Shown here: piece after piece, positions 1 through 64,000 of the stretch
Position numbering within the stretch: position 1 is the stretch's first letter
Layout: the number at the start of each line of letters is the position of its first letter
NCBI RefSeq assembly: GCF_054482525.1
Contig: NZ_CM137006.1
Reading direction: 5' to 3' (one strand)
DNA: 64,000 nt
The notes under the pieces: generated by a model
Told to the model about the DNA's origin: nothing
The model's database searches: none
The model's input: the letters and a program-made list of their open reading frames with translations, nothing else
Position numbers and translations under genes: made by a program

Positions 1-1424
1 CGGGCTACAGCCGCCAGGGTAACCTGTATGCGGGCGACACCCAGAACACCAACTCTGACTCCTATACCCGCTCGAAATATGGCGATGAAACCAACCGTCT
101 GTATCGCCAGAACTACTCGCTGACATGGAACGGCGGCTGGGATAACGGCGTGACCACCAGCAACTGGGTGCAGTACGAACACACCCGTAACTCGCGTATT
201 CCGGAAGGTCTGGCGGGCGGTACCGAAGGGAAATTTAACGAAAAAGCGACACAGGATTTCGTCGATATCGATCTCGATGACGTGATGCTGCACAGCGAAG
301 TTAACCTGCCGATTGATTTCCTCGTTAACCAGACGCTGACGCTGGGTACGGAGTGGAATCAGCAGCGGATGAAGGATTTAAGTTCCAACACCCAGGCGCT
401 CACTGGGACGAATACCGGCGGTGCTATTGATGGCGTGAGTGCCACCGACCGTAGCCCGTATTCAAAAGCAGAAATTTTCTCGCTATTTGCCGAAAACAAT
501 ATGGAGCTGACTGACAGCACCATCGTAACGCCGGGGCTGCGTTTCGATCATCACAGCATTGTTGGCAATAACTGGAGTCCGGCGCTGAACATCTCGCAAG
601 GTTTAGGCGATGACTTCACGCTGAAAATGGGCATTGCCCGTGCTTATAAAGCGCCGAGTCTGTACCAGACTAACCCGAACTACATTCTCTACAGTAAAGG
701 TCAGGGCTGCTATGCCAGCGCGGGCGGCTGCTATCTGCAAGGTAATGATGACCTGAAAGCAGAAACCAGCATCAACAAAGAGATTGGTCTGGAGTTCAAA
801 CGCGACGGCTGGCTGGCGGGCGTCACCTGGTTCCGTAACGATTATCGCAATAAGATTGAAGCGGGCTATGTGGCTGTAGGGCAAAACGCAGTCGGCACCG
901 ATCTCTATCAGTGGGATAACGTACCGAAAGCGGTGGTTGAAGGTCTGGAAGGATCGTTAAACGTACCGGTTAGCGAAACGGTGATGTGGACCAATAACAT
1001 CACTTATATGCTGAAGAGTGAAAACAAAACCACGGGCGACCGTTTGTCGATCATCCCGGAGTATACGTTGAACTCAACGCTGAGCTGGCAGGCACGGGAA
1101 GATTTGTCGATGCAAACAACCTTCACCTGGTACGGCAAGCAGCAGCCGAAGAAGTACAACTATAAAGGTCAGCCAGCGGTTGGACCGGAAACCAAAGAAA
1201 TCAGCCCGTACAGCATTGTTGGCCTGAGCGCGACCTGGGATGTAACGAAGAATGTCAGTCTGACCGGCGGCGTGGACAACCTGTTCGACAAACGTTTGTG
1301 GCGTGCGGGTAATGCCCAGACCACAGGCGATCTGGCAGGAGCCAACTATATCGCCGGTGCCGGGGCATATACCTATAACGAGCCGGGACGTACGTGGTAT
1401 ATGAGCATTAATACTCACTTCTGA
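1..1424 (+). CDS. fepA: Ferric enterobactin outer membrane receptor FepA, 3-prime partial (C-terminal ~474 aa; gene starts before the window)
   Basis: Open frame from window start (codon phase 3) to stop at 1422-1424; translation GYSRQGNLYAGDTQ...RTWYMSINTHF has a TonB-dependent receptor C-terminus ending in F; recognised as FepA from memory. Confidence 0.9.
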   Translation, partial: GYSRQGNLYAGDTQNTNSDSYTRSKYGDETNRLYRQNYSLTWNGGWDNGVTTSNWVQYEHTRNSRIPEGLAGGTEGKFNEKATQDFVDIDLDDVMLHSEVNLPIDFLVNQTLTLGTEWNQQRMKDLSSNTQALTGTNTGGAIDGVSATDRSPYSKAEIFSLFAENNMELTDSTIVTPGLRFDHHSIVGNNWSPALNISQGLGDDFTLKMGIARAYKAPSLYQTNPNYILYSKGQGCYASAGGCYLQGNDDLKAETSINKEIGLEFKRDGWLAGVTWFRNDYRNKIEAGYVAVGQNAVGTDLYQWDNVPKAVVEGLEGSLNVPVSETVMWTNNITYMLKSENKTTGDRLSIIPEYTLNSTLSWQAREDLSMQTTFTWYGKQQPKKYNYKGQPAVGPETKEISPYSIVGLSATWDVTKNVSLTGGVDNLFDKRLWRAGNAQTTGDLAGANYIAGAGAYTYNEPGRTWYMSINTHF

Positions 1425-1463
1425 TGCTAACGTCAGATTGTTGACAAAGTGCGCGTCGTTCAT

Positions 1464-1561
1464 GCCGGATGCGGCGTGAACGCCTTATCCGGCCTACAAA
1501 AATCTTGCCAATTCAATATATTGCAGGACCACGTAGGCCTGATAAGCGTAGCGCATCAGGC
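1464..1561. repeat. REP pair with central IHF-like site (RIP/BIME-type element)
   Basis: gccggatgcggcgtgaacgccttatccggcctac ... aatcaatatattg ... gtaggcctgataagcgtagcgcatcaggc; a near-identical copy lies at 63293-63390. Confidence 0.8.
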
Positions 1562-1598
1562 AGTTTTGTGTTTGTCATCATTCTCTAATATGGTCGAC

Positions 1599-2219
1599 AT
1601 GAAAACTACGCATACCGCCCTCCCCTTTGCAGGACATACGCTGCATTTTGTTGAGTTTGATCCGGCGAGTTTTCGCGAGCAGGATTTACTCTGGCTGCCG
1701 CACTACGCGCAACTGCAACACGCTGGACGTAAACGTAAAACAGAGCATTTAGCCGGACGGATCGCTGCAGTTTATGCGCTGCGGGAATATGGCTATAAAT
1801 GTGTGCCCGCAATCGGCGAGCTACGCCAACCTGTGTGGCCTGCGGAGGTATACGGCAGTATTAGCCACTGTGGGGCTACGGCATTAGCCGTGGTATCTCG
1901 TCAACCGATTGGCATTGATATCGAAGAGATTTTCTCTGTACAAACCGCAAGAGAATTGACAAACAACATTATTACACCAGCAGAACACGAGCGACTCGCA
2001 GAATGCGGTTTAACCTTTTCTCTGGCGCTGACACTGGCATTTTCCGCCAAAGAGAGCGCATTTAAGGCAAGCAAGATACAGGCCACTCAAGGTTTTCTGG
2101 ATTATCAGATAATTAGCTGGAATAAACAGCAGATCATCATTCGACTAGAGGATGAGCAGTTTGCTGTGCACTGGCAGATAAAAGAAAAAATAGTCATAAC
2201 GCTGTGCCAACACGATTAA
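1599..2219 (+). CDS. entD: Phosphopantetheinyl transferase EntD (enterobactin synthase activation)
   Basis: 206-codon ORF starting MKTTHTALPFAGHTLHFVEF, downstream of fepA as in K-12; track ORF 1449..2219 has an in-frame upstream extension. Confidence 0.88.
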   Translation: MKTTHTALPFAGHTLHFVEFDPASFREQDLLWLPHYAQLQHAGRKRKTEHLAGRIAAVYALREYGYKCVPAIGELRQPVWPAEVYGSISHCGATALAVVSRQPIGIDIEEIFSVQTARELTNNIITPAEHERLAECGLTFSLALTLAFSAKESAFKASKIQATQGFLDYQIISWNKQQIIIRLEDEQFAVHWQIKEKIVITLCQHD

Positions 2220-2329
2220 TTGACAACATCTGGTACGATTCGCCCGCAGCCATCACTGACCACGGGCGAAAGTGTAAAGCAGGTGCCTTACCATCCTGAC
2301 CTGACAACCGGATATGCGGGGATTACTCC

Positions 2330-3668
2330 CATAAGCGCTAACTTAAGGGTTGAACCATCTGAAGAATGCGACGCCTCGGTGCCTCGTTAAGACGATGCCT
2401 CGCGTTCTTCAATTGCGTTTTGTAGGCTGTCAGGGATACTGTCCCACGAATGGCCACCTGTAAGCTCCAGATGACCATTTTTGTTATTCTCCACAACGAG
2501 TTAGTTCTTCTTTTCGGATCCGGCACTTCTGGGGGGGAAATCCAGCGATGGCTGGATTATGTCGTCAATTAAAAATGCGGCGAGTAGATTAGCAAATATC
2601 CACGCTTTCGCGAGTTCAGGTTCCTTTGCACGCAAAGCATCCAGGTGCAGCAAACTTTTGAGCCGCTTAAAAGCCAGTTCAATTTGCCATCGCAGACGGT
2701 AACAATCAGCCACTTGCTCTGCTGAATATTCATCTTCCGGTAATGATGTTAGCAATAGCACATGGCCCGCTGCTTCCAGCGTTTCCGCCTGAACTACTCG
2801 TCCTTTTCGACGATTCTCGCTGAGCAGTCGGGTTTTACTGATTAATGCTTTTTCGGGAGGAAGTGATACGGCAATGAGACGTGCCGGAAAGGGAGCTCCG
2901 GCTTTTTTATTACCTGAATTGCCTATCATTACAGTGGTTTCACCGTTCTTACCGCAATCCAGCCCGCGCAGAAAACCCATCATGTCAAAGCGCATTCCTT
3001 CTGCAGTTAACCAGCGCAATCCTCGCCAGTGAACCCGGACGATATAATCAGCTTCTCCAAAAGCAAGTGAGCGGATACATTCGGGACGCGAACCGAATCC
3101 CCGGTCAGCAATGCGTATCTCGTCTGCCGTTTGCGCAAATCGGTCCAGCCGTTCAGCGTCTCTGCTGTCGGTTAGCTCAAAATCAGTGAACTGACAGGTA
3201 TGAGGATCATATCCCATATGTAGTCGCCATTCAGCGCTGCCGCCCCCGGGCGCACTGATTGCTGTTCCATCGACAAGACGCAATCTCTTTCCGCTTGTAC
3301 AACCCGTAACTGCGGCGCGTACAGCAAGTGTTTGTGCGGCAAGTATGCCAAACCAGTCGGCGGCATTCCGCAGCCGCTTCAGGAGAGCCACGTCAGATAA
3401 TGTTGCAACGTCATGGAGCTGAGCCCATGCAGTGACTTCACGTAATGACATCCCCCCGGGGCCGTAAGCCAGCCCCAGACGTAGCAGAGTTGCAGCATCA
3501 CGAATTTCGCGGCGGCGGGTTAGAGCCCCGGCATTACGTGCCGAAGTATCCAGTTCTTCGGGCTTACCAATATGGGCCAGAATTGCTGACCAGTTATCGT
3601 GAGAGTAATTCATCGGCACGTTAAATCATATCAGGCGTAATACCACAACCCTTAAGTTAGCGCTTATG
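2330..3668 (-). mobile_element. IS186 (IS4 family), copy 1, 1339 bp
   Basis: Terminal inverted repeats cataagcgctaacttaagggttg (2330-2352) and its reverse complement (3646-3668); flanked by direct repeat ggattactcc (10-bp target duplication) within a GGGG-N6-CCCC hotspot. Confidence 0.92.
2501..3619 (-). CDS. insL: IS186 transposase InsL
   Basis: 372-aa ORF MPMNYSHDNWSAILAHIGKPEEL... (canonical start probably at MNYSHD, 3613); identical protein to the copy-2 ORF. Confidence 0.92.
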   Translation of the reverse strand: MPMNYSHDNWSAILAHIGKPEELDTSARNAGALTRRREIRDAATLLRLGLAYGPGGMSLREVTAWAQLHDVATLSDVALLKRLRNAADWFGILAAQTLAVRAAVTGCTSGKRLRLVDGTAISAPGGGSAEWRLHMGYDPHTCQFTDFELTDSRDAERLDRFAQTADEIRIADRGFGSRPECIRSLAFGEADYIVRVHWRGLRWLTAEGMRFDMMGFLRGLDCGKNGETTVMIGNSGNKKAGAPFPARLIAVSLPPEKALISKTRLLSENRRKGRVVQAETLEAAGHVLLLTSLPEDEYSAEQVADCYRLRWQIELAFKRLKSLLHLDALRAKEPELAKAWIFANLLAAFLIDDIIQPSLDFPPRSAGSEKKN

Positions 3669-3689
3669 GGATTACTCCCCGCACAACGG

Positions 3690-3842
3690 CTACTTCTTCG
3701 GTTCGTAAGCGAGAACAGCCTTAAACTCAATATTACGTTCCTTCACCGTAAACTCACACAGCGAGTCGCGGACCAGAAGCGTAAATCCCAGCACCGTTAA
3801 ACACAGCACTATGACTGCCACAAGGGCATATTTCGTCAGCAT
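3690..3842 (-). CDS. Hok-family type I toxin (hokE-like paralog, locus 1), 50 aa
   Basis: [50 protein letters not shown]; single TM helix plus the conserved R-D-S-L-C-E motif of Hok/Gef peptides; stop 21 bp from the IS186 end. Confidence 0.85.
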
Positions 3843-3987
3843 GTTTATATTGCCTCCATGCGAAGAAGGGACTACCATCCGAGTTGTTGAGGTTCGGAGT
3901 GGCAGCCCCAGGATTGATAGAAATATCTCCTGGGGCTTCATCTTTCCAGACCTCAGAGTAAACCTGAAACCGGAAAGCTTCAGGCAC
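3754..3987 (-). CDS. mok-like overlapping reading frame (locus 1); canonical mok ATG is shifted into the hok frame here
   Basis: 77-aa track ORF in the mok frame from a GTG at 3987; the ATG that starts Mok in locus 2 (atgaagccccag) is in frame with hok in locus 1 because of a 1-nt indel, giving the 83-aa track ORF 3690..3941. Confidence 0.4.
3885..3945 (+). ncRNA. Putative Sok-type antisense RNA (locus 1)
   Basis: Plus-strand promoter-like TTGCCT (3850-3855), 17-bp spacer, TACCAT (3873-3878), antisense to the hok/mok leader; placement by analogy to K-12 sokE/hokE spacing. Ends are approximate. Confidence 0.35.
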
Positions 3988-4181
3988 CCGCTGTTATCTT
4001 ACCCTTCCTTAGCAAAATAACTGTTTATTTATACAGCTAGTCCTGTTTCGGACTTCTGTTGGCAACACTCGTTATTGCTCGTAAAACGACATCGCCCGCA
4101 GCCATTGCTGACCGCGGGCGAAAGTGTAAAGCAGGTGCCTTACCACCCTGACCTGACAACCGGATATGCGGGGATTACTCC

Positions 4182-5520
4182 CATAAGCGCTAACTTAAGG
4201 GTTGTGGTATTACGCCTGATATGATTTAACGTGCCGATGAATTACTCTCACGATAACTGGTCAGCAATTCTGGCCCATATTGGTAAGCCCGAAGAACTGG
4301 ATACTTCGGCACGTAATGCCGGGGCTCTAACCCGCCGCCGCGAAATTCGTGATGCTGCAACTCTGCTACGTCTGGGGCTGGCTTACGGCCCCGGGGGGAT
4401 GTCATTACGTGAAGTCACTGCATGGGCTCAGCTCCATGACGTTGCAACATTATCTGACGTGGCTCTCCTGAAGCGGCTGCGGAATGCCGCCGACTGGTTT
4501 GGCATACTTGCCGCACAAACACTTGCTGTACGCGCCGCAGTTACGGGTTGTACAAGCGGAAAGAGATTGCGTCTTGTCGATGGAACAGCAATCAGTGCGC
4601 CCGGGGGCGGCAGCGCTGAATGGCGACTACATATGGGATATGATCCTCATACCTGTCAGTTCACTGATTTTGAGCTAACCGACAGCAGAGACGCTGAACG
4701 GCTGGACCGATTTGCGCAAACGGCAGACGAGATACGCATTGCTGACCGGGGATTCGGTTCGCGTCCCGAATGTATCCGCTCACTTGCTTTTGGAGAAGCT
4801 GATTATATCGTCCGGGTTCACTGGCGAGGATTGCGCTGGTTAACTGCAGAAGGAATGCGCTTTGACATGATGGGTTTTCTGCGCGGGCTGGATTGCGGTA
4901 AGAACGGTGAAACCACTGTAATGATAGGCAATTCAGGTAATAAAAAAGCCGGAGCTCCCTTTCCGGCACGTCTCATTGCCGTATCACTTCCTCCCGAAAA
5001 AGCATTAATCAGTAAAACCCGACTGCTCAGCGAGAATCGTCGAAAAGGACGAGTAGTTCAGGCGGAAACGCTGGAAGCAGCGGGCCATGTGCTATTGCTA
5101 ACATCATTACCGGAAGATGAATATTCAGCAGAGCAAGTGGCTGATTGTTACCGTCTGCGATGGCAAATTGAACTGGCTTTTAAGCGGCTCAAAAGTTTGC
5201 TGCACCTGGATGCTTTGCGTGCAAAGGAACCTGAACTCGCGAAAGCGTGGATATTTGCTAATCTACTCGCCGCATTTTTAATTGACGACATAATCCAGCC
5301 ATCGCTGGATTTCCCCCCCAGAAGTGCCGGATCCGAAAAGAAGAACTAACTCGTTGTGGAGAATAACAAAAATGGTCATCTGGAGCTTACAGGTGGCCAT
5401 TCGTGGGACAGTATCCCTGACAGCCTACAAAACGCAATTGAAGAACGCGAGGCATCGTCTTAACGAGGCACCGAGGCGTCGCATTCTTCAGATGGTTCAA
5501 CCCTTAAGTTAGCGCTTATG
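4182..5520 (+). mobile_element. IS186 (IS4 family), copy 2, 1339 bp, inverted relative to copy 1
   Basis: Same 23-bp terminal inverted repeats (4182-4204 and 5498-5520); same ggattactcc flanking duplication in a second copy of the hok 3-prime region; internal ORFs are identical to copy 1. Confidence 0.92.
4231..5349 (+). CDS. insL: IS186 transposase InsL
   Basis: 372-aa ORF identical to the 2501..3619 protein. Confidence 0.92.
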   Translation: MPMNYSHDNWSAILAHIGKPEELDTSARNAGALTRRREIRDAATLLRLGLAYGPGGMSLREVTAWAQLHDVATLSDVALLKRLRNAADWFGILAAQTLAVRAAVTGCTSGKRLRLVDGTAISAPGGGSAEWRLHMGYDPHTCQFTDFELTDSRDAERLDRFAQTADEIRIADRGFGSRPECIRSLAFGEADYIVRVHWRGLRWLTAEGMRFDMMGFLRGLDCGKNGETTVMIGNSGNKKAGAPFPARLIAVSLPPEKALISKTRLLSENRRKGRVVQAETLEAAGHVLLLTSLPEDEYSAEQVADCYRLRWQIELAFKRLKSLLHLDALRAKEPELAKAWIFANLLAAFLIDDIIQPSLDFPPRSAGSEKKN

Positions 5521-5541
5521 GGATTACTCCCCGCACAACGG

Positions 5542-5694
5542 CTACTTCTTCGGTTCGTAAGCGAGAACAGCCTTAAACTCAATATTACGTTCCTTCACCG
5601 TAAACTCACACAGCGAGTCTCCGACCAGAAGCGTAAATCCCAGCACCGTCAAACACAGCACTATGACTGCCGCAAGGGCATATTTCGTCAGCAT
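5542..5694 (-). CDS. hokE: Hok-family type I toxin HokE-like (locus 2, adjacent to ybdK), 50 aa
   Basis: [50 protein letters not shown]; position next to ybdK matches K-12 hokE; has G where locus 1 and other Hok peptides have R. Confidence 0.8.
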
Positions 5695-5794
5695 GTTTAT
5701 ATTGCCTCCATGCGAAGAAGGGACTACCATCCAAATTGTTTGGGTTTGGAGTGGCAGCCCCAGGGTTGATAGAAATATCGTCCTGGGGCTTCAT
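5606..5794 (-). CDS. Mok (modulation of killing) overlapping reading frame, locus 2
   Basis: 62-aa [65 protein letters not shown] starting upstream of hok and ending inside it in a different frame, the canonical hok/mok arrangement. Confidence 0.55.
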
Positions 5795-5797
5795 CTT
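5737..5797 (+). ncRNA. sokE: Putative Sok-type antisense RNA (sokE-like, locus 2)
   Basis: Plus-strand TTGCCT (5702-5707), 17 bp, TACCAT (5725-5730); predicted transcript is antisense to the mok start region. Ends are approximate. Confidence 0.4.
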
Positions 5798-6125
5798 TCC
5801 AGACCTCAGAGTAAACCTGAAACCGGAAAGCTTCAGGCACCCGCCGTTATCTTACCCTTCCTTAGCAAAATGGCTGTTTATTTATACAGTAAGTCCTGTT
5901 TCGGACTTCTCAATCCTCATTTGATCAACTGAAGCTGAACCCGTTTTTTTCTGCATGCCTCAATCGTCAAAATTCTTCGCCACCAGTCCGCACTGCCATA
6001 ACTTGTCATATTGCAAAATGTAGCCAATTTGCTTCAGTCACCATCATCAAAAAAAAACATTCCAGAACTTCCGCATCTCGCCCAGTCGCTCCCACTTCTA
6101 TACTGAATAGAAAACGCCAACATAA

Positions 6126-7253
<1,128 letters not shown>

Positions 7254-7318
7254 GCCGGGAATTGCCTTACAGAAGAATATCCCTGACAATGGTGTTTTAA
7301 CTTACATTTAACAATGTT

Positions 7319-7567
7319 ATGAAACACCCTTTAGAAACCTTGACCACCGCAGCAGGCATTTTGCTGATGGCTTTCCTTTCTTGCCTGCTGCTGCCCGCCC
7401 CCGCACTGGGGCTGACGCTGGCACAAAAACTGGTGACCATGTTCCATCTGATGGATCTTAGCCAGCTTTACACTTTATTGTTTTGTCTGTGGTTTTTAGT
7501 GCTGGGCGCTATTGAGTATTTTGTTCTGCGCTTTATCTGGCGACGCTGGTTCTCGCTGGCGGATTAA
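7319..7567 (+). CDS. ybdJ: Small inner-membrane protein YbdJ
   Basis: 82-aa hydrophobic ORF in the K-12 ybdJ position. Confidence 0.75.
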
Positions 7568-7631
7568 ACGTCGATTATCGCCGTACTTCGCGGCATACTT
7601 TGCTTATTCTCCTTCGCCTAAAGGAACGTTT

Positions 7632-8000
7632 ATGGATAAGCAATCACTGCGCGAAACGGCGAAACGCCTGGCCCTTGAGTTACCCTTTGTCGAGCTTTGC
7701 TGGCCTTTTGGCCCGGAGTTCGATGTTTTTAAAATTGGCGGCAAGATTTTTATGCTGTCGTCGGAGCTGCGCGGCGTCCCCTTTATCAATCTGAAGTCCG
7801 ATCCACAAAAATCCCTGTTAAATCAGCAAATATACCCGAGCATCAAGCCAGGGTATCACATGAATAAAAAGCACTGGATTTCAGTGTATCCCGGCGAGGA
7901 AATCTCCGAAGCGTTACTTCGCGATCTGATCAACGATTCGTGGAATCTGGTGGTTGATGGTCTGGCTAAACGCGATCAAAAAAGAGTGCGTCCAGGCTAA
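7632..8000 (+). CDS. ybdF: Uncharacterised protein YbdF
   Basis: 122 codons from [21 protein letters not shown]; the longer track ORF 7512..8000 is an in-frame upstream extension. Confidence 0.8.
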
Positions 8001-8093
8001 AGCGGAAATCTATAGCGCATTTTTCTCGCTTACCATTTCTCGTTGAACCTTGTAATCTGCTGGCACGCAAAATTACTTTCACATGGAGTCTTT

Positions 8094-8747
8094 ATGGATA
8101 TCATTTCTGTCGCCTTAAAGCGTCATTCCACTAAGGCATTTGATGCCAGCAAAAAACTTACCCCGGAACAGGCCGAGCAGATCAAAACTCTCCTGCAATA
8201 CAGCCCATCCAGCACCAACTCCCAGCCATGGCATTTTATTGTTGCCAGCACGGAAGAAGGTAAAGCGCGTGTTGCCAAATCCGCTGCCGATAATTACGTG
8301 TTCAACGAGCGTAAAATACTTGATGCCTCGCACGTCGTGGTGTTCTGTGCAAAAACCGCGATGGACGATGCCTGGCTGAAGCTGGTTGTTGACCAGGAAG
8401 ATGCCGATGGCCGCTTTGCCACGCCGGAAGCGAAAGCCGCGAACGATAAAGGTCGCAAGTTCTTCGCCGATATGCACCGTAAAGATCTGCATGATGATGC
8501 GCAGTGGATGGCAAAACAGGTTTATCTCAACGTCGGTAACTTCCTGCTCGGCGTGGCGGCTCTGGGTCTGGACGCGGTGCCCATCGAAGGTTTTGACGCC
8601 GCCATCCTCGATGAAGAATTTGGTCTGAAAGAGAAAGGCTACACCAGTCTGGTGGTTGTTCCGGTAGGTCATCACAGCGTTGAAGATTTTAACGCTACGC
8701 TGCCGAAATCTCGTCTGCCGCAAAACATCACCTTAACCGAAGTGTAA
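8094..8747 (+). CDS. nfsB: Oxygen-insensitive NAD(P)H nitroreductase NfsB
   Basis: 217 codons from [26 protein letters not shown]...; nitroreductase family. Confidence 0.9.
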
Positions 8748-8806
8748 TTCTCTCTTGCCGGGCATCTGCCCGGCTATTTCCCCTCAGATTCTCCTGATTT
8801 GCATAA

Positions 8807-10102
<1,296 letters not shown>

Positions 10103-10103
10103 T

Positions 10104-10141
10104 TAAAAAAACCGCTCTCATCGAATGGATGAGAGCGGTTT
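10104..10141. terminator. Bidirectional rho-independent terminator between convergent ybdG and pheP
   Basis: A-run, stem ccgctctcatc / gatgagagcgg with loop gaatg, then T-run. Confidence 0.75.
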
Positions 10142-10182
10142 CGGATGGTTGACATCATTTTGTCGGATACGGCGCGAATGCC

Positions 10183-11559
10183 TTATTTCCGACGCAGCGT
10201 TTTAAACGCTACAAACAGGAATACAATCCACACTGGCAGCAGAATCGCTGACAAGCGCATATCATCCATCGTGCACATCAGCAGCAAAATCATGCCGAGG
10301 AAGGCGATGCAAAGATAGTTGCCGAACGGATAGAGCAGCGCCTTAAACTGTGTTTCACGTCCCTGACGTCGCATCGCCGCGCGAAAACGCAGATGCGCCA
10401 GGCAGATCATAATCCAGTTCAATAGCAGCGTTGCTACCACCAGCGCCATCAGCAGACCAAACGCTTTTTGCGGCAGCAGATAGTTGATTAACACCACCAG
10501 CGAAGTGATGGCTCCGGAAAGCATCAGCGAGTTAATCGGCACGCCGCGACGGCTGACGCGAGTCAAAAACTTCGGCGCATTACCCTGCACAGAAAGGCCA
10601 AACAGCATGCGGCTGTTAGAGTAAACCCCGCTGTTATACACCGATAATGATGCTACCAGAATGACGAAGTTCAGCGCAGAAGCCACCACGTTGCTGTCGA
10701 GATTATGGAAAATCATCACAAACGGGCTACTGTTGGATTTCACTTCCACCCACGGATAGAGTGCCAGTAAAACCACCAGTGAACCGATGTAAAACAGCAG
10801 GATGCGATACACCACCTGATTCACTGCTTTAGGGATGCTTTTTTCCGGAGCGCGCGCTTCAGCGGCAGTAATCCCAATCAGCTCCAGCCCGCCGAAGGAG
10901 AACATAATCACCGCCAGCGACAAAATCAGCCCATTCCAGCCGGTGGCAAAAAAACCACCGTAGCGCCAGAGGTTATCGATACTGGCTTTCTCGCCGCCGT
11001 GACCAGAAAACAGCAGCCACAGACCAAAGCCGATCATGCCGATGATCGCCAGCACTTTAATCAGCGCAAACCAGAACTCGGTTTCGCCATATAAGCGCAC
11101 GTTCACCAGGTTAACGGCGTTGATGATAATAAAGAAGGCGGCAGCCCAAATCCACGTTGGAACATCCGGGAACCAGTACTGCATATAGATGCCCGCAGCG
11201 GTCAGCTCTGCCATTCCCACCAGCACGAACATTACCCAGTAGTTCCAGCCAGAGAGGAAGCCCGCAAACGGTCCCCAGTATTTATAGGCAAAGTGGGCAA
11301 ATGAACCGGATACCGGCTCCTCAACCACCATTTCGCCAAGCTGGCGCATAATCAGGAAAGCGATGATCCCGGCGACGCCGTAGCCCAGCAATACAGCCGG
11401 ACCCGCCATCTGAATCGCCGGGCCAATGCCAAGAAACAGACCAGTACCAATTGCGCCACCCAGCGCAATCAGTTGAATATGACGGTTATGTAATCCGCGA
11501 TGAAGCGTCGGCTCTTGATTCGACGCAGTATCTTCCGATACGGTTGACGCGTTTTTCAC
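10183..11559 (-). CDS. pheP: Phenylalanine-specific permease PheP (APC family)
   Basis: Track ORF 10183..11595; probable GTG start at 11559 giving about 458 aa (..KNASTVSEDTASNQEPTLHRGLHNRHIQLIALGGAIG..). Confidence 0.88.
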   Translation of the reverse strand: MKNASTVSEDTASNQEPTLHRGLHNRHIQLIALGGAIGTGLFLGIGPAIQMAGPAVLLGYGVAGIIAFLIMRQLGEMVVEEPVSGSFAHFAYKYWGPFAGFLSGWNYWVMFVLVGMAELTAAGIYMQYWFPDVPTWIWAAAFFIIINAVNLVNVRLYGETEFWFALIKVLAIIGMIGFGLWLLFSGHGGEKASIDNLWRYGGFFATGWNGLILSLAVIMFSFGGLELIGITAAEARAPEKSIPKAVNQVVYRILLFYIGSLVVLLALYPWVEVKSNSSPFVMIFHNLDSNVVASALNFVILVASLSVYNSGVYSNSRMLFGLSVQGNAPKFLTRVSRRGVPINSLMLSGAITSLVVLINYLLPQKAFGLLMALVVATLLLNWIMICLAHLRFRAAMRRQGRETQFKALLYPFGNYLCIAFLGMILLLMCTMDDMRLSAILLPVWIVFLFVAFKTLRRK

Positions 11560-11660
11560 GCCTTTCCCCTGTGTGTCTTTTTTGTTGAGGGGCACCTTTT
11601 AACATTTAGTGCCCATCGTCGCAAGACACAATCCACACGGTTAAACCGGGTATCCTGCTT

Positions 11661-14600
11661 TTATTTCCGTACCCGATGTCGGTGCAGCCACATCAGCTTA
11701 TACGCCGCCGGGATAATAAACAGCGACAGCAAAGGCGCGGTGATCATGCCGCCAATCATCGGCGCGGCAATCCGGCTCATCACCTCTGATCCTGCCCCCG
11801 TTCCCCACAGAATCGGCAGCAGACCAGCGATAATCACCGCCACCGTCATCGCTTTCGGGCGCACGCGCAGGACCGCGCCGTGATACAACGCCTCATCCAG
11901 CTTCTGCTCGCTGAATGTTTGCGGATTATTCAACGACGGCTCGGCCTCTATGGCGTGACGTAAATACATCAGCATCACCACGCCAAATTCGGCGGCGACC
12001 CCGGCAAGGGCAATAAAACCGGTGCCCGTCGCCACGGAAAGATGAAAGCCCATCCACCACAGCAACCAGATGCCGCCCACCAGCGCAAACGGTACGCTGC
12101 TGATAATCAGCAACGCTTCGCCCACCCGACGGAACGCCAAATACAACAGCACGAAGATGATCATCAACGTCATCGGCACCATGAGTTTCAGCTTATGGTT
12201 GGCGCGTTCCAGTAGCTCGAACTGCCCGGAGAATGCCACGCTGGTGCCCGGTTTTAACTGCACTTTTTCAGCTATCGCTTTTTGCAGATCGTGAACCACC
12301 GACACCATGTCACGATCGCGGGCATCGATATAAATCCAGCTCGTCGGGCGCGCATTCTCGGTTTTCAGCATCGACGGTCCGGTAGAGACTTTAACGTCGG
12401 CCACGTCTGCCAGGGTGATTTGCTGCTTCATCGGCGTCAGGATCGGCAACTGGCGCAGTGCCTGCGGACTATCGCGCCAGCTTTGCGGATAACGCAGATT
12501 AATTGGATAACGGGCAATCCCTTCCACCGTTTCGCCAACCATCGCCCCGCCCACCGCAGAAGTCACAAACAACTGCACATCCGCCACCGTCATACCGTAA
12601 CGCGCGGCTTTTTCACGGTTAATCTCAACGTTGATATAGCGCCCACCTTCCAGACGCTCGGCAAGCGCAGAAGCTACGCCTGGCACCGTTCGCGCCACTT
12701 CTTCAATTTGCTCCGCCATCGCGTCGATATCCGCCAGCACAGTGCCGGAAACTTTAATGCCGATGGGGCTTTTAATGCCAGTCGAGAGCATATCGATACG
12801 GTTACGAATTGGCGGCACCCACAGATTCGCCAGCCCCGGCAGCCGCACGGTGTTATCCAGTTCCTCGATGATTTTGTCCATCGTCATGCCTGGCCGCCAC
12901 TGATCTTGTGGCTTAAGCTGGATGGTCGTTTCTACCATCTCCAGCGGAGCAGAATCGGTGGCGGTTTCCGCTTTCCCGGTTTTGCCAAATACCCGCGCCA
13001 CTTCAGGTACGCTCATAATCAGCTTGTCGGTTTTTTGCAGCATACTCGCCGCCTCTGCTGCGGAAATCCCCGGCAGCGTCGATGGCATATACAACAAGTC
13101 GCCTTCATTGATCTGCGGTAAAAATTCCCCGCCAACTTTATTGAGCGGCCAGAGAACCGTCAGCACCGAAAGCGCCGCCACCAGCAGCGTGGTTTTCGGC
13201 CAGTGCAGTACTTTCAGCAACAGCGGATGATAAACACGAATCAAAAAGCGATTGAGCGGGTTACTGCTTTCCGGCGGAATTTTGCCACGGATCCAGTAGC
13301 CCATCAGGATAGGGATCACTACGATCGCCAGCAGCGCCGCACCCGCCATCGCATACGTTTTGGTGAACGCCAGCGGGCCAAACAGATGCCCTTCCTGCCC
13401 TTCCAGGGTGAAGATCGGGATAAACGACAACGTGATAATCAGCAGACTGATAAACAGCGCCGGCCCCACTTCAACAGATGCATCGGTGATCACCTGCCAG
13501 CGCGTTTTATTATCCAGCGTGGCGTCAGGATGCTGGTGCTGCCACTCTTCCAGCCGTTTATGTGCATTCTCGATCATGACGATAGCGGCATCGACCATCG
13601 CCCCGACGGCAATCGCAATACCGCCCAGCGACATAATATTGGCGTTCAGTCCCTGAAAGTGCATGACAATAAAAGCAATACACAACCCCAGCGGCAACGA
13701 AATAATCGCCACCAGCGCCGAGCGCACATGCCAGAGAAACAGCGCACAGACTACCGCCACCACAATAAACTCTTCCAGCAACTTGCCGCTGAGGTTGTCG
13801 ATGGCGCGGTCAATGAGCTGGCTGCGATCGTATGTTGTAACTATCTCCACGCCTTCCGGCAGACTGCTTTTCAGCGTTTCCAGTTTGTCTTTCACGGCGG
13901 CGATCACTTCTCGGGCGTTTTTGCCGGAGCGCAGGATCACCACCCCGCCCGCCACTTCGCCTTCGCCGTTCAGTTCGGCAATGCCCCGGCGCATCTCCGG
14001 GCCAATCTGGACCTTCGCAACATCGCGCAGATAAACGGGCACGCCATTTTCACTGGCTTTTAAAACGATGTGATTAAAGTCGTCGAGCGTTTGCAGATAG
14101 CCGCTGGCGCGCACCATATATTCCGCTTCCGCCAGTTCGATCGACGAACCGCCCGCTTCCTGGTTTGAAGCATCCAGCGCGCTTTTTACTTCGGCGAGAC
14201 TGATGCCATATTGCGCCAGGCGCTGAGGATCGATAACCACCTGATACTCTTTCACCACACCGCCTACCGACGCCACTTCCGCAACGTCAGGAATGGTTTT
14301 CAGCTCATATTTGAGAAACCAGTCCTGCAATGAGCGTAAATCGGCAAGATCGTGCTTACCGCTGCGATCCACCAGTGCATATTCATAGATCCAGCCAACA
14401 CCCGTGGCATCTGGCCCCAGCTCGGCGCTGACTCCCGCAGGCAGCTTACCCTGTACCTGGTTGAGGTACTCCAGCACCCGCGAGCGCGCCCAGTATGGAT
14501 CGGTGCCATCTTCGAAAATGACATACACATAAGAGTCGCCAAACTGCGAGAAACCGCGCACAGTCTTCGCGCCAGGCACCGACAACATAGTGGTGGTTAG

Positions 14601-14804
14601 CGGATAAGTCACCTGATTTTCAACGATTTGCGGTGCCTGACCGGGATAGCTGGTTTTAATAATCACCTGCACATCGGAGAGATCCGGCAGCGCATCCACT
14701 GGCGTGTTAATGATGGTCCAGGTGCCCCAGATACTCAGAAACAACGCGCCCATCAGCACCAGAAAACGGTTCGCCACCGAGCGACGAATAATCCATTCAA
14801 TCAT
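11661..14804 (-). CDS. cusA: Cu(I)/Ag(I) efflux RND transporter CusA
   Basis: 1047-aa ORF; RND permease; operon context cusCFBA. Confidence 0.93.
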
Positions 14805-14815
14805 TGGTTATTCCC

Positions 14816-16039
14816 TCAATGCGCATGGGTAGCACTTTCAGAGCGCATCCGCTCCAGTGCGCCAGAAATATTGGCTTCGGAATCAATCAGGAACAGGCCG
14901 CTGGAAACCACCTTTTCACCTTCCGCCAGACCAGAGCGTAATGCGGTGACGCCTTGCGATGCCTGGAAAACGGCAACGCGTTTCGGTACAAAGCGCCCGT
15001 CGGCATCAACGGTAATCACCCGCTGTTCGCTGCCGGTATCAATCAGCGCTTGTGACGGAATGAGCAGCATCGGTTCGCTGGCGGTGTTGAGTTGCAACCA
15101 GGCGTTCATTCCCGGCTTTAGCGCCTCGTCGGTGTTGTCGACTTCCAGGCGCAGCTGCAGCGTGCGGGTTGCGGCATCCACGCCGGGTAGCAGCGTCCAT
15201 TTGCGGATGGTGAGTGTTTTATCAGGTCGCGCCGGAACGGTGAGCGTAAACTGCGAGGCATCTTTCACCAGCCAGGCGATGGACTCCGGGATCGCGGCAG
15301 TGATCCACACCGGGTCCATACCCTGAATTTTCGCGACCACGTTATCTTTGGCGATATTCATTCCCGCGCGCAGATCAAACGCGGTGATCACGCCATCAAT
15401 GGGCGCTTTGAGCGTAAAGCGAGTCTGTATTTTTTGCGTGGCGATCAGGCGGCGAATATCCGCCTCCGGCATTCCCGCCAGTCGCAGTCGCTCAAGAATG
15501 CCTTCAGTCTGGGTCGCCGTACCGCCGGTTTCGCGCAGCAGTAAATACTCACTCTGCGCTTCCACCCAGTCGGGAATGGTCAGGTCGAGAAGCGGTGTGC
15601 CCTTTTGCACTTTATCGCCCACGGTAAGCGGATACACCTTGTCGATAAACCCGGCAGCGCGAGCCTGCACAATGGCATACTGATACTCGTTGTAACTGAC
15701 ATTCGCCGGGAAACTCTGGGCAAAAGTCAGCGGTCCGCGCGTGACGGTAGCCGTTTTCACCCCCAGATTCTGCGTCTGGGTCGGGTCAATGCGTACACCA
15801 GACGCAGAACTCTCTTCATCGGCATATTTCGGCACCAGATCCATATCCATAAACGGCGATTTACCTGGTTTATCGAACCGCGTATTGGGATACATCGGGT
15901 CGTACCAGAATAAGATTTTACGTTCTGCGGTCGGCGTTTTTTCTGCGGGCGGTTCAGCCTTTGCAAACCAGGTAAAACCTGCCGCAGAAATAATACCGCC
16001 CGCGATCATGCTGCCGATAATAAGCGCGATTTTTTTCAT
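14816..16039 (-). CDS. cusB: Cu(I)/Ag(I) efflux membrane fusion protein CusB
   Basis: 407-aa ORF with signal peptide, immediately upstream of cusA. Confidence 0.92.
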   Translation of the reverse strand: MKKIALIIGSMIAGGIISAAGFTWFAKAEPPAEKTPTAERKILFWYDPMYPNTRFDKPGKSPFMDMDLVPKYADEESSASGVRIDPTQTQNLGVKTATVTRGPLTFAQSFPANVSYNEYQYAIVQARAAGFIDKVYPLTVGDKVQKGTPLLDLTIPDWVEAQSEYLLLRETGGTATQTEGILERLRLAGMPEADIRRLIATQKIQTRFTLKAPIDGVITAFDLRAGMNIAKDNVVAKIQGMDPVWITAAIPESIAWLVKDASQFTLTVPARPDKTLTIRKWTLLPGVDAATRTLQLRLEVDNTDEALKPGMNAWLQLNTASEPMLLIPSQALIDTGSEQRVITVDADGRFVPKRVAVFQASQGVTALRSGLAEGEKVVSSGLFLIDSEANISGALERMRSESATHAH

Positions 16040-16054
16040 CTCATTAAACCTGGG

Positions 16055-16387
16055 TTACTGGCTGACTTTAATATCCTGTAATAAAGAAAGGTTGCCCTGC
16101 TGGACAAAATTAAACGCCACTTTGTCGCCGGTTTTAATTTCACTCATTTTCGTCTGCGGGGTGATGGTAAAGCGCATGGTCATCTCCGGCCAGTTCACGG
16201 CAGCAATCGGATCGTGATGGATGGTGATTTTTTTGCTTTCCAGATCAATACCTTTTACCACGCCAGTGGCGCTAATAACCTGTGGTTGTGCTTCGCTCAT
16301 GGTTTCATGATGATGTTCGTTAGCCTGGGCATTAAAGCCAATAACAGTAAACAGACTGAACATTACGACTTGCAGTGCTTTTTTCAT
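16055..16387 (-). CDS. cusF: Periplasmic copper/silver chaperone CusF
   Basis: 110-aa ORF with signal peptide and His/Met-rich motif (ANEHHHETMSEAQPQ). Confidence 0.9.
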   Translation of the reverse strand: MKKALQVVMFSLFTVIGFNAQANEHHHETMSEAQPQVISATGVVKGIDLESKKITIHHDPIAAVNWPEMTMRFTITPQTKMSEIKTGDKVAFNFVQQGNLSLLQDIKVSQ

Positions 16388-16414
16388 TTATTCTCTCCTG
16401 GAGTTAAAAGTCAT

Positions 16415-16540
16415 ACTCTAAATAATTCGAGTTGCAGGAAGGCGACAAGCGAGTGAGTCCCCAGGAGCTTACATAAGTAAGTGACTGGGGTGAGCGAACG
16501 CAGACGCAGCACATGCAACTTGAAGTATGACGAGTATATT
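16415..16540. repeat. ERIC (IRU) repetitive element in the cusF-cusC intergenic region
   Basis: Contains gtgagtccccaggagcttacataagtaagtgactggggtgagcg, matching the ERIC core from memory. Ends are approximate. Confidence 0.75.
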
Positions 16541-16544
16541 GCTG

Positions 16545-17918
16545 TCAACCGCCACCAAGTGCGGCATATAAAGAAATTTCGTTAACCTGACGGGCATAAT
16601 TCAGGTCAAGTAAAGTTTGTCGGGTTGCAAATAAAGAACGTTCGGCATCCAGCACTTCCAGATAGCTTACTGCGCCGTGCTGATATAATGCCCGCGCCCG
16701 TTGCAAAGTAATTTGCAGCGACGCCAGATAACGCTGCTGGGCGCTGATTTGATCGTTCAGGCTTTGACGTAATGCCAGCGCATCTGCCACTTCTTTAAAG
16801 GCGTTCTGGATTTTCTGTTCATAATTCACCACCGATTGCTGCTGGCGAATTTCGGCGATATCCAGATTGGCCTGGTTGCGTCCGGCATTAAAAATGGGGA
16901 TCTCAATTTTAGGAATAAAATTCCACATCCCGCTGCTGGCGTTAAATAATGACGACAGATCGCTGCTGGCGGTTGATATTCCGCTGGTCAGGCTTATAGA
17001 TGGGAAAAATGCCGCGCGTGCGGCCCCAATATTGGCATTAGCCGCCATTAACGCGTGTTCAGCTTCCATAATATCCGGGCGCTGCAATAAGATTTGCGAC
17101 GACAAGCCCGCCGGTAATTTAACGCTTTGCAGGCTGTCGCTGTTTACTGTCTGCGCTTGCGGCAGCTTGCCGTAGCTTCCCAATAACAGTTGCAATGCAT
17201 TATTCGCCTGCGCCAGTTCCCCCTGACGTTTAGCGATGTCGCTGCGGGTACTTTCAATCACCCCGCGAGCCTGTTCCAGCGCCAGAACATTGCTGCTACC
17301 TGTCAACAGTTGTTTTTCGACAAACGCATATGACTGCTGATAATTACGCAGCGTTTCTTCGGCGATTTGCAATTGCGCATACGCCAGCTGCTGATTGAAA
17401 TAGCTTTGCGCGACATTAGAAACCAGCAGAATATGCACCGCGCGCTGGGCTTCCTCAGTGGCTAAATAATTTTGGCGCTCGGCTTCGCTCATGTTCTTTA
17501 AGCGACCGAAAAAATCGAGATCAAAGCTGGCGTTAAGGCCAGTCGAGAACTCCCGCGTCGTGGCTGAATCGCCTTTAAGATTGCCGCTCCAGCTGCCGCT
17601 GCCCTCGCCATTGAGCTGTGGGTAGCGGTCGGCATCGGTCAGACGATATTGCGCCCGCGCTTCCTGCACTTTCAGCGTCGCCATGCGCAAATCCCGGTTA
17701 TTCACCAGCGCCTCGCTAATCAGCGTCTTCACCTGATTATCAACAAAAAAGGTGCGCCAGCCCGCGTTCTGGTAGTTATCTGCTGCGTTAACCAGGCCGT
17801 TCTGGTTGAGTGAGAACTGCTGCGGCACGGGCATTGCCGGGCGCTGATAATCCGGTGCCAGTGAACAACCGGTTAGCGCAAGGGCCACACAAAATGGCAG
17901 AAGTTTACAAGGAGACAT
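16545..17918 (-). CDS. cusC: Outer membrane efflux channel CusC (TolC-like lipoprotein)
   Basis: 457-aa ORF with lipoprotein signal (LTGCSLA). Confidence 0.92.
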   Translation of the reverse strand: MSPCKLLPFCVALALTGCSLAPDYQRPAMPVPQQFSLNQNGLVNAADNYQNAGWRTFFVDNQVKTLISEALVNNRDLRMATLKVQEARAQYRLTDADRYPQLNGEGSGSWSGNLKGDSATTREFSTGLNASFDLDFFGRLKNMSEAERQNYLATEEAQRAVHILLVSNVAQSYFNQQLAYAQLQIAEETLRNYQQSYAFVEKQLLTGSSNVLALEQARGVIESTRSDIAKRQGELAQANNALQLLLGSYGKLPQAQTVNSDSLQSVKLPAGLSSQILLQRPDIMEAEHALMAANANIGAARAAFFPSISLTSGISTASSDLSSLFNASSGMWNFIPKIEIPIFNAGRNQANLDIAEIRQQQSVVNYEQKIQNAFKEVADALALRQSLNDQISAQQRYLASLQITLQRARALYQHGAVSYLEVLDAERSLFATRQTLLDLNYARQVNEISLYAALGGG

Positions 17919-17986
17919 AGGCTCATAATTTCTGGTGATTTTATGCCGCCAACTTTACTCGCCAGGCTCTGATTTTCCGGTGACAG

Positions 17987-18008
17987 GAAAATGACAAAAT
18001 TGTCATTT
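17987..18008. promoter_or_regulatory. CusR box palindrome in the divergent cusC / cusRS promoter region
   Basis: Perfect inverted repeat aaaatgacaa-aa-ttgtcatttt. Confidence 0.7.
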
Positions 18009-18074
18009 TGCCAATAAGCGATTGCCATCTGATCCCGCTACTCTAGAATTGCCCGGGCAACATGCGGAGGAAAT

Positions 18075-18758
18075 ATGAAACTGTTGATTGTCGAAGATGA
18101 AAAGAAAACCGGAGAATACTTGACCAAAGGGTTAACCGAAGCCGGTTTTGTGGTCGATTTGGCCGACAACGGGCTGAATGGCTACCATCTGGCGATGACC
18201 GGTGATTATGACCTGATAATCCTCGATATTATGCTGCCGGACGTGAACGGCTGGGATATCGTGCGCATGTTGCGCTCCGCCAATAAAGGGATGCCGATTC
18301 TGTTGCTTACCGCGCTTGGCACCATTGAACATCGCGTCAAGGGGCTGGAGTTGGGGGCAGATGACTACCTGGTGAAGCCGTTCGCTTTTGCTGAACTGCT
18401 GGCGCGGGTGCGCACTCTACTGCGGCGCGGGGCGGCGGTGATTATCGAAAGTCAGTTTCAGGTTGCCGATCTGATGGTCGATCTCGTCAGCCGCAAAGTC
18501 ACCCGCAGCGGTACGCGCATCACTCTGACCAGTAAAGAGTTTACTCTGCTGGAGTTTTTCCTTCGCCATCAGGGCGAAGTGCTGCCCCGCTCGCTTATCG
18601 CCTCGCAGGTATGGGACATGAATTTTGACAGCGATACCAACGCTATTGATGTGGCGGTGAAGCGGCTACGCGGCAAAATCGACAACGACTTTGAGCCGAA
18701 GCTAATTCAGACCGTGCGCGGCGTGGGTTACATGCTTGAGGTGCCGGATGGTCAGTAA
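18075..18758 (+). CDS. cusR: Copper-responsive response regulator CusR (OmpR family)
   Basis: 227-aa [23 protein letters not shown]... Confidence 0.93.
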
Positions 18759-20190
18759 GCCATTTCAGCGCCCGTTTTCGCTGGCAACCCGCCTGACCTT
18801 TTTTATCAGCCTGGCCACCATCGCGGCTTTTTTCGCCTTTGCATGGATCATGATCCACTCAGTAAAAGTGCATTTTGCCGAGCAGGATATTAATGATTTA
18901 AAAGAAATTAGCGCCACCCTTGAACGGGTACTTAATCATCCTGACGAGACGCAAGCCCGACGCTTAATGACGCTGGAAGATATCGTCAGTGGTTATTCCA
19001 ATGTGTTGATTTCCCTGGCAGATAGCCACGGTAAAACGGTGTATCACTCCCCCGGTGCGCCGGATATCCGTGAGTTTACGCGTGACGCCATACCCGATAA
19101 AGACACGCGGGGCGGCGAGGTGTATCTCCTTTCCGGCCCGACGATTATGATGCCAGGGCACGGTCACGGGCATATGGAACACAGCAACTGGCGGATGATT
19201 AACTTGCCAGTTGGCCCGTTGGTGGACGGCAAACCGATTTATACGCTTTACATCGCGCTTTCGATCGATTTTCATCTTCATTACATAAATGATTTGATGA
19301 ATAAACTTATTATGACCGCATCGATCATCAGCATCCTGATCGTCTTTATCGTGCTATTGGCGGTACATAAAGGTCACTCGCCGATCCGCAGCGTCAGCCG
19401 TCAAATCCAGAACATTACCTCGAAAGATCTAGACGTTCGCCTTGACCCGCAGACCGTGCCGATTGAGCTGGAACAGTTGGTACTGTCGTTCAACCATATG
19501 ATCGAGCGTATTGAGGATGTCTTTACCCGCCAGTCCAATTTCTCAGCGGATATCGCCCACGAAATTCGTACACCAATTACGAATCTCATAACGCAAACCG
19601 AAATCGCCCTCAGCCAGTCGCGCAGCCAGAAGGAACTGGAAGATGTGCTCTACTCTAATCTCGAAGAGCTGACGCGAATGGCGAAAATGGTCAGCGATAT
19701 GCTGTTTCTCGCTCAGGCCGATAACAACCAGTTAATCCCCGAAAAGAAAATGCTCAACCTGGCGGATGAAATCGGCAAAGTGTTCGATTTTTTCGAGGCG
19801 CTAGCGGAAGATCGCGGCGTGGAACTGCGGTTTGTTGGCGACAAGTGTCAGGTCGCGGGCGATCCGCTGATGCTGCGTCGGGCGTTAAGCAACCTGCTTT
19901 CTAATGCCCTGCGTTATACGCCCCCCGGAGAGGCAATTGTAGTGCGCTGCCAGACGGTCGATCACCAGGTGCAAATTACCGTCGAAAACCCCGGTACGCC
20001 CATTGAGCCCGAACACTTACCGCGATTGTTTGACCGTTTCTATCGCGTTGACCCCTCCCGCCAGCGAAAAGGTGAAGGTAGCGGTATTGGCCTGGCGATA
20101 GTGAAATCGATTGTTGTCGCACATAAAGGCACGGTTGCCGTAACGTCAGATGCGCGGGGAACAAGGTTTATTATCACATTACCCGCTTAA
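18748..20190 (+). CDS. cusS: Copper-sensing histidine kinase CusS
   Basis: About 480 aa from [10 protein letters not shown]; two TM segments, HAMP and HisKA/HATPase motifs; overlaps the cusR stop. Confidence 0.92.
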
Positions 20191-20339
20191 TTATTCAGCA
20201 AACGGCAACTTTTATAACCAGTGTAAAAATAACGTGCCGCAATAGTCATACCTATTAATGATAAAAAGCTGTCACAATTCATAAAAAACCTTAATATACG
20301 CCACCCTAAACATAACCAGCGTTAATGTAAGGTTTTTGT

Positions 20340-22576
20340 GTGGACTGGCTTCTTGATGTTTTTGCTACCTGGCTCTACGGCTTAAAAGTAATCGCGATAA
20401 CGTTAGCGGTCATCATGTTCATCAGCGGGCTGGACGATTTTTTTATTGATGTCGTCTACTGGGTACGCCGCATTAAACGCAAGTTGAGTGTTTATCGCCG
20501 CTACCCGCGAATGAGTTACCGCGAACTGTATAAACCAGATGAAAAACCGTTAGCGATTATGGTTCCGGCGTGGAATGAAACGGGCGTCATCGGCAATATG
20601 GCCGAGCTGGCGGCGACCACGCTCGACTATGAAAACTATCATATCTTTGTTGGCACCTACCCCAACGACCCCGATACTCAGCGTGATGTTGACGAAGTGT
20701 GCGCTCGCTTCCCAAACGTGCATAAGGTAGTCTGCGCGCGTCCTGGCCCCACCAGCAAAGCCGACTGCCTGAACAACGTGCTGGACGCCATCACCCAGTT
20801 TGAGCGTAGCGCCAATTTCGCATTTGCTGGTTTTATTCTGCATGACGCCGAAGATGTGATTTCACCGATGGAATTGCGTCTGTTCAACTATCTGGTCGAG
20901 CGTAAAGATCTGATTCAGATCCCGGTGTACCCATTCGAACGCGAATGGACGCACTTCACCAGCATGACTTACATTGATGAGTTTTCAGAACTGCATGGCA
21001 AAGATGTTCCGGTGCGTGAAGCCCTTGCCGGACAGGTGCCCAGCGCAGGCGTCGGCACCTGTTTCAGCCGCCGCGCCGTGACCGCACTGTTAGCTGACGG
21101 TGACGGTATTGCTTTCGACGTGCAGAGTCTTACTGAAGATTACGACATTGGTTTCCGCCTGAAAGAAAAAGGTATGACGGAAATTTTTGTCCGTTTTCCG
21201 GTGGTGGACGAAGCCAAAGAACGCGAGCAGCGTAAATTTTTACAGCACGCGCGGACGTCAAACATGATCTGCGTGCGCGAATATTTCCCCGATACCTTTT
21301 CGACTGCGGTTCGACAAAAATCTCGCTGGATCATCGGCATTGTTTTCCAGGGCTTTAAAACCCACAAATGGACCTCCAGTCTGACGCTGAACTACTTTCT
21401 CTGGCGCGACCGCAAAGGGGCAATCAGTAACTTTGTCAGCTTCCTCGCGATGCTGGTGATGATCCAGCTTTTGCTGTTGCTGGTGTATGAAAGTTTGTGG
21501 CCCGATGCCTGGCATTTCCTTTCTATTTTCAGCGGCAGCGCATGGTTAATGACTCTGCTGTGGCTAAACTTTGGCTTGATGATTAACCGCATCGTGCAGC
21601 GGGTGATTTTCGTTACTGGCTACTACGGCCTGACGCAGGGGCTGCTATCTGTCCTGCGTCTTTTCTGGGGCAACCTGATTAACTTCATGGCCAACTGGCG
21701 CGCGTTAAAACAGGTACTTCAACACGGCGATCCACGTCGCGTCGCGTGGGATAAAACAACGCATGACTTCCCCAGCGTGACTGGCGATACCCGCTCGTTG
21801 CGTCCGTTAGGTCAAATCCTGCTGGAAAATCAGGTCATCACTGAAGAACAACTCGATACAGCACTGCGTAATCGCGTCGAAGGTCTACGCCTGGGCGGTT
21901 CAATGCTGATGCAGGGGCTGATTAGCGCCGAACAGCTGGCACAGGCGCTGGCAGAGCAAAACGGCGTGGCGTGGGAATCCATCGACGCCTGGCAGATCCC
22001 GTCCTCGCTGATTGCCGAAATGCCGGCCTCCGTGGCGCTGCATTATGCAGTGCTGCCGCTGCGTCTGGAAAATGATGTGTTAATTGTCGGCAGTGAAGAT
22101 GGTATTGACCCGGTTTCGCTGGCAGCCCTGACGCGTAAAGTCGGACGCAAAGTGCGTTACGTCATTGTTCTGCGGGACAAATTGTCACGGGGTTACGTCA
22201 CTGGTATGCACGCCGACGCGGTCACGATCCGCGGGCAATGTTGTACAATGCGGTTCAGCATCAGTGGCTCACGGAACAGCAGGCCGGTGAAATCTGGCGG
22301 CAATATGTGCCGCATCAGTTCCTGTTCGCCGAAATACTGACCACGCTCGGTCATATTAATCGTTCAGCAATTAACGTGTTGTTATTGCGCCATGAACGCA
22401 GTTCTCTGCCGCTCGGCAAGTTTTTGGTCACCGAAGGCGTTATCAGCCAGGAAACGTTGGATCGCGTCCTGACAATTCAACGCGAATTACAAGTTTCGAT
22501 GCAATCACTATTACTCAAAGCAGGTTTAAACACAGAACAGGTTGCGCAACTGGAGTCCGAAAATGAAGGAGAATAA
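20340..22576 (+). pseudogene. nfrB: nfrB (phage N4 adsorption protein B, family 2 glycosyltransferase) with an apparent -1 frameshift near 22200-22240
   Basis: N-terminal 666-aa ORF (20340..22340) and C-terminal 112-aa ORF (22238..22576) are in different frames; total span is 2237 nt, not a multiple of 3; both parts read as one NfrB-like protein. Confidence 0.7.
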
Positions 22577-25535
22577 CCTTAATCGCGTCATCGGATGGTC
22601 TGGTTTACTGCTGACGTCTTTATTGAGTACCAGCGCACTCGCAGACAATATCGGCACCAGCGCAGAAGAGCTGGGGCTGAGCGATTATCGCCATTTTGTT
22701 ATTTATCCCCGTCTCGACAAGGCGCTGAAGGCACAGAAAAATAACGACGAAGCAACCGCCATCCGCGAATTTGAATATATACACCAGCAGGTGCCGGATA
22801 ATATTCCGCTAACTTTATACCTTGCGGAAGCCTATCGCCATTTTGGTCATGATGCCCGGGCGCGGCTGTTGCTTGAGGATCAACTGAAACGTCACCCAGG
22901 AGATGCCCGACTTGAGCGCAGTCTGGCGGCTATTCCAGTTGAAGTGAAAAGCGTTACGACTGTTGAAGAACTGCTTGCCCAGCAAAAAGCGTGCGACGCT
23001 GCGCCGACCCTGCGTTGTCGCAGTGAAGTTGGGCAGAATGCCCTGCGGCTGGCACAATTACCTGTCGCCAGAGCGCAACTGAACGATGCGACGTTTGCTG
23101 CATCGCCGGAAGGAAAAACGCTGCGAACCGATCTGCTGCAACGCGCAATCTACCTGAAACAATGGTCCCAGGCAGATACGCTATACAATGAAGCACGCCA
23201 GCAGAACACATTAAGCGCGGCAGAACGCCGCCAGTGGTTTGATGTGCTTCTTGCCGGGCAGCTGGACGATCGGATCCTGGCGCTGCAATCACAGGGGATC
23301 TTCACCGATCCTCAGTCATATATTACTTACGCGACCGCGCTGGCTTATCGTGGCGAAAAAGCACGCCTCCAGCGTTATCTCATTGAAAATACTCCGCTAT
23401 TTACCACGGACGCACAAGAGAAAAGTTGGCTCTATCTGTTATCTAAATACAGCGGCAACCCCGTTCAGGAGTTGGCGAATTATACGGTACAGTTTGCCGA
23501 CAACCGCCAGTATGTTGTTGGCGCGACGCTACCGGTGCTGTTAAAAGAAGGTCAGTACGACGCAGCGCAAAAACTGCTCGCCACCCTCCCCGCCAATGAA
23601 ATGCTTGAGGAGCGTTATACCGTTAGCGTAGCGACCCATAACAAGGCTGAAGCTCTGCGTCTGGCACGATTGCTGTATCAGCAAGAACCGGCAAATCTTA
23701 CCCGCCTGGATCAACTGACCTGGCAACTGATGCAGAACGAGCAGTCACGCGAAGCTGCCGATTTATTGCTGCAACGCTATCCTTTCCAGGGCGATGCGCG
23801 TGTCAGCCAGACTTTAATGGCGCGACTGGCGTCTCTGCTGGAAAGTCATCCTTACCTGGCAACGCCGGCGAAGGTGGCGATTTTATCGAAACCCTTACCG
23901 CTGGCGGAGCAACGTCAGTGGCAAAGTCAGTTGCCGGGTATTGCAGATAATTGCCCGGCAATAGTTCGCTTGCTGGGCGATATGTCGCCTTCCTACGATG
24001 CCGCCGCCTGGAACCGTCTGGCAAAGTGTTATCGGGACACGCTACCCGGTGTGGCGTTGTATGCATGGCTTCAGGCCGAACAACGACAACCGAACGCCTG
24101 GCAACATCGTGCGGTAGCCTATCAGGCGTATCAGGTTGAGGACTACGCCACCGCACTGGCGGCCTGGCAGAAAATCAGTCTTCACGACATGAGCAATGAG
24201 GATCTGCTTGCTGCTGCCAATACCGCCCAGGCGGCAGGAAATGGTGCGGCTCGCGATCGCTGGCTTCAGCAGGCAGAACAACGTGGGCTGGGAAACAATG
24301 CCCTCTACTGGTGGCTGCATGCGCAACGTTACATTCCTGGTCAGCCGGAACTCGCACTGAACGATCTCACGCGCTCAATCAATATTGCGCCTTCTGCCAA
24401 CGCTTACGTTGCGCGGGCGACAATTTATCGCCAACGTCATAATGTCCCGGCGGCGGTGAGTGATTTGCGCGCCGCTCTGGAACTGGAACCGAATAATAGC
24501 AACACCCAGGCAGCGCTCGGTTACGCCTTGTGGGATAGCGGTGATATCGCACAGTCGCGGGAAATGCTCGAACAGGCGCATAAAGGGCTACCGGACGATC
24601 CGGCACTTATCCGACAACTGGCCTACGTGAACCAGCGTCTGGATGACATGCCTGCGACGCAGCACTACGCCCGGCTGGTGATTGATGACATTGATAATCA
24701 GGCGCTGATAACCCCACTGACCCCAGAGCAAAATCAGCAACGCTTCAATTTCCGCCGTCTGCATGAGGAGGTCGGTCGCCGCTGGACGTTCAGTTTCGAT
24801 TCTTCTATCGGCTTGCGTTCCGGCGCAATGAGTACCGCTAACAATAATGTCGGCGGCGCAGCGCCAGGGAAAAGCTATCGTAGCTACGGGCAACTGGAAG
24901 CCGAGTACCGTATCGGACGCAATATGCTGCTGGAAGGCGACCTGCTCTCAGTTTATAGCCGCGTCTTTGCCGATACCGGTGAAAACGGGGTGATGATGCC
25001 GGTGAAAAATCCGATGTCCGGCACCGGTCTGCGCTGGAAGCCGCTGCGCGATCAGATCGTTTTCCTCGCCGTCGAACAGCAGTTGCCGCTGAACGGGCAA
25101 AATGGCGCATCCGATACCATGCTGCGCGCCAGCGCCTCATTCTTTAATGGCGGCAAATACAGCGACGAATGGCACCCGAACGGTTCAGGCTGGTTTGCCC
25201 AAAACCTGTACCTCGATGCGGCGCAATATGTCCGCCAGGATATTCAGGCGTGGACGGCAGATTATCGCGTAAGCTGGCATCAGAAGGTGGCGAACGGACA
25301 GACTATTGAGCCTTACGCTCACGTTCAGGACAACGGTTATCGTGATAAAGGCACTCAGGGCGCGCAGCTTGGCGGTGTCGGGGTCCGCTGGAATATCTGG
25401 ACCGGCGAGACGCACTACGACGCCTGGCCGCACAAACTCAGTCTCGGCATCGAATATCAACATACCTTTAAGGCGATTAATCAACGTAACGGAGAGCGCA
25501 ACAACGCGTTTCTCACCATTGGAGTGCACTGGTAA
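22563..25535 (+). CDS. nfrA: Phage N4 receptor outer membrane protein NfrA
   Basis: 990 codons from MKENNLNRVIGWSGLLLTSLLSTSALA (signal peptide); TPR-like region and C-terminal beta-barrel-like segment. Confidence 0.9.
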   Translation: MKENNLNRVIGWSGLLLTSLLSTSALADNIGTSAEELGLSDYRHFVIYPRLDKALKAQKNNDEATAIREFEYIHQQVPDNIPLTLYLAEAYRHFGHDARARLLLEDQLKRHPGDARLERSLAAIPVEVKSVTTVEELLAQQKACDAAPTLRCRSEVGQNALRLAQLPVARAQLNDATFAASPEGKTLRTDLLQRAIYLKQWSQADTLYNEARQQNTLSAAERRQWFDVLLAGQLDDRILALQSQGIFTDPQSYITYATALAYRGEKARLQRYLIENTPLFTTDAQEKSWLYLLSKYSGNPVQELANYTVQFADNRQYVVGATLPVLLKEGQYDAAQKLLATLPANEMLEERYTVSVATHNKAEALRLARLLYQQEPANLTRLDQLTWQLMQNEQSREAADLLLQRYPFQGDARVSQTLMARLASLLESHPYLATPAKVAILSKPLPLAEQRQWQSQLPGIADNCPAIVRLLGDMSPSYDAAAWNRLAKCYRDTLPGVALYAWLQAEQRQPNAWQHRAVAYQAYQVEDYATALAAWQKISLHDMSNEDLLAAANTAQAAGNGAARDRWLQQAEQRGLGNNALYWWLHAQRYIPGQPELALNDLTRSINIAPSANAYVARATIYRQRHNVPAAVSDLRAALELEPNNSNTQAALGYALWDSGDIAQSREMLEQAHKGLPDDPALIRQLAYVNQRLDDMPATQHYARLVIDDIDNQALITPLTPEQNQQRFNFRRLHEEVGRRWTFSFDSSIGLRSGAMSTANNNVGGAAPGKSYRSYGQLEAEYRIGRNMLLEGDLLSVYSRVFADTGENGVMMPVKNPMSGTGLRWKPLRDQIVFLAVEQQLPLNGQNGASDTMLRASASFFNGGKYSDEWHPNGSGWFAQNLYLDAAQYVRQDIQAWTADYRVSWHQKVANGQTIEPYAHVQDNGYRDKGTQGAQLGGVGVRWNIWTGETHYDAWPHKLSLGIEYQHTFKAINQRNGERNNAFLTIGVHW

Positions 25536-26426
25536 ATGCGTAAGTTCATTTTCGTATTGCTGACACTGCTTTTGGTCAGCCCTTTTTCCTTTGCGATGAA
25601 AGGTATTATCTGGCAGCCACAAAACCGTGATAGTCAGGTTACCGATACCCAGTGGCAGGGGCTGATGAGTCAGTTACGTTTGCAAGGCTTCGATACCCTG
25701 GTTTTGCAATGGACCCGTTACGGCGATGCATTCACCCAGCCAGAACAGCGCGCGTTATTGTTTAAGCGTGCCGCAGCTGCGCAACAGGCTGGCCTGAAGC
25801 TGATTGTCGGGCTGAATGCCGATCCGGAATTTTTTATGCACCAGAAACAGTCATCCGCGGCGCTGGAAAGCTATCTTAACCGCCTGCTGGCTGCCGATCT
25901 CCAGCAAGCCAGATTATGGAGCGCCGTACCTGGCGTAACGCCGGATGGCTGGTACATCAGCGCGGAAATTGACGACCTGAACTGGCGCAGCGAAGCCGCC
26001 CGTCAGCCTTTGCTGACATGGTTAAACAACGCGCAGCGGTTGATTAGCGATGTTTCAGCAAAACCGGTTTATATCAGTAGTTTTTTCGCCGGAAACATGT
26101 CGCCCGATGGCTATCGCCAACTGCTGGAACACGTTAAAACAACCGGCGTTAATGTCTGGGTACAGGATGGCAGCGGCGTGAATAAACTTACCGCTGAACA
26201 GCGTGAACGTTATCTACAGGCCAGCGCCGATTGCCAAAGTTCCGCCCCTGCCAGCGGCATTGTTTATGAACTGTTTGTCGCCGGCAAAGGCAAAACCTTT
26301 ACAGCGAAACCGAAACCGGATGCAGAGATCGCCTCGCTGTTAGCGAAACGTTCCTCTTGCGGTAAAGACACGCTCTATTTCTCTCTGCGCTATTTGCCCG
26401 TTGCGCACGGCATTCTCGAGTATTAA
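25536..26426 (+). CDS. ybcH: Uncharacterised exported protein YbcH
   Basis: 296-aa ORF with signal peptide, start overlapping the nfrA stop. Confidence 0.85.
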   Translation: MRKFIFVLLTLLLVSPFSFAMKGIIWQPQNRDSQVTDTQWQGLMSQLRLQGFDTLVLQWTRYGDAFTQPEQRALLFKRAAAAQQAGLKLIVGLNADPEFFMHQKQSSAALESYLNRLLAADLQQARLWSAVPGVTPDGWYISAEIDDLNWRSEAARQPLLTWLNNAQRLISDVSAKPVYISSFFAGNMSPDGYRQLLEHVKTTGVNVWVQDGSGVNKLTAEQRERYLQASADCQSSAPASGIVYELFVAGKGKTFTAKPKPDAEIASLLAKRSSCGKDTLYFSLRYLPVAHGILEY

Positions 26427-26608
26427 ATCTCCTCCAGGTAAGTCGGGTACGACCTGGCTTACCTCTTTCGCTCTCGTCAGAATTCCATCAAGATTAATTG
26501 CTAAAAAGCGTGCTAAAGAAAGAAGATCGTTATCGGCGAACGGGCCGATCACTCATGCAGGAAGCATAGATCCTTTGAGCGGAGTTTCTGATATCTGAGG
26601 AGTGCGAA

Positions 26609-27370
26609 ATGCAATTGAGCAGTAGTGAACCTTGCGTGGTGATCCTGACCGAAAAAGAGGTAGAGGTAAGCGTTAATAACCATGCTACGTTTACCCTTCC
26701 GAAAAACTACCTGGCCGCCTTCGCGTGCAACAATAACGTCATTGAACTCTCAACGTTAAATCACGTATTAATCACCCACATCAACCGTAACATCATCAAC
26801 GATTATCTGTTGTTTTTAAATAAGAACTTAACCTGCGTAAAGCCCTGGTCGCGGCTGGCAACCCCGGTTATCGCTTGTCATAGCCGTACACCGGAAGTGT
26901 TCCGGCTAGCCGCCAACCACAGCAAGCAGCAACCCAGCAAACCCTGCGAAGCGGAGTTGACGCGCGCATTGCTTTTTACCGTATTGTCTAACTTTCTTGA
27001 GCAATCGCGGTTTATTGCCCTACTGATGTATATCTTACGCAGTAGCGTCCGCGACAGCGTCTGCCGCATTATTCAAAGCGATATTCAGCATTACTGGAAT
27101 CTGCGAATTGTCGCCAGTTCGCTATGTTTAAGCCCCAGCCTGCTCAAAAAGAAATTAAAAAACGAAAATACCAGCTATAGCCAGATTGTCACAGAGTGTC
27201 GTATGCGTTACGCCGTACAGATGTTATTGATGGATAACAAAAATATCACTCAGGTAGCGCAATTATGTGGCTATAGCAGCACGTCGTACTTTATCTCTGT
27301 TTTTAAGGCGTTTTACGGCCTGACACCGTTGAATTATCTCGCCAAACAGCGACAAAAAGTGATGTGGTGA
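26609..27370 (+). CDS. envY: AraC-family transcriptional regulator EnvY
   Basis: 253-aa ORF with C-terminal AraC-type HTH (..YSSTSYFISVFKAFYGLTPLNYL..). Confidence 0.88.
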   Translation: MQLSSSEPCVVILTEKEVEVSVNNHATFTLPKNYLAAFACNNNVIELSTLNHVLITHINRNIINDYLLFLNKNLTCVKPWSRLATPVIACHSRTPEVFRLAANHSKQQPSKPCEAELTRALLFTVLSNFLEQSRFIALLMYILRSSVRDSVCRIIQSDIQHYWNLRIVASSLCLSPSLLKKKLKNENTSYSQIVTECRMRYAVQMLLMDNKNITQVAQLCGYSSTSYFISVFKAFYGLTPLNYLAKQRQKVMW

Positions 27371-27415
27371 AGGGCAAAGCGGAAACAGATAAGACGGGCA
27401 TAAATGAAGAAGAAA

Positions 27416-27492
27416 TGGCGCGCCCTGCAGGATTCGAACCTGCGGCCCACGACTTAGAAGGTCGTTGCTCTATCCAACTGAGCTAAGGGCGC
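27416..27492 (-). tRNA. argU: tRNA-Arg (anticodon UCU), argU
   Basis: Reverse complement reads GCGCCCTTAGCTCAGTTGGATAGAGCAACGACCTTCTAAGTCGTGGGCCGCAGGTTCGAATCCTGCAGGGCGCGCCA; cloverleaf with TCT anticodon and encoded CCA end. Confidence 0.95.
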
Positions 27493-27734
27493 GTTGATAC
27501 CGCAATGCGGTGTAATCGCGTGAATTATACGGTCAACCCTTGCTGAGTCAATGGCTTTTGATCTGTTTGCTGAACAAGTGAACGACCGCGTCTGATTTTC
27601 TGATTTATTTCGCTATAGCGGCAAACAAACGTACACCGCTGCGCGTCTGAATCAAGAAAACCCGTATTTTCATGTATCAAAGTACAATTTCCCGCCCTAA
27701 CGGAAAATTGTCCGATCCTATGAGACTGGTAACT

Positions 27735-28367
27735 ATGAAACCAACGTCGGTGATCATTATGGATACTCATCCTATCATCAGAATGTCTATTGAAGTTCTG
27801 TTGCAAAAAAACAGTGAATTGCAAATTGTCCTGAAAACGGATGATTATCGCATAACCATCGATTATCTCCGAACCCGTCCTGTTGATTTAATCATTATGG
27901 ATATAGACTTGCCCGGAACAGACGGTTTTACCTTCCTGAAAAGGATCAAACAAATCCAGAGCACAGTGAAAGTATTATTTTTATCATCGAAATCAGAATG
28001 CTTTTATGCTGGCAGAGCGATACAAGCTGGTGCTAACGGTTTTGTCAGTAAATGCAATGATCAGAATGATATTTTTCACGCCGTTCAGATGATCCTCTCC
28101 GGATACACTTTTTTCCCCAGCGAAACGCTCAACTATATAAAAAGCAATAAATGCAGTACGAATAGTTCAACGGTCACGGTGCTATCTAATCGTGAAGTGA
28201 CCATATTACGTTATCTGGTTAGCGGATTATCCAATAAAGAAATTGCCGATAAGTTATTACTTAGCAATAAAACAGTTAGTGCGCATAAATCTAATATTTA
28301 TCGCAAGCTAGGTTTGCATTCAATTGTAGAGCTTATCGACTACGCCAAATTATATGAATTAATATAA
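27735..28367 (+). CDS. fimZ: LuxR/FixJ-family response regulator FimZ
   Basis: 210 codons from MKPTSVIIMDTHPIIRMSIEVLL...; receiver domain plus C-terminal LuxR HTH. Confidence 0.9.
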   Translation: MKPTSVIIMDTHPIIRMSIEVLLQKNSELQIVLKTDDYRITIDYLRTRPVDLIIMDIDLPGTDGFTFLKRIKQIQSTVKVLFLSSKSECFYAGRAIQAGANGFVSKCNDQNDIFHAVQMILSGYTFFPSETLNYIKSNKCSTNSSTVTVLSNREVTILRYLVSGLSNKEIADKLLLSNKTVSAHKSNIYRKLGLHSIVELIDYAKLYELI

Positions 28368-28369
28368 TA

Positions 28370-28885
28370 TTAATTATAATTGATCATAAATATCGCATCC
28401 GCTTTCGCCACACCTGGCTGAACACCGCTGGCTAACGCTCGATAATTGGCAAAAAAGTTTAGTGTGACATTGCCATTTGCATCTACTTCCTCAGTCGGGC
28501 TCGCCTCCCCCAGTGCGAGCCGGGAGCGATCGCTATTACGTAATTCGATGGCGACGGTTTGTGCCATTGCGGGATCATCCAAAGCCAGCAGGTTGGCATC
28601 AGCTGCCGGCGTTCCCGTAAATAAAATCGCAACTGAACCCGGAGGACATCCCTCCAGCCGCAGGCTAAAAGGGACGAGTGCCGTGGTATCGCCAGCGCTC
28701 AGTAATTGTGTCGTAGGCCATCTGCCTAAATCTACCGTCTTATCCTTATCCGCTGTGTTTACGGTACAGGAGAAATCAACAACGTTACCGTGCAAATTGA
28801 TATTAATCGTTCCTAAAGGGTCAACTGCCCATCCACTGGAACTCCACAGTAGCCCGCAGAAACAGCTAAAGAGTACTCTTCTCAT
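28370..28885 (-). CDS. sfmF: Fimbrial-like subunit SfmF
   Basis: 171 codons from MRRVLFSCFCGLLWSSSGWA; fimbrial subunit C-terminus. Confidence 0.85.
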   Translation of the reverse strand: MRRVLFSCFCGLLWSSSGWAVDPLGTININLHGNVVDFSCTVNTADKDKTVDLGRWPTTQLLSAGDTTALVPFSLRLEGCPPGSVAILFTGTPAADANLLALDDPAMAQTVAIELRNSDRSRLALGEASPTEEVDANGNVTLNFFANYRALASGVQPGVAKADAIFMINYN

Positions 28886-28895
28886 TCTCCGTACC

Positions 28896-29903
28896 TCATT
28901 GATAATCGACGCGTAAATACCCCAGCGCGCTAAACGGCCCTTCGGTCGGTTTTTGACCGGTAATACTGATAGGCCAGGCGCGAAGTGTGACATTGGCTGC
29001 CGCAGCTGCATCCAGACGGAAAGGAATAACGCTATTGAGATCGTTAGGCGTGATCGGCGTATCGTTCTGATCGGCCACAATAAAACCTAAATCCTGATTG
29101 TCCGACACCATCGCCTGACCAGAAACGGCACTGGCTTCCAGACGCATTGTTAAATAAGCCTGCGCAGCAACATTCGTACATTTGATCGCAATGCTCTTGG
29201 TTTGCGGCATGACACCAGCTGGTCGATTCCCCGGCCCTGCCGCACTAAATAACGATGCGCCGATATCACCAAAATCAAATTCAACAATTTGCCCGGCATT
29301 TAATTCGCAGTTTTGCGGTACTTCAACCCGGCCCCCAAAACTAATGGTATAAACAGGTGTAACCAACGGATCGTTAGGCGTTGATGTCACATACACGGTA
29401 AACATCACCTGTCTGGGGATCTCCACCATGTTAATAAAGGGACGAATAACCTTTAAACGAAATATCAAACGAGAATCCATCACCCCGAACGGAAGGTTTT
29501 GCGAAACGTTAGGATCTGTTCCCATACGAATATAATTTTGCGGGGGGAATTGAATATCCATCACGCTATCAACCAGACTCATCGCACCTAATAGATAATC
29601 ATTTAATTGCATATATTTATAATTATCGATAGTTTCCTGAACAATAAAGTTGGTGACATAACTACGGTATGTATAATTCACCAGCGTGCCGGGTGGACAA
29701 ATTGCTGACACACCTACCCAGCCGGATTTTTCCGGTAAAACAACAATCTGGCCTGGCTGGTTATTGGTGCTATTAAAGACATTTGAGAGATCATAGTGTT
29801 CATCTTCTGCTACGCCAGTACTATTTGCACAAACAGTAGCCCAGGATATGTTTGCCAGACACAAACATGCCATTGCCAATAATAATCTGCAGATTATCTT
29901 CAT
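28896..29903 (-). CDS. sfmH: Fimbrial tip adhesin-like protein SfmH
   Basis: 335-aa track ORF (a start at MACLCLANISWA would give 325 aa); FimH-like position in the operon. Confidence 0.85.
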   Translation of the reverse strand: MKIICRLLLAMACLCLANISWATVCANSTGVAEDEHYDLSNVFNSTNNQPGQIVVLPEKSGWVGVSAICPPGTLVNYTYRSYVTNFIVQETIDNYKYMQLNDYLLGAMSLVDSVMDIQFPPQNYIRMGTDPNVSQNLPFGVMDSRLIFRLKVIRPFINMVEIPRQVMFTVYVTSTPNDPLVTPVYTISFGGRVEVPQNCELNAGQIVEFDFGDIGASLFSAAGPGNRPAGVMPQTKSIAIKCTNVAAQAYLTMRLEASAVSGQAMVSDNQDLGFIVADQNDTPITPNDLNSVIPFRLDAAAAANVTLRAWPISITGQKPTEGPFSALGYLRVDYQ

Positions 29904-29915
29904 TGATAATTTCCT

Positions 29916-32525
29916 TTATGAGCCAGGATGTGTGCAAACTGCCGAAATAACAGTGACGGCTTGCTGTAAGCTTTGCTTCGGCAATACATAGTGCGCAATG
30001 CAGCGTGAGTTCGCGCCGTCTCCCCACTGAACCAGTAATTCACCAGACAATGGCGCACCGCTTAAATAAACTTGCCCGTCATCACCCACCATACTGGTTA
30101 TTCCGGTACTGTTTTCCCGTACCAGTGATCCAAACGGCACCGGTTTTCCGCCCTGGGTAACGGTAATGAGCGCCCGCACGCCTATGCGGGTATCAAAATT
30201 GGCACGAACCAACGCGCCTTGCGTCGGCACAACGCTGCTAATATTTTTTTCAACATCGATGGAATTCCCCATCGTATTGGTATCAAGCGCGATACGGTTA
30301 TACCGATAAACCGTGGCATACGGCATCACCGCATAGCCGCGCCAGTCGGTTAAAATGCCAGTTTGATTTTCAATGCGTACACCGCCTGCGCCAGGCGCTT
30401 TAATCAAAACATTGGTATCCCCTAAAGGCTGGCTCAGCGTTATGCCATTTTCATGTCCGACCACACCGCCAGACAGCTGCCAGTTAACGTCATGTTGATC
30501 GCGGTCGTAGTTATACCCGACCCCCAGCGTACCGTAAGCGGCCTGCCAGTTTGCCGTGGCGCTGCCCGTATACCCATTATTCGAGGTATCGCCCTGGCTT
30601 ACGTGATAACTCAGGTTGTGGCCTTCCAGTAAGGTCCCACCAACGCCTGCCAGCCAGCTATTTTGCCCGTTGCTGTTACGGTTGGCGTTAAAGGAGGCAT
30701 AAGCGCGGTCGAGCGCATTTTCCCGGGTGTAGCGACGTTTGGTCAGAACATTGAAAGGCACTGAAACATTAAGTCCGACAATACGTTCGTTATCGGGGAT
30801 CCCTACAGATTCATTCCACGAAAATGAGAGTGAATAACTGATGCCAACCCAGCTGCTGGTATACCCCACCTGATACCAGGTATCTGAATCCGAAGTATTC
30901 CAGTATTTTTGATGGGTACCAGAAATATAAAGCGAGCCAAAGTCATTAAGTGATTGTGAAATATTTAACTGTAAACGGTCTTTACGACTAAAGCGTAAAT
31001 TGTGGTAATTCACGATTATCGGTTCATCGCGATGCTCACCGTCATAATCGTAATCATATTCGTACCCCTCCATTCGACGATACGCAACATCATCAAGGGT
31101 ATAAAAACCTTGTGTCGAATAGCGGTAACCCATTAACTGAAAATTGGTGCCGAAAGTGTTCATTGATTTCGCATAGAGGAAGCGAATGGAATCCCCCTCA
31201 TGACGACTGTCGTCGGCTAACTGACTGCGCGCATGCGTTACATCCAGCGACACTGCGCCCCAGTTCCCGAGATTGCGCCCCAGCCCTAATAAAAAGGCGG
31301 TGTAATTGGCAGATAATTGCGTCCCGCCGTAGGCAGTAAATTCCTGTGGTAAACCGCCGAGTGCCGTGCCCTGAAAAAAGAAAGGCGACGATTGCTGACT
31401 ATTACCGCTACGAAAATCGCCCGCCGTCAGGTCAAATTTGAAACGCCCTTCGCGTTGTAAAATCGGCACTGTTGAATACGGAATTGTATAATTCTGCTGA
31501 TTGCCATCGCGCTCGTCGATGGTGACATCCAGATCGCCATTTGAAGATGTCGGGTGCAAATCTGTAATTTCAAAAGCGCCGGGGGAAACATAGCTTTGAT
31601 AGATAATAAAACCATTTTGCCGAATCGTTAGCTGGGCCGCCGTACGGGCAATCCCACGTACCGTTGGGGCAAACCCTTGCTGGCTATCAGGATACATATT
31701 ATCGGAAGAATAAAGCCGTACACCACGAAATCCAACGCCATCGAAAATATCACTTCCTGTATTGCCGTCTCCCATTACCAGTTCACTTTTCAGCGGAATA
31801 ATGGCGCGCTGTACCCAGGTGCCAATATTATTCCACTGTTCTGAATGATATCCATTTCCGCGAAAATAGTTCCAGGAACCATTGTTGCGTAAACGCCACG
31901 GGCCAATATTAATCCCGCTGAGCTCACTAAAAAAATAGCTATCGTTACCATTACCTCTGTTACCGGTGAAATTATAATTCAGGAGTAAAGCAGGAATACC
32001 TTCATCCCACTCTTCAGGCGGAATGTAACCGTGAGCGCTACTCAACAACGCTATCTGAGGAATAGTGATGTTCAGGCGCATCGCTGCAAAATCAAAGTTA
32101 ATTGTGGCATCAGGTACAGCTTTCAGTAAATTAATGCATTTATTATTTTGCTGCTGGGCTAACTCGGGGAATGCACTGCTATTAAGGCCAATTCGTTCAA
32201 GGAGTGCCTGATTAAAACAAGGCATTAACCCACCTGATTTATCACCTGTATTTACTGTCGTCGATTCAAATACGATATCCTGTGAACCAATGAACTCATC
32301 ATTACGCCAGAGATCCACCCGATACACGCCCGCAGGTTGATGATTACCTCTCTCAAAGCGCGATAAATCAGCAACGGATGTGCCATTCTCTAATAAAAAT
32401 GCCGGGTTGAAATAACTTTCCGCATAGCTTAAAAAGGAGGGTAAAATGGCAAGAGATGAATAACAAATTCCGGCCAGACACCAGGTATACCTCTGCGGAA
32501 TATCCGTAGTAGTGGGTATTTTCAT
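29916..32525 (-). CDS. sfmD: Fimbrial outer membrane usher SfmD
   Basis: 869-aa ORF, usher family. Confidence 0.92.
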
Positions 32526-32555
32526 AATTAGCTCTGATATTGTCAGATGATTCGG

Positions 32556-33248
32556 TTAGTTTAAGTTCACTTCTCTGACCGGGGTTACTGAACCATAATC
32601 ATTAACGGTCTGAAATTTCAGCTTTCCCTGCACTCCTGAGGGTAAGGGAATTTGTGAATTAACTCTGGGTGCAGCCATAGCATTCCCCAGTTTTTGGCTG
32701 CCCACTTGCAAGTTAACCAGGGTGACATAAAAAGGTGATGGATTATGAACATTGATATAGTTACCGGATCGCGAAAACTTGAGTGTGTCCGGCGCTTCTG
32801 CGGGTAATTCTTGTAATTGAATTGGACGGAGAAATAATTTCATGCGCGATAAAATCGCCAGTTGCAAAACATTCCTGCCGTTCAATGCATTTTTATCTAC
32901 CGAAGGGATCGTCTTAACATTCATCCAGAACAGAGACTCACGATCTGCCGCCAGCGGTGGACCGGTGTAAATAATACGCAAAGTATTTTCGCTTTTGGGT
33001 TCACTAACAAACAGTGGCGGTGTAATGATGAATGACTTTTCTTTTACACCGCTGCTGTTTTCAATCCATGAATTGACCAGAAAGCGCTCATTGGTATGGC
33101 TATTTCTAATCCATACCGCAGTCTGTTTAGCATCAGCGGGATAAATAATACGCGTGGCACCTAATGCGATCCCTCCGGCAGCATGGGCGCTGGTCGAAAT
33201 GATTAAATAAAATATAATGAGCATCAATAACTTTATTTTAGTCATCAT
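32556..33248 (-). CDS. sfmC: Fimbrial periplasmic chaperone SfmC
   Basis: 230-aa ORF with signal peptide; PapD-like. Confidence 0.9.
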
Positions 33249-33467
33249 AGTTAATACGCCTTGTGTATTCCTGACGGCAAAAATAAGGAGTATAAAGAAA
33301 TGATTGCTTTGGTTTCTTACAACACATCATTCCCTTTTCATTTAATAAAGCGGCATGATACAAAGTGAACATGATTTCGATTTACATTGCCACCATACCG
33401 CTTCAGACAACCGGTACATTACTTTGTTATAAGACGTGATATATAATTCAAAACAACGTGGTTTTGA

Positions 33468-34010
33468 TTATTCGTATCTCATAATAAAAGTCGCGTCAGC
33501 ATTTGCTTGCCCTGCTGATGCACTTGTACCGGTGCCTTTATAACGTGCAGAAAAATGAAGAACGTTGGTCCCGGGGATCAAGTTCTGGTTGGTTGAGAAG
33601 CTATTCCCATCAGGTTTGAGAATTGCGGATGTATTATCAAGTATTTCAATACCGACACCCGTTGCTGTTGTTGTATTAGTACTGGATGCAATGGCCAATA
33701 AATTATCATTGATTGCATCCGCCTGACCAGAAAATGCAACGGCAGCATTAGCGGCAACGACAGGATCGCAGTCGTTCAACTGTATAGTGAATGGAATTAA
33801 TGCAGAGGTATTACCAACAGCATTGAAAATATCGGTACGATATTGACCGAGTGTGACAACCTGGTCTGCCGAGTCAGTATTCACTGAACAGGCAGCATTC
33901 ACCAGTTCGCCTTCAAAGTGAATTGTACCGCCATCTACAACGGCAGCATAACTACCCGTAGCGGCGAATAGTGCGGCGGCCAGCGCAGACGAAATAAATC
34001 TTAATTTCAT
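33468..34010 (-). CDS. sfmA: Type 1-like major fimbrial subunit SfmA
   Basis: 180 codons from [22 protein letters not shown]. Confidence 0.88.
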
Positions 34011-34480
34011 ATATATTCCTTCAATCTCATTTATCGACTCCACATCCGTATATAACCGATTACTTTATTTAAGACACTGATAGTAGTAAATTCCTTTTTA
34101 TCCTCTAAGAATGTCTTAATTGAAAATATGCACTCTATTCTAAAAAACAGAGAGCCCCGTTAGATGAATACTTCCGCGCAAAATATATTCAACACAAATA
34201 TAGACCTGAAGCGGTAAATTACCAGACTGAAAATTCTTTTTATATTGTCAGGTATTTCTTAAATTATCTTAATCCTTTGACAAGGAAATAAGTCAGTTCC
34301 AGATTTACAACGCCATCATGGACGAAAAATGAAGCTTTCAATCTCAGCGACAGTGCGCCTCACCTTCGCACGAGGTCGCTTCACGCGATAAATCTGAAAC
34401 GAAACCTGACAGCGCGTCCCGCTTCTGACAAAATAGGCGCATCCCCTTCGACCTACGTAACAGATGGAATCCTCTCTCTG

Positions 34481-35347
34481 ATGGCAGCAAAGATTATTGA
34501 CGGTAAAACGATTGCGCAGCAGGTGCGCTCTGAAGTTGCTCAAAAAGTTCAGGCGCGTATTGCAGCCGGACTGCGGGCACCAGGACTGGCCGTTGTGCTG
34601 GTGGGTAGTAACCCTGCATCGCAAATTTATGTCGCAAGCAAACGCAAGGCTTGTGAAGAAGTCGGGTTCGTCTCCCGCTCTTACGACCTCCCGGAAACCA
34701 CCAGCGAAGCGGAGCTGCTGGAGCTTATCGATACGCTGAATGCCGACAACACCATCGATGGCATTCTGGTTCAACTGCCGTTACCGGCGGGTATTGATAA
34801 CGTCAAAGTGCTGGAACGTATACACCCGGACAAAGACGTAGACGGTTTCCATCCTTATAACGTCGGTCGCCTGTGCCAGCGCGCGCCGCGTCTGCGTCCC
34901 TGCACCCCGCGCGGTATTGTCACGCTGCTTGAGCGTTACAACATTGATACCTTCGGCCTCAACGCCGTGGTGATTGGCGCATCGAATATCGTTGGCCGCC
35001 CGATGAGCATGGAACTGCTACTGGCAGGTTGCACCACCACCGTGACTCACCGTTTCACTAAAAATCTGCGTCACCACGTAGAAAATGCCGATCTATTGAT
35101 CGTTGCCGTCGGTAAGCCAGGCTTTATTCCCGGTGACTGGATCAAAGAAGGCGCAATTGTGATTGATGTCGGCATCAACCGTCTGGAAAATGGCAAAGTT
35201 GTGGGCGACGTCGTGTTTGAAGACGCGGCTAAACGCGCCTCATACATTACGCCTGTTCCCGGCGGCGTTGGCCCGATGACGGTTGCCACGCTGATTGAAA
35301 ACACGCTACAGGCGTGCGTTGAATATCATGATCCACAGGGTGAGTAA
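34481..35347 (+). CDS. folD: Bifunctional methylenetetrahydrofolate dehydrogenase/cyclohydrolase FolD
   Basis: 288-aa [22 protein letters not shown]... Confidence 0.95.
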
Positions 35348-35348
35348 C

Positions 35349-35561
35349 ATGGCGACATTTTCTTTAGGTAAACATCCGCACGTTGAGCTGTGCGACTTGC
35401 TGAAACTGGAAGGCTGGAGCGAAAGCGGCGCGCAGGCGAAAATCGCGATTGCCGAAGGCCAGGTGAAAGTCGACGGTGCGGTTGAAACGCGCAAACGCTG
35501 CAAAATCGTTGCCGGGCAGACAGTGAGTTTTGCCGGTCACAGCGTACAGGTTGTTGCCTGA
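35349..35561 (+). CDS. ybcJ: S4-like RNA-binding protein YbcJ
   Basis: 70 codons from MATFSLGKHPHVELCDLLKLEGW...; the track ORF is extended upstream. Confidence 0.8.
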   Translation: MATFSLGKHPHVELCDLLKLEGWSESGAQAKIAIAEGQVKVDGAVETRKRCKIVAGQTVSFAGHSVQVVA

Positions 35562-35668
35562 TCCCTTTCCCGGCCTGTAACAACAGGCCGGTTCTCTTTT
35601 CAGACTTTTGCCCTCTACGCCCCGTTCATCCATGCTGATAGCATCGACATTTTGCCGAAGCGACCATC

Positions 35669-36190
35669 ATGCCAACCGTTATTACGCACGCAGCCGTTCC
35701 CCTTTGCATTGCTTTAGGGTTGGGTTCGAAAGTCATCCCTCCGCGCCTGTTATTTGCCGGAATCATCCTGGCGATGCTGCCCGATGCCGACGTCTTGTCG
35801 TTTAAATTTGGCGTTGCTTACGGCAATGTTTTTGGTCATCGCGGGTTTACCCATTCGCTGGTGTTTGCGTTTGTTGTCCCGCTGTTATGTGTGCTGATTG
35901 GACGCCGATGGTTCAGGGCTGGGCTGATTCGCTGCTGGCTGTTTTTAACCGTCTCGTTGCTATCGCACAGCTTGCTGGATTCGGTAACCACTGGCGGTAA
36001 AGGGGTTGGCTGGCTGTGGCCGTGGTCAGATGAACGCTTTTTCGCTCCCTGGCAGGTGATTAAAGTCGCGCCGTTTGCATTGTCTCGTTACACCACGCCG
36101 TACGGGCATCAGGTGATTATTTCTGAATTGATGTGGGTGTGGTTGCCGGGGGTGCTACTGATGGGAATGTTGTGGTGGCGCAGACGATAA
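35669..36190 (+). CDS. ybcI: Inner membrane protein YbcI (DUF457)
   Basis: 173-aa hydrophobic ORF. Confidence 0.8.
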   Translation: MPTVITHAAVPLCIALGLGSKVIPPRLLFAGIILAMLPDADVLSFKFGVAYGNVFGHRGFTHSLVFAFVVPLLCVLIGRRWFRAGLIRCWLFLTVSLLSHSLLDSVTTGGKGVGWLWPWSDERFFAPWQVIKVAPFALSRYTTPYGHQVIISELMWVWLPGVLLMGMLWWRRR

Positions 36191-36225
36191 CCGGATGCGA
36201 AAACTCGCATCCGGCAATAGCGCAA

Positions 36226-37611
36226 TTACTTACGACGCCAGGTGGTCCCTTGCGGGCCATCTTCCAGCACGATCCCCATCTCGTTAAGACGATCACGCGC
36301 CGCATCTGCCGCCGCCCAGTCTTTCGCTTTACGGGCATCCAGACGCTGTTGAATTAACGCTTCAATCTCAGCCACTTCGCTGTCGTCTGCCTGCGCGCCG
36401 CTTTGCAGGAACGCTTCCGGTTCTTGCTCCAGCAGGCCCAATACGGCGGAAAGTTTACGCAGATGAGACGCCATCGCGTTCGCCGCTGCCATATCTTCTG
36501 CTTTCAGACGGTTTACTTCACGCGCCATATCAAACAGTACGGAATAGGCTTCCGGGGTGTTGAAATCGTCGTCCATCGCTTCAATAAAGCGCGCTTCAAA
36601 CGCTTCGCCACCGGCAGGCGCAACGGTTTTATCTGTGCCACGCAGCGCAGTGTAGAGACGCTCCAGCGCCGCACGCGCCTGCTTCAGGTTCTCTTCGCTA
36701 TAGTTCAGCTGGCTGCGATAGTGGCCTGACATCAGGAAGTAACGCACGGTTTCCGCGTCGTAGTATTTCAGCACATCGCGCACGGTAAAGAAGTTCCCCA
36801 GCGATTTCGACATCTTCTCGCGGTCAACCATTACCATCCCGGAGTGCATCCAGTAGTTCACATACTGACCATCATGGGCACAGGTGGACTGCGCGATTTC
36901 GTTTTCGTGGTGCGGGAACATCAGGTCTGAACCGCCGCCGTGGATATCAAAGTGGTTACCCAGCTGCTTGCAGTTCATTGCCGAACATTCAATGTGCCAG
37001 CCTGGACGGCCCGCGCCCCACGGCGACGGCCAGCTCGGTTCGCCCTCTTTCGACATCTTCCACAGAACGAAGTCCATCGGGTTACGTTTGTCATCGACCA
37101 CGTCAACGCGCGCGCCTGCCTGCAGCTGGTCGAGATCCTGACGCGACAGCACGCCATAAGTTGGATCGGTCGGGACGTCGAACATCACGTCGCCGTTGTC
37201 CGCCACATAAGCGTGACCTTTGGCGATCAGTTGTTCAGTGAGTTCAATAATTTCTGCGATATGGTGCGTCGCGCGCGGCTCCATATCCGGGCGCAAAATG
37301 TTCAAAGCATCAAAATCTTTGTGCATTTCGGCGATCATGCGATCCACCAGCGCCACAAAGCTTTCGCCATTTTCATTGGCGCGTTTGATGATTTTGTCAT
37401 CGATATCGGTAATGTTACGCACATACTTCAGCTTATAGCCGAGGAAACGCAGGTAACGCGCAACCACGTCAAAGGCAACAAAGGTACGCCCGTGACCGAT
37501 ATGACAGAGATCGTAAACGGTGATTCCACACACGTACATGCCGACTTCCCCGGCGTGAATAGGCTTAAATTCCTCTTTTTGGCGTGTCAGAGTATTGAAG
37601 ATTTTTAGCAT
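36226..37611 (-). CDS. cysS: Cysteine--tRNA ligase CysS
   Basis: 461-aa ORF with class I HIGH motif ([16 protein letters not shown]) and KMSKS. Confidence 0.95.
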
Positions 37612-37784
37612 CGAAGATTCCGTTTAGACATGTGTGGGTAATTGAGTTGCGTATAATACCCATATTTCCCGCGCGAATCAGCATACATTGCGTGATGATC
37701 CGATCGTGCGGTTATGCTATAACACCACCCTATATATGACCCGAACCGGGTTGAAGCACCAATCAAACGGAACAGGATGCAAAA

Positions 37785-38279
37785 ATGGTTACTTTCCACA
37801 CCAATCACGGCGATATTGTCATCAAAACTTTTGACGATAAAGCACCTGAAACAGTTAAAAACTTCCTGGACTACTGCCGCGAAGGTTTTTACAACAACAC
37901 CATTTTCCACCGTGTTATCAACGGCTTTATGATTCAGGGCGGCGGTTTTGAACCGGGCATGAAACAAAAAGCCACCAAAGACCCGATCAAAAACGAAGCC
38001 AACAACGGTCTGAAAAATACCCGTGGTACACTGGCAATGGCCCGTACTCAGGCACCGCACTCTGCAACTGCACAGTTCTTCATCAACGTGGTTGATAACG
38101 ACTTCCTGAACTTCTCTGGCGAAAGCCTGCAAGGTTGGGGTTACTGCGTGTTTGCTGAAGTGGTTGAAGGCATGGACGTGGTAGACAAAATCAAAGGTGT
38201 TGCAACCGGTCGTAGCGGTATGCACCAGGACGTGCCAAAAGAAGACGTTATCATTGAAAGCGTGACCGTTAGCGAGTAA
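37785..38279 (+). CDS. ppiB: Peptidyl-prolyl cis-trans isomerase B (cyclophilin) PpiB
   Basis: 164-aa [30 protein letters not shown]... Confidence 0.95.
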
Positions 38280-38281
38280 TC

Positions 38282-39004
38282 GTGGCGACACTCTTTATTG
38301 CAGATCTTCATCTCTGCGCGGAAGAACCGGCGATCACCGCCGGTTTTCTGCGTTTTTTAGCGGGGGAAGCCTGCAAGGCCGACGCGCTGTATATTCTTGG
38401 CGATCTGTTTGAAGCGTGGATTGGCGACGACGATCCCAACCCACTCCATCGCCAGATGGCGGCAGCGATCAAAGCGGTGTCCGATTCCGGCGTTCCCTGT
38501 TATTTCATTCATGGCAACCGTGATTTTCTGCTCGGCAAACGCTTTGCCCGTGAAAGCGGCATGACGTTATTGCCGGAAGAAAAGGTGCTCGAACTGTATG
38601 GTCGCCGGGTGTTGATTATGCATGGCGACACGCTGTGCACCGATGACGCCGGTTATCAGGCTTTTCGCGCCAAAGTCCACAAACCCTGGCTGCAAACGCT
38701 ATTCCTCGCCCTGCCGTTGTTTGTGCGCAAACGCATTGCCGCGCGAATGCGAGCGAACAGCAAAGAAGCCAACAGCAGTAAATCGCTGGCGATCATGGAC
38801 GTTAACCAAAACGCGGTGGTCAGTGCGATGGAAAAACATCAGGTGCAATGGCTGATCCACGGGCATACCCATCGCCCGGCGGTGCATGAACTTATCGCCA
38901 ATCAGCAACCTGCTTTTCGCGTGGTACTCGGTGCCTGGCATACGGAAGGTTCAATGGTGAAAGTCACGGCAGATGACGTTGAGCTGATTCATTTTCCGTT
39001 TTAA
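38282..39004 (+). CDS. lpxH: UDP-2,3-diacylglucosamine hydrolase LpxH
   Basis: 240-aa ORF (GTG start) with metallophosphoesterase motifs (DLHL, GDLFE, GNRD). Confidence 0.92.
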
Positions 39005-39033
39005 ATACCCGCAACTTTGCTGATTTCACAGCC

Positions 39034-39049
39034 ACGCAACCGTTTTCCT
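39034..39049. promoter_or_regulatory. Candidate PurR operator upstream of purEK
   Basis: acgcaaccgttttcct resembles the PurR box consensus ACGCAAACGTTTGCGT. Confidence 0.5.
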
Positions 39050-39120
39050 TGCTCTCTTTCCGTGCTATTCTCTGTGCCCTCTAAAGCCGAGAGTTGTGCA
39101 CCACAGGAGTTTTAAGACGC

Positions 39121-39630
39121 ATGTCTTCCCGCAATAATCCGGCGCGTGTCGCCATCGTGATGGGGTCCAAAAGCGACTGGGCTACCATGCAGTTCGCCGC
39201 CGAAATCTTCGAAATCCTGAATGTCCCACACCACGTTGAAGTGGTTTCTGCTCACCGCACCCCCGATAAACTGTTCAGCTTCGCCGAAAGTGCCGAAGAA
39301 AACGGTTATCAGGTGATTATTGCGGGCGCAGGCGGCGCAGCGCACCTGCCTGGCATGATTGCCGCCAAAACGCTGGTGCCAGTGCTGGGCGTGCCAGTAC
39401 AGAGCGCCGCACTGAGCGGTGTCGATAGCCTCTACTCCATCGTACAAATGCCGCGTGGCATTCCGGTGGGTACACTGGCGATTGGTAAAGCTGGCGCGGC
39501 AAACGCGGCGTTACTGGCAGCACAAATTCTTGCAACTCATGATAAAGAGCTACACCAGCGTCTGAATGACTGGCGCAAAGCCCAGACTGACGAAGTGCTG
39601 GAAAACCCGGACCCGCGAGGTGCGGCATGA
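39121..39630 (+). CDS. purE: N5-carboxyaminoimidazole ribonucleotide mutase PurE
   Basis: 169 codons from [20 protein letters not shown]. Confidence 0.95.
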
Positions 39631-40694
39631 AACAGGTTTGCGTCCTCGGTAACGGGCAGTTAGGCCGTATGCTGCGTCAGGCAGGCGAACCGTTAGGCAT
39701 TGCTGTCTGGCCGGTCGGACTGGACGCTGAACCGGCGGCGGTGCCTTTTCAACAAAGCGTGATTACCGCTGAGATCGAACGCTGGCCGGAAACCGCATTA
39801 ACCCGCGAGCTGGCGCGCCATCCGGCCTTTGTGAACCGCGATGTATTCCCGATTATTGCTGACCGTCTGACTCAGAAGCAGCTTTTCGACAAGCTTCACC
39901 TGCCGACCGCACCGTGGCAGTTACTTGCCGATCGCAGCGAGTGGCCTGCGGTGTTTGATCGTTTAGGTGAGCTGGCGATTGTTAAGCGTCGCACTGGTGG
40001 CTATGACGGACGCGGTCAATGGCGTTTACGCGCCGATGAAACCGAACAGTTACCGGCTGAATGCTACGGCGAATGTATTGTCGAGCAGGGCATAAACTTC
40101 TCTGGCGAAGTGTCGCTGGTTGGCGCGCGCGGCTTTGATGGTAGCACCGTGTTTTATCCGCTGACGCATAACCTGCATCAGAACGGTATTTTGCGTACCA
40201 GCGTCGCTTTCCCGCAGGCCAATGCGCAGCAGCAAGCGCAAGCCGAAGAGATGCTGTCGGCGATTATGCAGGAGCTGGGCTATGTGGGCGTGATGGCGAT
40301 GGAGTGCTTTGTCACCCCGCAAGGTCTGCTGATCAACGAACTGGCTCCGCGTGTGCATAACAGTGGTCACTGGACGCAAAACGGTGCCAGCATCAGCCAG
40401 TTTGAGCTGCATCTGCGGGCGATTACCGATCTGCCGTTACCGCAACCAGTAGTGAATAGTCCGTCGGTGATGATCAACCTGATTGGTAGCGATCTGAATT
40501 ATGACTGGCTGAAACTGCCGCTGGTGCATCTGCACTGGTACGACAAAGAAGTCCGTCCGGGGCGTAAAGTGGGGCATCTGAATTTGACCGACAGCGACAC
40601 ATCGCGTCTGACCGCGACGCTGGAAGCCTTAATCCCGCTGCTGCCGCCGGAGTATGCCAGCGGCGTGATTTGGGCGCAGAGTAAGTTCAGTTAA
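39627..40694 (+). CDS. purK: N5-carboxyaminoimidazole ribonucleotide synthase PurK
   Basis: 355-aa ATP-grasp ORF overlapping the purE stop. Confidence 0.95.
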
Positions 40695-40722
40695 CCTGGT
40701 GCTCATTTGATTGCCGGATGCG

Positions 40723-40792
40723 GCGTGAACGCCTTATCCGACCTGTGGAAACAGTGATATTTCCAGGTCGGATAATCAGCATCGCATCAGGC
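40723..40792. repeat. REP pair (BIME) downstream of purK
   Basis: gccggatgcggcgtgaacgccttatccg ... cggataatcagcatcgcatcaggc. Confidence 0.7.
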
Positions 40793-40813
40793 ACAAATAC
40801 CGAATGCCTACGA

Positions 40814-41707
40814 CTACAGCGAAATACAGGTCCCCGCTTCGCCCGCCAGCGTCTCTTCAATCCGCGATAACGCCCCAATCCACGCGGGTTTACCACGGCT
40901 TCTGACATAGCCACTCACCGCCATTACCTTCGGCCCCATCGAACCATCGGCTTTGGCAAATGGCGCTAAATCATCCGGTGTGGCACGGCGAATGGCGCGT
41001 TGCTGCGGCGTTCCCCAGTTTTCATATACCGCATCAGCATCGGTGAGGATCACCAGCCCATCGGCGTTAATCTGCTCAGCGAGCAACGCAGCGGCGAGAT
41101 CTTTATCAATCACCGCTTCACTCCCTGCCCCATCTTCCGTCACAGGCACACCGCCGCCGCCACTGCAAATCACCACATGCCCCTCTTTGAGCAACAACTC
41201 GATGGCTTCACTGTCGAGAATTTTACGTGGTTGCGGAGACGCCACCACCCGGCGTAAATATTTACCATCACGTTTCATCTGCCAGCCGTAAGCCGCTTCC
41301 AGTGCCTTTTGTTCTCCTGGCTGATAAACCGGACCGATAAACTTCTCTGGCTGCAAAAACGCCGGATCATCAGGCGAAACTTCAATGCGCGTCAGCACTG
41401 TCGTGACAGGCGGCATCTGCGGCTGTGCGCTCAAGCTCTGCGCCAGCATATAGCCAATCATCCCCTGGCTTTCCGCCACCAGCACATCCAGCGGATACGG
41501 TTCTACCTCTTTCCACGCCAGATTCTGTAACGCCAGCAGCCCCACCTGTGGCCCGTTGCCGTGAACAATCGCCAGCCGATAAGAACGGGCCAGGCGCGCC
41601 AGCGCGGGTACAGCACTGGCAATATTGCGATATTGATTTTCTGCCGTCAGCGCCTCACCGCGCTGGAGTAAGGCGTTGCCCCCAAGAGCCACAACCAGTG
41701 TTTTCAT
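40814..41707 (-). CDS. ybcF: Carbamate kinase-like protein YbcF
   Basis: 297-aa [23 protein letters not shown]... (amino-acid kinase fold). Confidence 0.88.
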
Positions 41708-42519
41708 GGTTTTCCTTGTAATAATTGTTGGCCAAGCCAGAACCCCAGCAGCGTATCGGCCCCTGATGTATGCCCCAGCGCCAGCAGCGAATCAATCGCA
41801 ACAGCGGTACGTTTCGGGCAACTCAGAGCATGAACAAAGTGCAGGAGTGGCGAGGCGAAATATCCTTGCGCGGCATAACGTAAATAATTAACGCTCACCG
41901 CTGTGGTAACGAGTTGAAGATTGTCGGAACAGGCAAAAAACGGGCGACCGGAGCGCGCATCTAAAGCGCCATAATACCAGGCCGCCAGCAGCATTCCGCT
42001 CAGCGTGTCATCATGACTCGGCGTTAATCCCGGACCTTTGCCCAGCCAGTGCCGCCAGTCGGTCTTCACGCCATTGAGCGTGGCCTGAAAACAGTGGCGA
42101 AACTGGCGTAATTCAGCAGGAAGCGGATCGCCTGCCGCCAACGCCAGTGGCCCGAAAAGCCCGGTTTCCTCCGCGCGTTGCATCCATGCCGCTGCAAGCG
42201 GTTGAGGATGCGCAGGCGGCGTAATACGCAGCAAACAATAACGCTGTGGCTGTTTAACCGTGAAACGCCCGAGGCGAATCCCTTGAGCCACAACCTGTGG
42301 TCGTTCATTGCCGCATAATCCACCGCATAACGCATCGAATTGCGCGCGGCGAAGCACCCATCCTCCGGGGCCGAAACCACTACCCTGACGATGCAGCGTT
42401 AACAGTTCGCCGCTTTCCGTCATCAGGTTAATCGCCCGTCGCCACACGCCCGCTAACCGCCAGGACTGGCAATAATTCGGTGCGCTACGGCTGGCAAGCA
42501 GAGGATGGATGATCGTCAT
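41704..42519 (-). CDS. ylbF: Uncharacterised protein YlbF (DUF2877)
   Basis: About 271 codons from [16 protein letters not shown]; the track ORF extends upstream to 42612. Confidence 0.8.
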
Positions 42520-42529
42520 TGCGCGTTCC

Positions 42530-43789
42530 TCAACCAATCCCCATGCTTTCAGCCAGTGCTTCCAGCGCCTGTTCAAAGCAGGCCAACGATGCCCGCACAG
42601 TGCCTGCGCCAATCTGCCCGATCCCCGCCTCTTTATGGGCGATTCCGGTATTGATGAGCGGCGTAATGCCGGTTTCTACCACGCGACGAATGTCCAGTCC
42701 CAGGCACGCGCCCTGAAAATCCCAGCCTGGGATCTGCAACTGCATATTGCGTTCAAGGTAAATTTCCGCCATCTCTTCAGATACCGCTCTGGCCGCTTCC
42801 ATGCCACCCGCACCGACAAAGCGCGTTACGCCAGGCGCTGCGATCATTGCCGCTCCGCCAATACCAAAGGTTTCGGTAATTGCGCTATCGCCCATATCCG
42901 GGTTCGCCTGCTCCTGCGAGAAGCCGGTGAAAAACAGACCTTGGGGAGTGTTTACAGGCGCAGTAAACCAGCGTTCGCCCAGCCCGCTGACCCGAATCCC
43001 GAACATATTGCCGTTGCGGGTCATTGCCGTGACGATGCTGCCTGCACGGATCATCGCACCAGCATCCATCGCCGCCTTACAGTAAGCCATCGCGAGGTTA
43101 AGGAAGAACTGATCGGTCACGCTGAGGAAATCCATCACTTCCGCGATGTGCTGTTTATCATGATCGAGGCGAGCAATTTGTGGGGCCAGCGCACGCATTA
43201 ACAGTGCTGAGGAAGCAATATTGCGTTGATGGAACTCATCGCCCATGGTAATGCCCTGCGCCATCATTGCCGTGAGATCGATACCGCGCTCCATGCGCCC
43301 CAGCGCCGCGCTTAATACTGGCATTAACACATCGCGCATCCAGCGATGGCGAGTCAGGACATCTTCGCCGTAAGCGCCAAAACGCATCACTTTGCCGATA
43401 CCTTCGTTGAGGTTGCAGTACGCCCGGTTGCCGTCGGTCACGTTCTCGACCACCAGCATCGGCATACTGGCAGAAGTAATACCGCCCATTGGCCCGACGG
43501 CATTCACATGGTGACAAGGAATGAAGTTCACTTCCCCCTGCTCCAGTATTGCCAGCGCCTGCGCTTCATCTTTCGCCCAGCCTTCGAACAGACATGCGCC
43601 CACGCACGCCCCTTTCATGGGTCCGGTCATCTCCTGCCAGCGCATTGGCGGCCCGGCGTGAAGCAGTGTTTTGCCCTCGTTTAGTTCGCTGATAAGTGAA
43701 GAAGCCGGTTGCACATCCAGCCAGTGTGGACGAGCGCGACGAATTTGTTCGATAACCGTAGCATTGGCTTGCGCCACTGATGTAAACAT
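42530..43789 (-). CDS. ylbE: YlbE (DUF1116), intact 419-aa form
   Basis: Single uninterrupted 419-aa ORF. Confidence 0.85.
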
Positions 43790-43798
43790 GGGAACCCC

Positions 43799-45466
43799 TT
43801 ATTGCAAACGTTCTAATAAACGAGCCAGTTTTTTATTGCCGCCGGCGACTGGCGACCATTGGTAATGCACAACCGGTTTGCTGGCGCTTTGTAGCTCCAG
43901 CGCAAAGCTGCGTAATCCGATGTTAATCACGGCGACGTTTTCCAGTAATGACGGTGTGTGTTGCTGAGTGGCAGGCGAAAGCGGATGAATCAGCGCCGCT
44001 GCCAGCAATGTGGCTTCCGGCAGCGAACTCACTACCGCGATCCCCGCATCTTCCAGCGTGGCGATTTGTTGCGAGCGGCATTGCGGGTCACGTTCGGTGC
44101 CTGTCACCGTGGCAATGGCGTACAGCGGTTGGCTGTCTGAACGCGCGGCACAGGCTTTTTGCCAGGCGCTCACCAGCGAGGCGGCAGGATCGGCGGTCGC
44201 GCCGAAGCCAATCACGACATCAAGTAGCAATACGCGCACTGACGGTTTAGCGCCGAGATCGGCAATTAACTGGTTGCGTAAGGTTGGGTCGATCATCGGA
44301 TGGGGACGCCCGACGGTGTAGAAATCATCGCCGAGGTCAATGATCTGGTGACCATCGGCGTCGAGCATCATACCGTGATGATGGGTATCGTCGGCTACCA
44401 TACCAAGGTGCCCGGCAAGTAATCCCGCCGCTTCGGCGGCCAGCGTACCGCCGGTATACAAGCCGCAAATAAGTCCGCTGCTGACAGGTGCTATTGCGTT
44501 ACGTCGCGCCGTAATGCGTGAAAGCAGGCAAGACAGGCGAGCGGCCTCATCCAGCGAGGAGGCAAACCAGACATTCTCGTCGCGGGCCACCGCCGGGGTA
44601 TAACCTAAAAACAGCGCCACCGTCGGTTTGCCGGTTGCTTTCATGGCATTAACAATTTTCAGACGCACAGCTTCGGCAGGTGGTTTTGAAACAAATGCCA
44701 GCACCTCGCTTTTCGCATCGGCGCTTAACATTTCCAGCGCCGTTAGCGCACTGATGCCGCCCACTTCACGGCTGAGATCGCGCCCGCCAAGACCAATCGC
44801 GTGGGTAATTCCCTCCCCTGCCAGCGCAATCTGTGAGCACAGCTCCTGAATCCCGGTACCGGAAGCGCCAATGACGCCAATGTTGCCTTCCGGCATCACG
44901 TTAGCAAAAGCCAGCGGCGTGGCGGCAATCATTGACGTACCGCAGTCCGGCCCCATCACCAGCAAGCCTTTATCGCGTGCGCGGGTTTTGAGTTGGATTT
45001 CATCTTCCAGCGTGACGTTATCGGAGAACATCATCACGTTGAGGTTGCGATCCAGCGCCTGATTCGCCAGCTCCGCCGCATATTCGCCAGCCACTGAAAT
45101 CAGCGCCAGACTGGCGTCGGGTAATTTCTGACAGGCACTGTCCCAGCGACGCACCTGCGTCAACGCCTGGCTGCTGGCTGACCCCTGCGCCAGTTGTTTT
45201 AGCGCCTCTTCAAGCTGCTGCATAATCGCCTGCGCGATCCCCGCATCCGCCGCTTCGCTACGAATTGCCACGCAAATATCGTTCGGCGTGGCGTTATTAA
45301 AATCGTCATGCCAGAAACCTGTGGTATCTAATAACGCTTTATTGGCGGGCGTACCCATCATTACGGAAACATCATCAACATTTTCTGATTCGCTGAGTTT
45401 TCGTGAAATAATCATTAAACTGACCGAATCCTGAAAACACCCTTTTTTAATAAAGGCGTGGATCAT
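43799..45466 (-). CDS. fdrA: FdrA (CoA-ligase-like / succinyl-CoA synthetase alpha-like)
   Basis: 555-aa ORF MIHAFIKKGCFQDSVSLMIISRKL... Confidence 0.88.
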   Translation of the reverse strand: MIHAFIKKGCFQDSVSLMIISRKLSESENVDDVSVMMGTPANKALLDTTGFWHDDFNNATPNDICVAIRSEAADAGIAQAIMQQLEEALKQLAQGSASSQALTQVRRWDSACQKLPDASLALISVAGEYAAELANQALDRNLNVMMFSDNVTLEDEIQLKTRARDKGLLVMGPDCGTSMIAATPLAFANVMPEGNIGVIGASGTGIQELCSQIALAGEGITHAIGLGGRDLSREVGGISALTALEMLSADAKSEVLAFVSKPPAEAVRLKIVNAMKATGKPTVALFLGYTPAVARDENVWFASSLDEAARLSCLLSRITARRNAIAPVSSGLICGLYTGGTLAAEAAGLLAGHLGMVADDTHHHGMMLDADGHQIIDLGDDFYTVGRPHPMIDPTLRNQLIADLGAKPSVRVLLLDVVIGFGATADPAASLVSAWQKACAARSDSQPLYAIATVTGTERDPQCRSQQIATLEDAGIAVVSSLPEATLLAAALIHPLSPATQQHTPSLLENVAVINIGLRSFALELQSASKPVVHYQWSPVAGGNKKLARLLERLQ

Positions 45467-45782
45467 AACAACTCCTTAAAAATTGCACCCATGGCAATTG
45501 CACGAGCAGTGTTAATGTGGCAATTACGGTATCGATGGTCGGTGACAAATAAGGTGATGAATATCACACAGAGATTATTAACAAAAGAATTCAAATAACC
45601 GCCACGCTATTACGTGTTATTTTTTAATAAGCGTGGTTGTTTTAAAAACCAGGTTAAAAGCGAGCGGATTATCAAATAAATTCTAACTATATTTTTTTGC
45701 CTGTCTGGATCACATAATCCAGATATTTTCCCTGTATGTTAATTGCAGTCATGCTTCACACCGTCGTTAAAAAGGAAGACAG

Positions 45783-46832
45783 ATGAAAATCAGTCGGGAA
45801 ACACTCCACCAGCTAATCGAGAATAAACTCTGCCAGGCTGGGTTAAAACGTGAGCACGCTGCAACCGTGGCTGAAGTATTGGTTTACGCCGATGCCAGAG
45901 GGATCCACTCTCATGGCGCGGTGCGTGTTGAATACTACGCAGAACGCATTTCAAAAGGCGGCACCAACCGTGAACCGGAATTTCGTCTTGAAGAAACCGG
46001 GCCGTGTTCGGCAATTTTACATGCCGACAATGCCGCCGGACAGGTCGCGGCGAAAATGGGTATGGAACATGCCATCAAAACCGCCCAGCAAAATGGCGTT
46101 GCGGTGGTCGGTATCAGCCGGATGGGTCACAGCGGCGCAATCTCTTATTTTGTACAGCAGGCAGCTCGCGCCGGGTTAATTGGCATTTCGATGTGCCAGT
46201 CCGATCCAATGGTGGTGCCGTTTGGCGGCGCGGAAATTTACTACGGAACTAACCCACTGGCCTTTGCCGCGCCGGGAGAAGGCGACGAGATCCTTACCTT
46301 TGATATGGCGACTACCGTACAGGCATGGGGAAAAGTGCTCGACGCCCGCTCGCGTAATATGTCTATCTCGGATACCTGGGCGGTCGATAAAAACGGAGCA
46401 CCAACAACCGATCCATTTGCAGTTAACGCCCTGCTCCCTGCCGCCGGACCGAAAGGGTATGGCCTGATGATGATGATTGACGTCCTCTCAGGCGTCTTAC
46501 TCGGCTTACCGTTCGGGCGACAGGTTAGTTCGATGTATGACGATTTACACGCCGGGCGTAATTTGGGGCAATTACATATCGTTATTAACCCGAACTTTTT
46601 CTCCTCCAGCGAACTATTCCGTCAACATCTTAGCCAGACCATGCGCGAATTAAATGCCATAACCCCCGCGCCCGGTTTTAACCAGGTTTATTATCCCGGA
46701 CAGGATCAGGATATTAAACAACGCAAAGCCGCCGTCGAAGGCATCGAAATTGTTGATGATATTTACCAGTATTTAATTTCCGACGCGCTTTATAACACGT
46801 CATACGAAACGAAAAATCCCTTTGCGCAATAA
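45783..46832 (+). CDS. allD: Ureidoglycolate dehydrogenase AllD
   Basis: 349-aa ORF, Ldh_2 family. Confidence 0.9.
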   Translation: MKISRETLHQLIENKLCQAGLKREHAATVAEVLVYADARGIHSHGAVRVEYYAERISKGGTNREPEFRLEETGPCSAILHADNAAGQVAAKMGMEHAIKTAQQNGVAVVGISRMGHSGAISYFVQQAARAGLIGISMCQSDPMVVPFGGAEIYYGTNPLAFAAPGEGDEILTFDMATTVQAWGKVLDARSRNMSISDTWAVDKNGAPTTDPFAVNALLPAAGPKGYGLMMMIDVLSGVLLGLPFGRQVSSMYDDLHAGRNLGQLHIVINPNFFSSSELFRQHLSQTMRELNAITPAPGFNQVYYPGQDQDIKQRKAAVEGIEIVDDIYQYLISDALYNTSYETKNPFAQ

Positions 46833-47155
46833 TTATTGAGACAGGACTTTCTTATGATTACACATTTTCGTCAAGCCATAGAAGAAACGCTGCCCTGGCT
46901 TTCCTCTTTTGGCGCTGACCCAACGGGTGGGATGACCCGTTTACTTTATTCGCCGGAATGGCTGGAAACTCAGCAGCAATTTAAAAAAAGAATGGCAGCA
47001 AGCGGGCTGGAAACACGTTTCGATGAAGTGGGGAATTTATATGGTCGCCTGAGTGGCACCGAATATCCACAAGAAGTGGTTCTGAGCGGTTCGCATATCG
47101 GGTGATGCTGCCAACTTACTGATTTAGTGTATGATGGTGTTTTTGAGGTGCTCCA

Positions 47156-47431
47156 GTGGCTTCTGTTTCTATCAGCTGTCCCTCCTGTTCAGCTACTGAC
47201 GGGGTGGTGCGTAACGGCAAAAGCACCGCCGGACATCAGCGCTATCTCTGCTCTCACTGCCGTAAAACATGGCAACTGCAGTTCACTTACACCGCTTCTC
47301 AACCCGGTACGCACCAGAAAATCATTGATATGGCCATGAATGGCGTTGGATGCCGGGCAACTGCCCGCATTATGGGCGTTGGCCTCAACACGATTTTACG
47401 TCACTTAAAAAACTCAGGCCGCAGTCGGTAA
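47156..47431 (+). CDS. insA: IS1 protein InsA
   Basis: 91-aa [43 protein letters not shown]... Confidence 0.93.
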
Positions 47432-47853
47432 CCTCGCGCATACAGCCGGGCAGTGACGTCATCGTCTGCGCGGAAATGGACGAACAGTGGGGCTATGTCG
47501 GGGCTAAATCGCGCCAGCGCTGGCTGTTTTACGCGTATGACAGTCTCCGGAAGACGGTTGTTGCGCACGTATTCGGTGAACGCACTATGGCGACGCTGGG
47601 GCGTCTTATGAGCCTGCTGTCACCCTTTGACGTGGTGATATGGATGACGGATGGCTGGCCGCTGTATGAATCCCGCCTGAAGGGAAAGCTGCACGTAATC
47701 AGCAAGCGATATACGCAGCGAATTGAGCGGCATAACCTGAATCTGAGGCAGCACCTGGCACGGCTGGGACGGAAGTCGCTGTCGTTCTCAAAATCGGTGG
47801 AGCTGCATGACAAAGTCATCGGGCATTATCTGAACATAAAACACTATCAATAA
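47350..47853 (+). CDS. insB: IS1 InsB reading frame (expressed as InsAB-prime by -1 frameshifting)
   Basis: 167-aa ORF in the -1 frame overlapping the insA 3-prime end. Confidence 0.88.
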
Positions 47854-48876
47854 GTTGGAGTCATTACCCGCATATCGATACCGTGGTTAACGGCGGTAAC
47901 CTCGACGGGCAATTCGGCGCGCTGGCGGCGTGGCTGGCAATTGACTGGTTGAAAACGCAATACGGCGCGCCGTTACGTACGGTCGAAGTGGTGGCGATGG
48001 CAGAAGAAGAAGGCAGCCGCTTCCCGTATGTCTTCTGGGGCAGTAAAAATATCTTTGGGCTGGCGAATCCTGACGACGTGCGGAATATCTGTGATGCCAA
48101 AGGAAATAGTTTTGTCGATGCGATGAAGGCTTGCGGATTTACTCTGCCGAACGCCCCACTAACTCCGCGTCAGGATATTAAAGCCTTTGTCGAACTGCAT
48201 ATCGAACAGGGCTGTGTGCTGGAAAGTAATGGGCAGTCAATTGGCGTGGTGAATGCAATTGTCGGGCAGCGTCGTTATACGGTGACGCTGAATGGCGAAT
48301 CAAACCATGCAGGCACCACGCCGATGGGTTATCGTCGTGATACGGTTTACGCTTTCAGTCGCATTTGCCATCAGTCGATCGAAAAAGCGAAAAAGATGGG
48401 CGACCCGCTGGTGCTGACCTTTGGCAAGGTGGAGCCGCGCCCGAATACGGTGAATGTGGTACCGGGTAAAACCACGTTCACCATTGATTGTCGTCATACC
48501 AACGCTGCCGTGCTGCGCGATTTCACCCAGCAGTTAGAAAACGACATGCGGGCGATTTGCGATGAAATGGACATTGGTATTGATATCGATTTATGGATGG
48601 ACGAAGAACCCGTGCCGATGAATAAGGACCTGGTCGCCACCCTGACAGAATTGTGTGAAAGAGAAAAACTGAATTACCGGGTGATGCACAGTGGTGCCGG
48701 GCACGACGCGCAAATTTTCGCGCCTCGCGTACCAACCTGCATGATTTTTATCCCCAGCATCAACGGGATCAGCCATAACCCGGCGGAACGCACCAATATT
48801 ACCGACCTTGCCGAAGGGGTCAAAACGTTGGCACTCATGCTTTATCAACTTGCCTGGCAGAAATAAGGAGTCATAA

Positions 48877-49662
48877 ATGGGATATTTAAATAACGTCACC
48901 GGTTACCGCGATGATTTACTGGCTAACCGTGCGATTGTTAAACACGGTAATTTCGCACTGTTAACCCCGGATGGTCTGGTAAAAAATATTATTCCGGGCT
49001 TTGAAAATTGTGACGCGACAATCCTCTCCACGCCAAAGCTGGGGGCCTCTTTTGTTGATTATCTGGTCACACTGCATCAAAACGGTGGCAACCAACAGGG
49101 CTTCGGTGGCGAAGGCATTGAAACGTTCCTGTATGTGATCTCTGGAAATATCACTGCCAAAGCCGAAGGCAAAACATTTGCCTTAAGCGAAGGTGGCTAT
49201 CTTTATTGCCCACCAGGCTCCTTAATGACGTTTGTTAACGCCCAGGCCGAAGACAGCCAAATCTTTTTATATAAGCGCCGCTATGTTCCGGTAGAAGGCC
49301 ATGCACCGTGGCTGGTTTCTGGCAATGCCAGCGAACTGGAACGCATTCACTATGAAGGTATGGATGATGTGATCCTGCTGGATTTTCTGCCCAAAGAGTT
49401 AGGTTTTGATATGAACATGCATATCCTCTCTTTTGCACCAGGTGCCAGCCACGGTTATATCGAAACACACGTCCAGGAACACGGTGCCTATATTCTTTCC
49501 GGTCAGGGGGTTTATAACCTCGACAATAACTGGATCCCGGTGAAAAAAGGCGATTACATCTTTATGGGCGCTTATTCTTTACAGGCTGGTTATGGCGTAG
49601 GGCGTGGTGAAGCGTTCAGCTATATTTACTCGAAAGATTGCAACCGCGACGTAGAGATTTAA
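48877..49662 (+). CDS. allE: (S)-ureidoglycine aminohydrolase AllE (YlbA), cupin
   Basis: 261-aa ORF MGYLNNVTGYRDDLLANRAIVKHGNF... Confidence 0.88.
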   Translation: MGYLNNVTGYRDDLLANRAIVKHGNFALLTPDGLVKNIIPGFENCDATILSTPKLGASFVDYLVTLHQNGGNQQGFGGEGIETFLYVISGNITAKAEGKTFALSEGGYLYCPPGSLMTFVNAQAEDSQIFLYKRRYVPVEGHAPWLVSGNASELERIHYEGMDDVILLDFLPKELGFDMNMHILSFAPGASHGYIETHVQEHGAYILSGQGVYNLDNNWIPVKKGDYIFMGAYSLQAGYGVGRGEAFSYIYSKDCNRDVEI

Positions 49663-49704
49663 GTCATACCACTCGCCTGATTATTTTTAGCTATGTTGGA
49701 TTTT

Positions 49705-49731
49705 GCCACGGTTTATACCGTGGCTTTTTTT
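49705..49731 (+). terminator. Rho-independent terminator after allE
   Basis: Stem gccacgg / ccgtggc followed by a T-run. Confidence 0.7.
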
Positions 49732-49791
49732 GCGGTAAATTCAGGTAAAAAACGGATGCGGGATAAAATGCATCCACTCTAATGGCAAGAG

Positions 49792-50937
49792 TCAGTTTTT
49801 AATTCCCTGACCTATTTTAATGGCGCAGGCAATATTTCGTGCGCTGTTGAAGAGATTGGTTTCACCGCTGGCGAGCACTTCGGCTAAAGGTGCCAGACGT
49901 GGCAAAATGCTGAACACCGCATCAATGCCGTACTGGTGCACCACTTCCACGCCATCACCCAATACGCCAGCAATCCCAATCACCGGGACATTAAACTGCT
50001 TCGCCACCGACGCCACGCCCAGCGGCGCTTTACCGCCTGCCGTTTGCGAGTCGATGCGCCCTTCCCCGGTGATCACCAGTGCTGCGCCCTGCACTGCCTG
50101 CGCAAGATTGACCGCATTCAACACAATCTCAATACCCGGTTTAATATCCGCATTGAGAAATACCGCCGCCGCAATACCCATCCCGCCCGCCGCGCCGCCG
50201 CCCGCCATCTGGCAGACATTAATTTCAGTTTGCTGTTGTAAAACACGGGCGTAATTTTGCAGCCCCTGTTCCAGCTCTTCGACCATTTCCGGCGTTGCCC
50301 CTTTTTGCGGGCCAAACACCGCCGCCGCGCCGCGTGCCCCTACCAGCGGGTTATCAACGTCACATGCTACTTCAATATGGCAGTTCGCCAGACGCGGATC
50401 GCATTCCTCCATCTCAATGCTTGCCACGCGCGCTAAATTGCCGCCGTTAGCCGCCAGCACCTGGCCGTCGGCATCGAGAAAACGCACACCAAGCGCCTGC
50501 GCCATGCCCATACCGCCGTCGACCGTCGCACTGCCGCCAATGCCGAGAATAATATGGCGAATGTCGTTATCCAGCGCATGCCGAATTAACTCCCCCGTAC
50601 CAAAACTGGAGGCCAGCAACGGATTACGCTTTTCAGGCGCGACCAGCATCAGGCCACTTGCTGCCGCCATCTCAATCACCGCTGTTTTCCCGTCGCCGGT
50701 AAGGCCATAAAAAGCATTCACTTTTTCGCCCATCGGCCCGCAGACTTCAAGCGTCACGATGTTACCACCCGTCGCGGCGACCATCGCATCCACCGTCCCT
50801 TCGCCGCCATCCGCTATCGGCAAACAGATATAGTTCGCATCGGGAAAGAGGGTCGAAAACCCGGCTTTAATTGCCTGACAACATTTTTCTGCACTTAAGC
50901 TCTCTTTAAAAGAGTCTGGCGCAATGACAATCTTCAT
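49792..50937 (-). CDS. glxK: Glycerate 2-kinase GlxK
   Basis: 381 codons from [20 protein letters not shown]. Confidence 0.9.
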
Positions 50938-50958
50938 TATCAATCCTTTTTCAACAAA

Positions 50959-52260
50959 TTATTCGATGCGTTCCCACGGAATAAGGTTATCCATAAGAAC
51001 AGCCAGTAAAATCCCGACCAATAAGCCGTTACTGAGCAGAGGACGAAGCGTTAATGGAAGGTCTTGCAGATACACAGGCGGTAATGCCATTAAAAATATG
51101 CCGACAAATAACGGCAATGCGAGTCGATAAATATTGCGAGCGGTAAACGTTATTTGCTGGCTAAACACCAGCGCCGAAAAGAGTAAAGGCAGATAAGAAA
51201 CCAGCATAACCGCGCTACTCACGGGTAAAGGGATACTGCAAAACAGTCGTGTGAGTGCCGGAACCAGTGCCACCAGCAGGCAAATAACGCTGCCATAAAT
51301 AAACGAACGCCGCGTGTAATCGCCAGTCTGGGTTAATAAACCAATGGATGAAACAAACGGTGAAAATGGAATTACCGCCAGCGGTACGGTTATCAGCGTC
51401 ATAAATCCGGTCGCCACAAAGCTACGACGATAACGCGTATTCCCCGCGCCCTGCTGCGGATAAAAAACATCCGTGCCCCGAATCGCACCGTAGGTATTGC
51501 TGATATTTACCAGACCTGTAATCACCGCCGTCAGAATAATCCCCGGCGACAAAGCACCGCCACTGCCGAGCGGGAACCACTGCCAGTGCAACTCACCGGA
51601 GAGCGAATGCGAAGAAGGAAAGCAAAAGTACCACAACAACCAGCCGGTTATGGTACCGACCAGCAGGCCATAACGGGCAAAACGTTGCGGCAGAAAGATA
51701 ATCATCGCCAGTACCAGGCACATCACCGCGACCGAGAGCGCGAACGGCGGTAACTGAATTTTAAAATTCGGGTCGGCTATGCCAAACGGCAGCCCGAGCA
51801 TACCTTTGAAAAAGATAGTGGTCAGCTGCGCGCCCAGCATCAACATAAACAAGACCATCACCGACGGCGTAAATAACCGTGCCAGACGATGACCTAATCC
51901 GCTAAAACCAATCAACATCGTCAACACGCCAGAGAGCGCAATTCCCACCGCCAGGCTGGTAGCGATATCGTTGATCGGTGTCCCGCGCGATGCTTCGCCA
52001 AGGGTGATAGTAAGGATGGTTCCCCACCACAGGCCGCCTGGCCCTTCCATAATAGCGCGACGATGACCGCAGAACGCCTGAGCGAAGCAGGCCAGTGCGG
52101 TAGCAAGAAAAGCATATTGCGTGAGCGTAAGCAGGCTACTTTGCGGCAACTGAAAAGCAGAAAGTAGCGTAGGAGGAACCACAACAGTGTTGCAAAAAAT
52201 AAAGAAAAACCACTGAAATCCTGATAACAGGCTTTCGCGGCTGACTGCAAAATTGAACAT
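50959..52260 (-). CDS. ybbY: Putative purine/nucleobase permease YbbY (NCS2 family)
   Basis: About 433-aa multi-TM ORF in the allantoin cluster. Confidence 0.85.
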   Translation of the reverse strand: MFNFAVSRESLLSGFQWFFFIFCNTVVVPPTLLSAFQLPQSSLLTLTQYAFLATALACFAQAFCGHRRAIMEGPGGLWWGTILTITLGEASRGTPINDIATSLAVGIALSGVLTMLIGFSGLGHRLARLFTPSVMVLFMLMLGAQLTTIFFKGMLGLPFGIADPNFKIQLPPFALSVAVMCLVLAMIIFLPQRFARYGLLVGTITGWLLWYFCFPSSHSLSGELHWQWFPLGSGGALSPGIILTAVITGLVNISNTYGAIRGTDVFYPQQGAGNTRYRRSFVATGFMTLITVPLAVIPFSPFVSSIGLLTQTGDYTRRSFIYGSVICLLVALVPALTRLFCSIPLPVSSAVMLVSYLPLLFSALVFSQQITFTARNIYRLALPLFVGIFLMALPPVYLQDLPLTLRPLLSNGLLVGILLAVLMDNLIPWERIE

Positions 52261-52316
52261 AAACACACCTTAACCGGAGAATGCCCGCCGCAAGGACGGG
52301 CATTGCAGGGGCCAGA

Positions 52317-53678
52317 TTACTGCTGATGTTTAAGGATAAATTGACCTTTCGGCGCAACAGGGAAGCCCTGTTCAATGTCGTAAATCACATCACCACGTAA
52401 GATGGTTTTCGTGATACGCGCGCCAATGGTACGGCCAACATACGGGCTGACTTTGTGGCGATATTCCAGATCGTCATTGGTAAGAACATAGCTGCTATTC
52501 GGCTGAATGAAGACGAAGTCGGCATCTTTTCCTGGGGCGATACGGCCTTTTTGCTGCAGACCGAAAATATCTGCTGCGTTAGTCGCCATTAATTTGCCGA
52601 ACATTGGCAGAGACATTCCGCGTTTCTGTACCGCTTCATCGAACATCACGTCCATACAGTTTTGCAGACCGGCAATACCGCCCCATGCTTCCATGATGTT
52701 GCCGGCTTTCATTTCCGGAGGGCATGGTGAGTGGTCGGAAACCAGGCAGTCGATTTCACCGTTAAATAGTTTTTCCCACATGCCTTTCTGGTTTTCCAGA
52801 TCGCGGATCGGCGGTGAACACTTCGCCAGAGTACCGATTTCTTCGAACTGATCGGTATCCAGTACAAAGTAATGCGGGCAGGATTCACAGGTAACATCCT
52901 GGCCTTCCTGACGTGCACGAGTCACTTCCTCAACACCTTCCGGGCTGCTGATATGGCAAACGTGCAGACGGCAACCAGCAACTTTCGCCAGGTACAGCAC
53001 GCGGCGAATCGCTTCCACTTCGGTAAATACCGGACGCGAAGCCACATAGTCATGTGCGGTTACGCGACCTTCACTTTTCGCTTCTTCGCCCAGTGCATCA
53101 CAGATCAGCGCGTTTTCGCAGTGAACCAGCACCGGCTGCCCCAGTTCGCCCAGCTTCTGCGCACCTTTGAAGAACTGCCAGTCGTTTACATCACGGAAGT
53201 CGTTGTCGATACCGCGATCGCCACAGGTCGCAACGAAGCATTTGAAGCCGACAACGCCCACTTCATCCAGCTCATGCAGACGGTCGATGTTGTAAGACAC
53301 CAGGCCACCGAGTTGTGCCGCATCGATAGTCAGCTTGCCTTTGGCGGCATCAAACTTCAGTTCAATCGATGCGCGGTCAACCGTTGCAGGCAGCTGGTTG
53401 AGCGGCATTTCGATCATGGTGGTGATACCGCCTTTTGCCGCTGCGCGAGTGCCAGTTTCATAACCTTCCCAGTGGCTACGACCCGGTTCAGAAATATGGG
53501 TGTGCGCATCAACCATGCCCGGCGAAACCACCAGACCAGACGCATCCATCACTTCTTTTGCATCACCCAGATCCTGACCGATAGCAGCAATTTTCCCGCC
53601 TTTAACGGCGATATCTACAACGCGAGCTTCGTTTTCTAAAATAACGGTGCCGTTTTTAATGATTAAATCAAAAGACAT
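52317..53678 (-). CDS. allB: Allantoinase AllB
   Basis: 453-aa amidohydrolase [37 protein letters not shown]... Confidence 0.93.
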
Positions 53679-53737
53679 AACAAACTCCTTGTAAAATACA
53701 GATTGGTTTTTAACTCAATGTTCAATATCGGGATTAA

Positions 53738-55192
53738 TTAACCTATGGTTTTTTGCTCTCCTGTTTTTTCTGCTGTTGTACGTTTCTTTAATAAGGCGTA
53801 GGCCGCAAAGGCGACGATGACGCCGACAAACCATGAAACACGAGATAACGGTTCCATAAAGGGAATAAACTTACCGCCAAGAGATAAAATAACGGCCACC
53901 AGAGTTACTGAAAACGCAGTGAGGTTAAAACCGTTATCGTAATATTTATAATCGCCAGGTGCGGTGTACAGTTCATCAAGATTAATTTGCCCACGCATCA
54001 CCACAAAATAATGCGCCATCATGACACCAATTACCGGACCCAGCATCCCGCCGATAATATCGAGGAACAGATAAATACTGTCCTGATTTTCCATTAATTT
54101 CCACGGGCAGATCACCAGGCTGATAATACTGGCAATCAGTACGCCGTTTTTATAGGTCAGTTTCGTCGGTGCAATAGCGGCAATCTGATAACCGGCCGGA
54201 ATAATATTACCGGTGGCGTTAGTGGAAATGGTCGTCATCAGAATAACCAGTACCGCAAAGAACGAGGCAAACAGGCTGTCCCAACGCTGAACAATATCCA
54301 GCACGTTCCAGGTGTCAGCGCCGTAATGAATACTGGCTCCGGCAATAATACATACCCCCGCGACCGCAAACAGAATATAGGCCACAACTAAACCCAGCGT
54401 TTGCCCCAGCGCTTGCTCACGAAACGAGTGGGCGTTTTGCGTAAAGTCGGATGCGCTCACCGCCGGTGCCGCCCAGACCGCAACTACCGCGTTAATCACC
54501 ACCAGGAACAGGAAGCCACTGTTTTCTGCTTTCTGAATACCGCTCGGAATGTAGTCAAAGATTGGACCAAGCCCGACCAGCGAAATCGCCCAAATCGCCA
54601 TACCGCCGAAAACGATATAGATGCACGGGTTAAGAATGGCGGTGAATTTATTTAAAACTTTGCCACCGCCGAAACCGATTCCGACGTTCACCAGCCAGAA
54701 GAGTAAGAAAGTGATTAAGCCCGGTAGAGAAAGCCCTAACAGGGTAAAATCACCACCGAGAGTTAAAAATCCCGGCCAGATTTTGCCAATCAGGATCAAG
54801 CAGGCCAGCGATCCAGCGTAACATTGCAGGCCAAACCACATAATGGCAGCAATCCCGCCTCTTAATAATCCGGGAAACAGTGCACCACGTACGCCGTAAG
54901 AAGCACGCAGGATCATGGCAAAAGGCACACCGTATTTACTGCCCGCAGCACCGTTTAATACCATTACCGCGGCAATGAAAAAGGCGCTGAGGATAATTGC
55001 CAGCATAATACTAAAGGTAGACAAGCCGAGAATAAAAAAGCCGCCGACCATCACATAATTGGGAACGTTATGAACCGAACCCATCCATAAGGTAAAATAG
55101 TTAAATGTTTTCCAGGTCCGCTGGCTTTGCGTTTTCGGCAATAGATCTTCGCTATAGCCGCGTTGCTGGAATAGTTTTCTCTGATGTTCCAT
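53738..55192 (-). CDS. ybbW: Allantoin permease YbbW (AllW), NCS1 family
   Basis: 484-aa multi-TM ORF. Confidence 0.9.
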   Translation of the reverse strand: MEHQRKLFQQRGYSEDLLPKTQSQRTWKTFNYFTLWMGSVHNVPNYVMVGGFFILGLSTFSIMLAIILSAFFIAAVMVLNGAAGSKYGVPFAMILRASYGVRGALFPGLLRGGIAAIMWFGLQCYAGSLACLILIGKIWPGFLTLGGDFTLLGLSLPGLITFLLFWLVNVGIGFGGGKVLNKFTAILNPCIYIVFGGMAIWAISLVGLGPIFDYIPSGIQKAENSGFLFLVVINAVVAVWAAPAVSASDFTQNAHSFREQALGQTLGLVVAYILFAVAGVCIIAGASIHYGADTWNVLDIVQRWDSLFASFFAVLVILMTTISTNATGNIIPAGYQIAAIAPTKLTYKNGVLIASIISLVICPWKLMENQDSIYLFLDIIGGMLGPVIGVMMAHYFVVMRGQINLDELYTAPGDYKYYDNGFNLTAFSVTLVAVILSLGGKFIPFMEPLSRVSWFVGVIVAFAAYALLKKRTTAEKTGEQKTIG

Positions 55193-55361
55193 AAATCCCT
55201 CTTAATTTCACGTATCGAATAACGTCTTTTTAATCTAGCTATGAGGAACAAATAAAATAAAAATATTATTTTTAATACTGAAGCAACATCTTTGGCTGCT
55301 TTCTTTTTTTAATATTGCTGGCCGATTCATTTTCTGATATCGGCCATTTTTATTGCGGGTA

Positions 55362-56240
55362 TCAGGCCAGTTTATGGTTAGCCATTAATTCCAGCGCCTG
55401 CACTAACGCAGAGTGATCCAACTGGCTACCACCGTTTGCCGCACAGGTATTAAACAATTCCTGGCAGGTCGCGGTGTTTGGCAGATTCAGCGCCAGTGCT
55501 TTCGCACTTTGCAGTGCCAGGTTGAGATCTTTCTGGTGCAGCGCAATTTTAAAACCTGGATTAAAGGTGCGTTTAATCATGCGCTCACCGTGAACTTCCA
55601 GAATACGTGAGGAAGCAAAGCCGCCCATCAGCGCCTGGCGCACACGTACCGGGTCCGCACCGGCTTTTGAAGCAAATAGCAGGGCTTCAGAAACCGCTTC
55701 AATATTGAGCGCCACAATAATCTGATTTGCCACTTTGCAGGTTTGACCGTCGCCGTTACCGCCGACGAGGGTGATATTTTTACCGAGCAGTTCAAACAGC
55801 GGTTTAACACGTTCAAATACCGCTTCATCACCGCCAACCATAATCGACAACGTCCCTTCACGCGCACCGATTTCACCGCCGGAGACTGGCGCATCGAGAT
55901 AATCGCCGCCCAGTTCATTCACCTGACGAGCGAAACGCTTAGTTTCAATCGGGGAAATGGAGCTCATATCAACAATGGTTTTGCCCTTCAGCGAGGCTTT
56001 GGTACAACCATTTTCACCAAACAGAACTTCTTCAACCTGTGGTGTGTCCGGCACCATAATAAAAATGATGTCCGCTGCTTCCGTTACCTGGCGCGCAGTT
56101 TCAACACTGACGGCACCCAGTGACAGTAATTCATCAGCAACCGGACCAATGGTTGTGACATGCAGTTGATGACCGGCTCGCGCCAGATTAATGGCCATCG
56201 GTGTACCCATAATGCCTAAGCCAATAAATCCCAGTTTCAT
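55362..56240 (-). CDS. glxR: Tartronate semialdehyde reductase GlxR
   Basis: 292-aa ORF with NAD-binding GxGxxG N-terminus (MKLGFIGLGIMG). Confidence 0.92.
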   Translation of the reverse strand: MKLGFIGLGIMGTPMAINLARAGHQLHVTTIGPVADELLSLGAVSVETARQVTEAADIIFIMVPDTPQVEEVLFGENGCTKASLKGKTIVDMSSISPIETKRFARQVNELGGDYLDAPVSGGEIGAREGTLSIMVGGDEAVFERVKPLFELLGKNITLVGGNGDGQTCKVANQIIVALNIEAVSEALLFASKAGADPVRVRQALMGGFASSRILEVHGERMIKRTFNPGFKIALHQKDLNLALQSAKALALNLPNTATCQELFNTCAANGGSQLDHSALVQALELMANHKLA

Positions 56241-56339
56241 AATTAACCTCTTTTAAATTTCGCTTTTCCTGAATTCAGACAACACGATCCCCTGCCAACT
56301 TAGCGGCCTAAAAAAGCATTGTCTGAATAGCGTTACGTT

Positions 56340-57116
56340 TTAACGGTACGGATCCATCCAGCCTAAACCAGCTTCCGTGGTGGTTTGGGGTTTATATTCA
56401 CAGCCAACCCAACCGTTGTAGTCAGAATTTTCAATTACCGTAAAGAGATATTCGTAATTAATTTCTCCGGTTCCCGGTTCGCCGCGATGCGGATTATCGG
56501 CAATTTGCAGGTGACCAATTTTATCGGCCCATTGAGTCATAGTGTTGGTTAATTCACCTTCCATCCGCTGCATATGATAAATGTCATACTGAATTTTCAA
56601 ATTGCAGCAACCGACATCATCAATCAGTTTCAGCGCCTGCCGAGTTCCGGTGAGATGGAAACCAGGAATATCAAAATGGTTGATAGGTTCAATCAGTAAT
56701 AAAATATCTTCTTTCATCAGCATATTCGCGGCATAACGCAGGTTTTCTACAAGCGTTGCGTGAATCTGTTCACTGCTGAAACCAGCCGGCGTTTTACCGA
56801 CCAGACAGTTAATTTTTTTATTACCCAGCGCACGGGCATAACGAATCGCTGCTGCTACGCCATCCCGAAACTCTTCTTCACGGCCAGGAATACAGGCAAT
56901 ACCGCGCTCCCCCGCCGCCCAGTCACCCGCCGGTAAATTGTGCAGCGTATGTTCGAGTTTATTACTCACCAGTACCTGTTTTAATTCTTCAATGTCGTAG
57001 TCATAAGGGAACATAAATTCAACACCGCGAAAACCACACTGCGCAGCTTTCTCAAAACGGGCGAGAAAATCATATTCACCAAATAACATCGATAAATTAG
57101 CAGAGAAACGTAACAT
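56340..57116 (-). CDS. hyi: Hydroxypyruvate isomerase Hyi
   Basis: 258-aa ORF MLRFSANLSMLFGEYDFLARFEKAAQCGF... Confidence 0.92.
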   Translation of the reverse strand: MLRFSANLSMLFGEYDFLARFEKAAQCGFRGVEFMFPYDYDIEELKQVLVSNKLEHTLHNLPAGDWAAGERGIACIPGREEEFRDGVAAAIRYARALGNKKINCLVGKTPAGFSSEQIHATLVENLRYAANMLMKEDILLLIEPINHFDIPGFHLTGTRQALKLIDDVGCCNLKIQYDIYHMQRMEGELTNTMTQWADKIGHLQIADNPHRGEPGTGEINYEYLFTVIENSDYNGWVGCEYKPQTTTEAGLGWMDPYR

Positions 57117-57128
57117 TATTTATCTCCC

Positions 57129-58910
57129 TTATTCATAGTGCATGAAGCAGGTTTCAGTCGGTGCGTCCACTGCGTTATCGGCGATATCTTCAAATTCCAT
57201 GACGTTATCCAGTTCGCTGCCCATCGAAATATTGGTCACACGCTCGAGAATAACTTCCACGACTACCGGTACCCGATATTGCGCCATTAAGGCTTTCGCC
57301 TGTTCAAAGGCTGGTGCAATATCTTCCGGTTTGAAGACCCGAATCGCTTTACAACCTAAACCTTCCGCTACTTTTACGTGGTCGACGCCGTAACCGTTCA
57401 CTTCACTGGAGTTAATATTTTCGAACGCGAGCTGTACGCAGTAATCCATATCAAACGCGCGCTGCGACTGGCGAATCAGCCCCAGATAGGCGTTATTGAC
57501 CAGTACATGGATGTACGGAATGTTGAACTGTGCGCCAACGGCCAATTCTTCAATCAGGAACTGAAAGTCGAAGTCACCGGAAATCGCCACCACTTTGCGC
57601 TCTGGATCAGCGGCACACACGCCCAGCGCCGCCGGAATGGTCCAGCCCAACGGGCCTGCCTGCCCACAGTTGATCCAGTGGCGGTCTTTAAAGACATGCA
57701 GCATTTGTGCCGCAGCGATTTGTGACAGACCAATGGTGGTGACATAACAAACATCGCGACCAAAGGCTTTGTTCATCTCTTCATACACGCGCTGCGGTTT
57801 CACCGGCACGTTGTCGAAGTGGGTTTTGCGCAGCAAAGTGCGTTTGCGCTGCTGGCAGTCGGCGACCCATTCTTTACGACACGGCAGACGACCCGCTTTT
57901 TGCATCTCCTGCGCCACTTCAACCAGCAGTGTCAGCGCCGCTTTAGCATCAGAGACAATGCCGAGATCCGGACACAGCACGCGGCCAATTTGCGTCGGCT
58001 CAATATCGATATGAACGATTTTGCGCCCTTCGGTGTATTTCTCTACCGAACCGGTATGACGGTTCGCAAAACGGTTACCGATACCAAACACCATGTCGGA
58101 CGCCAGTAGCGTTGCGTTACCGTAACGATGTGCGGTTTGCAGACCCACCATCCCGGCCATCAGTTCATGATCGTCCGGGATACAGCCCCAGCCCATCAGC
58201 GTTGGGATCACCGGAACGCTGGTCAGTTCAGCAAACTGTTGTAACAGTGCAGCTGCGTCAGCATTGATTACCCCGCCCCCGGCAACAATCACCGGACGTT
58301 CGGCCTGGATTAACATTTCTACCGCTTTTTCGATCTGCATACGGCTGGCAGCAGGTTTGTAGACCGGCAGCGGTTCGTACATGTCAGGATCAAACTCGAT
58401 TTCCGCAACCTGAACGTCGAACGGTAAATCCACCAATACCGGACCCGGACGACCAGAACGCATCAGGTGAAATGCCTGTTGCAGCACGCGAGGCACCAGC
58501 GCCGCTTCACGAACTGTAACCGCCATTTTGCTGACCGGTTTAGCAATTGCTTCAATATCTACGGCCTGAAAATCTTCTTTATGCAGACGGGCGCGCGGTG
58601 CCTGGCCGGTAATGCACAGAATAGGAATGGAATCAGCAGAAGCGGAATAGAGCGCGGTGATCATGTCCGTGCCCGCAGGACCGGAAGTCCCCAGACATAC
58701 GCCGATATTCCCTGCCGTTGCGCGGGTATAACCTTCCGCCATGTGCGAAGCACCTTCCACATGACGCGCCAGAATGTGACGAATACCGCCGTGCTTACGC
58801 ATCGCTGAGTAGAACGGATTGATTGCAGCTCCCGGAACGCCGAAGGCGGTGGTGATACCTTCTTTCTCCAGCACATACATTGCCGCGTCAACGGCTCTCA
58901 TTTTTGCCAT
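57129..58910 (-). CDS. gcl: Glyoxylate carboligase Gcl (TPP enzyme)
   Basis: 593 codons from [27 protein letters not shown]; the track ORF extends upstream to 59000. Confidence 0.93.
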
Positions 58911-58929
58911 TTTATTCCTACCTCTATTA

Positions 58930-58946
58930 ATTGGAAAAATTTTCCA
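58930..58946. promoter_or_regulatory. Candidate AllR operator in the gcl promoter region
   Basis: Palindrome ttggaaaaattttccaa; a similar palindrome lies in the allA-allS intergenic region. Confidence 0.55.
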
Positions 58947-58999
58947 ACTTTCAAATTTTGTCAAAAAAACCCGCTCCGCAGAGCGGGATGCGACAGACA

Positions 59000-59815
59000 C
59001 TATGGATGTGCTTTCAGTCCCAACGCCGTGCTGATATCGCGGGCGGTGTCTCTGACCAGCTCACCCTGACTGACAAAACGATCTTCTGTCAGTCTTGATG
59101 AAGGCCCGGAGATGGAGATAGCGGCAACAACGCTACCTACATCATCGTAAATTGCTGAAGCTATGCAATTCAGACCTACAACATGCTCTTCTTTATCTAC
59201 GGTATAGCCCAGTTCACGCGCTTGTTCCAGGTCCTTCAGCAAGGTGGGCATATCCACAAGCGTAGTTGGCGTAAACTGCTGCAAACCGGTTTGCAGAATG
59301 ATGCTCATCAACTCCTCTTCCGCCAGCGGATAAAGCAACGCCTTGCCCGCACCGGAAGCATGCAGCGGCAGACGACTGCCCAGTGGCGCACACATCCTGA
59401 CCATCGATTTACACTCTAACTGACCAATTAATACTGCTTCATTGCCGTTACGAATCGCGACATTGACCGTTTCGCCGGAAAGTAACATCAGGCGGCGCAT
59501 AAACGGCCCGGCGACGGAGAGGACATCGCGGTTATGGATGTACGCCGCACCGACATTAAAGACACCTAATCCTATATGCCACCAGCCTAACTGACTGTCC
59601 TGATAGACAAAATCCGCTGCCTGTAAAACCTTCAGCAAGCGAAAGGTCGTGGAGAGCGGCAAATCCAGATTGAGAGAAATATCGCTAACCGACGAACTCC
59701 CCCCACTTTTTTCCAGATATTGCAGAATCGCAATTCCCCGCTCTAACGCCTGTGCGCCCTTCTGTGCCACAGGCTCCGCCTGTCCTGGCCTGCCGCGCCG
59801 TCTAACTTCCGTCAT
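59000..59815 (-). CDS. allR: IclR-family repressor of allantoin/glyoxylate genes AllR
   Basis: 271-aa ORF; followed on the minus strand by a terminator hairpin (cccgctc/gagcggg plus T-run) at about 58961-58992. Confidence 0.92.
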
Positions 59816-59892
59816 ACCTACGTTAACTCCGACCTACAAGTGAGCATAAACAATGAACAATTAGTTTATCTTATGCAAGTCGGTTGCAGGCG

Positions 59893-60375
59893 TCACGCAA
59901 AACAGAGTTCCTGTTCAGGAATACTTTCAACATCACAGTTGTCACTGCCGCCGCGATCGATGGTCAGAAAATCGGTGACGCGCTGCCAGGCGAAAAGTGG
60001 GTGATGCCAGACGTTACGATGGTAATTCACTCCCTGTTCGCCGTTGGTAATAAACGCCCGCAGCGTTGACAGGTCTGGTTTGTCGTCACCTAACGCCACG
60101 ACCACCACAAACACTTCACCTTTCATCGGGATAAACGCCTGTGTACCCAGCGGATGACGTTCGAGTTCGTGAATGGTCAGCGGCAGATTCGCCGGTTGCG
60201 CGCGGTTAATGCTGATGAGCGTACGGTCTTGCTCAAGAATCTCAACCAGCGCCAAATCGTGGTAACGCTCCACCAGGCCATTGTTAATATGGAAAAAATC
60301 CCGTTGCTGCGTTTCGATTACGTCGCCATAAGCACTAAAGGCTTCCTGACTTAACGGTAATACCTGAAGTTTCAT
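59893..60375 (-). CDS. allA: Ureidoglycolate lyase AllA
   Basis: 160-aa [36 protein letters not shown]... Confidence 0.92.
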
Positions 60376-60480
60376 CTTTTTGTCCTTATAACATAATTCC
60401 GTTCAACCACCGCCGACCGGTCAGCTTGGTTTCAATAACAGGCAATCTAAAACCTTAAGAGAACAACATCAACACAAAAG

Positions 60481-60497
60481 TTGGAATATTTTTCCAA
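60481..60497. promoter_or_regulatory. Candidate AllR operator in the allA / allS divergent region
   Basis: Palindrome ttggaatatttttccaa. Confidence 0.5.
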
Positions 60498-60604
60498 AAC
60501 TAGATTTAGTCCACAAATTGAACAGGGTTATCATGTAAAAATACTGATAAATCAGAGGATAAGAAAATCACGCAACTTGCGGATTTAAAAGGGGATACCT
60601 GAAG

Positions 60605-61531
60605 ATGTTCGATCCAGAAACCTTGCGGACTTTCATTGCGGTTGCTGAAACAGGAAGTTTTTCAAAAGCGGCAGAACGATTATGTAAAACCACGGCGACG
60701 ATCAGTTATCGCATTAAACTTCTGGAAGAGAATACCGGAGTGGCGCTGTTTTTCCGCACGACTCGCAGCGTGACGTTGACAGCGGCTGGCGAGCATCTAC
60801 TTTCTCAGGCCAGAGACTGGCTGAGCTGGCTGGAAAGTATGCCCAGCGAGCTGCAACAGGTGAATGATGGCGTGGAACGCCAGGTGAATATTGTCATCAA
60901 CAACCTGCTCTACAACCCCCAGGCCGTCGCCCAGCTGCTGGCGTGGCTGAATGAACGTTACCCCTTTACCCAGTTTCACATCTCCCGACAAATCTATATG
61001 GGCGTCTGGGACTCGCTATTGTACGAAGGTTTTTCACTGGCTATCGGCGTCACGGGAACCGAGGCGCTGGCAAATACCTTTAGTCTTGATCCCTTAGGAT
61101 CGGTGCAATGGCGCTTTGTCATGGCGGCGGATCATCCGCTGGCGAACGTTGAAGAGCCGCTAACAGAAGCTCAGTTGCGTCGCTTTCCGGCGGTCAATAT
61201 TGAAGACAGCGCCCGCACCTTAACCAAACGCGTCGCCTGGCGATTGCCAGGGCAAAAAGAGATTATTGTTCCTGATATGGAAACGAAAATCGCCGCCCAT
61301 CTGGCGGGCGTTGGCATTGGTTTTTTGCCAAAATCACTTTGCCAGTCAATGATTGATAATCAACAACTGGTCAGCCGGGTAATCCCAACGATGCGCCCGC
61401 CTTCGCCATTGAGTCTGGCATGGCGCAAATTTGGCAGCGGCAAAGCGGTAGAAGATATTGTGACCTTGTTTACCCAACGCAGGCCGGAAATCAGCGGATT
61501 TTTAGAAATTTTCGGCAACCCACGCAGTTAA
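60605..61531 (+). CDS. allS: LysR-family activator AllS
   Basis: 308-aa [45 protein letters not shown]... (LysR HTH). Confidence 0.92.
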
Positions 61532-61584
61532 AAATCAAGTTTCCTTGCGCGTTGGCGCGTAAAATAGCGCGCAAGCTGATTTGA

Positions 61585-62694
<1,110 letters not shown>

Positions 62695-62754
62695 TGGGCG
62701 GTATTCTGAAACGGCGATTGTCGTGAGAACAGAATGGTTGCACCAGAATACAGA

Positions 62755-62784
62755 TATAAAAAAACCGACATGACAGTCGGTTTT
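62755..62784. terminator. Bidirectional rho-independent terminator downstream of selU
   Basis: A-run, stem ccgac / gtcgg with loop atgaca, then a T-run; a degenerate second copy lies at 63236-63261. Confidence 0.8.
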
Positions 62785-62845
62785 TTTATTTTTTCCGCCC
62801 AAGACTTGGTGGTTCCGGGCAGAAATGAAACAGTCCTCATCTAGC
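62755..62845 (-). ncRNA. Candidate small antisense RNA (putative type I antitoxin)
   Basis: Near-consensus sigma-70 promoter on the minus strand (-35 TTGAAT at 62880-62875, 17-bp spacer, -10 TATAAT at 62857-62852), predicted start about 62845, ending at the 62755-62784 terminator; contains gctagatgaggactg, complementary to cagtcctcatctagc at 63017-63031 upstream of the small ORF. Confidence 0.45.
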
Positions 62846-63105
62846 AAGTGAATTATAAGTCAGGATGCCTACATATTCAAACAGCTATGTTGGCGATACA
62901 ATCCCGACGCTAGTAGTGATACTGCCTCAAGGGATTACCGCAGTGCGGAAAAGTACTTTTAAGTCCTGGTCAGGATACAGGTGGTGCTGATTCTGGTGCT
63001 CTAATTTGGAGAGAGGCAGTCCTCATCTAGCACATGAAGAAAATCATAGTTACAGGCAACGTAAGGGTAAGCTGTGATTGTCTTTCTCCCTTAAGGGAGC
63101 AACGG

Positions 63106-63189
63106 ATGAAAACTTTTCTCGATAAAGTTCTCATCGTTCTTAAGGCGCTAATCGCGCTGCTGGAACTGATCCGTCAGTTTATTGAATAA
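63106..63189 (+). CDS. Candidate 27-aa single-helix membrane peptide (putative type I toxin, DinQ/ZorO-like)
   Basis: ATG preceded by GGGAG; MKTFLDKVLIVLKALIALLELIRQFIE is one amphipathic/hydrophobic helix; followed by hairpin aaggccgaagg/ccttcggcctt; shares ALIALLELIR with E. coli DinQ as recalled from memory. Confidence 0.5.
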   Translation: MKTFLDKVLIVLKALIALLELIRQFIE

Positions 63190-63292
63190 CTGAGGAAACG
63201 TAGCTAAGGCCGAAGGTTTACCACCTTCGGCCTTTAAAAAAACCGACATGACAGTTGGTTTCATATTTATTGCCAAAATGCACACTGTTCAT

Positions 63293-63390
63293 GCCAGATG
63301 CGGCGTAAACGCCTTATCCGGCCTACACAATCTTGCAAAATCAATATATTGCACGATCCTCGTAGGCCTGATAAGCGTAGCGCATCAGGC
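63293..63390. repeat. REP pair with central IHF-like site (RIP/BIME-type element)
   Basis: gccagatgcggcgtaaacgccttatccggcctac ... aatcaatatattg ... gtaggcctgataagcgtagcgcatcaggc; near-identical to the element at 1464-1561. Confidence 0.8.
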
Positions 63391-63406
63391 AATCTAACGC
63401 CTGTCA

Positions 63407-64000
63407 TCATCCCGCAAACTGCCTGAACAGCGCCTTACCCTTAACCAGTCGCGCACCCAGCCAGCCGCCGAAAAGCGACAGCAGCAGCGCACCGCTGCAC
63501 GGCAGCACAATCCACAATCGCCAGTCTGGCTCCCACGGGAAATCAAACACTTTCGCCTGCAACACTGCCAGCGCCGTTTCCGCACCAATTGCGGCTACCA
63601 GGCCAGAAACAAACCCAAGCATGGCGAACTCACACCACAATGTCGTGCGCAGCAGTTTTTTCCCCGCTCCGAGTGTGCGCCACACCACCAGCTCCTGATG
63701 ACGCTGACGCATTCCCACCTGCACCTGTGCCAGCAACAGCAACATACCGCAGGCGGTGACCAGCACCACCATCACTTCCAGCGCCCGACTTACCTGCTCC
63801 AGCACCTGGCCGACCTGTTTTAAAATCGCGCCAATATCTAACAGGCTAATTGTCGGGAACTGGCGGTTGAGTTGCGTCAACATGCCGTTGCCATTCTCCC
63901 AGCGGAAACTGGTAAGCCAACTCTGCGGTTGTCCGTCTAATGCCCCTTCAGGGAAAATAAAATAGAAATTAGGCCGCAGACTTTCCCAGTCCACTTTGCG
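63407..64000 (-). CDS. ybbP: ABC transporter permease YbbP (FtsX-like), C-terminal part; gene continues beyond the window end
   Basis: Open frame to the window edge; hydrophobic C-terminal segment with stop at 63407. Confidence 0.8.
   Translation of the reverse strand, partial: RKVDWESLRPNFYFIFPEGALDGQPQSWLTSFRWENGNGMLTQLNRQFPTISLLDIGAILKQVGQVLEQVSRALEVMVVLVTACGMLLLLAQVQVGMRQRHQELVVWRTLGAGKKLLRTTLWCEFAMLGFVSGLVAAIGAETALAVLQAKVFDFPWEPDWRLWIVLPCSGALLLSLFGGWLGARLVKGKALFRQFAG

Follow-up and report, generated by a model that had tools for sequence, protein, structure and literature searches.

The window analyzed here, a 64,000-nt stretch of DNA, carries one 98-nt element at positions 1464 to 1561 and another at 63293 to 63390 (referred to as element 1 and element 2), and the pair raises the question of why two elements at separate loci resemble each other. 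The initial annotation described them as near-identical REP-IHF-REP elements of the dispersed RIP/BIME family and took the similarity of their spacers as a sign of recent spread or gene conversion. An alignment of the two elements and a genome-wide count of the subfamily were proposed as checks.

Both elements were found at these positions with the anatomy described. They are co-linear on the same strand, and each consists of a 34-nt Y REP arm and a 29-nt Z1 REP arm in inverted orientation around a linker, present as one unit per locus and not as a tandem array. A degenerate Y-REP pattern matched only the two elements and one lone REP (40713-40746) in the 64-kb window and gave no match in 100 shuffles. 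The inner-arm 14-mer was found at 4 sites in the window, compared with 0.5 expected. The proposed alignment gave 90 identical columns of 99 over the whole pair when computed globally, and the identity was unevenly distributed. The Y arms (1464-1497 versus 63293-63326) were identical at 32 of 34 positions and the Z1 arms (1533-1561 versus 63362-63390) at all 29, whereas the 35-nt linkers, whose alignment of 36 columns includes two 1-nt indels, agreed at only 29 of these (81%). Thus, the term near-identical suits the arms and is too strong for the spacer. Likewise, the IHF core quoted for both spacers, aatcaatatattg, was present exactly in element 2 (63339-63351), but element 1 has ATTCAATATATTG in its place. 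The element 1 core, with one mismatch, represents the majority state in the family sample, and the element 2 core is the exact consensus; the A-tract upstream of the core is broken in element 2 (ACACAA). The IHF consensus WATCAANNNNTTR taken alone matched the window 4 times against 2.7 expected, which is not above chance.

The similarity reached past the 98 nt into flanks that are conserved in the family, as seen in a 38-copy flank profile (family consensus TGCGCnTTGTTCAT for the 5' flank and AATTTTGCGTTTGTCA for the 3' flank). This conservation outside the 98 nt indicates that the true units, 1450-1577 and 63279-63406, are about 128 nt long. With a profile HMM of the family alignment, nhmmer matched both units over the full model, with 130.7 bits for the first and 125.7 bits for the second. 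Such elements are better annotated as BIME-1 units of about 128 nt than as 98-nt elements. The features of the two units are as follows.

1450-1463, + strand: conserved 5' flank of element 1, TGCGCGTCGTTCAT (family consensus as above), from the 38-copy flank profile, the family alignment, and the nhmmer envelope 1450-1577
1464-1497, + strand: Y-type REP of element 1, GCCGGATGCGGCGTGAACGCCTTATCCGGCCTAC, a pattern match with 0 mismatches that includes the REPIN seed 21-mer GATGCGGCGTGAACGCCTTAT
1498-1532, + strand: L linker of element 1, 35 nt, from the sequence, the family alignment, and the Rfam RF02751 match at 1499-1540
1498-1502, + strand: A-tract within the element 1 linker, from the sequence
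1511-1523, + strand: IHF-type core of element 1, ATTCAATATATTG, with 1 mismatch to WATCAANNNNTTR
1533-1561, + strand: Z1-type REP of element 1, GTAGGCCTGATAAGCGTAGCGCATCAGGC, inverted relative to the Y REP, with which it forms the predicted long hairpin
1562-1577, + strand: conserved T-rich 3' flank of element 1, AGTTTTGTGTTTGTCA, from the flank profile and the family alignment, ending 21 nt upstream of the entD ATG
63279-63292, + strand: conserved 5' flank of element 2, TGCACACTGTTCAT, from the flank profile, the family alignment, and nhmmer
63293-63326, + strand: Y-type REP of element 2, with 2 substitutions relative to element 1, from the alignment and the pattern match
63327-63361, + strand: L linker of element 2, 35 nt, with the Rfam ES036 match at 63327-63369
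63339-63351, + strand: perfect IHF consensus of element 2, AATCAATATATTG, an exact match to WATCAANNNNTTR
63362-63390, + strand: Z1-type REP of element 2, identical to that of element 1, from the alignment
63391-63406, + strand: 3' flank of element 2, AATCTAACGCCTGTCA, from the flank profile; it abuts the ybbP stop codon, with the same arrangement in E. albertii (locus L074)

Both elements are BIME-1 (RIP/RIB) members composed of a Y REP, an L linker of about 35 nt, and a Z1 REP. The short 29-nt arm is probably Z1 and not Z2, as judged from the consensus sequences of these REP types. The name BIME-1 belongs to the Gilson/Bachellier nomenclature, and its outer flanks are named "A" and "B." The synonym RIB is reportedly that of Boccard and Prentki from 1993, and the synonym RIP is said to be that of Oppenheim et al. 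from the same year. The published definition of BIME-1 comprises z1 and y REPs joined by a well-conserved L linker, often with an IHF site (PMC3333891). The anatomy of both elements matches this definition, and both fit an alignment of 35 to 38 copies, which confirms their assignment to the dispersed RIP/BIME family. The elements and their similarity are already known biology, that is, textbook E. coli repeats.

To describe the family, species-representative genomes were scanned for two inner REP ends 12 to 42 nt apart, which gave at least 120 loci. The matches listed came mostly from E. albertii, Citrobacter spp., and a Pseudocitrobacter MAG, with the E. coli representative outside the sample. 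Among the 134 REP-pair matches listed, the inner-arm spacing was bimodal (12 to 27 nt versus 33 to 36 nt), and both elements fell into the 33- to 36-nt L class. Family alignments were made from 35 to 38 copies from E. albertii, one Pseudocitrobacter MAG, and the window, and gave the consensus GCCGGATGCGGCGTGAACGCCTTATCCGGCCTAC for the Y arm, AAAATCnTGCAAATTCAATATATTGCAGnAAnCnT for the linker, and GTAGGCCTGATAAGCGTAGCGCATCAGGCA for the Z1 arm. The arms were largely invariant, and the linker had a conserved core, GCAAATTCAATATATTGCAG, with a per-column conservation of mostly 70 to 100%, and about 8 variable nt on each side of it. The proposed genome-wide count was made with a consensus L-linker 49-mer (the linker and 7 nt of each arm), which occurred at a median of at least 30 places per genome and in 5,425 of 5,426 complete E. 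coli genomes. The E. albertii representative carried at least 27 loci by an exact-arm pattern and at least 30 copies when a four-unit tandem array was counted. In four random 50-kb pieces of the PCN033 genome (200 kb), nhmmer found no further full BIME-1 and only lone REPs and other BIME types. The tandem array in E. albertii (locus L042:6953-7497) comprises four BIME-1-like units at a spacing of about 147 nt, in contrast to the single occurrence described for BIME-1. The scan also returned exact enterobacterial REP-pair matches on short contigs labeled Desulfosporosinus (L076), Bacteroidales MAG (L077), and Desulfonatronum MAG (L079); our guess is that the REP pairs in these nonenterobacterial assemblies are contamination.

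The placement of element 1 between fepA and entD and of element 2 adjacent to ybbP agreed with the RefSeq annotation of near-identical strains. The window is E. coli sequence: element 1 was 100% identical in Nissle 1917, ATCC 11775, and many other strains, the right end of the window was 100% identical to strain PCN033, and no annotated gene crosses either element. Element 1 is bordered by the fepA stop (1424) on one side and by the entD start (1599, as placed by the Nissle annotation) on the other; fepA and entD are both on the + strand in the RefSeq annotation of near-identical strains. Element 1 begins 39 nt past the fepA stop, and 21 nt separate its end from the entD start. It is located 3' of fepA and 21 to 37 nt upstream of the same-strand entD, in an inter-cistronic position inside the operon and not where a transcription unit ends. 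The NC_000913.3 feature table has no REP/RIP repeat features for the element regions, and a full-text literature search combining fepA, entD, and REP returned nothing. Downstream of entD, at 2200-5943, the window carries a hokE/sok locus as two tandem units of about 1,852 bp with Rfam sok matches at 3834-3989 and 5686-5842. An IS186/IS421-type element sits in each unit, with one GGGATTACTCCC target common to both. Between these IS copies, at 2315-3683 and 4167-5535, identity is 100% and the orientation is opposite, whereas the surrounding unit sequence is only about 96% identical. In K-12, a single unit carries IS186B, Nissle has one hokE without an IS, and the two-unit layout was found in 52 of 5,426 E. 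coli genomes. Two further Rfam matches in the window, to the enterobacterial sRNA STnc480 (49669-49735, − strand, 84.9 bits) and to a tRNA gene (27419-27492, − strand), are unrelated to the elements.

Element 2 is located between the convergent 3' ends of a dinQ-like open reading frame (63034-63189, + strand) and ybbP, whose stop codon on the − strand is at 63407-63409. The Z1 stem begins 15 to 16 nt past this stop codon, and the spacing is the same in E. albertii. K-12, which has neither element 2 nor the dinQ-like locus, diverges from the window right after the tandem stop codons of ybbP (TCATCA) and continues at this junction (L004:4780-5300) with AT-rich intergenic sequence leading to rhsD. 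The K-12-type junction was present in at least 2,892 of 5,426 E. coli genomes, and the window-type junction (63391-63409) was present in about 1,124 to 1,317. The region between mnmH and ybbP (62756-63274) holds a second dinQ/agrB-like type I toxin-antitoxin locus. Its toxin open reading frame has 51 codons (PGAP names it dinQ in PCN033), and a match to Rfam AgrB lies within the locus at 62756-62844 on the − strand. The locus is bracketed by 40-nt direct repeats that are 83% identical and have a terminator-like hairpin (62757-62796 and 63235-63274). It is absent at the E. albertii ybbP site, and K-12 has the rhsD region instead.

BIME-1 elements may be polar with respect to their neighbors. 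Of the 29 cases that could be resolved among the sampled copies (loci L032-L123 and the window), 27 had the Z1 side with its T-rich flank toward the 3' end of a gene reading inward and 2 had it toward a gene start, and the Y side was unbiased (16:14); the neighboring genes were taken from crude greedy calls of nonoverlapping open reading frames, which missed entD, so this orientation bias is approximate. By annotation, element 2 has the typical orientation and element 1 has the minority one, with its Z1 side toward the entD start, as a further case beside those 2. Such strong polarity could reflect a strand-specific, RNA-level role of BIME-1, in which the inverted, intra-operonic element 1 would act differently, either as a structured leader limiting entD or as the source of an ES036-type RNA. 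We consider this proposal tentative and rather unlikely.

For either strand of either element, folding predicted one long, imperfect hairpin: the Y arm is base-paired to the Z1 arm, and the TGCAA and TTGCA halves of the linker are paired to each other. The predicted RNA hairpins had energies of −43.5 to −49.3 kcal/mol with z scores of −4.3 to −6.7, and no shuffled sequence was as stable. Compensatory changes in the linker flanks had been suspected by eye and were not borne out by a swap test of the right flanks, in which the variable flanks showed no copy-specific complementarity (−15.95 kcal/mol for a copy's own flanks versus −15.80 kcal/mol for chimeric ones, with 1,548 of 5,000 permutations as good). 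RNAalifold found no informative covariation and returned only the invariant Y:Z1 pairs, with a covariation term of 0.13. A conserved IHF-type core with an upstream A-tract and no informative covariation fits a protein-binding core better than an RNA structure of the linker. A simple consensus scan detected no terminator-like site inside either element.

REPs are reported to act in transcription termination and mRNA stabilization and to bind IHF, Pol I, and gyrase (PMC3333891, PMC2817692). By analogy with the family, two levels of action can be proposed. At the DNA level, IHF would bind and bend the linker between the two REPs. At the RNA level, the transcribed element would fold into the stable long hairpin, so that the upstream message is protected from 3' exonucleases and read-through is attenuated. 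On a transcript shared by the two genes, element 1 might in this way favor fepA over entD, which lies downstream; element 2 would mark the point at which the 3' ends of ybbP and the dinQ-like gene converge. A REP located less than 16 nt from a stop codon can lower the translation of the upstream gene (summarized in PMC12306157), and the Z1 stem of element 2, 15 to 16 nt past the ybbP stop, is at the edge of this published distance rule. Several features weigh against such a role, namely, the mismatched core, minority orientation, and intra-operonic position of element 1, the broken A-tract of element 2, and the lack of a terminator-like site within both in the consensus scan.

The resemblance of the two elements was then weighed against several explanations. 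Chance or a low-complexity artifact can be dismissed: the bare IHF consensus is indeed not enriched in the window, but the pair shares 98 nt at 91% identity, the REP pattern did not occur in any shuffle, and dozens of family copies exist per genome. A recent transposition or gene conversion event, in which one element was copied from the other (e.g., by RAYT/TnpA-REP-mediated REPIN duplication) or the pair was homogenized, is very unlikely, even though several observations point in its direction. BIME-1 has the REP-doublet architecture of REPINs, and BIMEs are cleaved and recombined in vitro by TnpA-REP (PMC3333891). The pair was also more similar than usual, at 91% overall against a mean of 85% (standard deviation, 3%) and at 81% against 68% in the linker, which places it in the top 1 to 3% of E. 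albertii pairs, and the elements agree at three of the four highly variable linker columns. Given this level of identity, elements 1 and 2 may have a somewhat closer-than-average relationship. However, a linker-centered 51-mer of element 1 was found in 5,326 of 5,426 E. coli genomes (98%) at one place each (median, 1; maximum, 2), so that this element is essentially fixed at fepA-entD across the species; its K-12 copy has one substitution relative to the window. The corresponding 51-mer of element 2 was found in 1,124 of the 5,426 genomes, also at one place each (maximum, 1), and the two 51-mers never cross-hit in these 5,326 and 1,124 genomes. A single place per genome without cross-hits indicates that the linkers are locus-specific signatures and that there was no burst of near-identical copies. 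In addition, a positional ortholog of element 2 adjoins ybbP in E. albertii and is also its closest linker match (83%) among the copies compared, which indicates that element 2 predates the species split. The differences between the elements argue against conversion as well. The distance to the family consensus is 4 positions for element 1 and 7 for element 2 (family mean, 7.4), and the 9 differences between the elements are close to the sum of these distances (4 + 7), as in a star-like pattern. Only one non-consensus state is common to both; it occurs in about a third of the copies and is polymorphic at the element 1 locus (K-12 versus the window). Moreover, copies at other loci and in other species were as close or closer to element 1 than element 2 was (91%): the E. 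coli copies at ybiU-ybiT and lafA-fliD were 95% and 91% identical to it, both having been picked by a consensus search and thus biased toward consensus-like sequences, and copies in E. albertii and Pseudocitrobacter were up to 92% identical. The similarity is therefore attributed to the position of both elements near a conserved family consensus. Transposition of REPINs at rates of about 1e-8 and their maintenance for millions of years (PMC8049555) fit this picture of old copies. Thus, recent spread or gene conversion, as proposed from spacer similarity, is not supported, in view of the single-copy linkers, the element 2 ortholog, the one shared non-consensus state, and the equally close other copies. 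Elements 1 and 2 are very probably old, vertically inherited BIME-1 members, each single copy at its locus, that are alike through the conserved family consensus and not through a recent event linking them. With its locus-specific linker, each copy can serve as a stable marker of position, and element 2 marks the ancestral ybbP-mnmH junction, in whose place genomes of the K-12 type have the junction leading into the rhsD region.

A different reading concerns the nature of the linkers, which might encode discrete trans-regulator sRNAs of the ES036/CssrF family and not DNA or mRNA structural elements. Both linkers exceeded the gathering score (37.6) of the Rfam model RF02751 (ES036, CssrF; 43 nt) on the + strand, with 42.2 bits at 1499-1540 and 40.3 bits at 63327-63369. 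CssrF has been seen by northern blotting as an RNA of about 290 nt from the dacB/yhbZ region of Shigella flexneri (PMC3071730). However, this 43-nt model also matched 10 of 20 other repeat-bearing loci (L043, L055, L058, L060, L064, L072, L113, L121, L122, and L123), always on the Y-to-Z1 strand. A model that matches many repeat loci in effect describes the L linker of BIME-1 and not one gene. Furthermore, a consensus scan found no sigma-70-like promoter beside either element, and the variable linker positions lack copy-specific complementarity, as seen in the permutations above. In most copies, the neighboring gene reads in from the Z1 side and would transcribe the strand opposite to ES036. 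An sRNA function of the linkers is consequently very unlikely, and RF02751 matches just above the threshold should not be counted as independent sRNA genes in automated annotation. The reading of both elements as old BIME-1 members is retained.

Next, the elements were compared with known systems. In the comparison with Rfam RF02751, both linkers score above the gathering threshold across the full 43-nt model, and the model matches the linker at many loci. REPINs, which are mobilized by RAYT/TnpA-REP, share the inverted REP doublet with a spacer, and the E. coli REPIN seed 21-mer GATGCGGCGTGAACGCCTTAT (PMC8049555) occurred exactly in the Y arm of element 1 and with a 1-nt difference in that of element 2. 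In contrast to REPINs, elements 1 and 2 carry no sign of recent mobility, as judged from the single-copy status of the linkers and from orthology. BIME-2 elements and atypical BIMEs are also intergenic and composed of REPs in alternating orientation, but BIME-2 differs in having the longer Z2 REPs, short S/s/l/r linkers, tandem arrays, and no described conserved IHF linker. BIME-2 also binds gyrase more strongly than BIME-1 (PMC1475751). One other REP pair in the window, at 40713-40790, joins a Y-type REP to a degenerate partner through an 18-nt linker; the usual CTAC/GTAG ends are changed to CTGT/CAGG with complementarity kept. This pair is not a BIME-1 and is nearer to BIME-2 or atypical BIMEs. 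The two elements correspond most fully to BIME-1/RIB/RIP, with which they share inverted Y and Z1 REPs, a linker of about 35 nt with an IHF-type core, a single unit, an extragenic location 3' of genes, and conserved outer flanks. None of the differences from BIME-1 is essential: element 1 is intra-operonic, has the minority orientation, and carries a core with 1 mismatch, and element 2 combines a perfect core with a disrupted A-tract.

Follow-up and report, generated by a model that had tools for sequence, protein, structure and literature searches.

The window, a 64-kb stretch of E. coli DNA, contains in its entD-ybdK interval two tandem hok/mok/sok units, each of which carries one copy of IS186 (Table 1). 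Alignment confirmed the two copies of the repeated unit that were described in the first-pass annotation, but the homology of unit 2 stops at about position 5909 rather than at 5930. The severed 3' segments F1 and F2 differ at 4 of 89 bp, and the hok bodies H1 and H2 differ by 16 substitutions and one 1-nt indel in 389 bp. The sum for the non-IS parts, 21 of 478 positions (4.4%), agrees with the divergence of about 4% reported at first.

Table 1. Features of the doubly occupied hokE array in the entD-ybdK interval (positions in the window)
Feature	Position	Strand	Basis
entD, left neighbour of array	1599..2219	+	ORF list; coordinates transferred from RefSeq annotation of identical-sequence loci
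F1, 3' untranslated end cut off from hok unit 1; fold-back (fbi) box 2281-2288 and terminal stem-loop	2241..2329	-	Alignment with F2; IS-free mRNA pairing
Target-site duplication GGATTACTCC of IS186 copy 1	left 2320..2329, right 3669-3678		
IS186 copy 1, 1339 bp, 23-bp terminal inverted repeats; transposase CDS 2501-3613	2330..3668	-	
H1, hok unit 1 body; hok ORF 3690-3842; mok ATG 3939-3941; 5' tac box 3982-3989	3669..4057	-	ORFs, translations, Rfam RF01794
Sok-like antisense RNA, unit 1	3891..3945	+	53/55 identical to annotated K-12 sokE
Spacer joining units 1 and 2, 35 bp; marks tandem arrangement	4058..4092		Alignment; junction query in other genomes
F2, 3' end cut off from hok unit 2; fbi box 4133-4140; terminator-like stem-loop 4092-4121	4093..4181	-	
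IS186 copy 2, 1339 bp; transposase CDS 4237-5349; duplications 4172-4181 and 5521-5530	4182..5520	+	
H2, hok unit 2 body; hok ORF 5542-5694; overlapping mok ORF 5606-5794 intact; 5' tac box 5835-5842	5521..5909	-	ORFs, translations, Rfam RF01794
Sok-like antisense RNA, unit 2	5738..5798	+	1 mismatch and 1 inserted base relative to K-12 sokE
ybdK, right neighbour of array	6135..7253	+	ORF list; annotation of identical loci

The two IS186 copies had been noted to encode identical proteins and to be inverted relative to each other. Both points are borne out, and the identity extends to the DNA level: the copies are exact reverse complements with 0 mismatches in 1339 bp, and both are identical to K-12 IS186A and IS186B (1339/1339). 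The transposase is encoded on the minus strand in copy 1 and on the plus strand in copy 2, such that copy 1 is codirectional with hok1 and copy 2 is convergent with hok2. The terminal repeat is the 23-bp sequence CATAAGCGCTAACTTAAGGGTTG, and the 370-aa transposase ORF matches the NCBIfam IS4 family model NF033592 (133 bits, with a cut-off of 115).

In both units the end of IS186 lies 21 bp past the hok stop codon, and both copies are found between direct GGATTACTCC repeats inside GCGGGGATTACTCCCCGC, as expected from the GGGG-N6-CCCC target and 10-bp duplication proposed in the first-pass annotation. The target of each insertion, CGGGGATTACTCCCCG, is a hairpin in the mRNA located 11 bp beyond the hok stop, and its DNA, GGGG-ATTACT-CCCC, is at the sequence level a perfect fit to the IS186 motif GGGG(N6/N7)CCCC. 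IS186 inserts at this motif in either orientation, some sites being hit repeatedly, and K-12 has only 19 sites of the N6 type (PMC5009759); the specificity is also reported by saiSree et al. 2001, as cited in PMC3446290. In addition, hok/sok genes adjoin hotspots of mobile-element insertion (bioRxiv 10.1101/527788). A search of the 64-kb window for intact GGGGNNNNNNCCCC gave 0 matches (0.73 expected by chance). The only two GGGGNNNNNNCCCC sites of the IS-free ancestor in these 64 kb are the two hok hairpins, and both are now filled.

The translations confirm the Hok differences noted earlier, namely V8 and R25 in unit 1 versus A8 and G25 in unit 2, and Hok of unit 2 is 100% identical to K-12 HokE. 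Both proteins match NCBIfam Hok models with E values of 1e-10 to 1e-14, without reaching the curated cut-offs that apply to the HokA and subfamily models; in strain PCN033, which is identical to the IS-stripped window at 4815 of 4815 positions across both hok ORFs, RefSeq calls both of them HokE. Rfam family RF01794 is matched over its full length in unit 1 (3834-3989, 84 bits) and unit 2 (5686-5842, 82.4 bits), above its gathering score of 59, and by this match the structured 5' leader and the Sok-target region of hok mRNA are present in both units. Putative sok genes, homologous to the annotated K-12 sokE, are likewise found in both; a simple promoter scan found no consensus promoter for the putative Sok RNAs. 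The 1-nt indel that had been placed at the mok start is real (a G at 5780 that is absent in unit 1), but it falls 12 nt into the mok ORF, within the loop of the Sok hairpin. The 1-nt deletion in unit 1 shifts the mok ATG into the hok frame and creates an 83-codon fusion ORF, which is also the state of K-12 hokE, while the mok frame of unit 2 is intact (62 codons).

As had been suggested, the insertions part the hok ORF from the 3' element of its mRNA: in the reconstructed IS-free mRNA, 5' GGGUGCCU pairs with AGGCACCU in the severed flank, and the predicted folding of both IS-free mRNAs brings the 5' end onto the F segment. For a contiguous full-length mRNA, this 5' tac/3' fbi pairing is predicted only if the IS is first deleted in silico; in the sequence as it stands, the fbi boxes are 1349 bp further from their hok bodies. 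Each insertion thereby cuts the hok/mok/sok body off from the final ~90 nt of hok mRNA, where the fold-back box and the terminal stem-loop reside. If R1 hok/sok and K-12 hokC and hokE are a guide, no stable, translationally inert pool of full-length mRNA should form when the fold-back element is missing, and so both loci are expected to be disabled as killers of the post-segregational type. IS elements have been described as inactivating the hok loci of K-12 (PMC7232551, citing Pedersen and Gerdes 1999), and post-segregational killing has not been demonstrated for chromosomal loci according to the literature (bioRxiv 10.1101/2025.08.07.668861). The hok and Sok RNAs could still be transcribed from the interrupted units. 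The gef (hokC) mRNA of K-12 terminates within IS186 and lacks the fold-back element, yet antisense RNA still regulates it (PMC3562002); because this IS186-bearing locus is still transcribed and regulated, the term "inactive" may be too strong.

The entD-ybdK interval is best explained as a widespread and old hokE tandem pair, each unit of which was separately and recently hit by IS186, a reading that we hold with a probability of roughly 0.85. In a neighbour-joining tree of 9 strains, the hok units cluster by position, entD-proximal units together and ybdK-proximal units together. When both IS186 copies and one duplication each are removed, the window is identical to PCN033 at 4815 of 4815 positions and to 19KM1776 at 4787 of 4788 (1 difference), and both strains have the tandem hokE pair with the two IS186 sites exactly empty. 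The near identity of relatives with empty sites argues that both insertions are recent, and also that two plain insertions suffice. The proposal of two old paralogous hok loci, independently disrupted, is thus supported by the position-wise clades, the IS-free relatives and the opposite orientations. Identity of the two IS186 copies is uninformative in this regard, because K-12 IS186A and IS186B are also identical to them. Presumably the chromosomal hokE locus, a type I toxin-antitoxin system, was duplicated in tandem long ago, and each of the two hairpins would then have received IS186 by a transposition of its own in recent strain ancestry, with a 10-bp duplication generated each time. The orientation of IS186 at each hairpin would be random, because the motif is palindromic. 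We infer that local hopping of the first copy, over a distance of 513 bp, may have produced the second.

The tandem hokE junction is present in 2398 of 5426 complete E. coli genomes with 90-100% identity, counting matches with at least 80% coverage of the junction query. Doubly occupied arrays are found in all four orientations, (-,+) in 34 genomes, (+,-) in 27, (+,+) in 28 and (-,-) in about 41, and the orientation of IS186 in them looks random. The O104:H4 outbreak references, e.g. NC_018658, carry doubly occupied arrays. The first-pass annotation had implied that the structure is rare, which does not hold, since the same tandem arrangement occurs in these references and in about 130 other assemblies. 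Its presence in standard strains, an outcome named in that annotation as refuting, takes away the novelty, while the structural interpretation stands; the observation is an ordinary, well-explained polymorphism with nothing new in it.

Occupation of the array has recurred in three sets of strains, in which the IS-free relatives share hok-unit sequences or HokE/EntD proteins with the IS-bearing strains. In the first, 1190 has no IS, VTB96933v is (-,-) and GPEC403-625 is (+,-); in the second, 55989 has no IS, O104:H4 2009EL-2071 is (-,-) and the 2011 outbreak strains are (+,-). The third set pairs GPEC1210, with three IS-free units, and 181.1, with three units that are all occupied. As a side observation, IS186-active lineages tend to fill every unit of the array (2/2 here and in O104:H4, 3/3 in 181.1).

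One alternative, which we consider improbable, is that the (-,+) state was reached by secondary rearrangement from a same-orientation or other occupied combination. An IS could invert in place through its 23-bp ends, which the near-palindromic target lengthens (39 of 41 bp); alternatively, the IS, F and H repeats could mediate successive inversions. Consistent with such events, alleles identical over 3.3 kb are seen with (-,+), (+,-), (-,-) and no IS, and inversion of the central unit by IS-by-IS recombination is documented. The IS of GPEC403-625 also lies between GGATTACTCC and its reverse complement, resembling a conversion scar, and simple insertion does not account for this inverted duplication copy. 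However, both IS186 copies of the window have clean direct duplications, the nearest relatives have both sites empty, and insertion in either orientation at one IS186 site has been documented experimentally (PMC5009759).

Somewhat less probable still is a single IS186 insertion that was then copied by homologous recombination, whether by gene conversion, unequal exchange or duplication of the IS-bearing unit. Copying would explain why the two IS186 and their duplications are identical and why all four flanks share the loop allele of the lineage (GGATTACTCC here, GGATTGCTCC in O104:H4), and 181.1, in which one IS has unequal flanks, is evidence of recombination through IS copies in arrays of this kind. 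However, every IS186 copy examined is identical anyway, and the loop alleles of the two units already agree in IS-free relatives such as PCN033. Copying through F and H homology would preserve orientation, and so the inverted copies argue strongly against gene conversion or duplication of the IS-bearing unit through the flanks; opposite-orientation arrays (61 genomes) are about as frequent as same-orientation arrays (about 69). Mis-assembly of a single hokE/IS186 unit, or of an IS-free pair, into two IS-bearing units is the least credible alternative: identical 1.34-kb repeats 513 bp apart with flanks that are 96% identical are hard for short reads, but the four junctions are distinct and internally consistent, with paralogue-specific differences, and about 130 complete assemblies, obtained independently, share the architecture, the (-,+) orientation being present in 34 of these.

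When tandem arrays were sampled systematically, only 3 of 28 had any IS, but about 130 of about 174 arrays with IS186 at the downstream unit also have it upstream. Double occupancy is therefore far above the level expected if the units were hit independently at the overall rate, which argues that some coupling exists; lineage-specific IS186 activity, local hopping and selection are candidate sources. It is conceivable, though unlikely, that the hok 3' hairpins are more than passive hot spots, through selection for joint silencing of all the paralogous toxin copies or as a co-evolved landing pad for IS186. If the landing-pad reading were true, inverted IS pairs would make the hok cassette flippable.

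The two inverted 1.34-kb IS186 copies form a perfect inverted repeat around hok unit 1, and homologous recombination between them could flip this unit. The central unit is in fact inverted in SW070910 and O111:H8 SF26 102-1, with the predicted inverted duplication copies.

The array matters little beyond annotation. It provides a clean natural case in which a sequence-specific IS fills, repeatedly and independently, every copy of its target inside a duplicated gene, and in which the resulting inverted repeats then flip the enclosed gene. The copy number of hokE (1 to 3) and the occupancy and orientation of IS186 at entD-ybdK are hypervariable even in near-identical strains; the state of the locus is unfit as a deep phylogenetic marker, and assemblies may legitimately differ there. 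Most "hokE" annotations in IS186-bearing lineages denote loci parted from their 3' regulatory element.

The array resembles other IS186 hot spots (the lon promoter of E. coli B, fimA and menC) in the motif, in the length of the duplicated core and flank, and in insertion in either orientation with repeated independent hits at one site. Unlike those hot spots, the motif is present twice here, 513 bp apart, because it sits inside a tandemly duplicated gene, and both copies are filled. The hok/mok/sok locus of plasmid R1 is likewise similar, with a Hok of 50 aa, a mok frame that in unit 2 overlaps hok, a putative antisense Sok, a match to RF01794 and predicted pairing of the 5' and 3' mRNA ends (here in the IS-free reconstruction). 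In contrast to R1, the loci here are chromosomal, the 3' element is physically severed and the unit 1 mok start is in frame with hok.

Duplication of hokE at the entD-ybdK locus has been reported for AIEC NRG857c (hok-2.1/2.2) and E. coli W, and about 10% of Hok genes reside in islets of 2-6 copies (PMC7232551; PMC3032704; bioRxiv 10.1101/2025.08.07.668861). These published toxin-antitoxin islets are IS-free arrays, and wholly IS-occupied arrays are not discussed in those reports.

The closest parallels are the IS186-bearing hok loci of K-12. As stated in the first-pass annotation, K-12 (MG1655) has a single hokE with one IS186 (IS186B) at the same site, in the orientation of unit 1 of the window. 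The two are alike in locus (entD-ybdK), target hairpin, duplication (GGATTACTCC) and IS186 (0/1339 differences), but K-12 has one unit rather than two. Its 3' flank is that of F1 (0/89 differences), while its hok body groups with the ybdK-proximal clade of unit 2 (8 versus 15 differences), a pattern that could reflect an ancestral single copy or the collapse of an array. At K-12 hokC (gef), a different hok paralogue at another chromosomal site (dnaJ-nhaA), IS186A is inserted 22 bp past the stop codon in GGGG-ATCACT-CCCC with a 10-bp duplication, GGATCACTCC, and its transposase is convergent with hok as in unit 2. Between them, K-12 hokE/IS186B and hokC/IS186A show both of the configurations found in the window.

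Sequence reading and an ORF list place the genes between 1500 and 7000 in the order fepA, entD, hok unit, hok unit, ybdK, and alignment and ORF analysis confirm the claim of the first-pass annotation that two tandem, diverged hok units are each associated with an IS186 insertion. Each unit consists of a hok 3' flank (F), an IS186 copy and a hok/mok/sok body (H), with unit 1 next to entD and unit 2 next to ybdK (see table). The two flanks align with differences at 4 of 89 positions, the two bodies with 16 substitutions and one 1-nt indel over 389 bp, and translation bears out the reported differences between the unit 1 and unit 2 Hok proteins (V8/A8 and R25/G25). Three details needed small corrections. 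In the alignment, the homology of unit 2 stops near 5909 rather than 5930; the indel described at the mok start is present, but lies 12 nt into mok, inside the Sok hairpin loop; and the IS copies, said to encode identical proteins, are also identical as DNA.

Features of the hok/IS186 array (window positions)
Feature	Coordinates	Strand	Source
entD	1599-2219	+	ORF list
F1, 3' flank of hok	2241-2329		exact-match and alignment scripts
IS186 copy 1	2330-3668	transposase on -	exact-match and alignment scripts
H1, hok/mok/sok body	3669-4057		exact-match and alignment scripts
Spacer, 35 bp	4058-4092		exact-match and alignment scripts
F2	4093-4181		exact-match and alignment scripts
IS186 copy 2	4182-5520	transposase on +	exact-match and alignment scripts
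H2	5521-5909		exact-match and alignment scripts
ybdK	6135-7253	+	ORF list

The two 1339-bp elements are perfect reverse complements of one another (0 mismatches), and the sequence matches both IS186A and IS186B of K-12 MG1655 at 1339/1339 positions. The ends are 23-bp terminal inverted repeats, and the transposase, of 370 aa, scores above the cut-off of the NCBIfam IS4 model. Direct GGATTACTCC repeats flank each copy within GCGGGGATTACTCCCCGC, and 21 bp separate the hok stop codon from the IS186 end in both units. IS186 has a highly specific target, GGGG(N6/N7)CCCC, whose N6 form occurs at only 19 sites in K-12; the element inserts in either orientation, and some sites have been hit independently many times (PMC5009759). 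The 64-kb window contains 0 intact copies of this motif, against 0.73 expected by chance; its two ancestral copies are the hok hairpins, both now filled. In the folded mRNAs, the target is a small hairpin that lies after the hok stop and before the fold-back box (fbi) of hok mRNA.

The duplication itself is widespread. The H1-spacer-F2 junction was found at 80% coverage or more, with 90-100% identity, in 2398 of 5426 complete E. coli genomes, including O157:H7, O111 and O145 strains. Neighbour joining of the hok bodies of nine strains places the entD-proximal units in one clade and the ybdK-proximal units in another, with the single K-12 hokE unit grouping in the latter. The hokE units cluster by position, and the paralogues are therefore old. 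The proposal of two old paralogous hok loci is thus supported by both the positional clades and the distribution of the junction.

The age of the insertions can be judged from PCN033 and 19KM1776, the nearest relatives, in which the tandem hokE pair carries no IS. The 24-kb right flank of the array is 100.0% identical to 19KM1776 and 99.8% identical to PCN033. When both IS copies and one copy of each duplication are stripped from the window, the result equals PCN033 at 4815/4815 positions and differs from 19KM1776 at 1 of 4788. The sites in these two strains are exact empty sites, and on this comparison both IS186 insertions are young. The first-pass annotation had offered either independent disruption by IS186 or one insertion followed by gene conversion. 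No conclusion on gene conversion can be drawn from the identity of the IS copies, since all IS186 elements examined are identical. However, copying of an IS between units through the F and H homology would preserve its orientation, and the copies in the window are inverted. This opposite orientation, together with the exact empty sites in the relatives, supports independent disruption. A four-step inversion chain linking (-,+) to (+,-), where the signs give the transposase strand in units 1 and 2, is conceivable in principle but is not needed, as IS-free sister genomes exist. The array is thus an ordinary feature: a common tandem hokE pair in which IS186 has recently inserted twice, independently, at its known target motif.

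All four orientation combinations of doubly occupied arrays occur at similar frequency across the collection: (-,+), as in the window, in 34 genomes; (+,-) in 27, among them O104:H4 C227-11 and 2011C-3493; (+,+) in 28; and (-,-) in about 41, once about 59 that pass only via the 23-bp terminal repeat are subtracted. The (-,-) count was made with 190-bp IS ends and corrected for the terminal repeat; a (-,-) query with 250-bp IS ends was inflated to 1608 genomes by the joining of non-colinear pieces of the same IS. The notion that only opposite-orientation pairs persist, with same-orientation pairs collapsing by recombination, was rejected, since (+,+) and (-,-) arrays are as common as the opposite-orientation ones.

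In 101 genomes an IS in minus orientation comes directly after the spacer-F2 junction, in 73 one in plus orientation, and about 130 of these carry an IS in the upstream unit too. Because H1 and H2 align with each other and genomes with a single copy also exceed the threshold, occupancy of the upstream site was scored in 60 systematically sampled genomes; these held 25 tandem arrays without IS, 3 with two and 0 with exactly one. About three quarters of arrays with a downstream IS186 are occupied upstream as well, but IS-bearing arrays make up only about a tenth of the tandem arrays. Occupancy is therefore non-independent, double occupancy being much commoner than single-site frequencies predict. 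This could result from lineage-restricted IS186 activity, from local hopping, which has been reported for IS elements (PMC5009759), from selection, or from shared ancestry and clonal sampling.

The same contrast between IS-free and occupied relatives recurs elsewhere in the species, in keeping with what has been published on IS186 (PMC5009759). Strain 1190 has no IS, whereas VTB96933v is (-,-) and GPEC403-625 is (+,-), and all three show 0 differences from the window between fepA and hok2. Strain 55989 has no IS, whereas O104:H4 2009EL-2071 is (-,-) and the 2011 outbreak strains are (+,-), with HokE and EntD proteins in common. Three-unit arrays are IS-free in GPEC1210 (locus L013, 4602-5761, local coordinates here and for the loci below) and filled with IS186 in all units, as (-,+,+), in 181.1 (L008, 2912-7955), with 0 differences in each of the three hok bodies. 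The third IS186 of 181.1 has unequal flanks, GGATTACTCC and GGATTGCTCC, which indicates recombination through IS copies. The second IS186 of GPEC403-625 (L001, NZ_CM142769.1, 3083-4431) has GGATTACTCC on its left and the exact reverse complement, GGAGTAATCC, on its right, an inverted rather than a direct repeat, whereas the sister strain GPEC856 (L004) has a normal direct repeat; the inverted flanks could be a scar left by an in-place flip or by conversion, or an error introduced in polishing.

In the window, unit 1 is bracketed by the two oppositely oriented IS copies, which make up a perfect inverted repeat of 1339 bp. The central hokE unit is reversed relative to entD and ybdK in SW070910 (L009, 1796-4985) and O111:H8 SF26 102-1 (L010, 1751-4941) but uninverted in SW071620, a sister strain of SW070910, and the duplication copies beside the reversed unit show exactly the inversion expected from IS-by-IS recombination. 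The array in the window is one state of a flippable segment.

The flanks of the array also vary. Compared with the lineage of 1190, VTB96933v and the GPEC strains, the window is identical (0 differences) between fepA and the hok2 end, then diverges by about 1% from about 6047 into ybdK and beyond, and PCN033 and 19KM1776 match the window on both sides of this point; the pattern indicates a recombination breakpoint at the array edge in one lineage. Positions 6000-30000 match 19KM1776 (NZ_CP151009.1, 1569814-1594526) at 100.0% identity in two pieces, with about 712 bp more in 19KM1776, an insertion/deletion difference that falls somewhere in the ybdK-cus-nfr region. Other elements occupy the entD-ybdK interval in some genomes (rows H314, H316, H317, H328 and H339; OV24, L012). 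IS150 or IS3-family elements lie beside a single hokE in some strains, and in OV24-type genomes the genes immediately bordering the array, at the position that entD has in the window, encode sugar ABC transporter and SDR oxidoreductase proteins.

The toxin ORFs and the putative Sok genes are intact in both units. Rfam RF01794 matches the units at 84 and 82 bits (gathering score 59), and both contain sequence homologous to sokE as annotated in K-12. A simple consensus scan, without informative value, found no hok or sok promoters in either unit. Unit 2 encodes a Hok identical to K-12 HokE and keeps an overlapping mok frame of 62 codons. In unit 1 (3690-3941, minus strand), as in K-12 hokE, a 1-nt deletion brings the mok ATG in frame with hok, and a predicted fused ORF of 83 codons (MKPQEIFLS...MLTKYAL...) replaces the separate overlapping frame. 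Computational removal of each IS and one duplication copy yielded IS-free mRNAs of 405 and 406 nt. When folded, their 5' GGGUGCCU pairs with AGGCACCU in F, beyond which lies a GC-rich terminal stem-loop; F is accordingly assigned as the fbi end of hok mRNA, and F2 contains a terminator-like match. In the actual sequence, 1349 bp lie between each fbi box (2281-2288 and 4133-4140) and its own hok body. The suggestion that IS186 separates hok from its 3' mRNA element therefore holds, with fbi and the terminal stem-loop cut off from each body. The hok1 gene reads into IS186 copy 1 in the transposase sense direction, and hok2 and the copy 2 transposase are convergent. By analogy with R1 and K-12, a stable, inert pool of full-length hok mRNA would not be expected to form, and for this reason the two loci should not work as delayed killers.

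Sequence comparison agrees with the statement of the first-pass annotation that K-12 has a single hokE with one IS186: IS186B lies at the same site as in the window, flanked by the same duplication and oriented like the copy in unit 1. At K-12 hokC (gef), IS186A is oriented as in unit 2 and interrupts GGGG-ATCACT-CCCC 22 bp past the stop. The gef transcript has its 3' end within IS186 and no fbi, but retains regulation by antisense RNA (PMC3562002). A passage in PMC7232551, citing Pedersen and Gerdes (1999), takes the K-12 hok loci to have been inactivated through IS elements, point mutations or rearrangement. In E. coli and Klebsiella, the hok/sok genes adjoin hot spots of mobile-element insertion (bioRxiv 10.1101/527788). 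Both NRG857c and E. coli W have a duplicated hokE, and islets of 2-6 copies hold about 10% of hok genes (bioRxiv 10.1101/2025.08.07.668861). Each element, and the whole doubly occupied array, is already present in public annotated genomes and is explained by published mechanisms.

Follow-up and report, generated by a model that had tools for sequence, protein, structure and literature searches.

In the entD-ybdK interval of the window (the whole stretch of DNA analysed, 64,000 nucleotides), the type I toxin-antitoxin locus hokE/sokE is present twice in tandem, the result of an old duplication. The locus as a whole is best explained, with high probability, by two independent insertions of IS186 into a hot spot, through which both hok genes were severed and an invertible segment and a composite-transposon unit were formed. 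The sequence-only reading of this DNA described the IS pair and missed both its origin, two independent hits on a hot spot in tandem hokE units, and the resulting separation of both hok genes from the regulatory elements at their 3' ends.

Structure of the IS186 pair and the interrupted hok loci

The features of the locus are as follows.

2240-2329 (-), A1, 3' end of hok-1, severed from the rest of its transcription unit; terminator hairpin 2240-2269, fold-back (fbi) element GCAGGTGCCT 2279-2288
2320-2329, target-site duplication GGATTACTCC left of IS186 copy 1; partner at 3669-3678
2330-3668 (-), IS186 copy 1, 1339 bp; transposase gene 2501-3613 (-), IRR end outward, entD side
3669-4181, M, the middle segment, 513 bp; hok-1 body, junction J and hok-2 3' fragment
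3690-3842 (-), hok-1 toxin ORF, 50 aa and stop; Pfam PF01848 HOK_GEF, E=3.3e-10
3886-3945 (+), sok-1 antisense RNA gene; matches its annotated K-12 homologue, sokE, at 56/60 positions
3982-3991 (-), tac (5') element of the hok-1 mRNA, placed by motif position and MFE pairing
4058-4091, J, junction of the tandem hokE units, placed by alignment of the units; distant resemblance to the entD 3' end
4092-4181 (-), A2, severed hok-2 3' end; terminator hairpin 4092-4121, fbi element 4131-4140, target-site duplication 4172-4181
4182-5520 (+), IS186 copy 2, 1339 bp; transposase gene 4237-5349 (+), IRR end outward, ybdK side
5521-5910 (-), B2, hok-2 body; target-site duplication 5521-5530, hok-2 ORF 5542-5694, sok/leader 5686-5842, tac element 5836-5844

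That two identical, inverted IS186 copies bracket the 513 bp from 3669 to 4181 had been claimed from the letters alone; sequence comparison, Pfam and Rfam showed coordinates and contents to be correct. On direct comparison the copies (1339 bp each) are exact reverse complements, and both are identical to IS186B of K-12 MG1655 (1339/1339). Each has the perfect 23-bp terminal inverted repeats and the size (~1.34 kb) of IS186 (IS4 family), and a single ORF for a 370-aa DDE transposase (Pfam PF01609 DDE_Tnp_1, E=1.6e-26). In the whole 64-kb window there are exactly four occurrences of the terminal repeat CATAAGCGCTAACTTAAGGGTTG, one at each IS186 end (chance expectation 0); it is kept perfectly at both outer ends of the pair, as in a composite transposon. 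Each copy is flanked by its own direct 10-bp duplication GGATTACTCC. A repeat search of the window returned inverted arms of 1369 nt (2315-3683 and 4167-5535), which overshoot the IS ends by ~15 bp because the target TGCGGGG-ATTACT-CCCCGCA is nearly palindromic.

Both hok ORFs encode a Hok/Gef peptide of ~50 aa that scores above the Pfam cut-off (PF01848), and an antisense Sok region overlaps the hok leader in both loci (Rfam RF01794; 84 bits at 3834-3989, which contains sok-1, and 82 bits in B2, vs a gathering score of 59). B2 is a direct repeat of 3669-4057 and A1 of 4092-4181, each at 96%; A1 is also identical (90/90) to the K-12 sequence adjoining IS186B.

Between the hok-1 stop codon and the IS186 end there are 21 bp, and IS186 copy 1 now separates the hok-1 tac element from its fbi partner. 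The same holds for both hok loci of the window: fbi element and terminator sit beyond an IS186, and both loci are thereby interrupted; an intact transcription unit, with tac-fbi pairing and its own terminator, is absent at both window loci and was found only in the IS-free reconstruction, where nt 1-10 of the hok-1 mRNA pair with nt 355-364 (MFE fold) and the IS site falls between. A paper on hokC/gef reports the view that the fbi element there is disrupted by an IS186 lying downstream of the coding sequence (PMC3562002). From sequence and literature together, the IS186 lesion presumably disables normal folding and processing of hok mRNA at both loci.

Two insertions into a duplicated hot spot

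In both hok units IS186 struck the hairpin GCGGGG-ATTACT-CCCCGC, 21 bp after the hok stop codon. The target motif of IS186 is GGGG(N6/N7)CCCC, used in either orientation (PMC5009759), and the window target GGGG-ATTACT-CCCC with its 10-bp duplication fits it; at the known hot spots in the lon promoter, fimA and menC the same site was struck repeatedly and independently (Lee et al. 2016, PMC5009759).

The ancestral state is represented by strain PCN033, in which both IS sites are empty: it matches the IS-free reconstruction (each IS and one copy of the 10-bp duplication removed) in one piece over 1303/1303 positions, and its identity to the window is 100% in positions 1-2330 as well as in M. It follows that each IS copy came in as a simple insertion of its own. 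IS-free tandem hokE units were present in about one third of the genomes in a spread sample, and UTME-9 carries a one-IS intermediate. TUM1886, considered as an intermediate with an insertion at site 2 only, was rejected, as it carries IS150 in the hokE region instead.

IS186 occurs at the entD-ybdK locus, in varying configurations, in ~1/3 of complete E. coli genomes. A junction census of 5426 genomes gave 1666 IS(-) and 235 IS(+) on the entD side, and 216 IS(+) and 1283 IS(-) on the ybdK side; all four pairs of IS orientations exist at the hokE locus, as verified in sequence. The window's left flank and M recur without a difference in VTB96933v (-/-) and GPEC403-625 (+/-), and at least four independent IS186 hits were counted in one haplotype background at the hokE tandem. 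The 52 and 61 genomes with >=80% cover in the searches with the window and with a synthetic isomer mix (-/+) and (+/-) arrangements and are not clean counts of either. The O104:H4 strains, which seemed to be of two different forms, show the same (+/-) arrangement with M direct in the fetched sequences; the apparent difference arose because non-colinear match pieces had been joined artefactually, which is also why the two counts above are mixed.

Two other origins of the pair were weighed against these data. A composite IS186-M-IS186 unit might have arrived ready-made in a single hokE locus, the tandem being merely apparent: insertion of such a unit into a single A-t-B target yields exactly A-IS-M-IS-B with identical outer duplications, and transposition of the unit does happen (see below). 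PCN033, however, has the same two hokE units without IS, with flanks and M matching at 100%, IS-free tandems are common, and the (-/-) and (+/-) pairs with identical left flank and M are inexplicable by a single unit insertion; we consider such an arrival very unlikely. An IS-bearing hokE unit might instead have been duplicated in tandem and one IS copy inverted in place later, which would agree with the regular 1852-bp period and the identical insertion position in both units. That position is fully accounted for by the hot-spot motif, though, and while the tandem hokE units of the entD-ybdK interval are ~96% identical (hok parts 4% diverged), the IS copies are 100% identical; empty tandems (PCN033) and half-occupied ones also exist and contradict it. 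We know of no mechanism that inverts an IS in place with direct duplications kept on both sides, and regard this course of events as extremely improbable.

In the preferred reading of two separate insertions, IS186 would have entered both hokE units independently and recently, once per orientation and with a 10-bp duplication each time, and each insertion would have severed the hok body from its fbi element and terminator, as in K-12 hokE/IS186. Recombination between the identical inverted IS copies would then flip the 513-bp segment, a step seen in other strains and presumed for the window. Joint use of the two outward-facing IS186 ends by transposase would let the 3191 bp act as a composite transposon, with the hok-1/sok-1 module and the hok-2 3' end as cargo. 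Since hairpins at the 3' end of hok loci include the IS186 target motif, such a unit could insert into paralogous hok loci; two other genomes show this, at the hok locus between cas3 and cysH, and for the window unit it is a potential.

Inversion and transposition of the unit in other strains

In the window strain M has one orientation only, the four duplications are all still direct as at the outset, and the unit sits at the place of its assembly with its original duplications kept. Direct orientation is also kept in ~80% of the double-IS genomes among the matches listed. Both observations would suit a static scar, namely two hot-spot insertions that are inverted by chance and have neither flipped nor moved in this strain, with the flipped or transposed states found in databases being assembly artefacts or isolated accidents. 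Against it stand ~10 flipped assemblies from different laboratories, in both (-/+) and (+/-) backgrounds, among them two separate submissions of c1-17, both flipped.

The sequence-only reading had proposed that homologous recombination between the copies would invert the segment. M is flanked by long, identical inverted repeats (1339 bp, 100%), as expected of an invertible segment, and the proposal was borne out in other strains only, by flipped genomes and swapped duplications. The inversion isomers it had called for were present in assemblies of other genomes. A synthetic inverted isomer of the window was matched in one piece over 100% of its length in SW070910, c1-17 and O111:H8 SF26 102-1, and over 95% in 2017-02-2CC. 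Over 7 kb the sister isolates SW070910 and SW071620 differ in nothing but the ~512-513 bp of M, which are exactly flipped, so that both orientations occur in otherwise identical backgrounds, in strains other than that of the window. In ZH177 and TUM1857, where the two sites have different target alleles, the inner duplications are swapped and reverse-complemented. The comparison used assembled sequences, and a 0.5-kb segment with 1.3-kb inverted repeats on either side needs long reads to be oriented; some flipped states could be assembler choices.

Mobilisation of the toxin module by the outer IS ends, also suggested from the sequence, was confirmed in other strains only. Strains 20.1 and 118C_1_fosA3 carry the 3191-bp IS186-M-IS186 unit between cas3 and cysH, within another hok locus, with a new outer 10-bp duplication GGTTTTACCC at the target GCGGGG-TTTTAC-CCCCGC; the inner flanks of this unit, GGAGCAATCC, are the reverse complement of the hokE duplication. 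M at cas3-cysH is identical (513/513) to each strain's own entD-ybdK copy, and the reconstructed empty site is identical (1000/1000) in many genomes, among them those of E2865, O26 and O103 strains. A second site with a new duplication and a matching empty site is what marks a composite transposon, and 20.1 and 118C_1_fosA3 have both. The two strains are non-clonal and both retain the donor copy at entD-ybdK; the two cas3-cysH copies could go back to one event followed by gene conversion rather than to two events.

An origin of the cas3-cysH copy by recombination only was rejected on logic: two IS copies in inverted orientation offer no template by which a simple double crossover or strand-annealing repair could place the unit in a single IS, and recombination alone cannot leave the donor copy in place, yet both strains keep it.

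A search for IS186-hok-IS186 units outside the entD-ybdK interval, which the sequence-only reading had proposed as a check, was positive in the genomes of these two strains. The transposed unit was found in 2 of 5426 complete genomes; plasmids yielded no IS186-M-IS186 unit, and phages none either, only a 302-bp IS186 fragment. The best plasmid match, peccDNA113, is a 113-kb circle of chromosomal DNA (ybdK to cusA) that ends at IS186, not a transposed unit. This rarity, and the absence from plasmids and phages, would again fit a static scar; the clean new 10-bp duplication and verified empty site at cas3-cysH in two non-clonal strains do not, and a misassembly there would have to use M twice. 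We therefore judge the static scar improbable.

Implications and comparison with known systems

IS186 is usually regarded as a simple gene-disrupting element (lon promoter, fimA, menC). The present locus shows, by an example from nature, how hits of a highly site-specific IS on a doubled hot spot can produce both an invertible segment and a composite transposon, and how one hok locus can pass a copy of a chromosomal type I toxin-antitoxin module to another. Co-mobilisation of flanked DNA by IS186 bears on the multiplication of chromosomal toxin-antitoxin loci, and the landing site between cas3 and cysH on rearrangements adjoining the CRISPR-Cas I-E locus. The IS186 configurations at entD-ybdK are a useful high-resolution marker; they are also a place where assemblies can disagree.

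A further-reaching reading takes IS186-hokE-IS186 for an active, hok-homing transposon, which would give rise to mosaic or tandem hok loci and couple toxin-antitoxin transcription to the supply of transposase. The target motif of IS186 would then coincide with the conserved 3' hairpin of hok loci, so that the unit would land preferentially in other hok loci; in the (-/+) form, transcription from the cargo's hok-1 promoter would run into a transposase gene from the IRL side in either orientation of M. We offer this as a speculation that is rather unlikely to be right.

No published description of an IS186-hokE-IS186 unit was found in the literature on IS186/hokE, composite transposons, hok inversion and hokE/entD insertion sequences. 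Pedersen and Gerdes reportedly described, in 1999, chromosomal hok loci with IS insertions, including hokE-IS186B of E. coli K-12 and gef/hokC-IS186. The K-12 hokE-IS186B shares with copy 1 of the window the IS, the insertion point, the GGATTACTCC duplication and the orientation. It differs in having one hokE unit and one IS186, with no inverted pair, invertible segment or composite unit, whereas in the window two hokE units were struck, in opposite orientations.

With the hot spots in the lon promoter, fimA and menC the locus has in common the GGGG(N6)CCCC target, the use of both orientations and repeated independent hits (PMC5009759). Here the hot spot is doubled, at a distance of 503 bp, and repeated hits therefore create IS pairs able to recombine or co-transpose.

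As in the fim switch and the Hin/Gin systems, a short promoter-bearing segment is found in both orientations among natural isolates; unlike these, M has no invertase gene, no short recombination sites and no evident regulatory output. Its repeats are the 1.3-kb IS copies, and flipping is therefore expected to need general homologous recombination.

The IS186-hokE-IS186 unit is a new example of the composite-transposon type. It resembles Tn5 (IS50) and Tn10 (IS10) in its inverted copies of an IS4-family DDE element around a cargo, in the joint use of the outer ends and in the target duplication around the whole unit at a new site (here cas3-cysH, in other strains). It differs from them in its cargo, a 513-bp piece of a chromosomal type I toxin-antitoxin locus with no selectable marker; in having been built in place by two hot-spot insertions, with none found on plasmids; and in its very strict target, GGGG-N6-CCCC, on account of which the unit lands in a paralogous hok locus.

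Structure of the tandem hokE locus

Inverted arms at 2315-3683 and 4167-5535 were recovered by a repeat search of the window, and direct comparison showed 2330-3668 and 4182-5520 (1339 bp each) to be exact reverse complements, confirming the identical inverted IS186 pair of the sequence-only reading and its coordinates. The ~15 bp by which the arms overrun the IS ends are due solely to the near-palindromic target, TGCGGGG-ATTACT-CCCCGCA. Each copy is identical to IS186B of K-12 MG1655 (1339/1339) and encodes a DDE transposase of 370 aa (Pfam PF01609); the 64 kb of the window contain four instances of the 23-bp terminal repeat CATAAGCGCTAACTTAAGGGTTG, with none expected by chance.

Features of the locus
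150-1424, fepA
ending at 2219, entD
2240-2329, A1, severed hok 3' end
2330-3668, IS186 copy 1 (-), between A1 and B1
3669-4057, B1, hok-1 body
3886-3945 (+), sokE homologue
4058-4091, J, junction of the tandem hokE units
4092-4181, A2, severed hok 3' end
4182-5520, IS186 copy 2 (+), between A2 and B2
5521-5910, B2, hok-2 body
6135-7253, ybdK

A1 and A2, and likewise B1 and B2, are direct repeats with 96% identity; the locus is therefore a tandem hokE duplication with a unit of ~503 bp, the same nucleotide being interrupted in both units. Both Hok peptides match Pfam HOK_GEF, and both leaders Rfam RF01794. The 513-bp middle segment (M, 3669-4181) holds hok-1, its sok promoter and the 3' part of a second hok, as had been listed.

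J is weakly similar to the last entD codons and the following spacer (2200-2239); given this likeness, the old tandem duplication may have originated within the 3' end of entD. In the mok region hok-1 is one nucleotide shorter than hok-2 (indel near 3928-3933; window 3690-3941, minus strand), so that its upstream mok-like start shares the hok frame and opens an 83-aa ORF with the Hok sequence at its end; in hok-2 the mok-like frame of 62 aa stays separate and overlapping. E. coli PCN033 carries the window's hok-1 allele of this region. A REP-like sequence within the fepA-entD spacer matches the ES036 (CssrF) sRNA of Rfam (1499-1540, plus strand; 42 bits, gathering score 37.6).

The hok-1 transcript was folded after deletion of the IS and one 10-bp duplication (407 nt). 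In this reconstruction nt 1-10 (GCGGGUGCCU) pair with nt 355-364 (AGGCACCUGC), followed by the terminator hairpin. The target hairpin of IS186 comes after the stop codon and before the 3' element, so in each unit the IS lies between the hok body and the fold-back element and terminator that belong to it; the hok loci of the window are probably functionally inactivated. IS186 adjoins both hokE and hokC in K-12, and the same disruption of hokE was reportedly described by Pedersen and Gerdes in 1999. The situation is the same at gef/hokC of K-12, where IS186 is thought to disrupt the fbi element (PMC3562002), the fold-back element at the mRNA 3' end that pairs with the 5' (tac) element.

Insertion at hot-spot targets

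Deletion of both IS copies and one GGATTACTCC apiece gave an IS-free sequence matching PCN033 in one piece (1303/1303), and PCN033 agrees with the window at 100% identity across 1-2330 and across M; a close relative therefore has both sites unoccupied, and the duplication measures 10 bp. These comparisons point to two independent hot-spot insertions as the source of the pair. The target fits the published motif GGGG(N6/N7)CCCC, hit in either orientation and present only ~54 times per genome (PMC5009759). A motif search found no intact GGGG(N6)CCCC in window 1-64000; the PCN033-like ancestor had only two in the corresponding stretch, both now filled by IS186.

Across 5426 complete genomes, IS186 at the entD-side junction is (-) in 1666 and (+) in 235; at the ybdK-side junction it is (+) in 216 and (-) in 1283. 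All four orientation pairs were observed at the hokE tandem.

IS186 orientation at the entD-side/ybdK-side sites (0, empty site)
(-/+), window
(-/-), VTB96933v
(+/-), GPEC403-625, GPEC856, O104:H4
(+/+), MDR_56
(+/0), single occupied site, UTME-9

Left flank and M are identical to the window in VTB96933v and GPEC403-625 despite differing IS pairs, which implies at least four separate insertions in one haplotype background. In an evenly spaced sample of ranked genomes, about a third had an IS-free hokE tandem, ~1/6 a single IS-free hokE and ~1/4 a K-12-like state. K-12 has one hokE unit, occupied by IS186(-) at the identical point, its A part identical to A1 and its B part nearer B2, the product expected of a single insertion or of deletion between direct repeats.

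Other features were seen in related sequences: ISEc12 (IS21 family, istA/istB) nested in the second IS186 of the GPEC856 pair (~4090-6660 of its locus sequence); IS150 within the hokE region of TUM1886 (3492-4861); SDR oxidoreductases and an ABC permease, not entD/fepA, upstream of the TUM1857 hokE pair (1-1800); and peccDNA113 (NZ_CP110860.1), a 113-kb circular, non-mobilizable molecule catalogued as a plasmid, which carries chromosomal genes from an IS186 onward (hokE, ybdK, nfsB through to cusA) and resembles a circle cut out of the chromosome with IS186 at its boundary.

Inversion of the middle segment

The window itself is in the original state, with all four duplications direct and M un-inverted. 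A synthetic isomer (3669-4181 reverse-complemented) was compared with other genomes and matched SW070910, c1-17 (two assemblies) and O111:H8 SF26 102-1 at 100% in a single piece, and 2017-02-2CC at 95% in one piece. In SW070910 and SW071620, both sampled in one Galapagos wastewater study, the 7-kb locus is identical save for a 512-bp middle segment, which is an exact reverse complement.

The target hairpin loop is polymorphic (ATTACT or ATTGCT; MDR_56, ZH177, TUM1857), and the tandem units within a genome can differ in allele, so that swapped duplications left by inversion are readable. ZH177 and TUM1857, both (+/-), have differing target alleles at their two sites; the first IS is flanked by GGATTGCTCC and GGAGTAATCC, the second by GGAGCAATCC and GGATTACTCC. 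The inner halves are swapped and reverse-complemented, the footprint expected of recombination between the IS copies. The inversion proposed from sequence alone is thus supported in other genomes, and by homology to these nearly identical units the window unit should also be able to flip. Flipped M was found in roughly 10 of 50-60 double-IS genomes among the matches listed, calls that rest on assemblies and, with M 0.5 kb long and enclosed by 1.3-kb inverted repeats, are only as reliable as the underlying long reads.

In GPEC403-625 (4992-5001) the outer right duplication of the second IS186 is GGAGTAATCC, with the core reverse-complemented, and its left partner GGATTACTCC; in its sister GPEC856 both are direct. 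A conversion tract between inverted IS copies, running into the palindromic flank, would account for it.

Transposition of the unit and known systems

In strains 20.1 (from cattle in Belgium) and 118C_1_fosA3 (from a dog in Japan), entD-ybdK is arranged as in the window, and a second IS186(-)-M-IS186(+) stands between cas3 and cysH, within the resident Hok/Gef locus. Its outer flanks repeat 10 bp of the target GCGGGG-TTTTAC-CCCCGC in direct orientation (GGTTTTACCC); its inner flanks are GGAGCAATCC, the reverse complement of the hokE duplication of these strains, GGATTGCTCC. M is identical to that at each strain's own entD-ybdK (513/513), and the empty site (3191-bp unit and one duplication deleted) is matched 1000/1000 in many genomes, including E2865, O26 and O103 strains. 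The copy bears the signature of whole-unit transposition from the outer ends. Recombination by itself fails to account for it: the donor copy is still in place, and a pair of inverted IS copies cannot serve as template for simply converting a single IS.

With 57 differences across the 11.4 kb surrounding the site, these strains are not clonal. Between them M differs at two positions, both copies within a strain sharing one variant, which points to two independent events or else to a single event with later gene conversion. In 118C_1_fosA3 the right IS186 of the transposed unit (5922-7035) carries one inserted nucleotide, and the annotation marks its transposase as frameshifted; the entD-ybdK copies are annotated as intact.

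Mobilisation through the outer IS ends, as had been suggested, is supported in these other strains by the new duplication and empty site. The expected occurrence outside entD-ybdK was found at cas3-cysH in 2 of 5426 genomes; searches for the unit in plasmids and phages did not find it. Nearly identical units having moved elsewhere, that of the window probably can too.

Mobile-element hot spots at hok loci have been noted (bioRxiv 10.1101/527788), as have IS186 insertions near the cysH-cas3 hok/sok system (PMC3903273); a literature search turned up no report of a composite IS186 unit, nor of its hok cargo moving. What the unit says about genome dynamics and about how type I toxin-antitoxin loci spread is clear, and leaves concepts unchanged. 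It is filed as a composite transposon that was built in situ where the hot spot is duplicated, with the same architecture as Tn5 and Tn10, an inverted pair of IS4-family elements.

Follow-up and report, generated by a model that had tools for sequence, protein, structure and literature searches.

The 64,000 nucleotide stretch of contig NZ_CM137006.1 (assembly GCF_054482525.1) analysed here, referred to as the window, contains two tandem hokE/sokE type I toxin-antitoxin units on the minus strand (2240-5910), between entD and ybdK (6135-7253). The entD and ybdK flanks match the annotated neighbours in K-12 and in 14 other genomes, and the ybdK-entD position is the one expected for this Hok/Gef type I toxin. 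The two units, which we define as locus 1 and locus 2, are about 96 % identical to each other, and each has a LexA box, a leader matched by an Rfam model, a region homologous to K-12 sokE and a toxin gene. The hokE coding sequences were taken from the list of open reading frames and their translations. Locus 1 (3690-3842, minus strand) encodes a 50 aa product with arginine at residue 25 (Arg25), and locus 2 (5542-5694, minus strand) a 50 aa product with glycine at this residue (Gly25) that is identical to K-12 HokE. Both are exact matches to public proteins named HokE, the locus 1 peptide being present on at least 1000 contigs in public records. Membership of the Hok/Gef family follows from PF01848, which is on record for the 50 aa products as well as for the 83 aa product described below, and the LCE motif and two cysteines are visible in both translations.

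At the hok promoter, a LexA box of the form CTG-N10-CAG, CTGTATAAATAAACAG, is found in locus 1 (4021-4036, minus strand) and in locus 2 (5874-5889, minus strand), each an exact match with 0 expected by chance. The SOS regulation itself is known from the literature, where hokE is named as one of the toxin genes that have a Lex box and are induced in the SOS response (PMC2826370). The hok mRNA 5' leader of locus 1 (3834-3989, minus strand, with a 5' end at about 3989) holds the hairpin GCCCCAGGAGAUAUUUCUAUCAAUCCUGGGGC and matches Rfam RF01794 with 84 bits (E 4.7e-18), while the locus 2 leader matches with 82 bits (gathering threshold 59). The corresponding fold z-scores of − 4.2 and − 2.9 are those of structured leaders. 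RF01794 is named 'sok antitoxin', yet the 157 nt that it covers (3834-3989 and 5686-5842, minus strand) are on the hok-sense strand, and it describes the hok mRNA leader rather than the roughly 60 nt antisense RNA.

The antisense RNA SokE of locus 1 was placed at 3886-3945 on the plus strand, with both ends set by homology to sokE as annotated in K-12, which covers − 44 to − 103 relative to the hok ATG. The K-12 gene (607733-607792) maps to 3886-3945 and to 5738-5798 in the window. The Sok − 10 box TACCAT of locus 1 lies at 3873-3878, and a terminator hairpin is readable in the sequence. In a simple sigma-70 promoter scan, neither hok nor sok had a site that reached the threshold.

A complete unit would consist of a promoter with a LexA box, a structured hok mRNA leader, the antisense SokE gene, a 50 aa Hok/Gef membrane toxin and, at the 3' end, a fold-back (fbi) element with a terminator. 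The promoter, LexA box, leader, Sok region and an intact toxin ORF are kept in both units of the window; the 3' elements are no longer contiguous with them. Each is split from its hok gene by a 1349 nt IS186 insertion, located 21-24 nt past the hok stop codon at a GGGG-N6-CCCC site. Copy 1, with one copy of the target duplication, spans 2330-3678 on the minus strand (transposase ORF 2501-3619, minus), and copy 2 with its target duplication spans 4182-5530 on the plus strand (transposase ORF 4231-5349, plus). The two copies are 100 % identical and in opposite orientation, with 1369 nt arms that are 100 % complementary. The inverted IS186 pair brackets locus 1 like a composite element.

For the hok transcript of locus 1, the 3' end that was cut off lies at 2240-2329 (minus strand) and comprises a candidate fbi element, AGGCACCU, and a terminator hairpin; it was recognised as a direct repeat with 4092-4204. 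That of locus 2 lies at 4092-4181 (minus strand), where an fbi candidate was placed from the direct repeat and from IS-free loci and the terminator (4092-4121) by the terminator scan. The AGGCACCU element is complementary to the hok mRNA 5' end, with which it is predicted to pair, and in IS-free loci these 3' elements are contiguous with hok. When both 1349 nt insertions are removed in silico, the remaining sequence is identical over 1503/1503 positions to E. coli PCN033 (CP006632.1). PCN033 carries the same tandem pair, with a +1 frame Gly25 upstream copy and an in-frame Arg25 downstream copy, but has no IS186 in either copy, and its fold-back elements and terminators are contiguous with hok. 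Because PCN033 has the same allele pair without IS186, the pair predates the insertions, and the complete identity to this IS-free locus indicates that the insertions are recent and independent events at the same hot spot.

By analogy with R1 hok/sok, K-12 hokC and hokE, without the 3' fold-back pairing and a normal 3' end neither copy would make the inert full-length mRNA, and the usual route from an inert to a processed transcript would be closed to both. On the same analogy it is likely that neither copy works as a regulated killer module. Beside the R1 model, the work of Pedersen and Gerdes in 1999 reportedly supports the inactivation of such hok loci by IS186. The hok gene of locus 1, like K-12 hokE, reads into IS186 in the sense of the transposase (2501-3842, minus strand), while locus 2 reads in antisense. 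It is conceivable from this arrangement that read-through from the LexA-controlled hok promoter could extend into the IS186 transposase of locus 1.

The initial annotation of this region took an upstream ATG in each leader for the start of mok, placing it in frame with hok in locus 1 and at the head of an out-of-frame ORF of 62 codons in locus 2. As a description of the reading frames this is correct. In locus 1 the ATG at 3941 (minus strand) lies 99 nt before the hok ATG (3843-3941) and opens an uninterrupted 83 aa ORF (3690-3941) that ends in HokE. In locus 2 (leader 5695-5842, minus strand) the ATG at 5794 precedes the hok ATG by 100 nt and, with an extra C, opens a +1 ORF (5606-5794). The two leaders differ here by a single base, GGA-GAT in locus 1 and GGACGAT in locus 2, at a site that in locus 1 falls between 3927 and 3928.

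A leader ORF of the MokC type, predicted to give an N-terminally extended Hok if its start codon is used, is therefore present in locus 1 and absent from locus 2. The exact 83 aa product of locus 1 is also found in PCN033 and in other strains, at IS-free loci. Since K-12 MokC is itself HokC with 19 additional N-terminal residues, that is an in-frame mok, such an ORF is not abnormal. The K-12 hokC/mokC/sokC locus resembles the units described here both in having a leader ORF in frame with the toxin and in carrying an IS186 just 3' of the toxin gene.

Where the initial annotation goes astray is in holding that locus 1 departs from the canonical hokE layout, for K-12 hokE has the same GGA-GAT, the same 99 nt spacing and the same in-frame 83 aa ORF. 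The K-12 hokE/sokE locus with IS186B (b4415, b4835) shares with the window the ybdK-entD position, the LexA box and the IS186 site after the stop codon; its 50 aa toxin is that of locus 2, while its 99 nt in-frame leader and IS orientation are those of locus 1. It differs from the window in being a single unit rather than two in tandem and in having no second, inverted IS186. Locus 1 is further distinguished from it by Arg25, Val8 and a different Sok-recognition segment.

The in-frame arrangement is also present in IS-free hokE loci of E. albertii, E. whittamii (in both copies), Escherichia sp. E1V33 and several E. coli, which is the very finding that the initial annotation had said would count against its reading. 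In-frame 83 aa products are on record from E. fergusonii, the cryptic Escherichia clades and Shigella flexneri, with two sequences each on at least 1000 contigs. In a non-random sample of 28 hokE copies, the leader ORF is in frame and open (83 aa) in 12, in frame with a premature stop (17 aa) in 2, in the +1 frame (62 aa) in 7 and in the +2 frame (22 aa, with its end 32 nt short of hok) in the other 7.

To describe these alleles in 5426 complete E. coli genomes we counted exact leader haplotypes with queries of 87-89 nt; the counts are upper bounds, as the '>=99%' band may contain partial matches. The K-12 in-frame type is the commonest of those counted by these bounds (at most 2165 records), followed by the +2 type (at most 615), the locus 2 type (at most 349) and the locus 1 type (at most 136). 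The indel alleles were counted with megablast queries of 54-57 nt in which every 28-mer spans the variant, a design that is effective for the indel: leaders without the C are found in 4603 complete E. coli genomes and leaders with the C in 2735. The excess of matches over genomes is explained by tandem hokE copies. A paralogue inflating the counts was considered and rejected, the leader of the second Escherichia hok locus being too divergent to seed matches. All three leader frames circulate in E. coli.

The one-base difference had been read as a deletion in locus 1. We examined its polarity in HokE-like loci from other genera and species, 23 of which fit the hairpin pattern; 22 of these 23 have one base between GCCCCAGG and GATA, and by eye the remaining family loci, outside the pattern, mostly give the same one-base reading. 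With one base at the indel site in nearly all relatives, it is locus 2 that carries a derived C insertion, and locus 1 has suffered no deletion. Locus 1 would accordingly represent a leader of ancestral length, as in K-12, in which a lineage-specific upstream ATG is in frame with hok. The indel site lies in an internal loop of the leader hairpin, the opposite strand of which is the SokE terminator. The calculated free energy of this hairpin is − 19.4 kcal/mol in locus 1 and − 17.7 kcal/mol in locus 2, and − 18.0 kcal/mol in the remaining one of three variants. Since the hairpin is predicted to be stable in all variants and the indel falls in the internal loop, the indel is probably near-neutral for the structure.

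These results bear directly on the explanation proposed initially, namely that locus 2 keeps the canonical coupling mok while locus 1 lost it through a one-base deletion, resulting in altered control combined with a more active Arg25 toxin. The locus 2 ORF is indeed in the +1 frame relative to hok, as are R1 mok and K-12 mokB, and arginine is the residue of most relatives. Set against this are the occurrence of the locus 1 state in K-12 and in outgroup species, the related loci pointing to an insertion in locus 2, and an ATG that does not occupy the R1, mokB or mokC position relative to Sok. The second half of the explanation depends on residue 25, encoded by CGC (3768-3770) in locus 1 and by GGA in locus 2.

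The statement that locus 1 retains a conserved arginine is fair for the relatives as a group; within E. coli, Arg25 is a minority allele. Of 53 HokE-like loci taken from species-representative genomes, 36 have Arg at residue 25 (CGC in 23, the commonest codon at this position), 14 have Gly, 2 have His and 1 has Cys. In E. coli the exact CGC context is found in 280 records, and in at most 473 genomes since the CGC query also caught GGC alleles through its right-hand seed, so that only the exact-match band of 280 records is allele-specific; GGN is found in 5163 genomes at 7599 places. CGC is one substitution away from GGC and two from the GGA of most E. coli hokE copies, and the GGC and GGG intermediates linking the Arg and Gly states are found. 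In strain 7/2, Arg25 is combined with a +1 frame leader, so Arg25 and the in-frame state are unlinked, a further point against coupling the two as the deletion account does.

The Gly25 HokE of MG1655 is reported to be toxic on overexpression (bioRxiv 10.1101/2025.08.07.668861), which also speaks against that account. According to the same study, seven positions are conserved in over 80 % of Hok sequences; Arg27 of Hok R1 is not one of them, and toxicity was not abolished by alanine substitutions at the seven. Any greater toxicity of the Arg25 allele is not implied. Overall, we regard the loss of mok by deletion in locus 1, together with a more active toxin, as very improbable.

Taken together, the observation made initially is confirmed and its main interpretation is unsupported: the difference is an ordinary polymorphism at an already known locus. 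Judged from the comparison of alleles, the in-frame upstream ATG represents common natural variation rather than a lesion with an effect on the control of the toxin. We are rather confident in the reading that the window holds two tandem chromosomal hokE/sokE units whose leader difference is standing natural variation, each with an IS186 after the hok stop codon. The claim as first made has little consequence, the "shifted" frame being the K-12 reference state of a long-known locus. What is put on record here is that hokE is frequently duplicated in tandem, that its leader frame is polymorphic and that IS186 has repeatedly used one site. Its use lies in the annotation of type I toxin loci, for which the R1 hok/mok layout is no safe assumption in chromosomal hok loci; the understanding of the system is unchanged.

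The upstream ATG itself is a doubtful mok start. The R1 hok/mok/sok system resembles the units in the window in its Hok/Gef toxin, its Rfam-matched leader, an antisense RNA over the leader and a 3' element with complementarity to the 5' end of the mRNA. In R1, mok starts about 58 nt upstream of hok, out of frame, and is required for hok translation (PMC9841398). The annotated starts of mokC and mokB are at a similar distance from hok, 57-58 nt upstream, and each lies under the 5' end of the corresponding Sok RNA. The hokE ATG differs from these: whereas mokC starts at − 57 under the 5' end of SokC, the hokE ATG lies at − 99, opposite the 3' tail of SokE and about 40 nt further 5' than the R1 mok start. 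At − 57/− 58, neither an ATG nor a GTG is present in locus 1, locus 2 or K-12, and hokE, which is chromosomal and has a LexA box, is thus unlike R1 hok in having no start codon at the R1 mok position.

The only leader ATGs are those at − 99/− 100, − 36 and − 17, the last of which opens an ORF of 4 codons. At the position of the − 99 ATG other genera have ACG, ACA, GTG or ATA. Being off the R1, mokB and mokC position and unconserved outside Escherichia, the upstream ATG is probably not a mok start in the R1 sense, contrary to what had been assumed. Given the tolerated indel and the three circulating frames, it would not be a frame-constrained mok start of the R1 type either. The K-12 annotation contains no mokE, and a literature search for 'mokE' returned nothing relevant. 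We also considered the in-frame ATG at − 36 as the true mok and rejected it, as the Sok − 10 box TACCAT reads ATGGTA on the opposite strand. An ATG at − 32 to − 36 is widely conserved in the family; for the same reason, this conservation need not mean coding.

Alternatively, the upstream ORF may be a hokE-specific equivalent of mok in which translation matters and the peptide and its frame are irrelevant, so that all alleles are functional and the in-frame ones add an 83 aa Hok. Ribosomes starting at the ATG would unfold the leader and, in the 0 or +1 frame, get as far as the hok ribosome-binding site, while those in the +2 frame would stop at a UAG 32 nt upstream of the hok ATG. A GAGG located 9 nt 5' of the upstream ATG makes initiation there plausible, and if ribosomes do start at this codon, the in-frame allele would give a MokC-like extended Hok, for which MokC itself is the precedent. 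The ATG is inside the region complementary to SokE, and the ORF passes the hok start in 19 of the 28 copies; in R1, translation of mok need only reach the hok Shine-Dalgarno or ribosome-binding site (PMC9841398). Against such a role, the ATG is absent in most genera of the family, the ORF ends 32-48 nt before the hok start in 9 of the 28 copies, K-12 has no annotated mokE, and two of three frames are open past the indel site anyway, which makes an open ORF weak evidence.

Also in line with a translated leader is the restoration of frame 0 by paired indels. The C insertion goes together with the loss of one base about 45 nt downstream in E. whittamii and in two of the E. coli strains sampled; the 99 nt in-frame ORF is thereby restored, and the peptide encoded between the two sites is a different one. 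Such pairs may reflect recombination or selection for the frame. On balance we see the mok equivalent as a possible but not a favoured explanation.

Another explanation for the scatter of frames is that hokE is a decaying remnant under relaxed selection, in which case the frames, the premature stops and the change from Arg to Gly would be neutral and without regulatory meaning. Three frames, premature stops and IS186 or IS150 insertions in many strains fit such a decay, and some chromosomal hok loci are described as degenerate in reviews (PMC4147584). Conservation across Escherichia species is, however, high for the Hok peptide, leader hairpins, LexA box and terminator, and none of the 40 columns of the hok start region (− 20 to +19) is variable in the 28 copies. 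Variation is instead unevenly spread and clusters in the Sok-recognition segment. General decay of the locus is for these reasons unlikely.

The segment concerned, − 41 to − 60 from the hok ATG (3883-3902 and 5735-5754), is a hot spot of variation, with 9 of 20 columns variable in the 28 copies. It is complementary to the 5' tail of SokE, and the two copies in the window differ in it at 5 positions, including one compensatory stem pair. From their location, these differences could limit cross-talk between the two Sok RNAs. A more elaborate hypothesis is that the − 99 leader ORF is a real coupling ORF with a freely drifting frame, giving three interchangeable 'mok' frames and, where in frame, an 83 aa Hok, while the − 60 to − 41 segment diversifies such that tandem copies escape each other's antitoxin. 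We think it quite unlikely that this combination holds as a whole.

Tandem duplication of the whole hokE unit, with a period of about 502 nt without IS, is common in E. coli, many genomes carrying two copies (8081 hokE places in 5346 genomes). The same duplication is seen in E. whittamii and Escherichia sp. MOD1-EC7003, whereas the K-12 unit is single. Escherichia and Pseudocitrobacter have in addition a second HokE-like locus that is 78-80 % identical and has Gly (GGC) at residue 25. It has its own upstream ATG, with a leader ORF mostly of 18 codons that ends about 44 nt before hok. On the strand opposite to the hok leader, an ORF (5663-5932 and 3811-4020, plus strand) corresponds to an 89 aa hypothetical protein annotated by PGAP in many genomes and often flagged as frameshifted or interrupted by an internal stop, owing to these leader indels; it is probably an artefact of annotation. 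The window also contains, to the entD side of the locus, an Rfam match to the sRNA ES036 (CssrF) at 1499-1540 on the plus strand, with 42.2 bits against a gathering threshold of 37.6.

What the first reader, a model, noticed from the sequence alone, without database searches (positions are those of the whole stretch)
22190..22340. Apparent frameshift in nfrB (phage N4 adsorption glycosyltransferase)
The nfrB reading frame switches by one nucleotide near 22200-22240. The sensible translation moves from frame 0 (..RKVRYVIVLRDKLSRGYVTGMHADAVTIRG) to the next frame (MLYNAVQHQWLTEQQAG...ESENEGE), and the 20340-22576 span is 2237 nt. If real, the strain lacks functional NfrB and should resist N4-like phages; it could also be a homopolymer sequencing error at cgcgggcaatg.
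Basis: partly seen in the sequence, partly recalled or inferred. Interest (0 to 1): 0.4.

Follow-up and report, generated by a model that had tools for sequence, protein, structure and literature searches.

The report
One-base deletion disrupts E. coli nfrB
This E. coli strain has lost one G from a run of four in nfrB, the gene that makes the surface sugar phage N4 uses to attach; the lesion looks real but is an ordinary, already familiar kind of receptor-gene loss.

Summary
Compared with intact nfrB from the closest complete genomes and from K-12, the window lacks one G. It has GGG at 22174-22176 where the references have GGGG (CTG CGG GGA CAA). The product keeps NfrB residues 1-612, adds 54 out-of-frame residues, and stops at 22338-22340.

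This is the only small indel in about 60 kb compared with two close relatives. The exact 666-aa product is called on 9 contigs assembled from independent public sequencing runs, and the three I fetched match the window base for base. A sequencing error is therefore unlikely.

None of 5,061 complete E. coli genomes carries the allele. The rest of nfrB, plus nfrA and ybcH, is identical to an intact relative, so the lesion is recent and lineage-specific.

[quoted passage not shown] Loss of function, and so resistance to phage N4, is likely but untested.

Disrupted nfrB alleles are common in nature and already reported. Verdict: a genuine but ordinary pseudogene, of low interest.

The parts
20340..22576 (+). 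nfrB locus (frameshifted; 2237 nt instead of 2238)
   Evidence: Apart from one missing G, it is 100% identical to intact nfrB of WP8-S18-ESBL-07 and 19KM1776. Pfam finds GT2 at residues 70-382 and MshEN at 542-617.
22174..22176 (+). The lesion: GGG where the closest relatives and K-12 have GGGG (codons 612/613, CTG CGG GGA CAA). A 1-nt deletion in a G4 run.
   Evidence: It is the single gap in alignment A1. It is the only indel against 19KM1776 and against PCN033. None of 5,061 complete genomes carries it.
20340..22340 (+). Truncated product ORF: NfrB residues 1-612, then 54 out-of-frame residues (22176-22337), then TGA at 22338-22340
   Evidence: The exact 666-aa protein is present in NCBI, ENA and Logan records.
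22178..22576 (+). Orphaned native-frame 3' remnant encoding NfrB residues 614-745. It covers the closing MshEN helix and the C-terminal helical module. Gene callers call parts of it as 112-aa or 89-aa ORFs.
   Evidence: It is identical to the intact allele over 403 nt. The module is conserved in 19 divergent homologs. Profile comparison relates it to the MshEN tandem motifs.
22563..25535 (+). nfrA (outer-membrane partner), intact. Its start overlaps the native nfrB end by 14 nt. The new stop lies 222 nt upstream of the nfrA ATG.
   Evidence: Identical over 2973 nt to nfrA of 19KM1776. Start context with GGAG shown. The 14-nt overlap is described in PMC8669469.
25536..26426 (+). ybcH (third gene of the nfrBA-ybcH operon), intact
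   Evidence: Identical over 891 nt to ybcH of 19KM1776.

Best explanation
A genuine, recent, lineage-specific deletion of one G from a four-G run (window 22174-22176; CGG GGA becomes CGG GA) has turned nfrB into a pseudogene. The most plausible origin is replication slippage, which is an inference. Translation keeps NfrB residues 1-612, reads 54 wrong-frame codons and stops at 22338-22340. The product keeps the glycosyltransferase domain, the membrane helices and the published c-di-GMP contact residues (L490, G491, G519, L537). It loses the closing helix of the MshEN domain (residues 614-623) and the whole conserved helical C-terminal module (about 631-744). The likely result, also inferred, is an unstable or non-activatable enzyme. 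That would mean no N4 glycan receptor and resistance to phage N4 and relatives that need NfrB. nfrA expression may also be reduced, because its translation is no longer coupled to that of nfrB.
For: Shown:
- There is a single gap against intact alleles, at the G run.
- It is the only small indel in about 60 kb. The window differs from 19KM1776 by 5 substitutions and from PCN033 by 60. Its 67 G4 runs and all A/T/C/G runs of 5-7 bases show no other length difference from the two relatives.
- The exact 666-aa product is called on 9 contigs from separate run assemblies, including ERR12355647, ERR12328294 and SRR30479802. The three I fetched are 100% identical to the window over 5.8-8 kb and carry GGG. 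The protein is recorded from NCBI, ENA and Logan sources.
- The rest of nfrB, nfrA, ybcH and the upstream intergenic region are identical to the intact relative, so there has been no secondary decay.
- The cut falls inside a folded domain. The AlphaFold model has pLDDT 94. The last MshEN strand is at 604-610 and the closing helix at 614-623. The model matches complete MshEN domains of about 140 residues bound to c-di-GMP (5htl, 8pdk).
- Residues 613-745 are retained in 19 homologs of 31-61% identity, with conserved motif columns L667, G671, G693 and L696.

From the literature:
- NfrB glycosyltransferase activity and c-di-GMP binding are both required for N4 infection, and deleting nfrB abolishes plating (PMC8669469, PMC8669472).
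- Natural nfrB disruptions are reported.
- Phage exposure selects frameshift or stop mutations in nfrB (bioRxiv 10.1101/2024.11.29.626071).
Against: - No experiment or read-level data were available for this strain.
- The 9 contigs could come from one clone, or even partly from re-sequencing of one isolate. They show the allele is real, not that it arose more than once.
- The catalytic domain and the mapped c-di-GMP contact residues are intact, so residual or altered activity is not excluded.
- Many family members in the representative search are shorter and align only to about residue 480-630. The C-terminal module is therefore not universally needed by this kind of enzyme.
- nfrA has its own GGAG ribosome-binding site 8 nt upstream of its ATG, so polarity may be slight.
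Confidence: 0.8

Rival explanations
1. Sequencing or assembly error: the genome really has GGGG and nfrB is intact.
For: The lesion is a one-base change in homopolymer length, the classic error of some platforms. No complete RefSeq genome shares it. The gene is otherwise pristine, which is also what an artefact would look like.
Against: It is the only indel in about 60 kb against two relatives. No other homopolymer run, including 19 A7/T7 runs, differs in length from the two relatives. The identical allele appears in assemblies of several independent runs with ERR and SRR accessions, and in NCBI and ENA records. A four-base run is short for a systematic error.
Confidence: 0.06
2. The deletion is real, but the truncated protein keeps some function or gains an altered one. 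It might retain partial activity or become independent of c-di-GMP, so the strain still makes some N4 receptor glycan.
For: The GT2 domain, both membrane helices and the four-helix c-di-GMP-binding unit with L490, G491, G519 and L537 are retained. Many homologs naturally end at about 480-630 residues.
Against: The cut removes a secondary-structure element of the MshEN α/β subdomain and appends 54 unrelated residues. That usually destabilises a protein. The lost module is conserved across homologs down to 31% identity. Point mutations in the regulatory domain alone can abolish N4 infection.
Confidence: 0.12
3. Regulated expression: the G run is a phase-variable switch, or the frameshift is bypassed by programmed ribosomal frameshifting.
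For: The site is a homopolymer, and the gene encodes a phage-receptor function, a typical target of phase variation. A -1 shift at CGG-GAC would restore the native sequence exactly (from reading the sequence).
Against: The run is only 3-4 bases long. None of 5,061 genomes shows a different run length. PCN033 has CGCGGA at this spot with no run at all. There is no X XXY YYZ slippery heptamer anywhere in the two-frame overlap. All relatives encode a single 745-codon frame.
Confidence: 0.02

Closest known systems
Laboratory nfrB null mutants of E. coli K-12 (the nfr 'N four resistance' mutants; ΔnfrB in PMC8669469 and PMC8669472)
   Same: The same gene in the same nfrB-nfrA-ybcH operon. The expected phenotype is loss of the NfrB-made glycan and no N4 adsorption or plating.
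   Different: Those are deletions, insertions or active-site point mutants with measured phenotypes. This is a natural C-terminal frameshift at codon 613 that leaves the catalytic domain intact, and its phenotype is untested.
Natural nfrB/dgcJ disruptions in E. coli strains (Sellner et al. 2021, PMC8669472: IS elements, deletions or premature stops, for example in all B strains)
   Same: A natural loss-type allele of the N4 receptor pathway in a wild E. coli lineage. Public data hold many others: truncations at residues 550 and 544 on 130 and 36 contigs, and an 89-aa C-terminal remnant ORF on 845 contigs.
   Different: This lesion has a different position and mechanism. The G4-to-G3 allele is absent from all 5,061 complete genomes examined and was seen on only 9 contigs.
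Phage-selected nfrB frameshift or stop mutants (bioRxiv 10.1101/2024.11.29.626071)
   Same: Frameshift or stop mutations in nfrB that give phage resistance and can be complemented by wild-type nfrB.
   Different: Those arose under deliberate phage selection in the laboratory. Here, selection by phage is only a hypothesis.
Homopolymer phase-variable (contingency) loci of surface structures
   Same: A change in homopolymer length switches off a surface-structure gene.
   Different: The run is far too short (4 bases) and is invariant across the species. This is a one-off mutation, not a switch.

Membership tests
NfrB (c-di-GMP-activated GT2-MshEN glycosyltransferase) | Family-2 glycosyltransferase domain with DxD, TED and QxxRW signatures | tested here: met
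   Pfam finds Glyco_trans_2_3 and Glyco_tranf_2_3 at residues 70-382 in the window's product. D169, D171, T265-E266-D267 and Q326/R329/W330 are invariant or nearly invariant in the 20-homolog alignment. The window is identical to the intact allele up to residue 612.
NfrB (c-di-GMP-activated GT2-MshEN glycosyltransferase) | c-di-GMP-binding tandem 24-residue motifs of the MshEN domain (L490, G491, G519, L537) | tested here: met
   The motifs lie upstream of the frameshift. G491, L518 and G519 are nearly invariant. The residues were mapped experimentally in PMC8669469 and PMC8669472.
NfrB (c-di-GMP-activated GT2-MshEN glycosyltransferase) | Complete MshEN fold (about 140 residues, NfrB about 487-625) and the full 745-residue frame | tested here: not met
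   The frame is lost after R612. The closing helix (614-623) and residues 624-745 are missing from the product. MshE 5htl aligns to NfrB 488-623. The locus is therefore nfrB by descent, but its product is not a complete NfrB.
NfrB (c-di-GMP-activated GT2-MshEN glycosyltransferase) | Operon context nfrB-nfrA-ybcH, with nfrA overlapping the nfrB end by 14 nt | tested here: met
   nfrA (22563-25535) and ybcH (25536-26426) are identical to those of 19KM1776. The overlap geometry matches PMC8669469.
NfrB (c-di-GMP-activated GT2-MshEN glycosyltransferase) | Function: synthesis of the N4 glycan receptor, giving N4 sensitivity | not testable with these tools
   This needs plating or adsorption assays.
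Frameshifted pseudogene (real mutation) | A single indel relative to intact orthologs, seen again in independent sequencing | tested here: met
   One gap only. The same allele is present in contigs from separate runs.
Phase-variable contingency locus | Long simple-sequence tract whose length varies between and within strains | tested here: not met
   The tract is 3-4 bases long. None of 5,061 genomes has the G3 allele. PCN033 has an interrupted tract.
Programmed -1 ribosomal frameshift | Slippery heptamer in the overlap, and the two-frame arrangement conserved in relatives | tested here: not met
   There is no X XXY YYZ heptamer in 22139-22335. All relatives have one continuous frame.

The most novel reading that the evidence does not exclude
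The allele could be an adaptive loss fixed in a circulating phylogroup-D-like clone. The driver would be N4-like phage pressure or the cost of making the glycan. It would then act as a natural separation-of-function mutant. It keeps the known c-di-GMP-binding unit but deletes a second MshEN-N-like tandem-motif unit (residues about 662-714) that the two 2021 papers on NfrB leave undescribed or call a 'domain of unknown function'. If that second unit binds c-di-GMP or relays activation, this strain would show that it is required.
Probability: 0.12. Interest if true: 0.35.

Novelty: already known. Interest (0 to 1): 0.12.

Why it matters
It matters only modestly. If the truncation is a null allele, this lineage should be non-permissive for phage N4 and other NfrB-dependent phages. 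That is relevant to host-range prediction and to choosing therapeutic phages. It also adds one more case of natural erosion of a conserved phage-receptor pathway.

The practical lesson for annotation is about locating frameshifts. The indel lies at the start of the stretch where both frames are open, not where the downstream frame first offers an ATG.

One side result may interest people working on c-di-GMP effectors. The part of NfrB lost here contains a second MshEN-like tandem motif.

Tried and rejected
That stretch is identical in the window, WP8-S18-ESBL-07 and MG1655.
- Error-prone assembly: rejected. There are no other indels in about 60 kb against two relatives.
- Looking for the allele in 5,426 complete E. 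coli genomes: none found. The source genome is therefore not in that collection.
- Word-indexed protein search with full-length NfrB: saturated by near-identical E. coli entries and useless for distant homologs. The 50%-representative search replaced it.
- Pairwise BLASTP between the MshEN motif region and the lost C-terminal region: no hit.
- Pfam on the lost 133 residues alone: only a sub-threshold DUF4388 match. Only the profile-profile comparison revealed the repeat.
- Literature search for structural or truncation data on the NfrB C-terminus: nothing beyond the two 2021 papers and reviews.
- Programmed frameshift: no slippery heptamer.
- Scans of metagenome contigs and genome contigs were not run. 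The exact-protein look-up had already answered whether the allele exists elsewhere.

Full report
**What is at the coordinates.** The ORF list shows nfrB split into two overlapping frames. One runs 20340..22340 (666 aa, GTG start) and the other 22238..22576 (112 aa). nfrA follows at 22563..25535 and ybcH at 25536..26426. The 20340-22576 span is 2237 nt. In a megablast against 5,426 complete E. coli genomes, every listed full-length hit spans 2238 nt in its record. That includes the ten hits reported as 100.0% identical. RefSeq annotates the region as 'cyclic di-3',5'-guanylate-activated glycosyltransferase NfrB'.

**Where the indel really is.**
- I aligned window 22100-22400 with the intact alleles of strain WP8-S18-ESBL-07 and of MG1655. 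There is exactly one gap. The window reads CTGC-GGG-ACAA with GGG at 22174-22176, where both references read GGGG.
- A base-by-base comparison with the closest complete genome (strain 19KM1776) places the gap at the same spot.
- In protein terms R612 is retained and G613 becomes D. Then 54 wrong-frame residues follow, and a TGA at 22338-22340 ends the product.
Native NfrB reads 'GQIVTGLRHWYARRRGHDPRA'.
- The error is understandable. Both frames are open from 22139 to 22337, so the sequence alone does not fix the switch point.

**Real mutation or sequencing error?** Three lines of evidence point to a real mutation.
- *The window is otherwise clean.* Over about 60 kb shared with 19KM1776 there are 5 substitutions and this single indel. 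Against PCN033 there are 60 substitutions and again only this indel. No other homopolymer run differs in length from the two relatives. That covers 67 G4 runs, all runs of 5-7 bases and the 19 A7/T7 runs.
- *The allele is seen elsewhere.* The exact 666-aa product is called on 9 contigs from assemblies of separate public sequencing runs, including ERR12355647, ERR12328294 and SRR30479802. The three loci I fetched are 100% identical to the window over 5.8-8 kb and contain the GGG allele. The exact-sequence look-up also records the protein from NCBI, ENA and Logan sources.
- *The site is not intrinsically unstable.* None of 5,061 complete genomes holding this segment has GGG. The best match is 98.8%, which is one gap in 82 columns. 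PCN033 has CGC GGA here, with no run at all.

I put a sequencing artefact at about 6%. One caveat remains. The 9 contigs may all come from one clone, so they show that the allele is real, not that it arose more than once.

**Age.** Apart from the missing G, nfrB is identical to the intact allele of 19KM1776 (1834 nt upstream and 403 nt downstream of the gap). nfrA (2973 nt), ybcH (891 nt) and the cusS-nfrB intergenic region are also identical. There is no secondary decay, so the lesion is recent and lineage-specific.

**What is lost.**
- Pfam places GT2 at residues 70-382 and MshEN at 542-628 in intact NfrB. The window's product keeps GT2 and a shortened MshEN match, 542-617.
- PDB sequence matches align the complete MshEN domains of MshE (5htl) and of PilB/PilF to NfrB 487-625.
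- I modelled NfrB 480-745 with AlphaFold from an alignment of 20 divergent homologs. The model has pLDDT 94.1 and pTM 0.89. It shows four helices (490-541) followed by an α/β subdomain whose last strand is 604-610 and whose closing helix is 614-623. An eight-helix module follows at 631-744.
- Foldseek matches the model to complete MshEN/GSPII-B domains of about 140 residues bound to c-di-GMP (5htl TM 0.75, 8pdk TM 0.71).
- The frameshift therefore cuts inside a folded domain, between its last strand and its closing helix. It also deletes the whole C-terminal module and adds 54 unrelated residues.
- The experimentally mapped c-di-GMP contact residues (L490, G491, G519, L537; PMC8669469 and PMC8669472) lie upstream of the cut and are retained.

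**Is the lost part important?**
- A search of 1.84 billion representative proteins found many homologs of 31-62% identity and about 727-760 aa that align out to residues 715-743.
- In an alignment of 19 such proteins, residues 613-745 are at least 82% aligned in every one. Mean identity to E. coli is 23.7%, against 49.5% for the GT2 domain. Columns L667, G671, G693 and L696 are invariant or nearly invariant.
- Pairwise BLASTP and Pfam on that segment alone missed this relationship.
- The module that Sellner et al. call a 'domain of unknown function' therefore looks like a second MshEN-N-like unit. Junkermeier and Hengge do not mention it.
- This supports the module having a function but does not prove it is essential. 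Many family members are shorter, aligning only to about residue 480-630.

**Likely consequence (inferred).** NfrB makes the exopolysaccharide that phage N4 uses as its first receptor. Its glycosyltransferase activity and its c-di-GMP binding are both required, and deleting nfrB abolishes plating (PMC8669469, PMC8669472). A protein with a broken regulatory domain and a nonsense tail is most likely unstable or cannot be activated. I therefore expect loss of the glycan and N4 resistance, with about 80% confidence given that the allele is real. Residual or deregulated activity remains possible, at about 12%. The new stop lies 222 nt upstream of the nfrA start, which normally overlaps the nfrB end by 14 nt. 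Translational coupling is therefore lost. nfrA has its own GGAG ribosome-binding site 8 nt upstream of the ATG, so any polarity may be mild.

**Alternatives rejected.** Phase variation and programmed frameshifting are both very unlikely.
- The run is only 3-4 bases long and is invariant across the species.
- There is no slippery heptamer in the two-frame overlap.
- All relatives encode one continuous 745-codon frame.

**Comparison with what is known.**
- Sellner et al. state that some E. coli strains, including all B strains, carry IS elements, deletions or premature stops in nfrB or dgcJ.
- Laboratory phage selection yields frameshift or stop mutations in nfrB.
- Public protein data contain many other disrupted forms. 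Truncations at residues 550 and 544 occur on 130 and 36 contigs, including complete chromosomes. A 670-aa internal-deletion form occurs on hundreds of contigs. The same 89-aa C-terminal remnant ORF is called on 845 contigs.
- This allele is therefore one more instance of a familiar process, and the exact protein is already in public databases.

**Verdict.** This is a genuine but ordinary frameshifted nfrB. Novelty: already known. Interest: low (0.12).

Noticed in passing
window 47101-47868 (flanks 46836-47105 and 47883-48866): A 768-bp IS1 (insA/insB-type ORFs) is inserted in allC, the allantoate deiminase gene, at about codon 85. It has a 9-bp target duplication, CGCATATCG. Both close relatives have an intact allC, so this is a second gene inactivation specific to this lineage.
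   Followed up: yes
window 2331-3667 and 4183-5519: Two 1337-bp IS4-family elements, IS186-like by size, sit in opposite orientations. Each is inserted at the same site (flanking repeat GGGATTACTCCC) of one of two tandem hokE repeat units. Both are absent from strain 19KM1776. Conversely, 19KM1776 has an IS200C between ybdG and pheP that the window lacks.
   Followed up: partly
window 28302, 42589, 46368: Three substitutions are derived in the window's lineage, differing from both 19KM1776 and PCN033. All three are non-synonymous: fimZ G190R, ylbE P401S and allD P196S. Together with the nfrB frameshift and the IS1 in allC, this suggests very recent clonal change with little purifying selection, and possibly decay of the allantoin pathway.
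   Followed up: partly
window 22322-22480 (native-frame codons for NfrB about 662-714); alignments A2/A3: [quoted passage not shown] In E. coli the first motif of this second unit is degenerate (FAEIL instead of LGxxL), while homologs keep both motifs. It could be a second ligand or relay site.
   Followed up: partly
proteins P0102, P0105, P0107 (related loci, not in the window): A 670-aa NfrB form is widespread, on 104, 330 and 233 contigs, and includes Shigella. It matches NfrB 1-472 and 516-745, so it lacks about 75 residues around the first c-di-GMP motif (L490/G491). This may be a common natural regulatory-domain variant.
   Followed up: partly
protein P0060 and relatives; locus L001 1-3000: Many E. 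coli contigs (527 for P0060) encode a 1268-aa ORF in which NfrB residues 45-745 are preceded by about 566 residues with PAAR/Rhs-type Pfam domains. In WP8-S18-ESBL-07 the region upstream of nfrB holds an ISEc1 transposase gene and hypothetical genes instead of cusS. The nfrB upstream junction appears to be a hotspot for rearrangement.
   Followed up: no

Follow-up and report, generated by a model that had tools for sequence, protein, structure and literature searches.

The window, by which we mean the whole 64,000-nucleotide stretch of DNA analysed, carries a compact chromosomal interval in which the features follow each other in the order fimZ - argU - 45 bp - envY - ybcH - nfrA (Table 1). 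The argU gene is the single tRNA gene detected by ARAGORN in the 64-kb window, where it was called as tRNA-Arg(TCT). It is intact and identical to argU of K-12 (b0536), it forms a cloverleaf with the anticodon TCT, and it is adjoined by fimZ as in K-12. The left-hand chromosomal neighbour of argU is fimZ, after which sfmF, sfmH and sfmD follow on the minus strand. On the other side, the 3' end of argU (27416) faces the stop codon of envY, whose last base is 27370, so that envY borders the putative attachment site described below on its right-hand chromosomal side. In the identical 2-kb stretch of strain PCN033 the RefSeq names of the corresponding genes are ybcH, envY, tRNA-Arg, fimZ and sfmF.

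The distance between the envY stop codon and the 3' end of argU, given as about 45 bp in the initial annotation, was found to be exactly 45 bp (27371-27415). Being an adjacency of genes and no statistical signal, it raises no question of chance. This spacer resembles the K-12 chromosomal flank just outside attR, from which it is two SNPs apart in a three-way alignment, and no intrinsic terminator was predicted within the envY/argU spacer. A 47-bp segment, here called the core, comprises the 45 nt at the 3' end of argU, which run from the anticodon loop to the CCA, and the 2 nt that follow downstream. Upstream of argU a promoter was predicted, composed of TTGACT, a 16-nt spacer and TATAAT, with 11 of 12 consensus matches and an identical sequence in K-12; judging from these motifs, this sigma-70 promoter-like site probably serves as the argU promoter.

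Table 1. Features at and around the argU/envY junction, in window coordinates
Feature	Position	Strand	Basis
nfrA	22542-25535	+	ORF list
ybcH	25536-26426	+	ORF list
envY, AraC-family regulator, 253 aa	26609-27370	+	ORF list; annotated envY in identical PCN033 sequence; collinear with K-12 b0566
Native envY/argU spacer, 45 bp	27371-27415	none	Alignment with K-12; sequence itself
Putative attB core, 47 bp, CTTCTAAGTCGTGGGCCGCAGGTTCGAATCCTGCAGGGCGCGCCATT	27414-27460	-	Three-way alignment; BLAST overlap; identity to phage Kati/Turner segment
argU, tRNA-Arg(UCU)	27416-27492	-	ARAGORN; three-way K-12 alignment
Promoter-like site upstream of argU, sigma-70 type	27524-27551	-	Consensus scan; K-12 alignment
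fimZ, LuxR-family fimbrial regulator	27735-28367	+	PCN033 annotation mapped to window; ORF list

Comparison with K-12 MG1655

In the genome of K-12 MG1655 (NC_000913.3), the cryptic prophage DLP12 is annotated at 564755-586056 (21.3 kb), between argU and envY. The order of genes is sfmD-sfmH-sfmF-fimZ-argU, then DLP12, and then envY-ybcH-nfrA-nfrB. The prophage comprises intD, xisD, IS3, emrE, ybcK, rusA, quuD, nmpC::IS5 and the lysis genes, and further borD, nohD, tail-fibre fragments, appY and ompT. The location of ompT inside DLP12 is textbook knowledge; PMC2947995 contains no information on the locus.

The reference stretch used for comparison spanned MG1655 560000-592000. BLAST of the window against it returned two segments, 21518-27463 and 27414-32222, both with approximately 98% identity and overlapping at 27414-27463 only, that is, at the core; the DLP12-internal sequence of this reference stretch had no match in the window. 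The window junction was then aligned with K-12 attL and K-12 attR. In this three-way alignment the window tracks K-12 attL across the argU promoter and argU itself, 47 invariant columns are common to all three sequences, and past the core the window tracks the K-12 attR flank into envY. The window junction is the left flank of K-12 attL, a single 47-bp core and the right flank of K-12 attR, with no bases extra or missing.

Prophage genes were also sought at the protein level. Ten DLP12 proteins were searched by tblastn against the whole 64-kb window and none was found, save that AppY weakly matched its AraC-family paralogue EnvY. The ORF list contained no integrase or other prophage ORFs near the site (24-31 kb). 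A DLP12 lysogen has intD directly after argU and a second core beside envY; the window has one core and no intD.

The initial annotation had stated that DLP12 and ompT lie between argU and envY in K-12, and had concluded that the 3' end of argU in the window is an empty integration site in a strain lacking both. The MG1655 annotation bears out the first statement, with the prophage present from intD to appY and ompT, and the alignment with the K-12 argU-envY interval, which had been proposed as a check, shows K-12 to be without the window's junction. The empty site is upheld by the exact and scarless attL-left, core and attR-right recombinant. The absence of ompT and DLP12 holds for the argU/envY locus, at which the ORF list, BLAST and tblastn gave neither ompT nor DLP12 proteins.

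Partner phages and interpretation of the site

When argU and its flanks were compared with a phage collection, the matches were temperate Escherichia phages carrying just the 3' core. The core is conserved at 47 of 47 positions in phages Kati and Turner, where it lies beside their integrase, at approximately 98% over 50-54 bp in 2G7b, ev243 and the PhiR series, and at 94% in two Salmonella phages. In Kati (PP925833.1, 3434-8480) the order is appY-ompT-core-int, and its proteins are close to those of K-12 (AppY 100%, OmpT 99.7% and the integrase 99% identical to IntD). In 2G7b (LR595866.1, 25615-30664) an annotated omptin, the core and an integrase are found in that order. In both of these sequenced temperate phages, OmpT is full-length and is encoded next to attP and an IntD-type integrase. 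In the Kati annotation the ompT CDS is named only 'hypothetical protein' and the attP core has been mis-called as tRNA-Pro.

The feature in the window is almost certainly the unoccupied attB of DLP12/IntD-type lambdoid phages, situated in the 3' part of argU: the junction is recombinant, the core lies at the 3' end of a tRNA gene, the same core occurs as attP in phages, and prophage genes are absent. The mechanism of att recombination by tRNA-targeting tyrosine integrases is established, and by analogy with these enzymes the following sequence of events would apply. As its attP, the phage would carry, adjacent to the integrase gene, 47 bp that duplicate the 3' end of argU, and Int would recombine attP with attB to insert the phage. 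Insertion would restore a complete argU at attL, flanked by int, and would leave the second copy of the core at attR next to envY. The appY and ompT genes, located on the other side of attP from int, would land at attR, as in the K-12 layout. In the source lineage no such phage occupies the site, and the locus accordingly lacks intD, appY and ompT. With appY and ompT being cargo that the phage carries next to attP, the lack of a prophage accounts for both genes missing at the argU/envY locus. As far as its sequence indicates, the intact site should still accept an IntD-type phage.

Closest relatives and frequency across E. coli

The closest complete relative is PCN033 (NZ_CP006632.1), to which the window is 99.85% identical over 40.7 kb. 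PCN033 is a porcine ExPEC strain of phylogroup D and serotype O11 (PMC4578781). Five finished genomes are 100% identical to the window over the 2-kb junction, and the junction is contiguous in each of the 60 chromosomes whose junction haplotype comes closest (99.0% identity or more). As a proxy for the rest of the source genome, a concatenated probe consisting of the 2-kb junction and K-12 ompT was searched. Among these 60 chromosomes a single matching place was obtained in 59, including PCN033, 042 and all five genomes with a 100% identical junction; in these 59, a K-12-type ompT on the chromosome and a further copy of argU or the core are therefore both absent.

The frequency of the different junctions was assessed in 5,426 complete E. 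coli genomes, by counting the genomes with one contiguous match to each probe. The empty junction was found in 2,537 genomes (approximately 47%) with a 401-bp probe and in 2,447 with a 2-kb probe, and its identity to the window was 98.5-100% in the sampled matches. The K-12 argU-intD junction (attL) probe matched 2,746 genomes and the K-12-type ompT-attR-envY junction probe 1,577. The argU site shows a presence/absence polymorphism with a split close to 50:50, and the empty state is an already known and very common strain polymorphism. ST131-type genomes (e.g. NZ_OX637964.1, 3615910-3616718) have a divergent ompT allele (92.7%), and in them the match to the K-12 attR probe stops where the att core ends, without reaching envY; this lineage therefore has a different sequence from K-12 beyond attR.

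We suggest only tentatively that the nearly even split reflects ongoing lysogenic conversion by live appY-ompT phages (Kati, 2G7b), beyond the decay of an ancient prophage, and that the site, in its phylogroup-D and ExPEC-like background, is a ready landing pad. If this were true, one infection could make the strain chromosomally OmpT+/AppY+, and the new part would be only the scale and the current activity of lysogenic conversion.

Alternative explanations and history of the site

One alternative is that the lineage was once lysogenic and lost the prophage together with ompT and appY, whether Int/Xis excised it precisely or RecA recombined the two 47-bp cores; the empty state would then be a derived one. 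Site-specific excision gives exactly such a scarless product, the occupied/empty split across E. coli implies frequent gain or loss, and excision of DLP12 in K-12 is inducible by Hha according to work cited in PMC4632033. However, the contiguous junction in all of the nearest haplotypes argues for an empty state that is stable and long-standing in the clade, and there is no prophage remnant of any kind at the site, so we regard an excision in the past as unlikely. A never-occupied and an excised site are identical in sequence; the choice between them is a question of history and not of the identity of the feature, which on either history is an empty attB.

To approach the ancestral state, one genome of each species was scanned for the pattern of envY stop, spacer and argU 3' end, and no empty junction was found in other Escherichia. 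The sole match was a contig labelled 'MAG: Collinsella sp.' (JAIJJM010000316.1, 3,563 bp), which is E. coli DNA with the 3' end of envY, the spacer, the att core and ompT, as well as an alpha/beta hydrolase like the neighbour of ompT in phage 2G7b. This contig is an occupied E. coli attR, and it most likely entered an actinobacterial MAG by binning contamination. Since the sole match is an occupied attR, the species scan is uninformative on the ancestral state.

It is extremely improbable that the assembler joined across the 47-bp core and dropped a real prophage. Direct repeats flanking an insert do pose a generic risk of this kind, but a repeat of 47 bp falls below the length of any sequencing read, the contiguous junction recurs in the 2,537 finished genomes counted above, five of the finished genomes being 100% identical over 2 kb, and collinearity of the window with PCN033 extends over more than 40 kb around the site. 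Laboratory strains made ompT-negative by deletion are known, E. coli B/BL21 having become ompT-negative through a larger deletion, yet a non-specific deletion of this type in place of a site-specific empty att site has practically no chance of applying here. The three-way alignment refutes it, since the breakpoints coincide with the att core to the base; moreover, envY, ybcH, nfrA and argU are all kept, and no IS or extra sequence lies at the junction.

Omptin genes beyond the argU locus

The statement that ompT is lacking applies to the chromosomal argU/envY locus, and a strain-wide reading of it exceeds the 64 kb. For PCN033, ompT has been reported on the ColV-type plasmid PCN033p3 (PMC4578781). 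On the plasmid sequence p3PCN033 (NZ_CP006635.1), positions 88373-89326 encode an 'omptin family outer membrane protease' of 317 aa, with 73% protein and 73.5% DNA identity to K-12 OmpT. This omptin gene is too divergent to be found by megablast with K-12 ompT, and high-stringency DNA typing consequently under-reports the paralogue. The presence of a plasmid omptin in PCN033 shows that a strain with an empty argU site need not be omptin-free, and the claim of the initial annotation that the strain lacks ompT is possibly wrong at the family level. The result is of use for virulence-gene typing and for predicting lysogenisation by argU-targeting phages; otherwise its value lies mainly in correct annotation.

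Other differences in the window

Three further differences from PCN033 were observed elsewhere in the window. An IS1 of 768 bp at 47101-47868, absent from PCN033, interrupts allC (allantoate deiminase) and is flanked by a 9-bp target-site duplication, CGCATATCG, at 47092-47100 and 47869-47877. A probe for the IS1/allC junction gave no clean identical match in the complete-genome collection. Between entD and ybdK, two identical 1,337-bp IS copies in inverted orientation (approximately 2331-3667 and 4183-5519), likewise absent from PCN033, lie on either side of one unit of the hokE duplication. They contain 372-aa transposase ORFs (2501-3619 on the minus strand and 4231-5349 on the plus strand) and 38-nt ends that are imperfectly complementary (95%), and they resemble IS186.

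In nfrB, the window (CTGCGGGACA) has 1 nt deleted from a run of G at approximately 22174-22177 relative to both K-12 (CTGCGGGGACA) and PCN033 (CTGCGCGGACA). The gene is split into a 666-aa ORF (20340-22340) and a 112-aa ORF (22238-22576), compared with 745 aa when whole. Either the frameshift in this c-di-GMP-activated glycosyltransferase is real, or the homopolymer was misread in sequencing. Just upstream of the nfrB deletion, at 21554-22078, SNPs relative to PCN033 are clustered.

Comparison with known systems

Compared with the DLP12 attL and attR of K-12 MG1655, the site in the window has the same flanking genes, an identical argU and 47-bp core, and flanks that are approximately 98% identical. 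The difference is that K-12 has two copies of the core with the 21.3-kb prophage between them, whereas in the window a single core is present and the prophage DNA is missing altogether. Two phylogroup D strains show the same contiguous junction and the same gene order, with the 2-kb junction 100% identical in PCN033 and 99.2% identical in 042 (NC_017626.1). PCN033 differs from the window in being without the IS1 in allC, the two IS186-like copies near hokE and the 1-nt nfrB deletion. The omptin of p3PCN033 is like OmpT in being an outer-membrane protease of the same family and the same length, and differs in being located on a plasmid and unrelated to the argU site. The phages Kati and 2G7b share the same 47-50-bp core with the window (100% in Kati and 98% in 2G7b); in the phages it is the partner site, attP, whereas in the window it is the bacterial site, and the comparison shows which element would fill it.

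Follow-up and report, generated by a model that had tools for sequence, protein, structure and literature searches.

Intact allG (ylbE) within a complete allFGHK gene set of an Escherichia coli strain close to PCN033, with allC of the same strain interrupted by IS1

The closest described system to the locus analysed here is the oxamic transcarbamylase of Escherichia coli K-12. Genetic and biochemical work (Kim & Kim 2024, PMC11326118) identified ylbE as allG, whose product the AllF-AllG-AllH oxamic transcarbamylase requires as a subunit; the gene shares a transcript with the carbamate kinase gene allK (Kim & Kim 2022, 2024). Deletion of allF, allG or allH in K-12 MG1655 abolished the formation of oxamate from allantoin and redirected the flux to oxalate, and in a triple mutant oxamate was fully recovered only when allFGH were supplied together (PMC11326118). 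The purified His-tagged AllF-AllG-AllH proteins interconvert oxamate plus carbamoyl phosphate and oxalurate plus Pi, with Km values of 1.3 mM (carbamoyl phosphate) and 36.9 mM (oxamate); crude lysates from overproducing cells were most active at about pH 9, and their activity was saturated at 10 mM Mg2+ (PMC11326118). Genomic DNA of MG1655 was the source of the cloned genes, allG being listed at 1260 bp and 419 aa, and for the catalytic site of AllFGH the authors give docking alone (PMC11326118). RT-PCR placed fdrA-ylbE-ylbF-ybcF on one transcript in MG1655, and YbcF (AllK) acts as the catabolic carbamate kinase, generating ATP from carbamoyl phosphate (PMC9843812). The allF operon is induced by allantoin in anaerobiosis via AllS and ArcA (PMC12535856). 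In the pathway that these studies outline, AllG is one of three obligatory subunits of a Mg2+-dependent oxamic transcarbamylase, AllFGH phosphorolyses oxalurate, giving oxamate and carbamoyl phosphate, during anaerobic allantoin breakdown, and AllK uses the carbamoyl phosphate together with ADP to yield ATP, CO2 and NH3.

How does the present locus compare? The window, by which we mean the whole 64-kb stretch of DNA analysed, carries ylbE as one ATG-to-TGA open reading frame, with the ATG at 43787-43789, the TGA at 42530-42532 and zero internal stops in either the ORF listing or the raw sequence (Table 1). The description of ylbE as a single intact 419-codon ORF, given in a preliminary description of this DNA, is therefore borne out. 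The product matches Pfam PF06545 with 326.7 bits (E=7.9e-98) over profile positions 1-215 of 215, against a curated gathering score of 27 bits that serves as the family cut-off. This family, formerly DUF1116, is now named 'Oxamate carbamoyltransferase subunit AllG'. The ORF is a genuine gene, not a reading frame that arose by chance. Of 5426 complete E. coli genomes, 5420 contain ylbE, and full-length homologues of about 419 aa abound in Enterobacterales and Orbales (7997 clusters or more at E<=1e-10). In E. coli an intact ylbE/allG is the usual state; the gene's role in the long-sought oxamic transcarbamylase was published in 2024 and is already recorded in Pfam.

Table 1. Coordinates of the allFGHK operon, the neighbouring allDCE genes and associated features in the window
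Feature	Position	Strand	Description
ylbE = allG	42530..43789	-	intact, 419 codons; encodes AllG, a subunit of oxamate carbamoyltransferase (OXTCase)
fdrA = allF	43799..45466	-	555 aa, intact; succinyl-CoA-synthetase-alpha-like OXTCase subunit
ylbF = allH	41704..42519	-	intact, 271 aa counted from the ATG at 42519; third subunit of OXTCase
ybcF = allK	40814..41707	-	297 aa, intact; catabolic carbamate kinase
allD-fdrA intergenic region	45467..45782	.	316 bp; divergent; holds promoter/regulator region of the allF operon
G5 homopolymer (C5 on + strand)	43534..43538	-	ylbE nt 252-256; site of the legacy 'frameshift'
allD	45783..46832	+	ureidoglycolate dehydrogenase, 349 aa, intact; makes oxalurate, the OXTCase substrate
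allC 5' fragment	46854..47100	+	about 82 codons, cut by IS1; collinearity break relative to MG1655 and PCN033
IS1	47101..47868	+	768 bp in allC; terminal inverted repeats; Pfam InsA and IS1 DDE domains
allC 3' part	47869..48866	+	Pfam Peptidase_M20; otherwise undamaged
allE (ylbA)	48877..49662	+	ureidoglycine aminohydrolase, 261 aa; downstream of IS1, allDCE operon

The other three members of the gene set are in the same state. fdrA contains the Pfam CoA_binding and Ligase_CoA domains, scores 1032 bits with the NCBIfam FdrA model and matches PDB 3DMY at E=2.9e-298; it equals its MG1655 counterpart in length, with 16 aa differences. ylbF matches Pfam PF11392 (AllH) at E=4.4e-29 and differs from MG1655 at 5 aa with length unchanged; a 302-aa version of this ORF arises only by extension to an upstream TTG, into ylbE. 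ybcF scores 614.6 bits with the carbamate kinase model NCBIfam NF006926 and has the MG1655 length with 7 aa differences. All three are stop-free at full MG1655 length, so the earlier statement that fdrA, ylbF and ybcF lie intact alongside ylbE was correct. The suggestion that the strain may keep a complete module also holds at the level of reading frames, yet this is the default state of the species, as the near-universal occurrence of ylbE indicates. The four genes follow one another in the order fdrA-ylbE-ylbF-ybcF, close-packed on the minus strand and divergent from allD, and their spacings (9 nt between fdrA and ylbE, 10 nt between ylbE and ylbF and a 4-nt overlap of ylbF and ybcF) are equal to those of MG1655. 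Operon order, intercistronic spacing and the divergent allD neighbour are therefore shared with that strain.

The allD-fdrA intergenic region is identical to that of E. coli PCN033, and its MG1655 equivalent has the same length with about 20 substitutions. A 9-bp block at 45538-45546 is swapped relative to MG1655, reading GTCACCGAC in place of ACTCGTTGT on the fdrA strand, and at 45603-45616 a cluster of substitutions forms a small hairpin, CACGTAATAGCGTG, that MG1655 does not have. Both changes are common to PCN033 and fall in the region reported to hold the AllS/ArcA sites of the allF promoter. A scan of the operon for promoter and terminator consensus sequences gave counts at or below the shuffled expectation. 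At the other end, ybcF and purK converge, and at 40745-40777 the space between them falls about 77 bp short of that in MG1655: an unaligned stretch of 33 nt in the window faces 110 nt in MG1655 (21370-21479 of the compared MG1655 locus). The ybcF-purK distance in PCN033 equals that in the window. The extra MG1655 stretch may be a repeat element specific to K-12.

Aligned with ylbE of MG1655, the comparison that had been proposed as a check, with an identical and intact MG1655 gene as the outcome that would have counted against the earlier reading, the window gene faces a counterpart that is intact but not identical. In the current reference, NC_000913.3, ylbE (b4572) is annotated as an intact CDS at 548357..549616 (1260 bp, 419 codons). 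The two genes differ by 27 nt substitutions and 0 indels (97.86% identity), and the proteins share 416 of 419 residues without gaps (99.3%; MG1655 YlbE is YP_009029994.1), the window having T11, G355 and S401 where MG1655 has A, S and P. The assertion that ylbE is frameshifted in MG1655 accordingly describes superseded and other legacy K-12 records, not NC_000913.3.

Where does the frameshift come from? The W3110 record NC_007779.1 annotates ylbE as a 1259 bp pseudogene, 'frameshifted', at 547581-548839. When the first 300 nt are aligned, W3110 has GGGG where the third MG1655 version and the window have GGGGG at nt 252-256, and A where they have G at nt 114. With GGGGG and G114 the window does not carry the legacy pseudogene allele. 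The legacy K-12 allele, found in W3110 and formerly split into ylbE_1 and ylbE_2 in the old MG1655 reference, is the same gene at the same position and otherwise near-identical. Deletion of one G in silico, from the window or from the third MG1655 version, yields a frame ending ...QGK-stop after codon 86. A 60-nt probe carrying the four-G run found a 100% match in only 4 of 5416 matching records, namely W3110, CIT, LIM and CAR, the last three being records of about 4.6 Mb in which the match lies at W3110's own coordinate, 547802. In NZ_CP032667.1 and every other listed genome the probe's match was 61 nt long with 98.4% identity, the value that five Gs would give. The CIT record (NZ_CP026028.1; 4,639,673 bp) also annotates ylbE as 'frameshifted' at 547581-548839, and these coordinates, identical to those of W3110, suggest that a legacy sequence was inherited, without independent confirmation of the lesion. 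The probe result and the W3110 and CIT annotations together mark the frameshift as belonging to a handful of K-12 records, legacy or reference-derived. Resequencing against the old MG1655 reference yielded two reported differences in ylbE (PMC4404585, PMC4759930, PMC2973815, PMC5979011), listed as 547694 A>G in 'ylbE_1' (PMC2973815), as 547694 A>G together with 547831 A>AG (PMC5979011), and as a 'ylbE+ allele' abolishing a stop codon (PMC4759930); in NCM3722 the change was said to have 'restored an intact ancestral gene' (PMC3045373). The two differences listed in these papers are exactly those that separate W3110 from the third MG1655 version. The four-G run was presumably fixed by the update from U00096.2 to U00096.3. 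In short, the 'MG1655 frameshift' is a one-G difference of legacy K-12 records only, absent from the current MG1655 reference and from E. coli generally.

The source strain is nevertheless not MG1655. The all/pur region of the window is 95.7-98.2% identical to MG1655, and the 27 substitutions in ylbE, the 95.7% identity of fdrA, an IS1 insertion in allC and a match of 99.8-100% to PCN033 all distinguish the strain. The intactness of ylbE contributes nothing to this identification, because five Gs are found in the window, in the third MG1655 version and in essentially all complete E. coli genomes; the original conclusion was right about the strain and wrong about the reason. Against E. coli PCN033 (NZ_CP006632.1) the window is 99.83-100% identical and collinear over 64 kb, bar three IS insertions. 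The PCN033 YlbE protein (WP_000495417.1) is 100% identical to that of the window and its DNA 99.9%. PCN033 has neither the IS1 in allC nor two IS4-family insertions that lie beside tandem hokE copies in the window. A Shigella origin, suggested by the roughly 97% identity to most E. coli and by the IS1, was rejected in view of this 99.8-100% agreement with PCN033.

At the protein level the window AllG retains every column that is invariant over 32 aligned sequences, including the Enterococcus faecalis protein of PDB 3CLQ; examples are C92-H93, D184-E185-H187-R189-N190, D301-S302, H385 and G394-A395-G396. Among the near-invariant columns the sole exception is Ser401 (codon 42587-42589), where 30 of 32 homologues, the E. 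faecalis protein among them, have Pro. This substitution could alter AllG activity. PCN033 AllG also has Ser401, and the residue is therefore a lineage polymorphism rather than a fresh or private lesion. Eleven complete genomes carry DNA at least 99% identical to the window ylbE, so the allele may have spread beyond PCN033. Given the full length of the protein, its 99.3% identity to MG1655 AllG, its complete set of invariant residues, the 3CLQ fold and the operon architecture, we infer that it has the same activity as MG1655 AllG. Two kinds of composite protein were seen among the database entries: in the single-contig entries P0002 and P0024 (548 and 485 aa) AllG and an AllH domain form one fused protein, and in P0004 and P0005 AllG is joined to a TPP-enzyme N-terminal domain. 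Both may be artefacts of assembly or gene calling.

AllG matches one solved structure, PDB 3CLQ (E=6.7e-111), a 'conserved protein of unknown function' of E. faecalis V583 from structural genomics that belongs to the AllG family, and by this sequence match AllG has its fold. FdrA matches its own crystal structure, 3DMY, and a solved relative of YlbF was sought and none found. The classical transcarbamylases (ATCase PyrB, OTCase ArgI/ArgF and YgeW) carry out the same type of reaction, a reversible carbamoyl transfer between phosphate and an amino or amide nitrogen (PMC11326118). Unlike them, AllG lacks a sequence or fold relationship to that group, the enzyme needs three gene products, and FdrA resembles the alpha chain of succinyl-CoA synthetase (SCS). 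OTCace_N and OTCace domains were absent: at E<=10 Pfam gives only PF06545 for AllG and only PF11392 for AllH, and at the default Pfam cut-off FdrA has CoA_binding and Ligase_CoA only.

MG1655 and PCN033 both have an intact allC, which encodes allantoate amidohydrolase, whereas in the window this gene is broken by an IS1 flanked by a 9-bp target duplication, CGCATATCG, at 47092-47100 and 47869-47877. The 3' part is 98.2% identical to MG1655 and 99.99% to PCN033, and the position of allE agrees with both. The IS1 may be polar on allE (48877-49662). The exact allC::IS1 junction of the window was absent from all 5426 complete genomes, three '100% covered' matches each consisting of two separated pieces. 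A separate case was observed in ETEC4091 (NZ_CP122617.1), where an independent IS1 lies in allC 143 bp from the window site (2405-4417 of the compared locus) and allC is annotated as two fragments; with this second, independent insertion, allC seems to be hit repeatedly by IS1 in E. coli. In the pathway, allC supplies the route to ureidoglycolate and oxalurate, and the IS1 would block the step that makes ureidoglycine. The intact allFGHK genes are consequently probably cut off from oxalurate derived from allantoin, and in this strain they are probably starved of that substrate. Intact reading frames need not mean a working pathway when an insertion cuts the supply upstream: that the module is complete is true, that the source strain has a working pathway is doubtful.

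What, then, does an intact ylbE signify here? We hold with high confidence that the window gene is an ordinary intact allele, the second gene of an allF-allG-allH-allK operon that encodes the AllG subunit of OXTCase. The opposing idea that intactness is a strain marker, setting this DNA apart from an MG1655 in which the gene is a frameshifted pseudogene, draws on a lesion that does exist, since W3110 NC_007779.1 carries it, and on an older literature in which the name 'ylbE_1' is used and ylbE is counted among the lesions of the MG1655 reference (PMC2973815, PMC4759930, PMC3045373). It runs, however, into the 419 intact codons of NC_000913.3, into the independently sequenced MG1655 genome NZ_CP032667.1, whose 61-nt match at 98.4% is that of a five-G run, and into the confinement of the four-G allele to four K-12-type records. 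Moreover, MG1655 served as the functional wild type in the allG genetics and as the source of the active cloned gene, and cloning at 419 aa with activity is therefore independent functional proof that MG1655 ylbE is intact. We regard the marker reading as almost certainly wrong, and the frameshift as unsuitable for telling strains apart: the W3110 RefSeq record keeps it and the current MG1655 reference does not have it. A mechanistic proposal fares hardly better. AllG might be a beta-like partner of the SCS-alpha-like FdrA, the two forming a split heterodimer with phosphorolysis at the alpha/beta interface; FdrA, with its CoA_binding and Ligase_CoA domains, does match SCS alpha chains weakly (E=1e-10 to 1e-5), and we infer a formal resemblance between phosphorolysis of an acyl-type bond and SCS site I. 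Yet Pfam at E<=10 offers AllG no match besides PF06545, and a search of the PDB with the 32-sequence AllG profile found 3CLQ alone, so that the AllG fold has no other relative among solved structures. In neither search was similarity to SCS beta, ATP-grasp or Ligase_CoA domains detected for AllG; homology of its fold to SCS beta is unsupported, and we think it very improbable that the proposal is right.

The broken allC raises two further possibilities about why the ordinary intact allele persists. One is that decay simply lags behind: with allC lost, allFGHK would be a stranded, idle remnant on its way to pseudogenisation. The insertion at about codon 82 of allC has a clean 9-bp duplication, which marks it as a simple and probably recent event; the near-identical PCN033 retains an intact allC, the strain has acquired three or more IS copies that PCN033 lacks, and ETEC4091 shows that IS1 entered allC independently 143 bp away. 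Against this, neither allD nor any of the four module ORFs is shortened or contains a stop, and AllG matches its counterpart in PCN033, where allC is intact, at 100% identity, so that relaxed selection has left no sign so far. In addition, the absence of the exact junction from the 5426 complete genomes ties the insertion to the strain rather than to a trend of its lineage. We therefore view a stranded remnant as conceivable, though on balance doubtful. We give very little credence to the other possibility, in which OXTCase and the carbamate kinase serve a purpose other than allantoin breakdown and the lineage-specific P401S change in AllG is adaptive rather than neutral. If true, such a role might be, for example, the use of oxalurate, ureidoglycolate or oxamate in the gut, or operation in the direction that consumes carbamoyl phosphate.

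The two remaining insertions relative to PCN033 lie in window 2240-5910 and are 1337-bp elements of the IS4 family (IS186-like), at 2331-3667 (-) and 4183-5519 (+). Each encodes a 372-aa DDE_Tnp_1 transposase, and the copies are 99.7% identical to one another. Three ORFs of 372 aa at first suggested three IS copies, but only two of them are transposases; the third is ybdK (GCS2), and its length is a coincidence. The two tandem hokE toxin loci each have one element on their downstream side; the elements are in opposite orientations, and both are inserted at the same GGGATTACTCCC site with a 12-bp duplication, inside GGGG-N6-CCCC. PCN033 has both hokE copies with zero IS elements there. The pair looks like two independent, site-specific insertions on paralogous targets.
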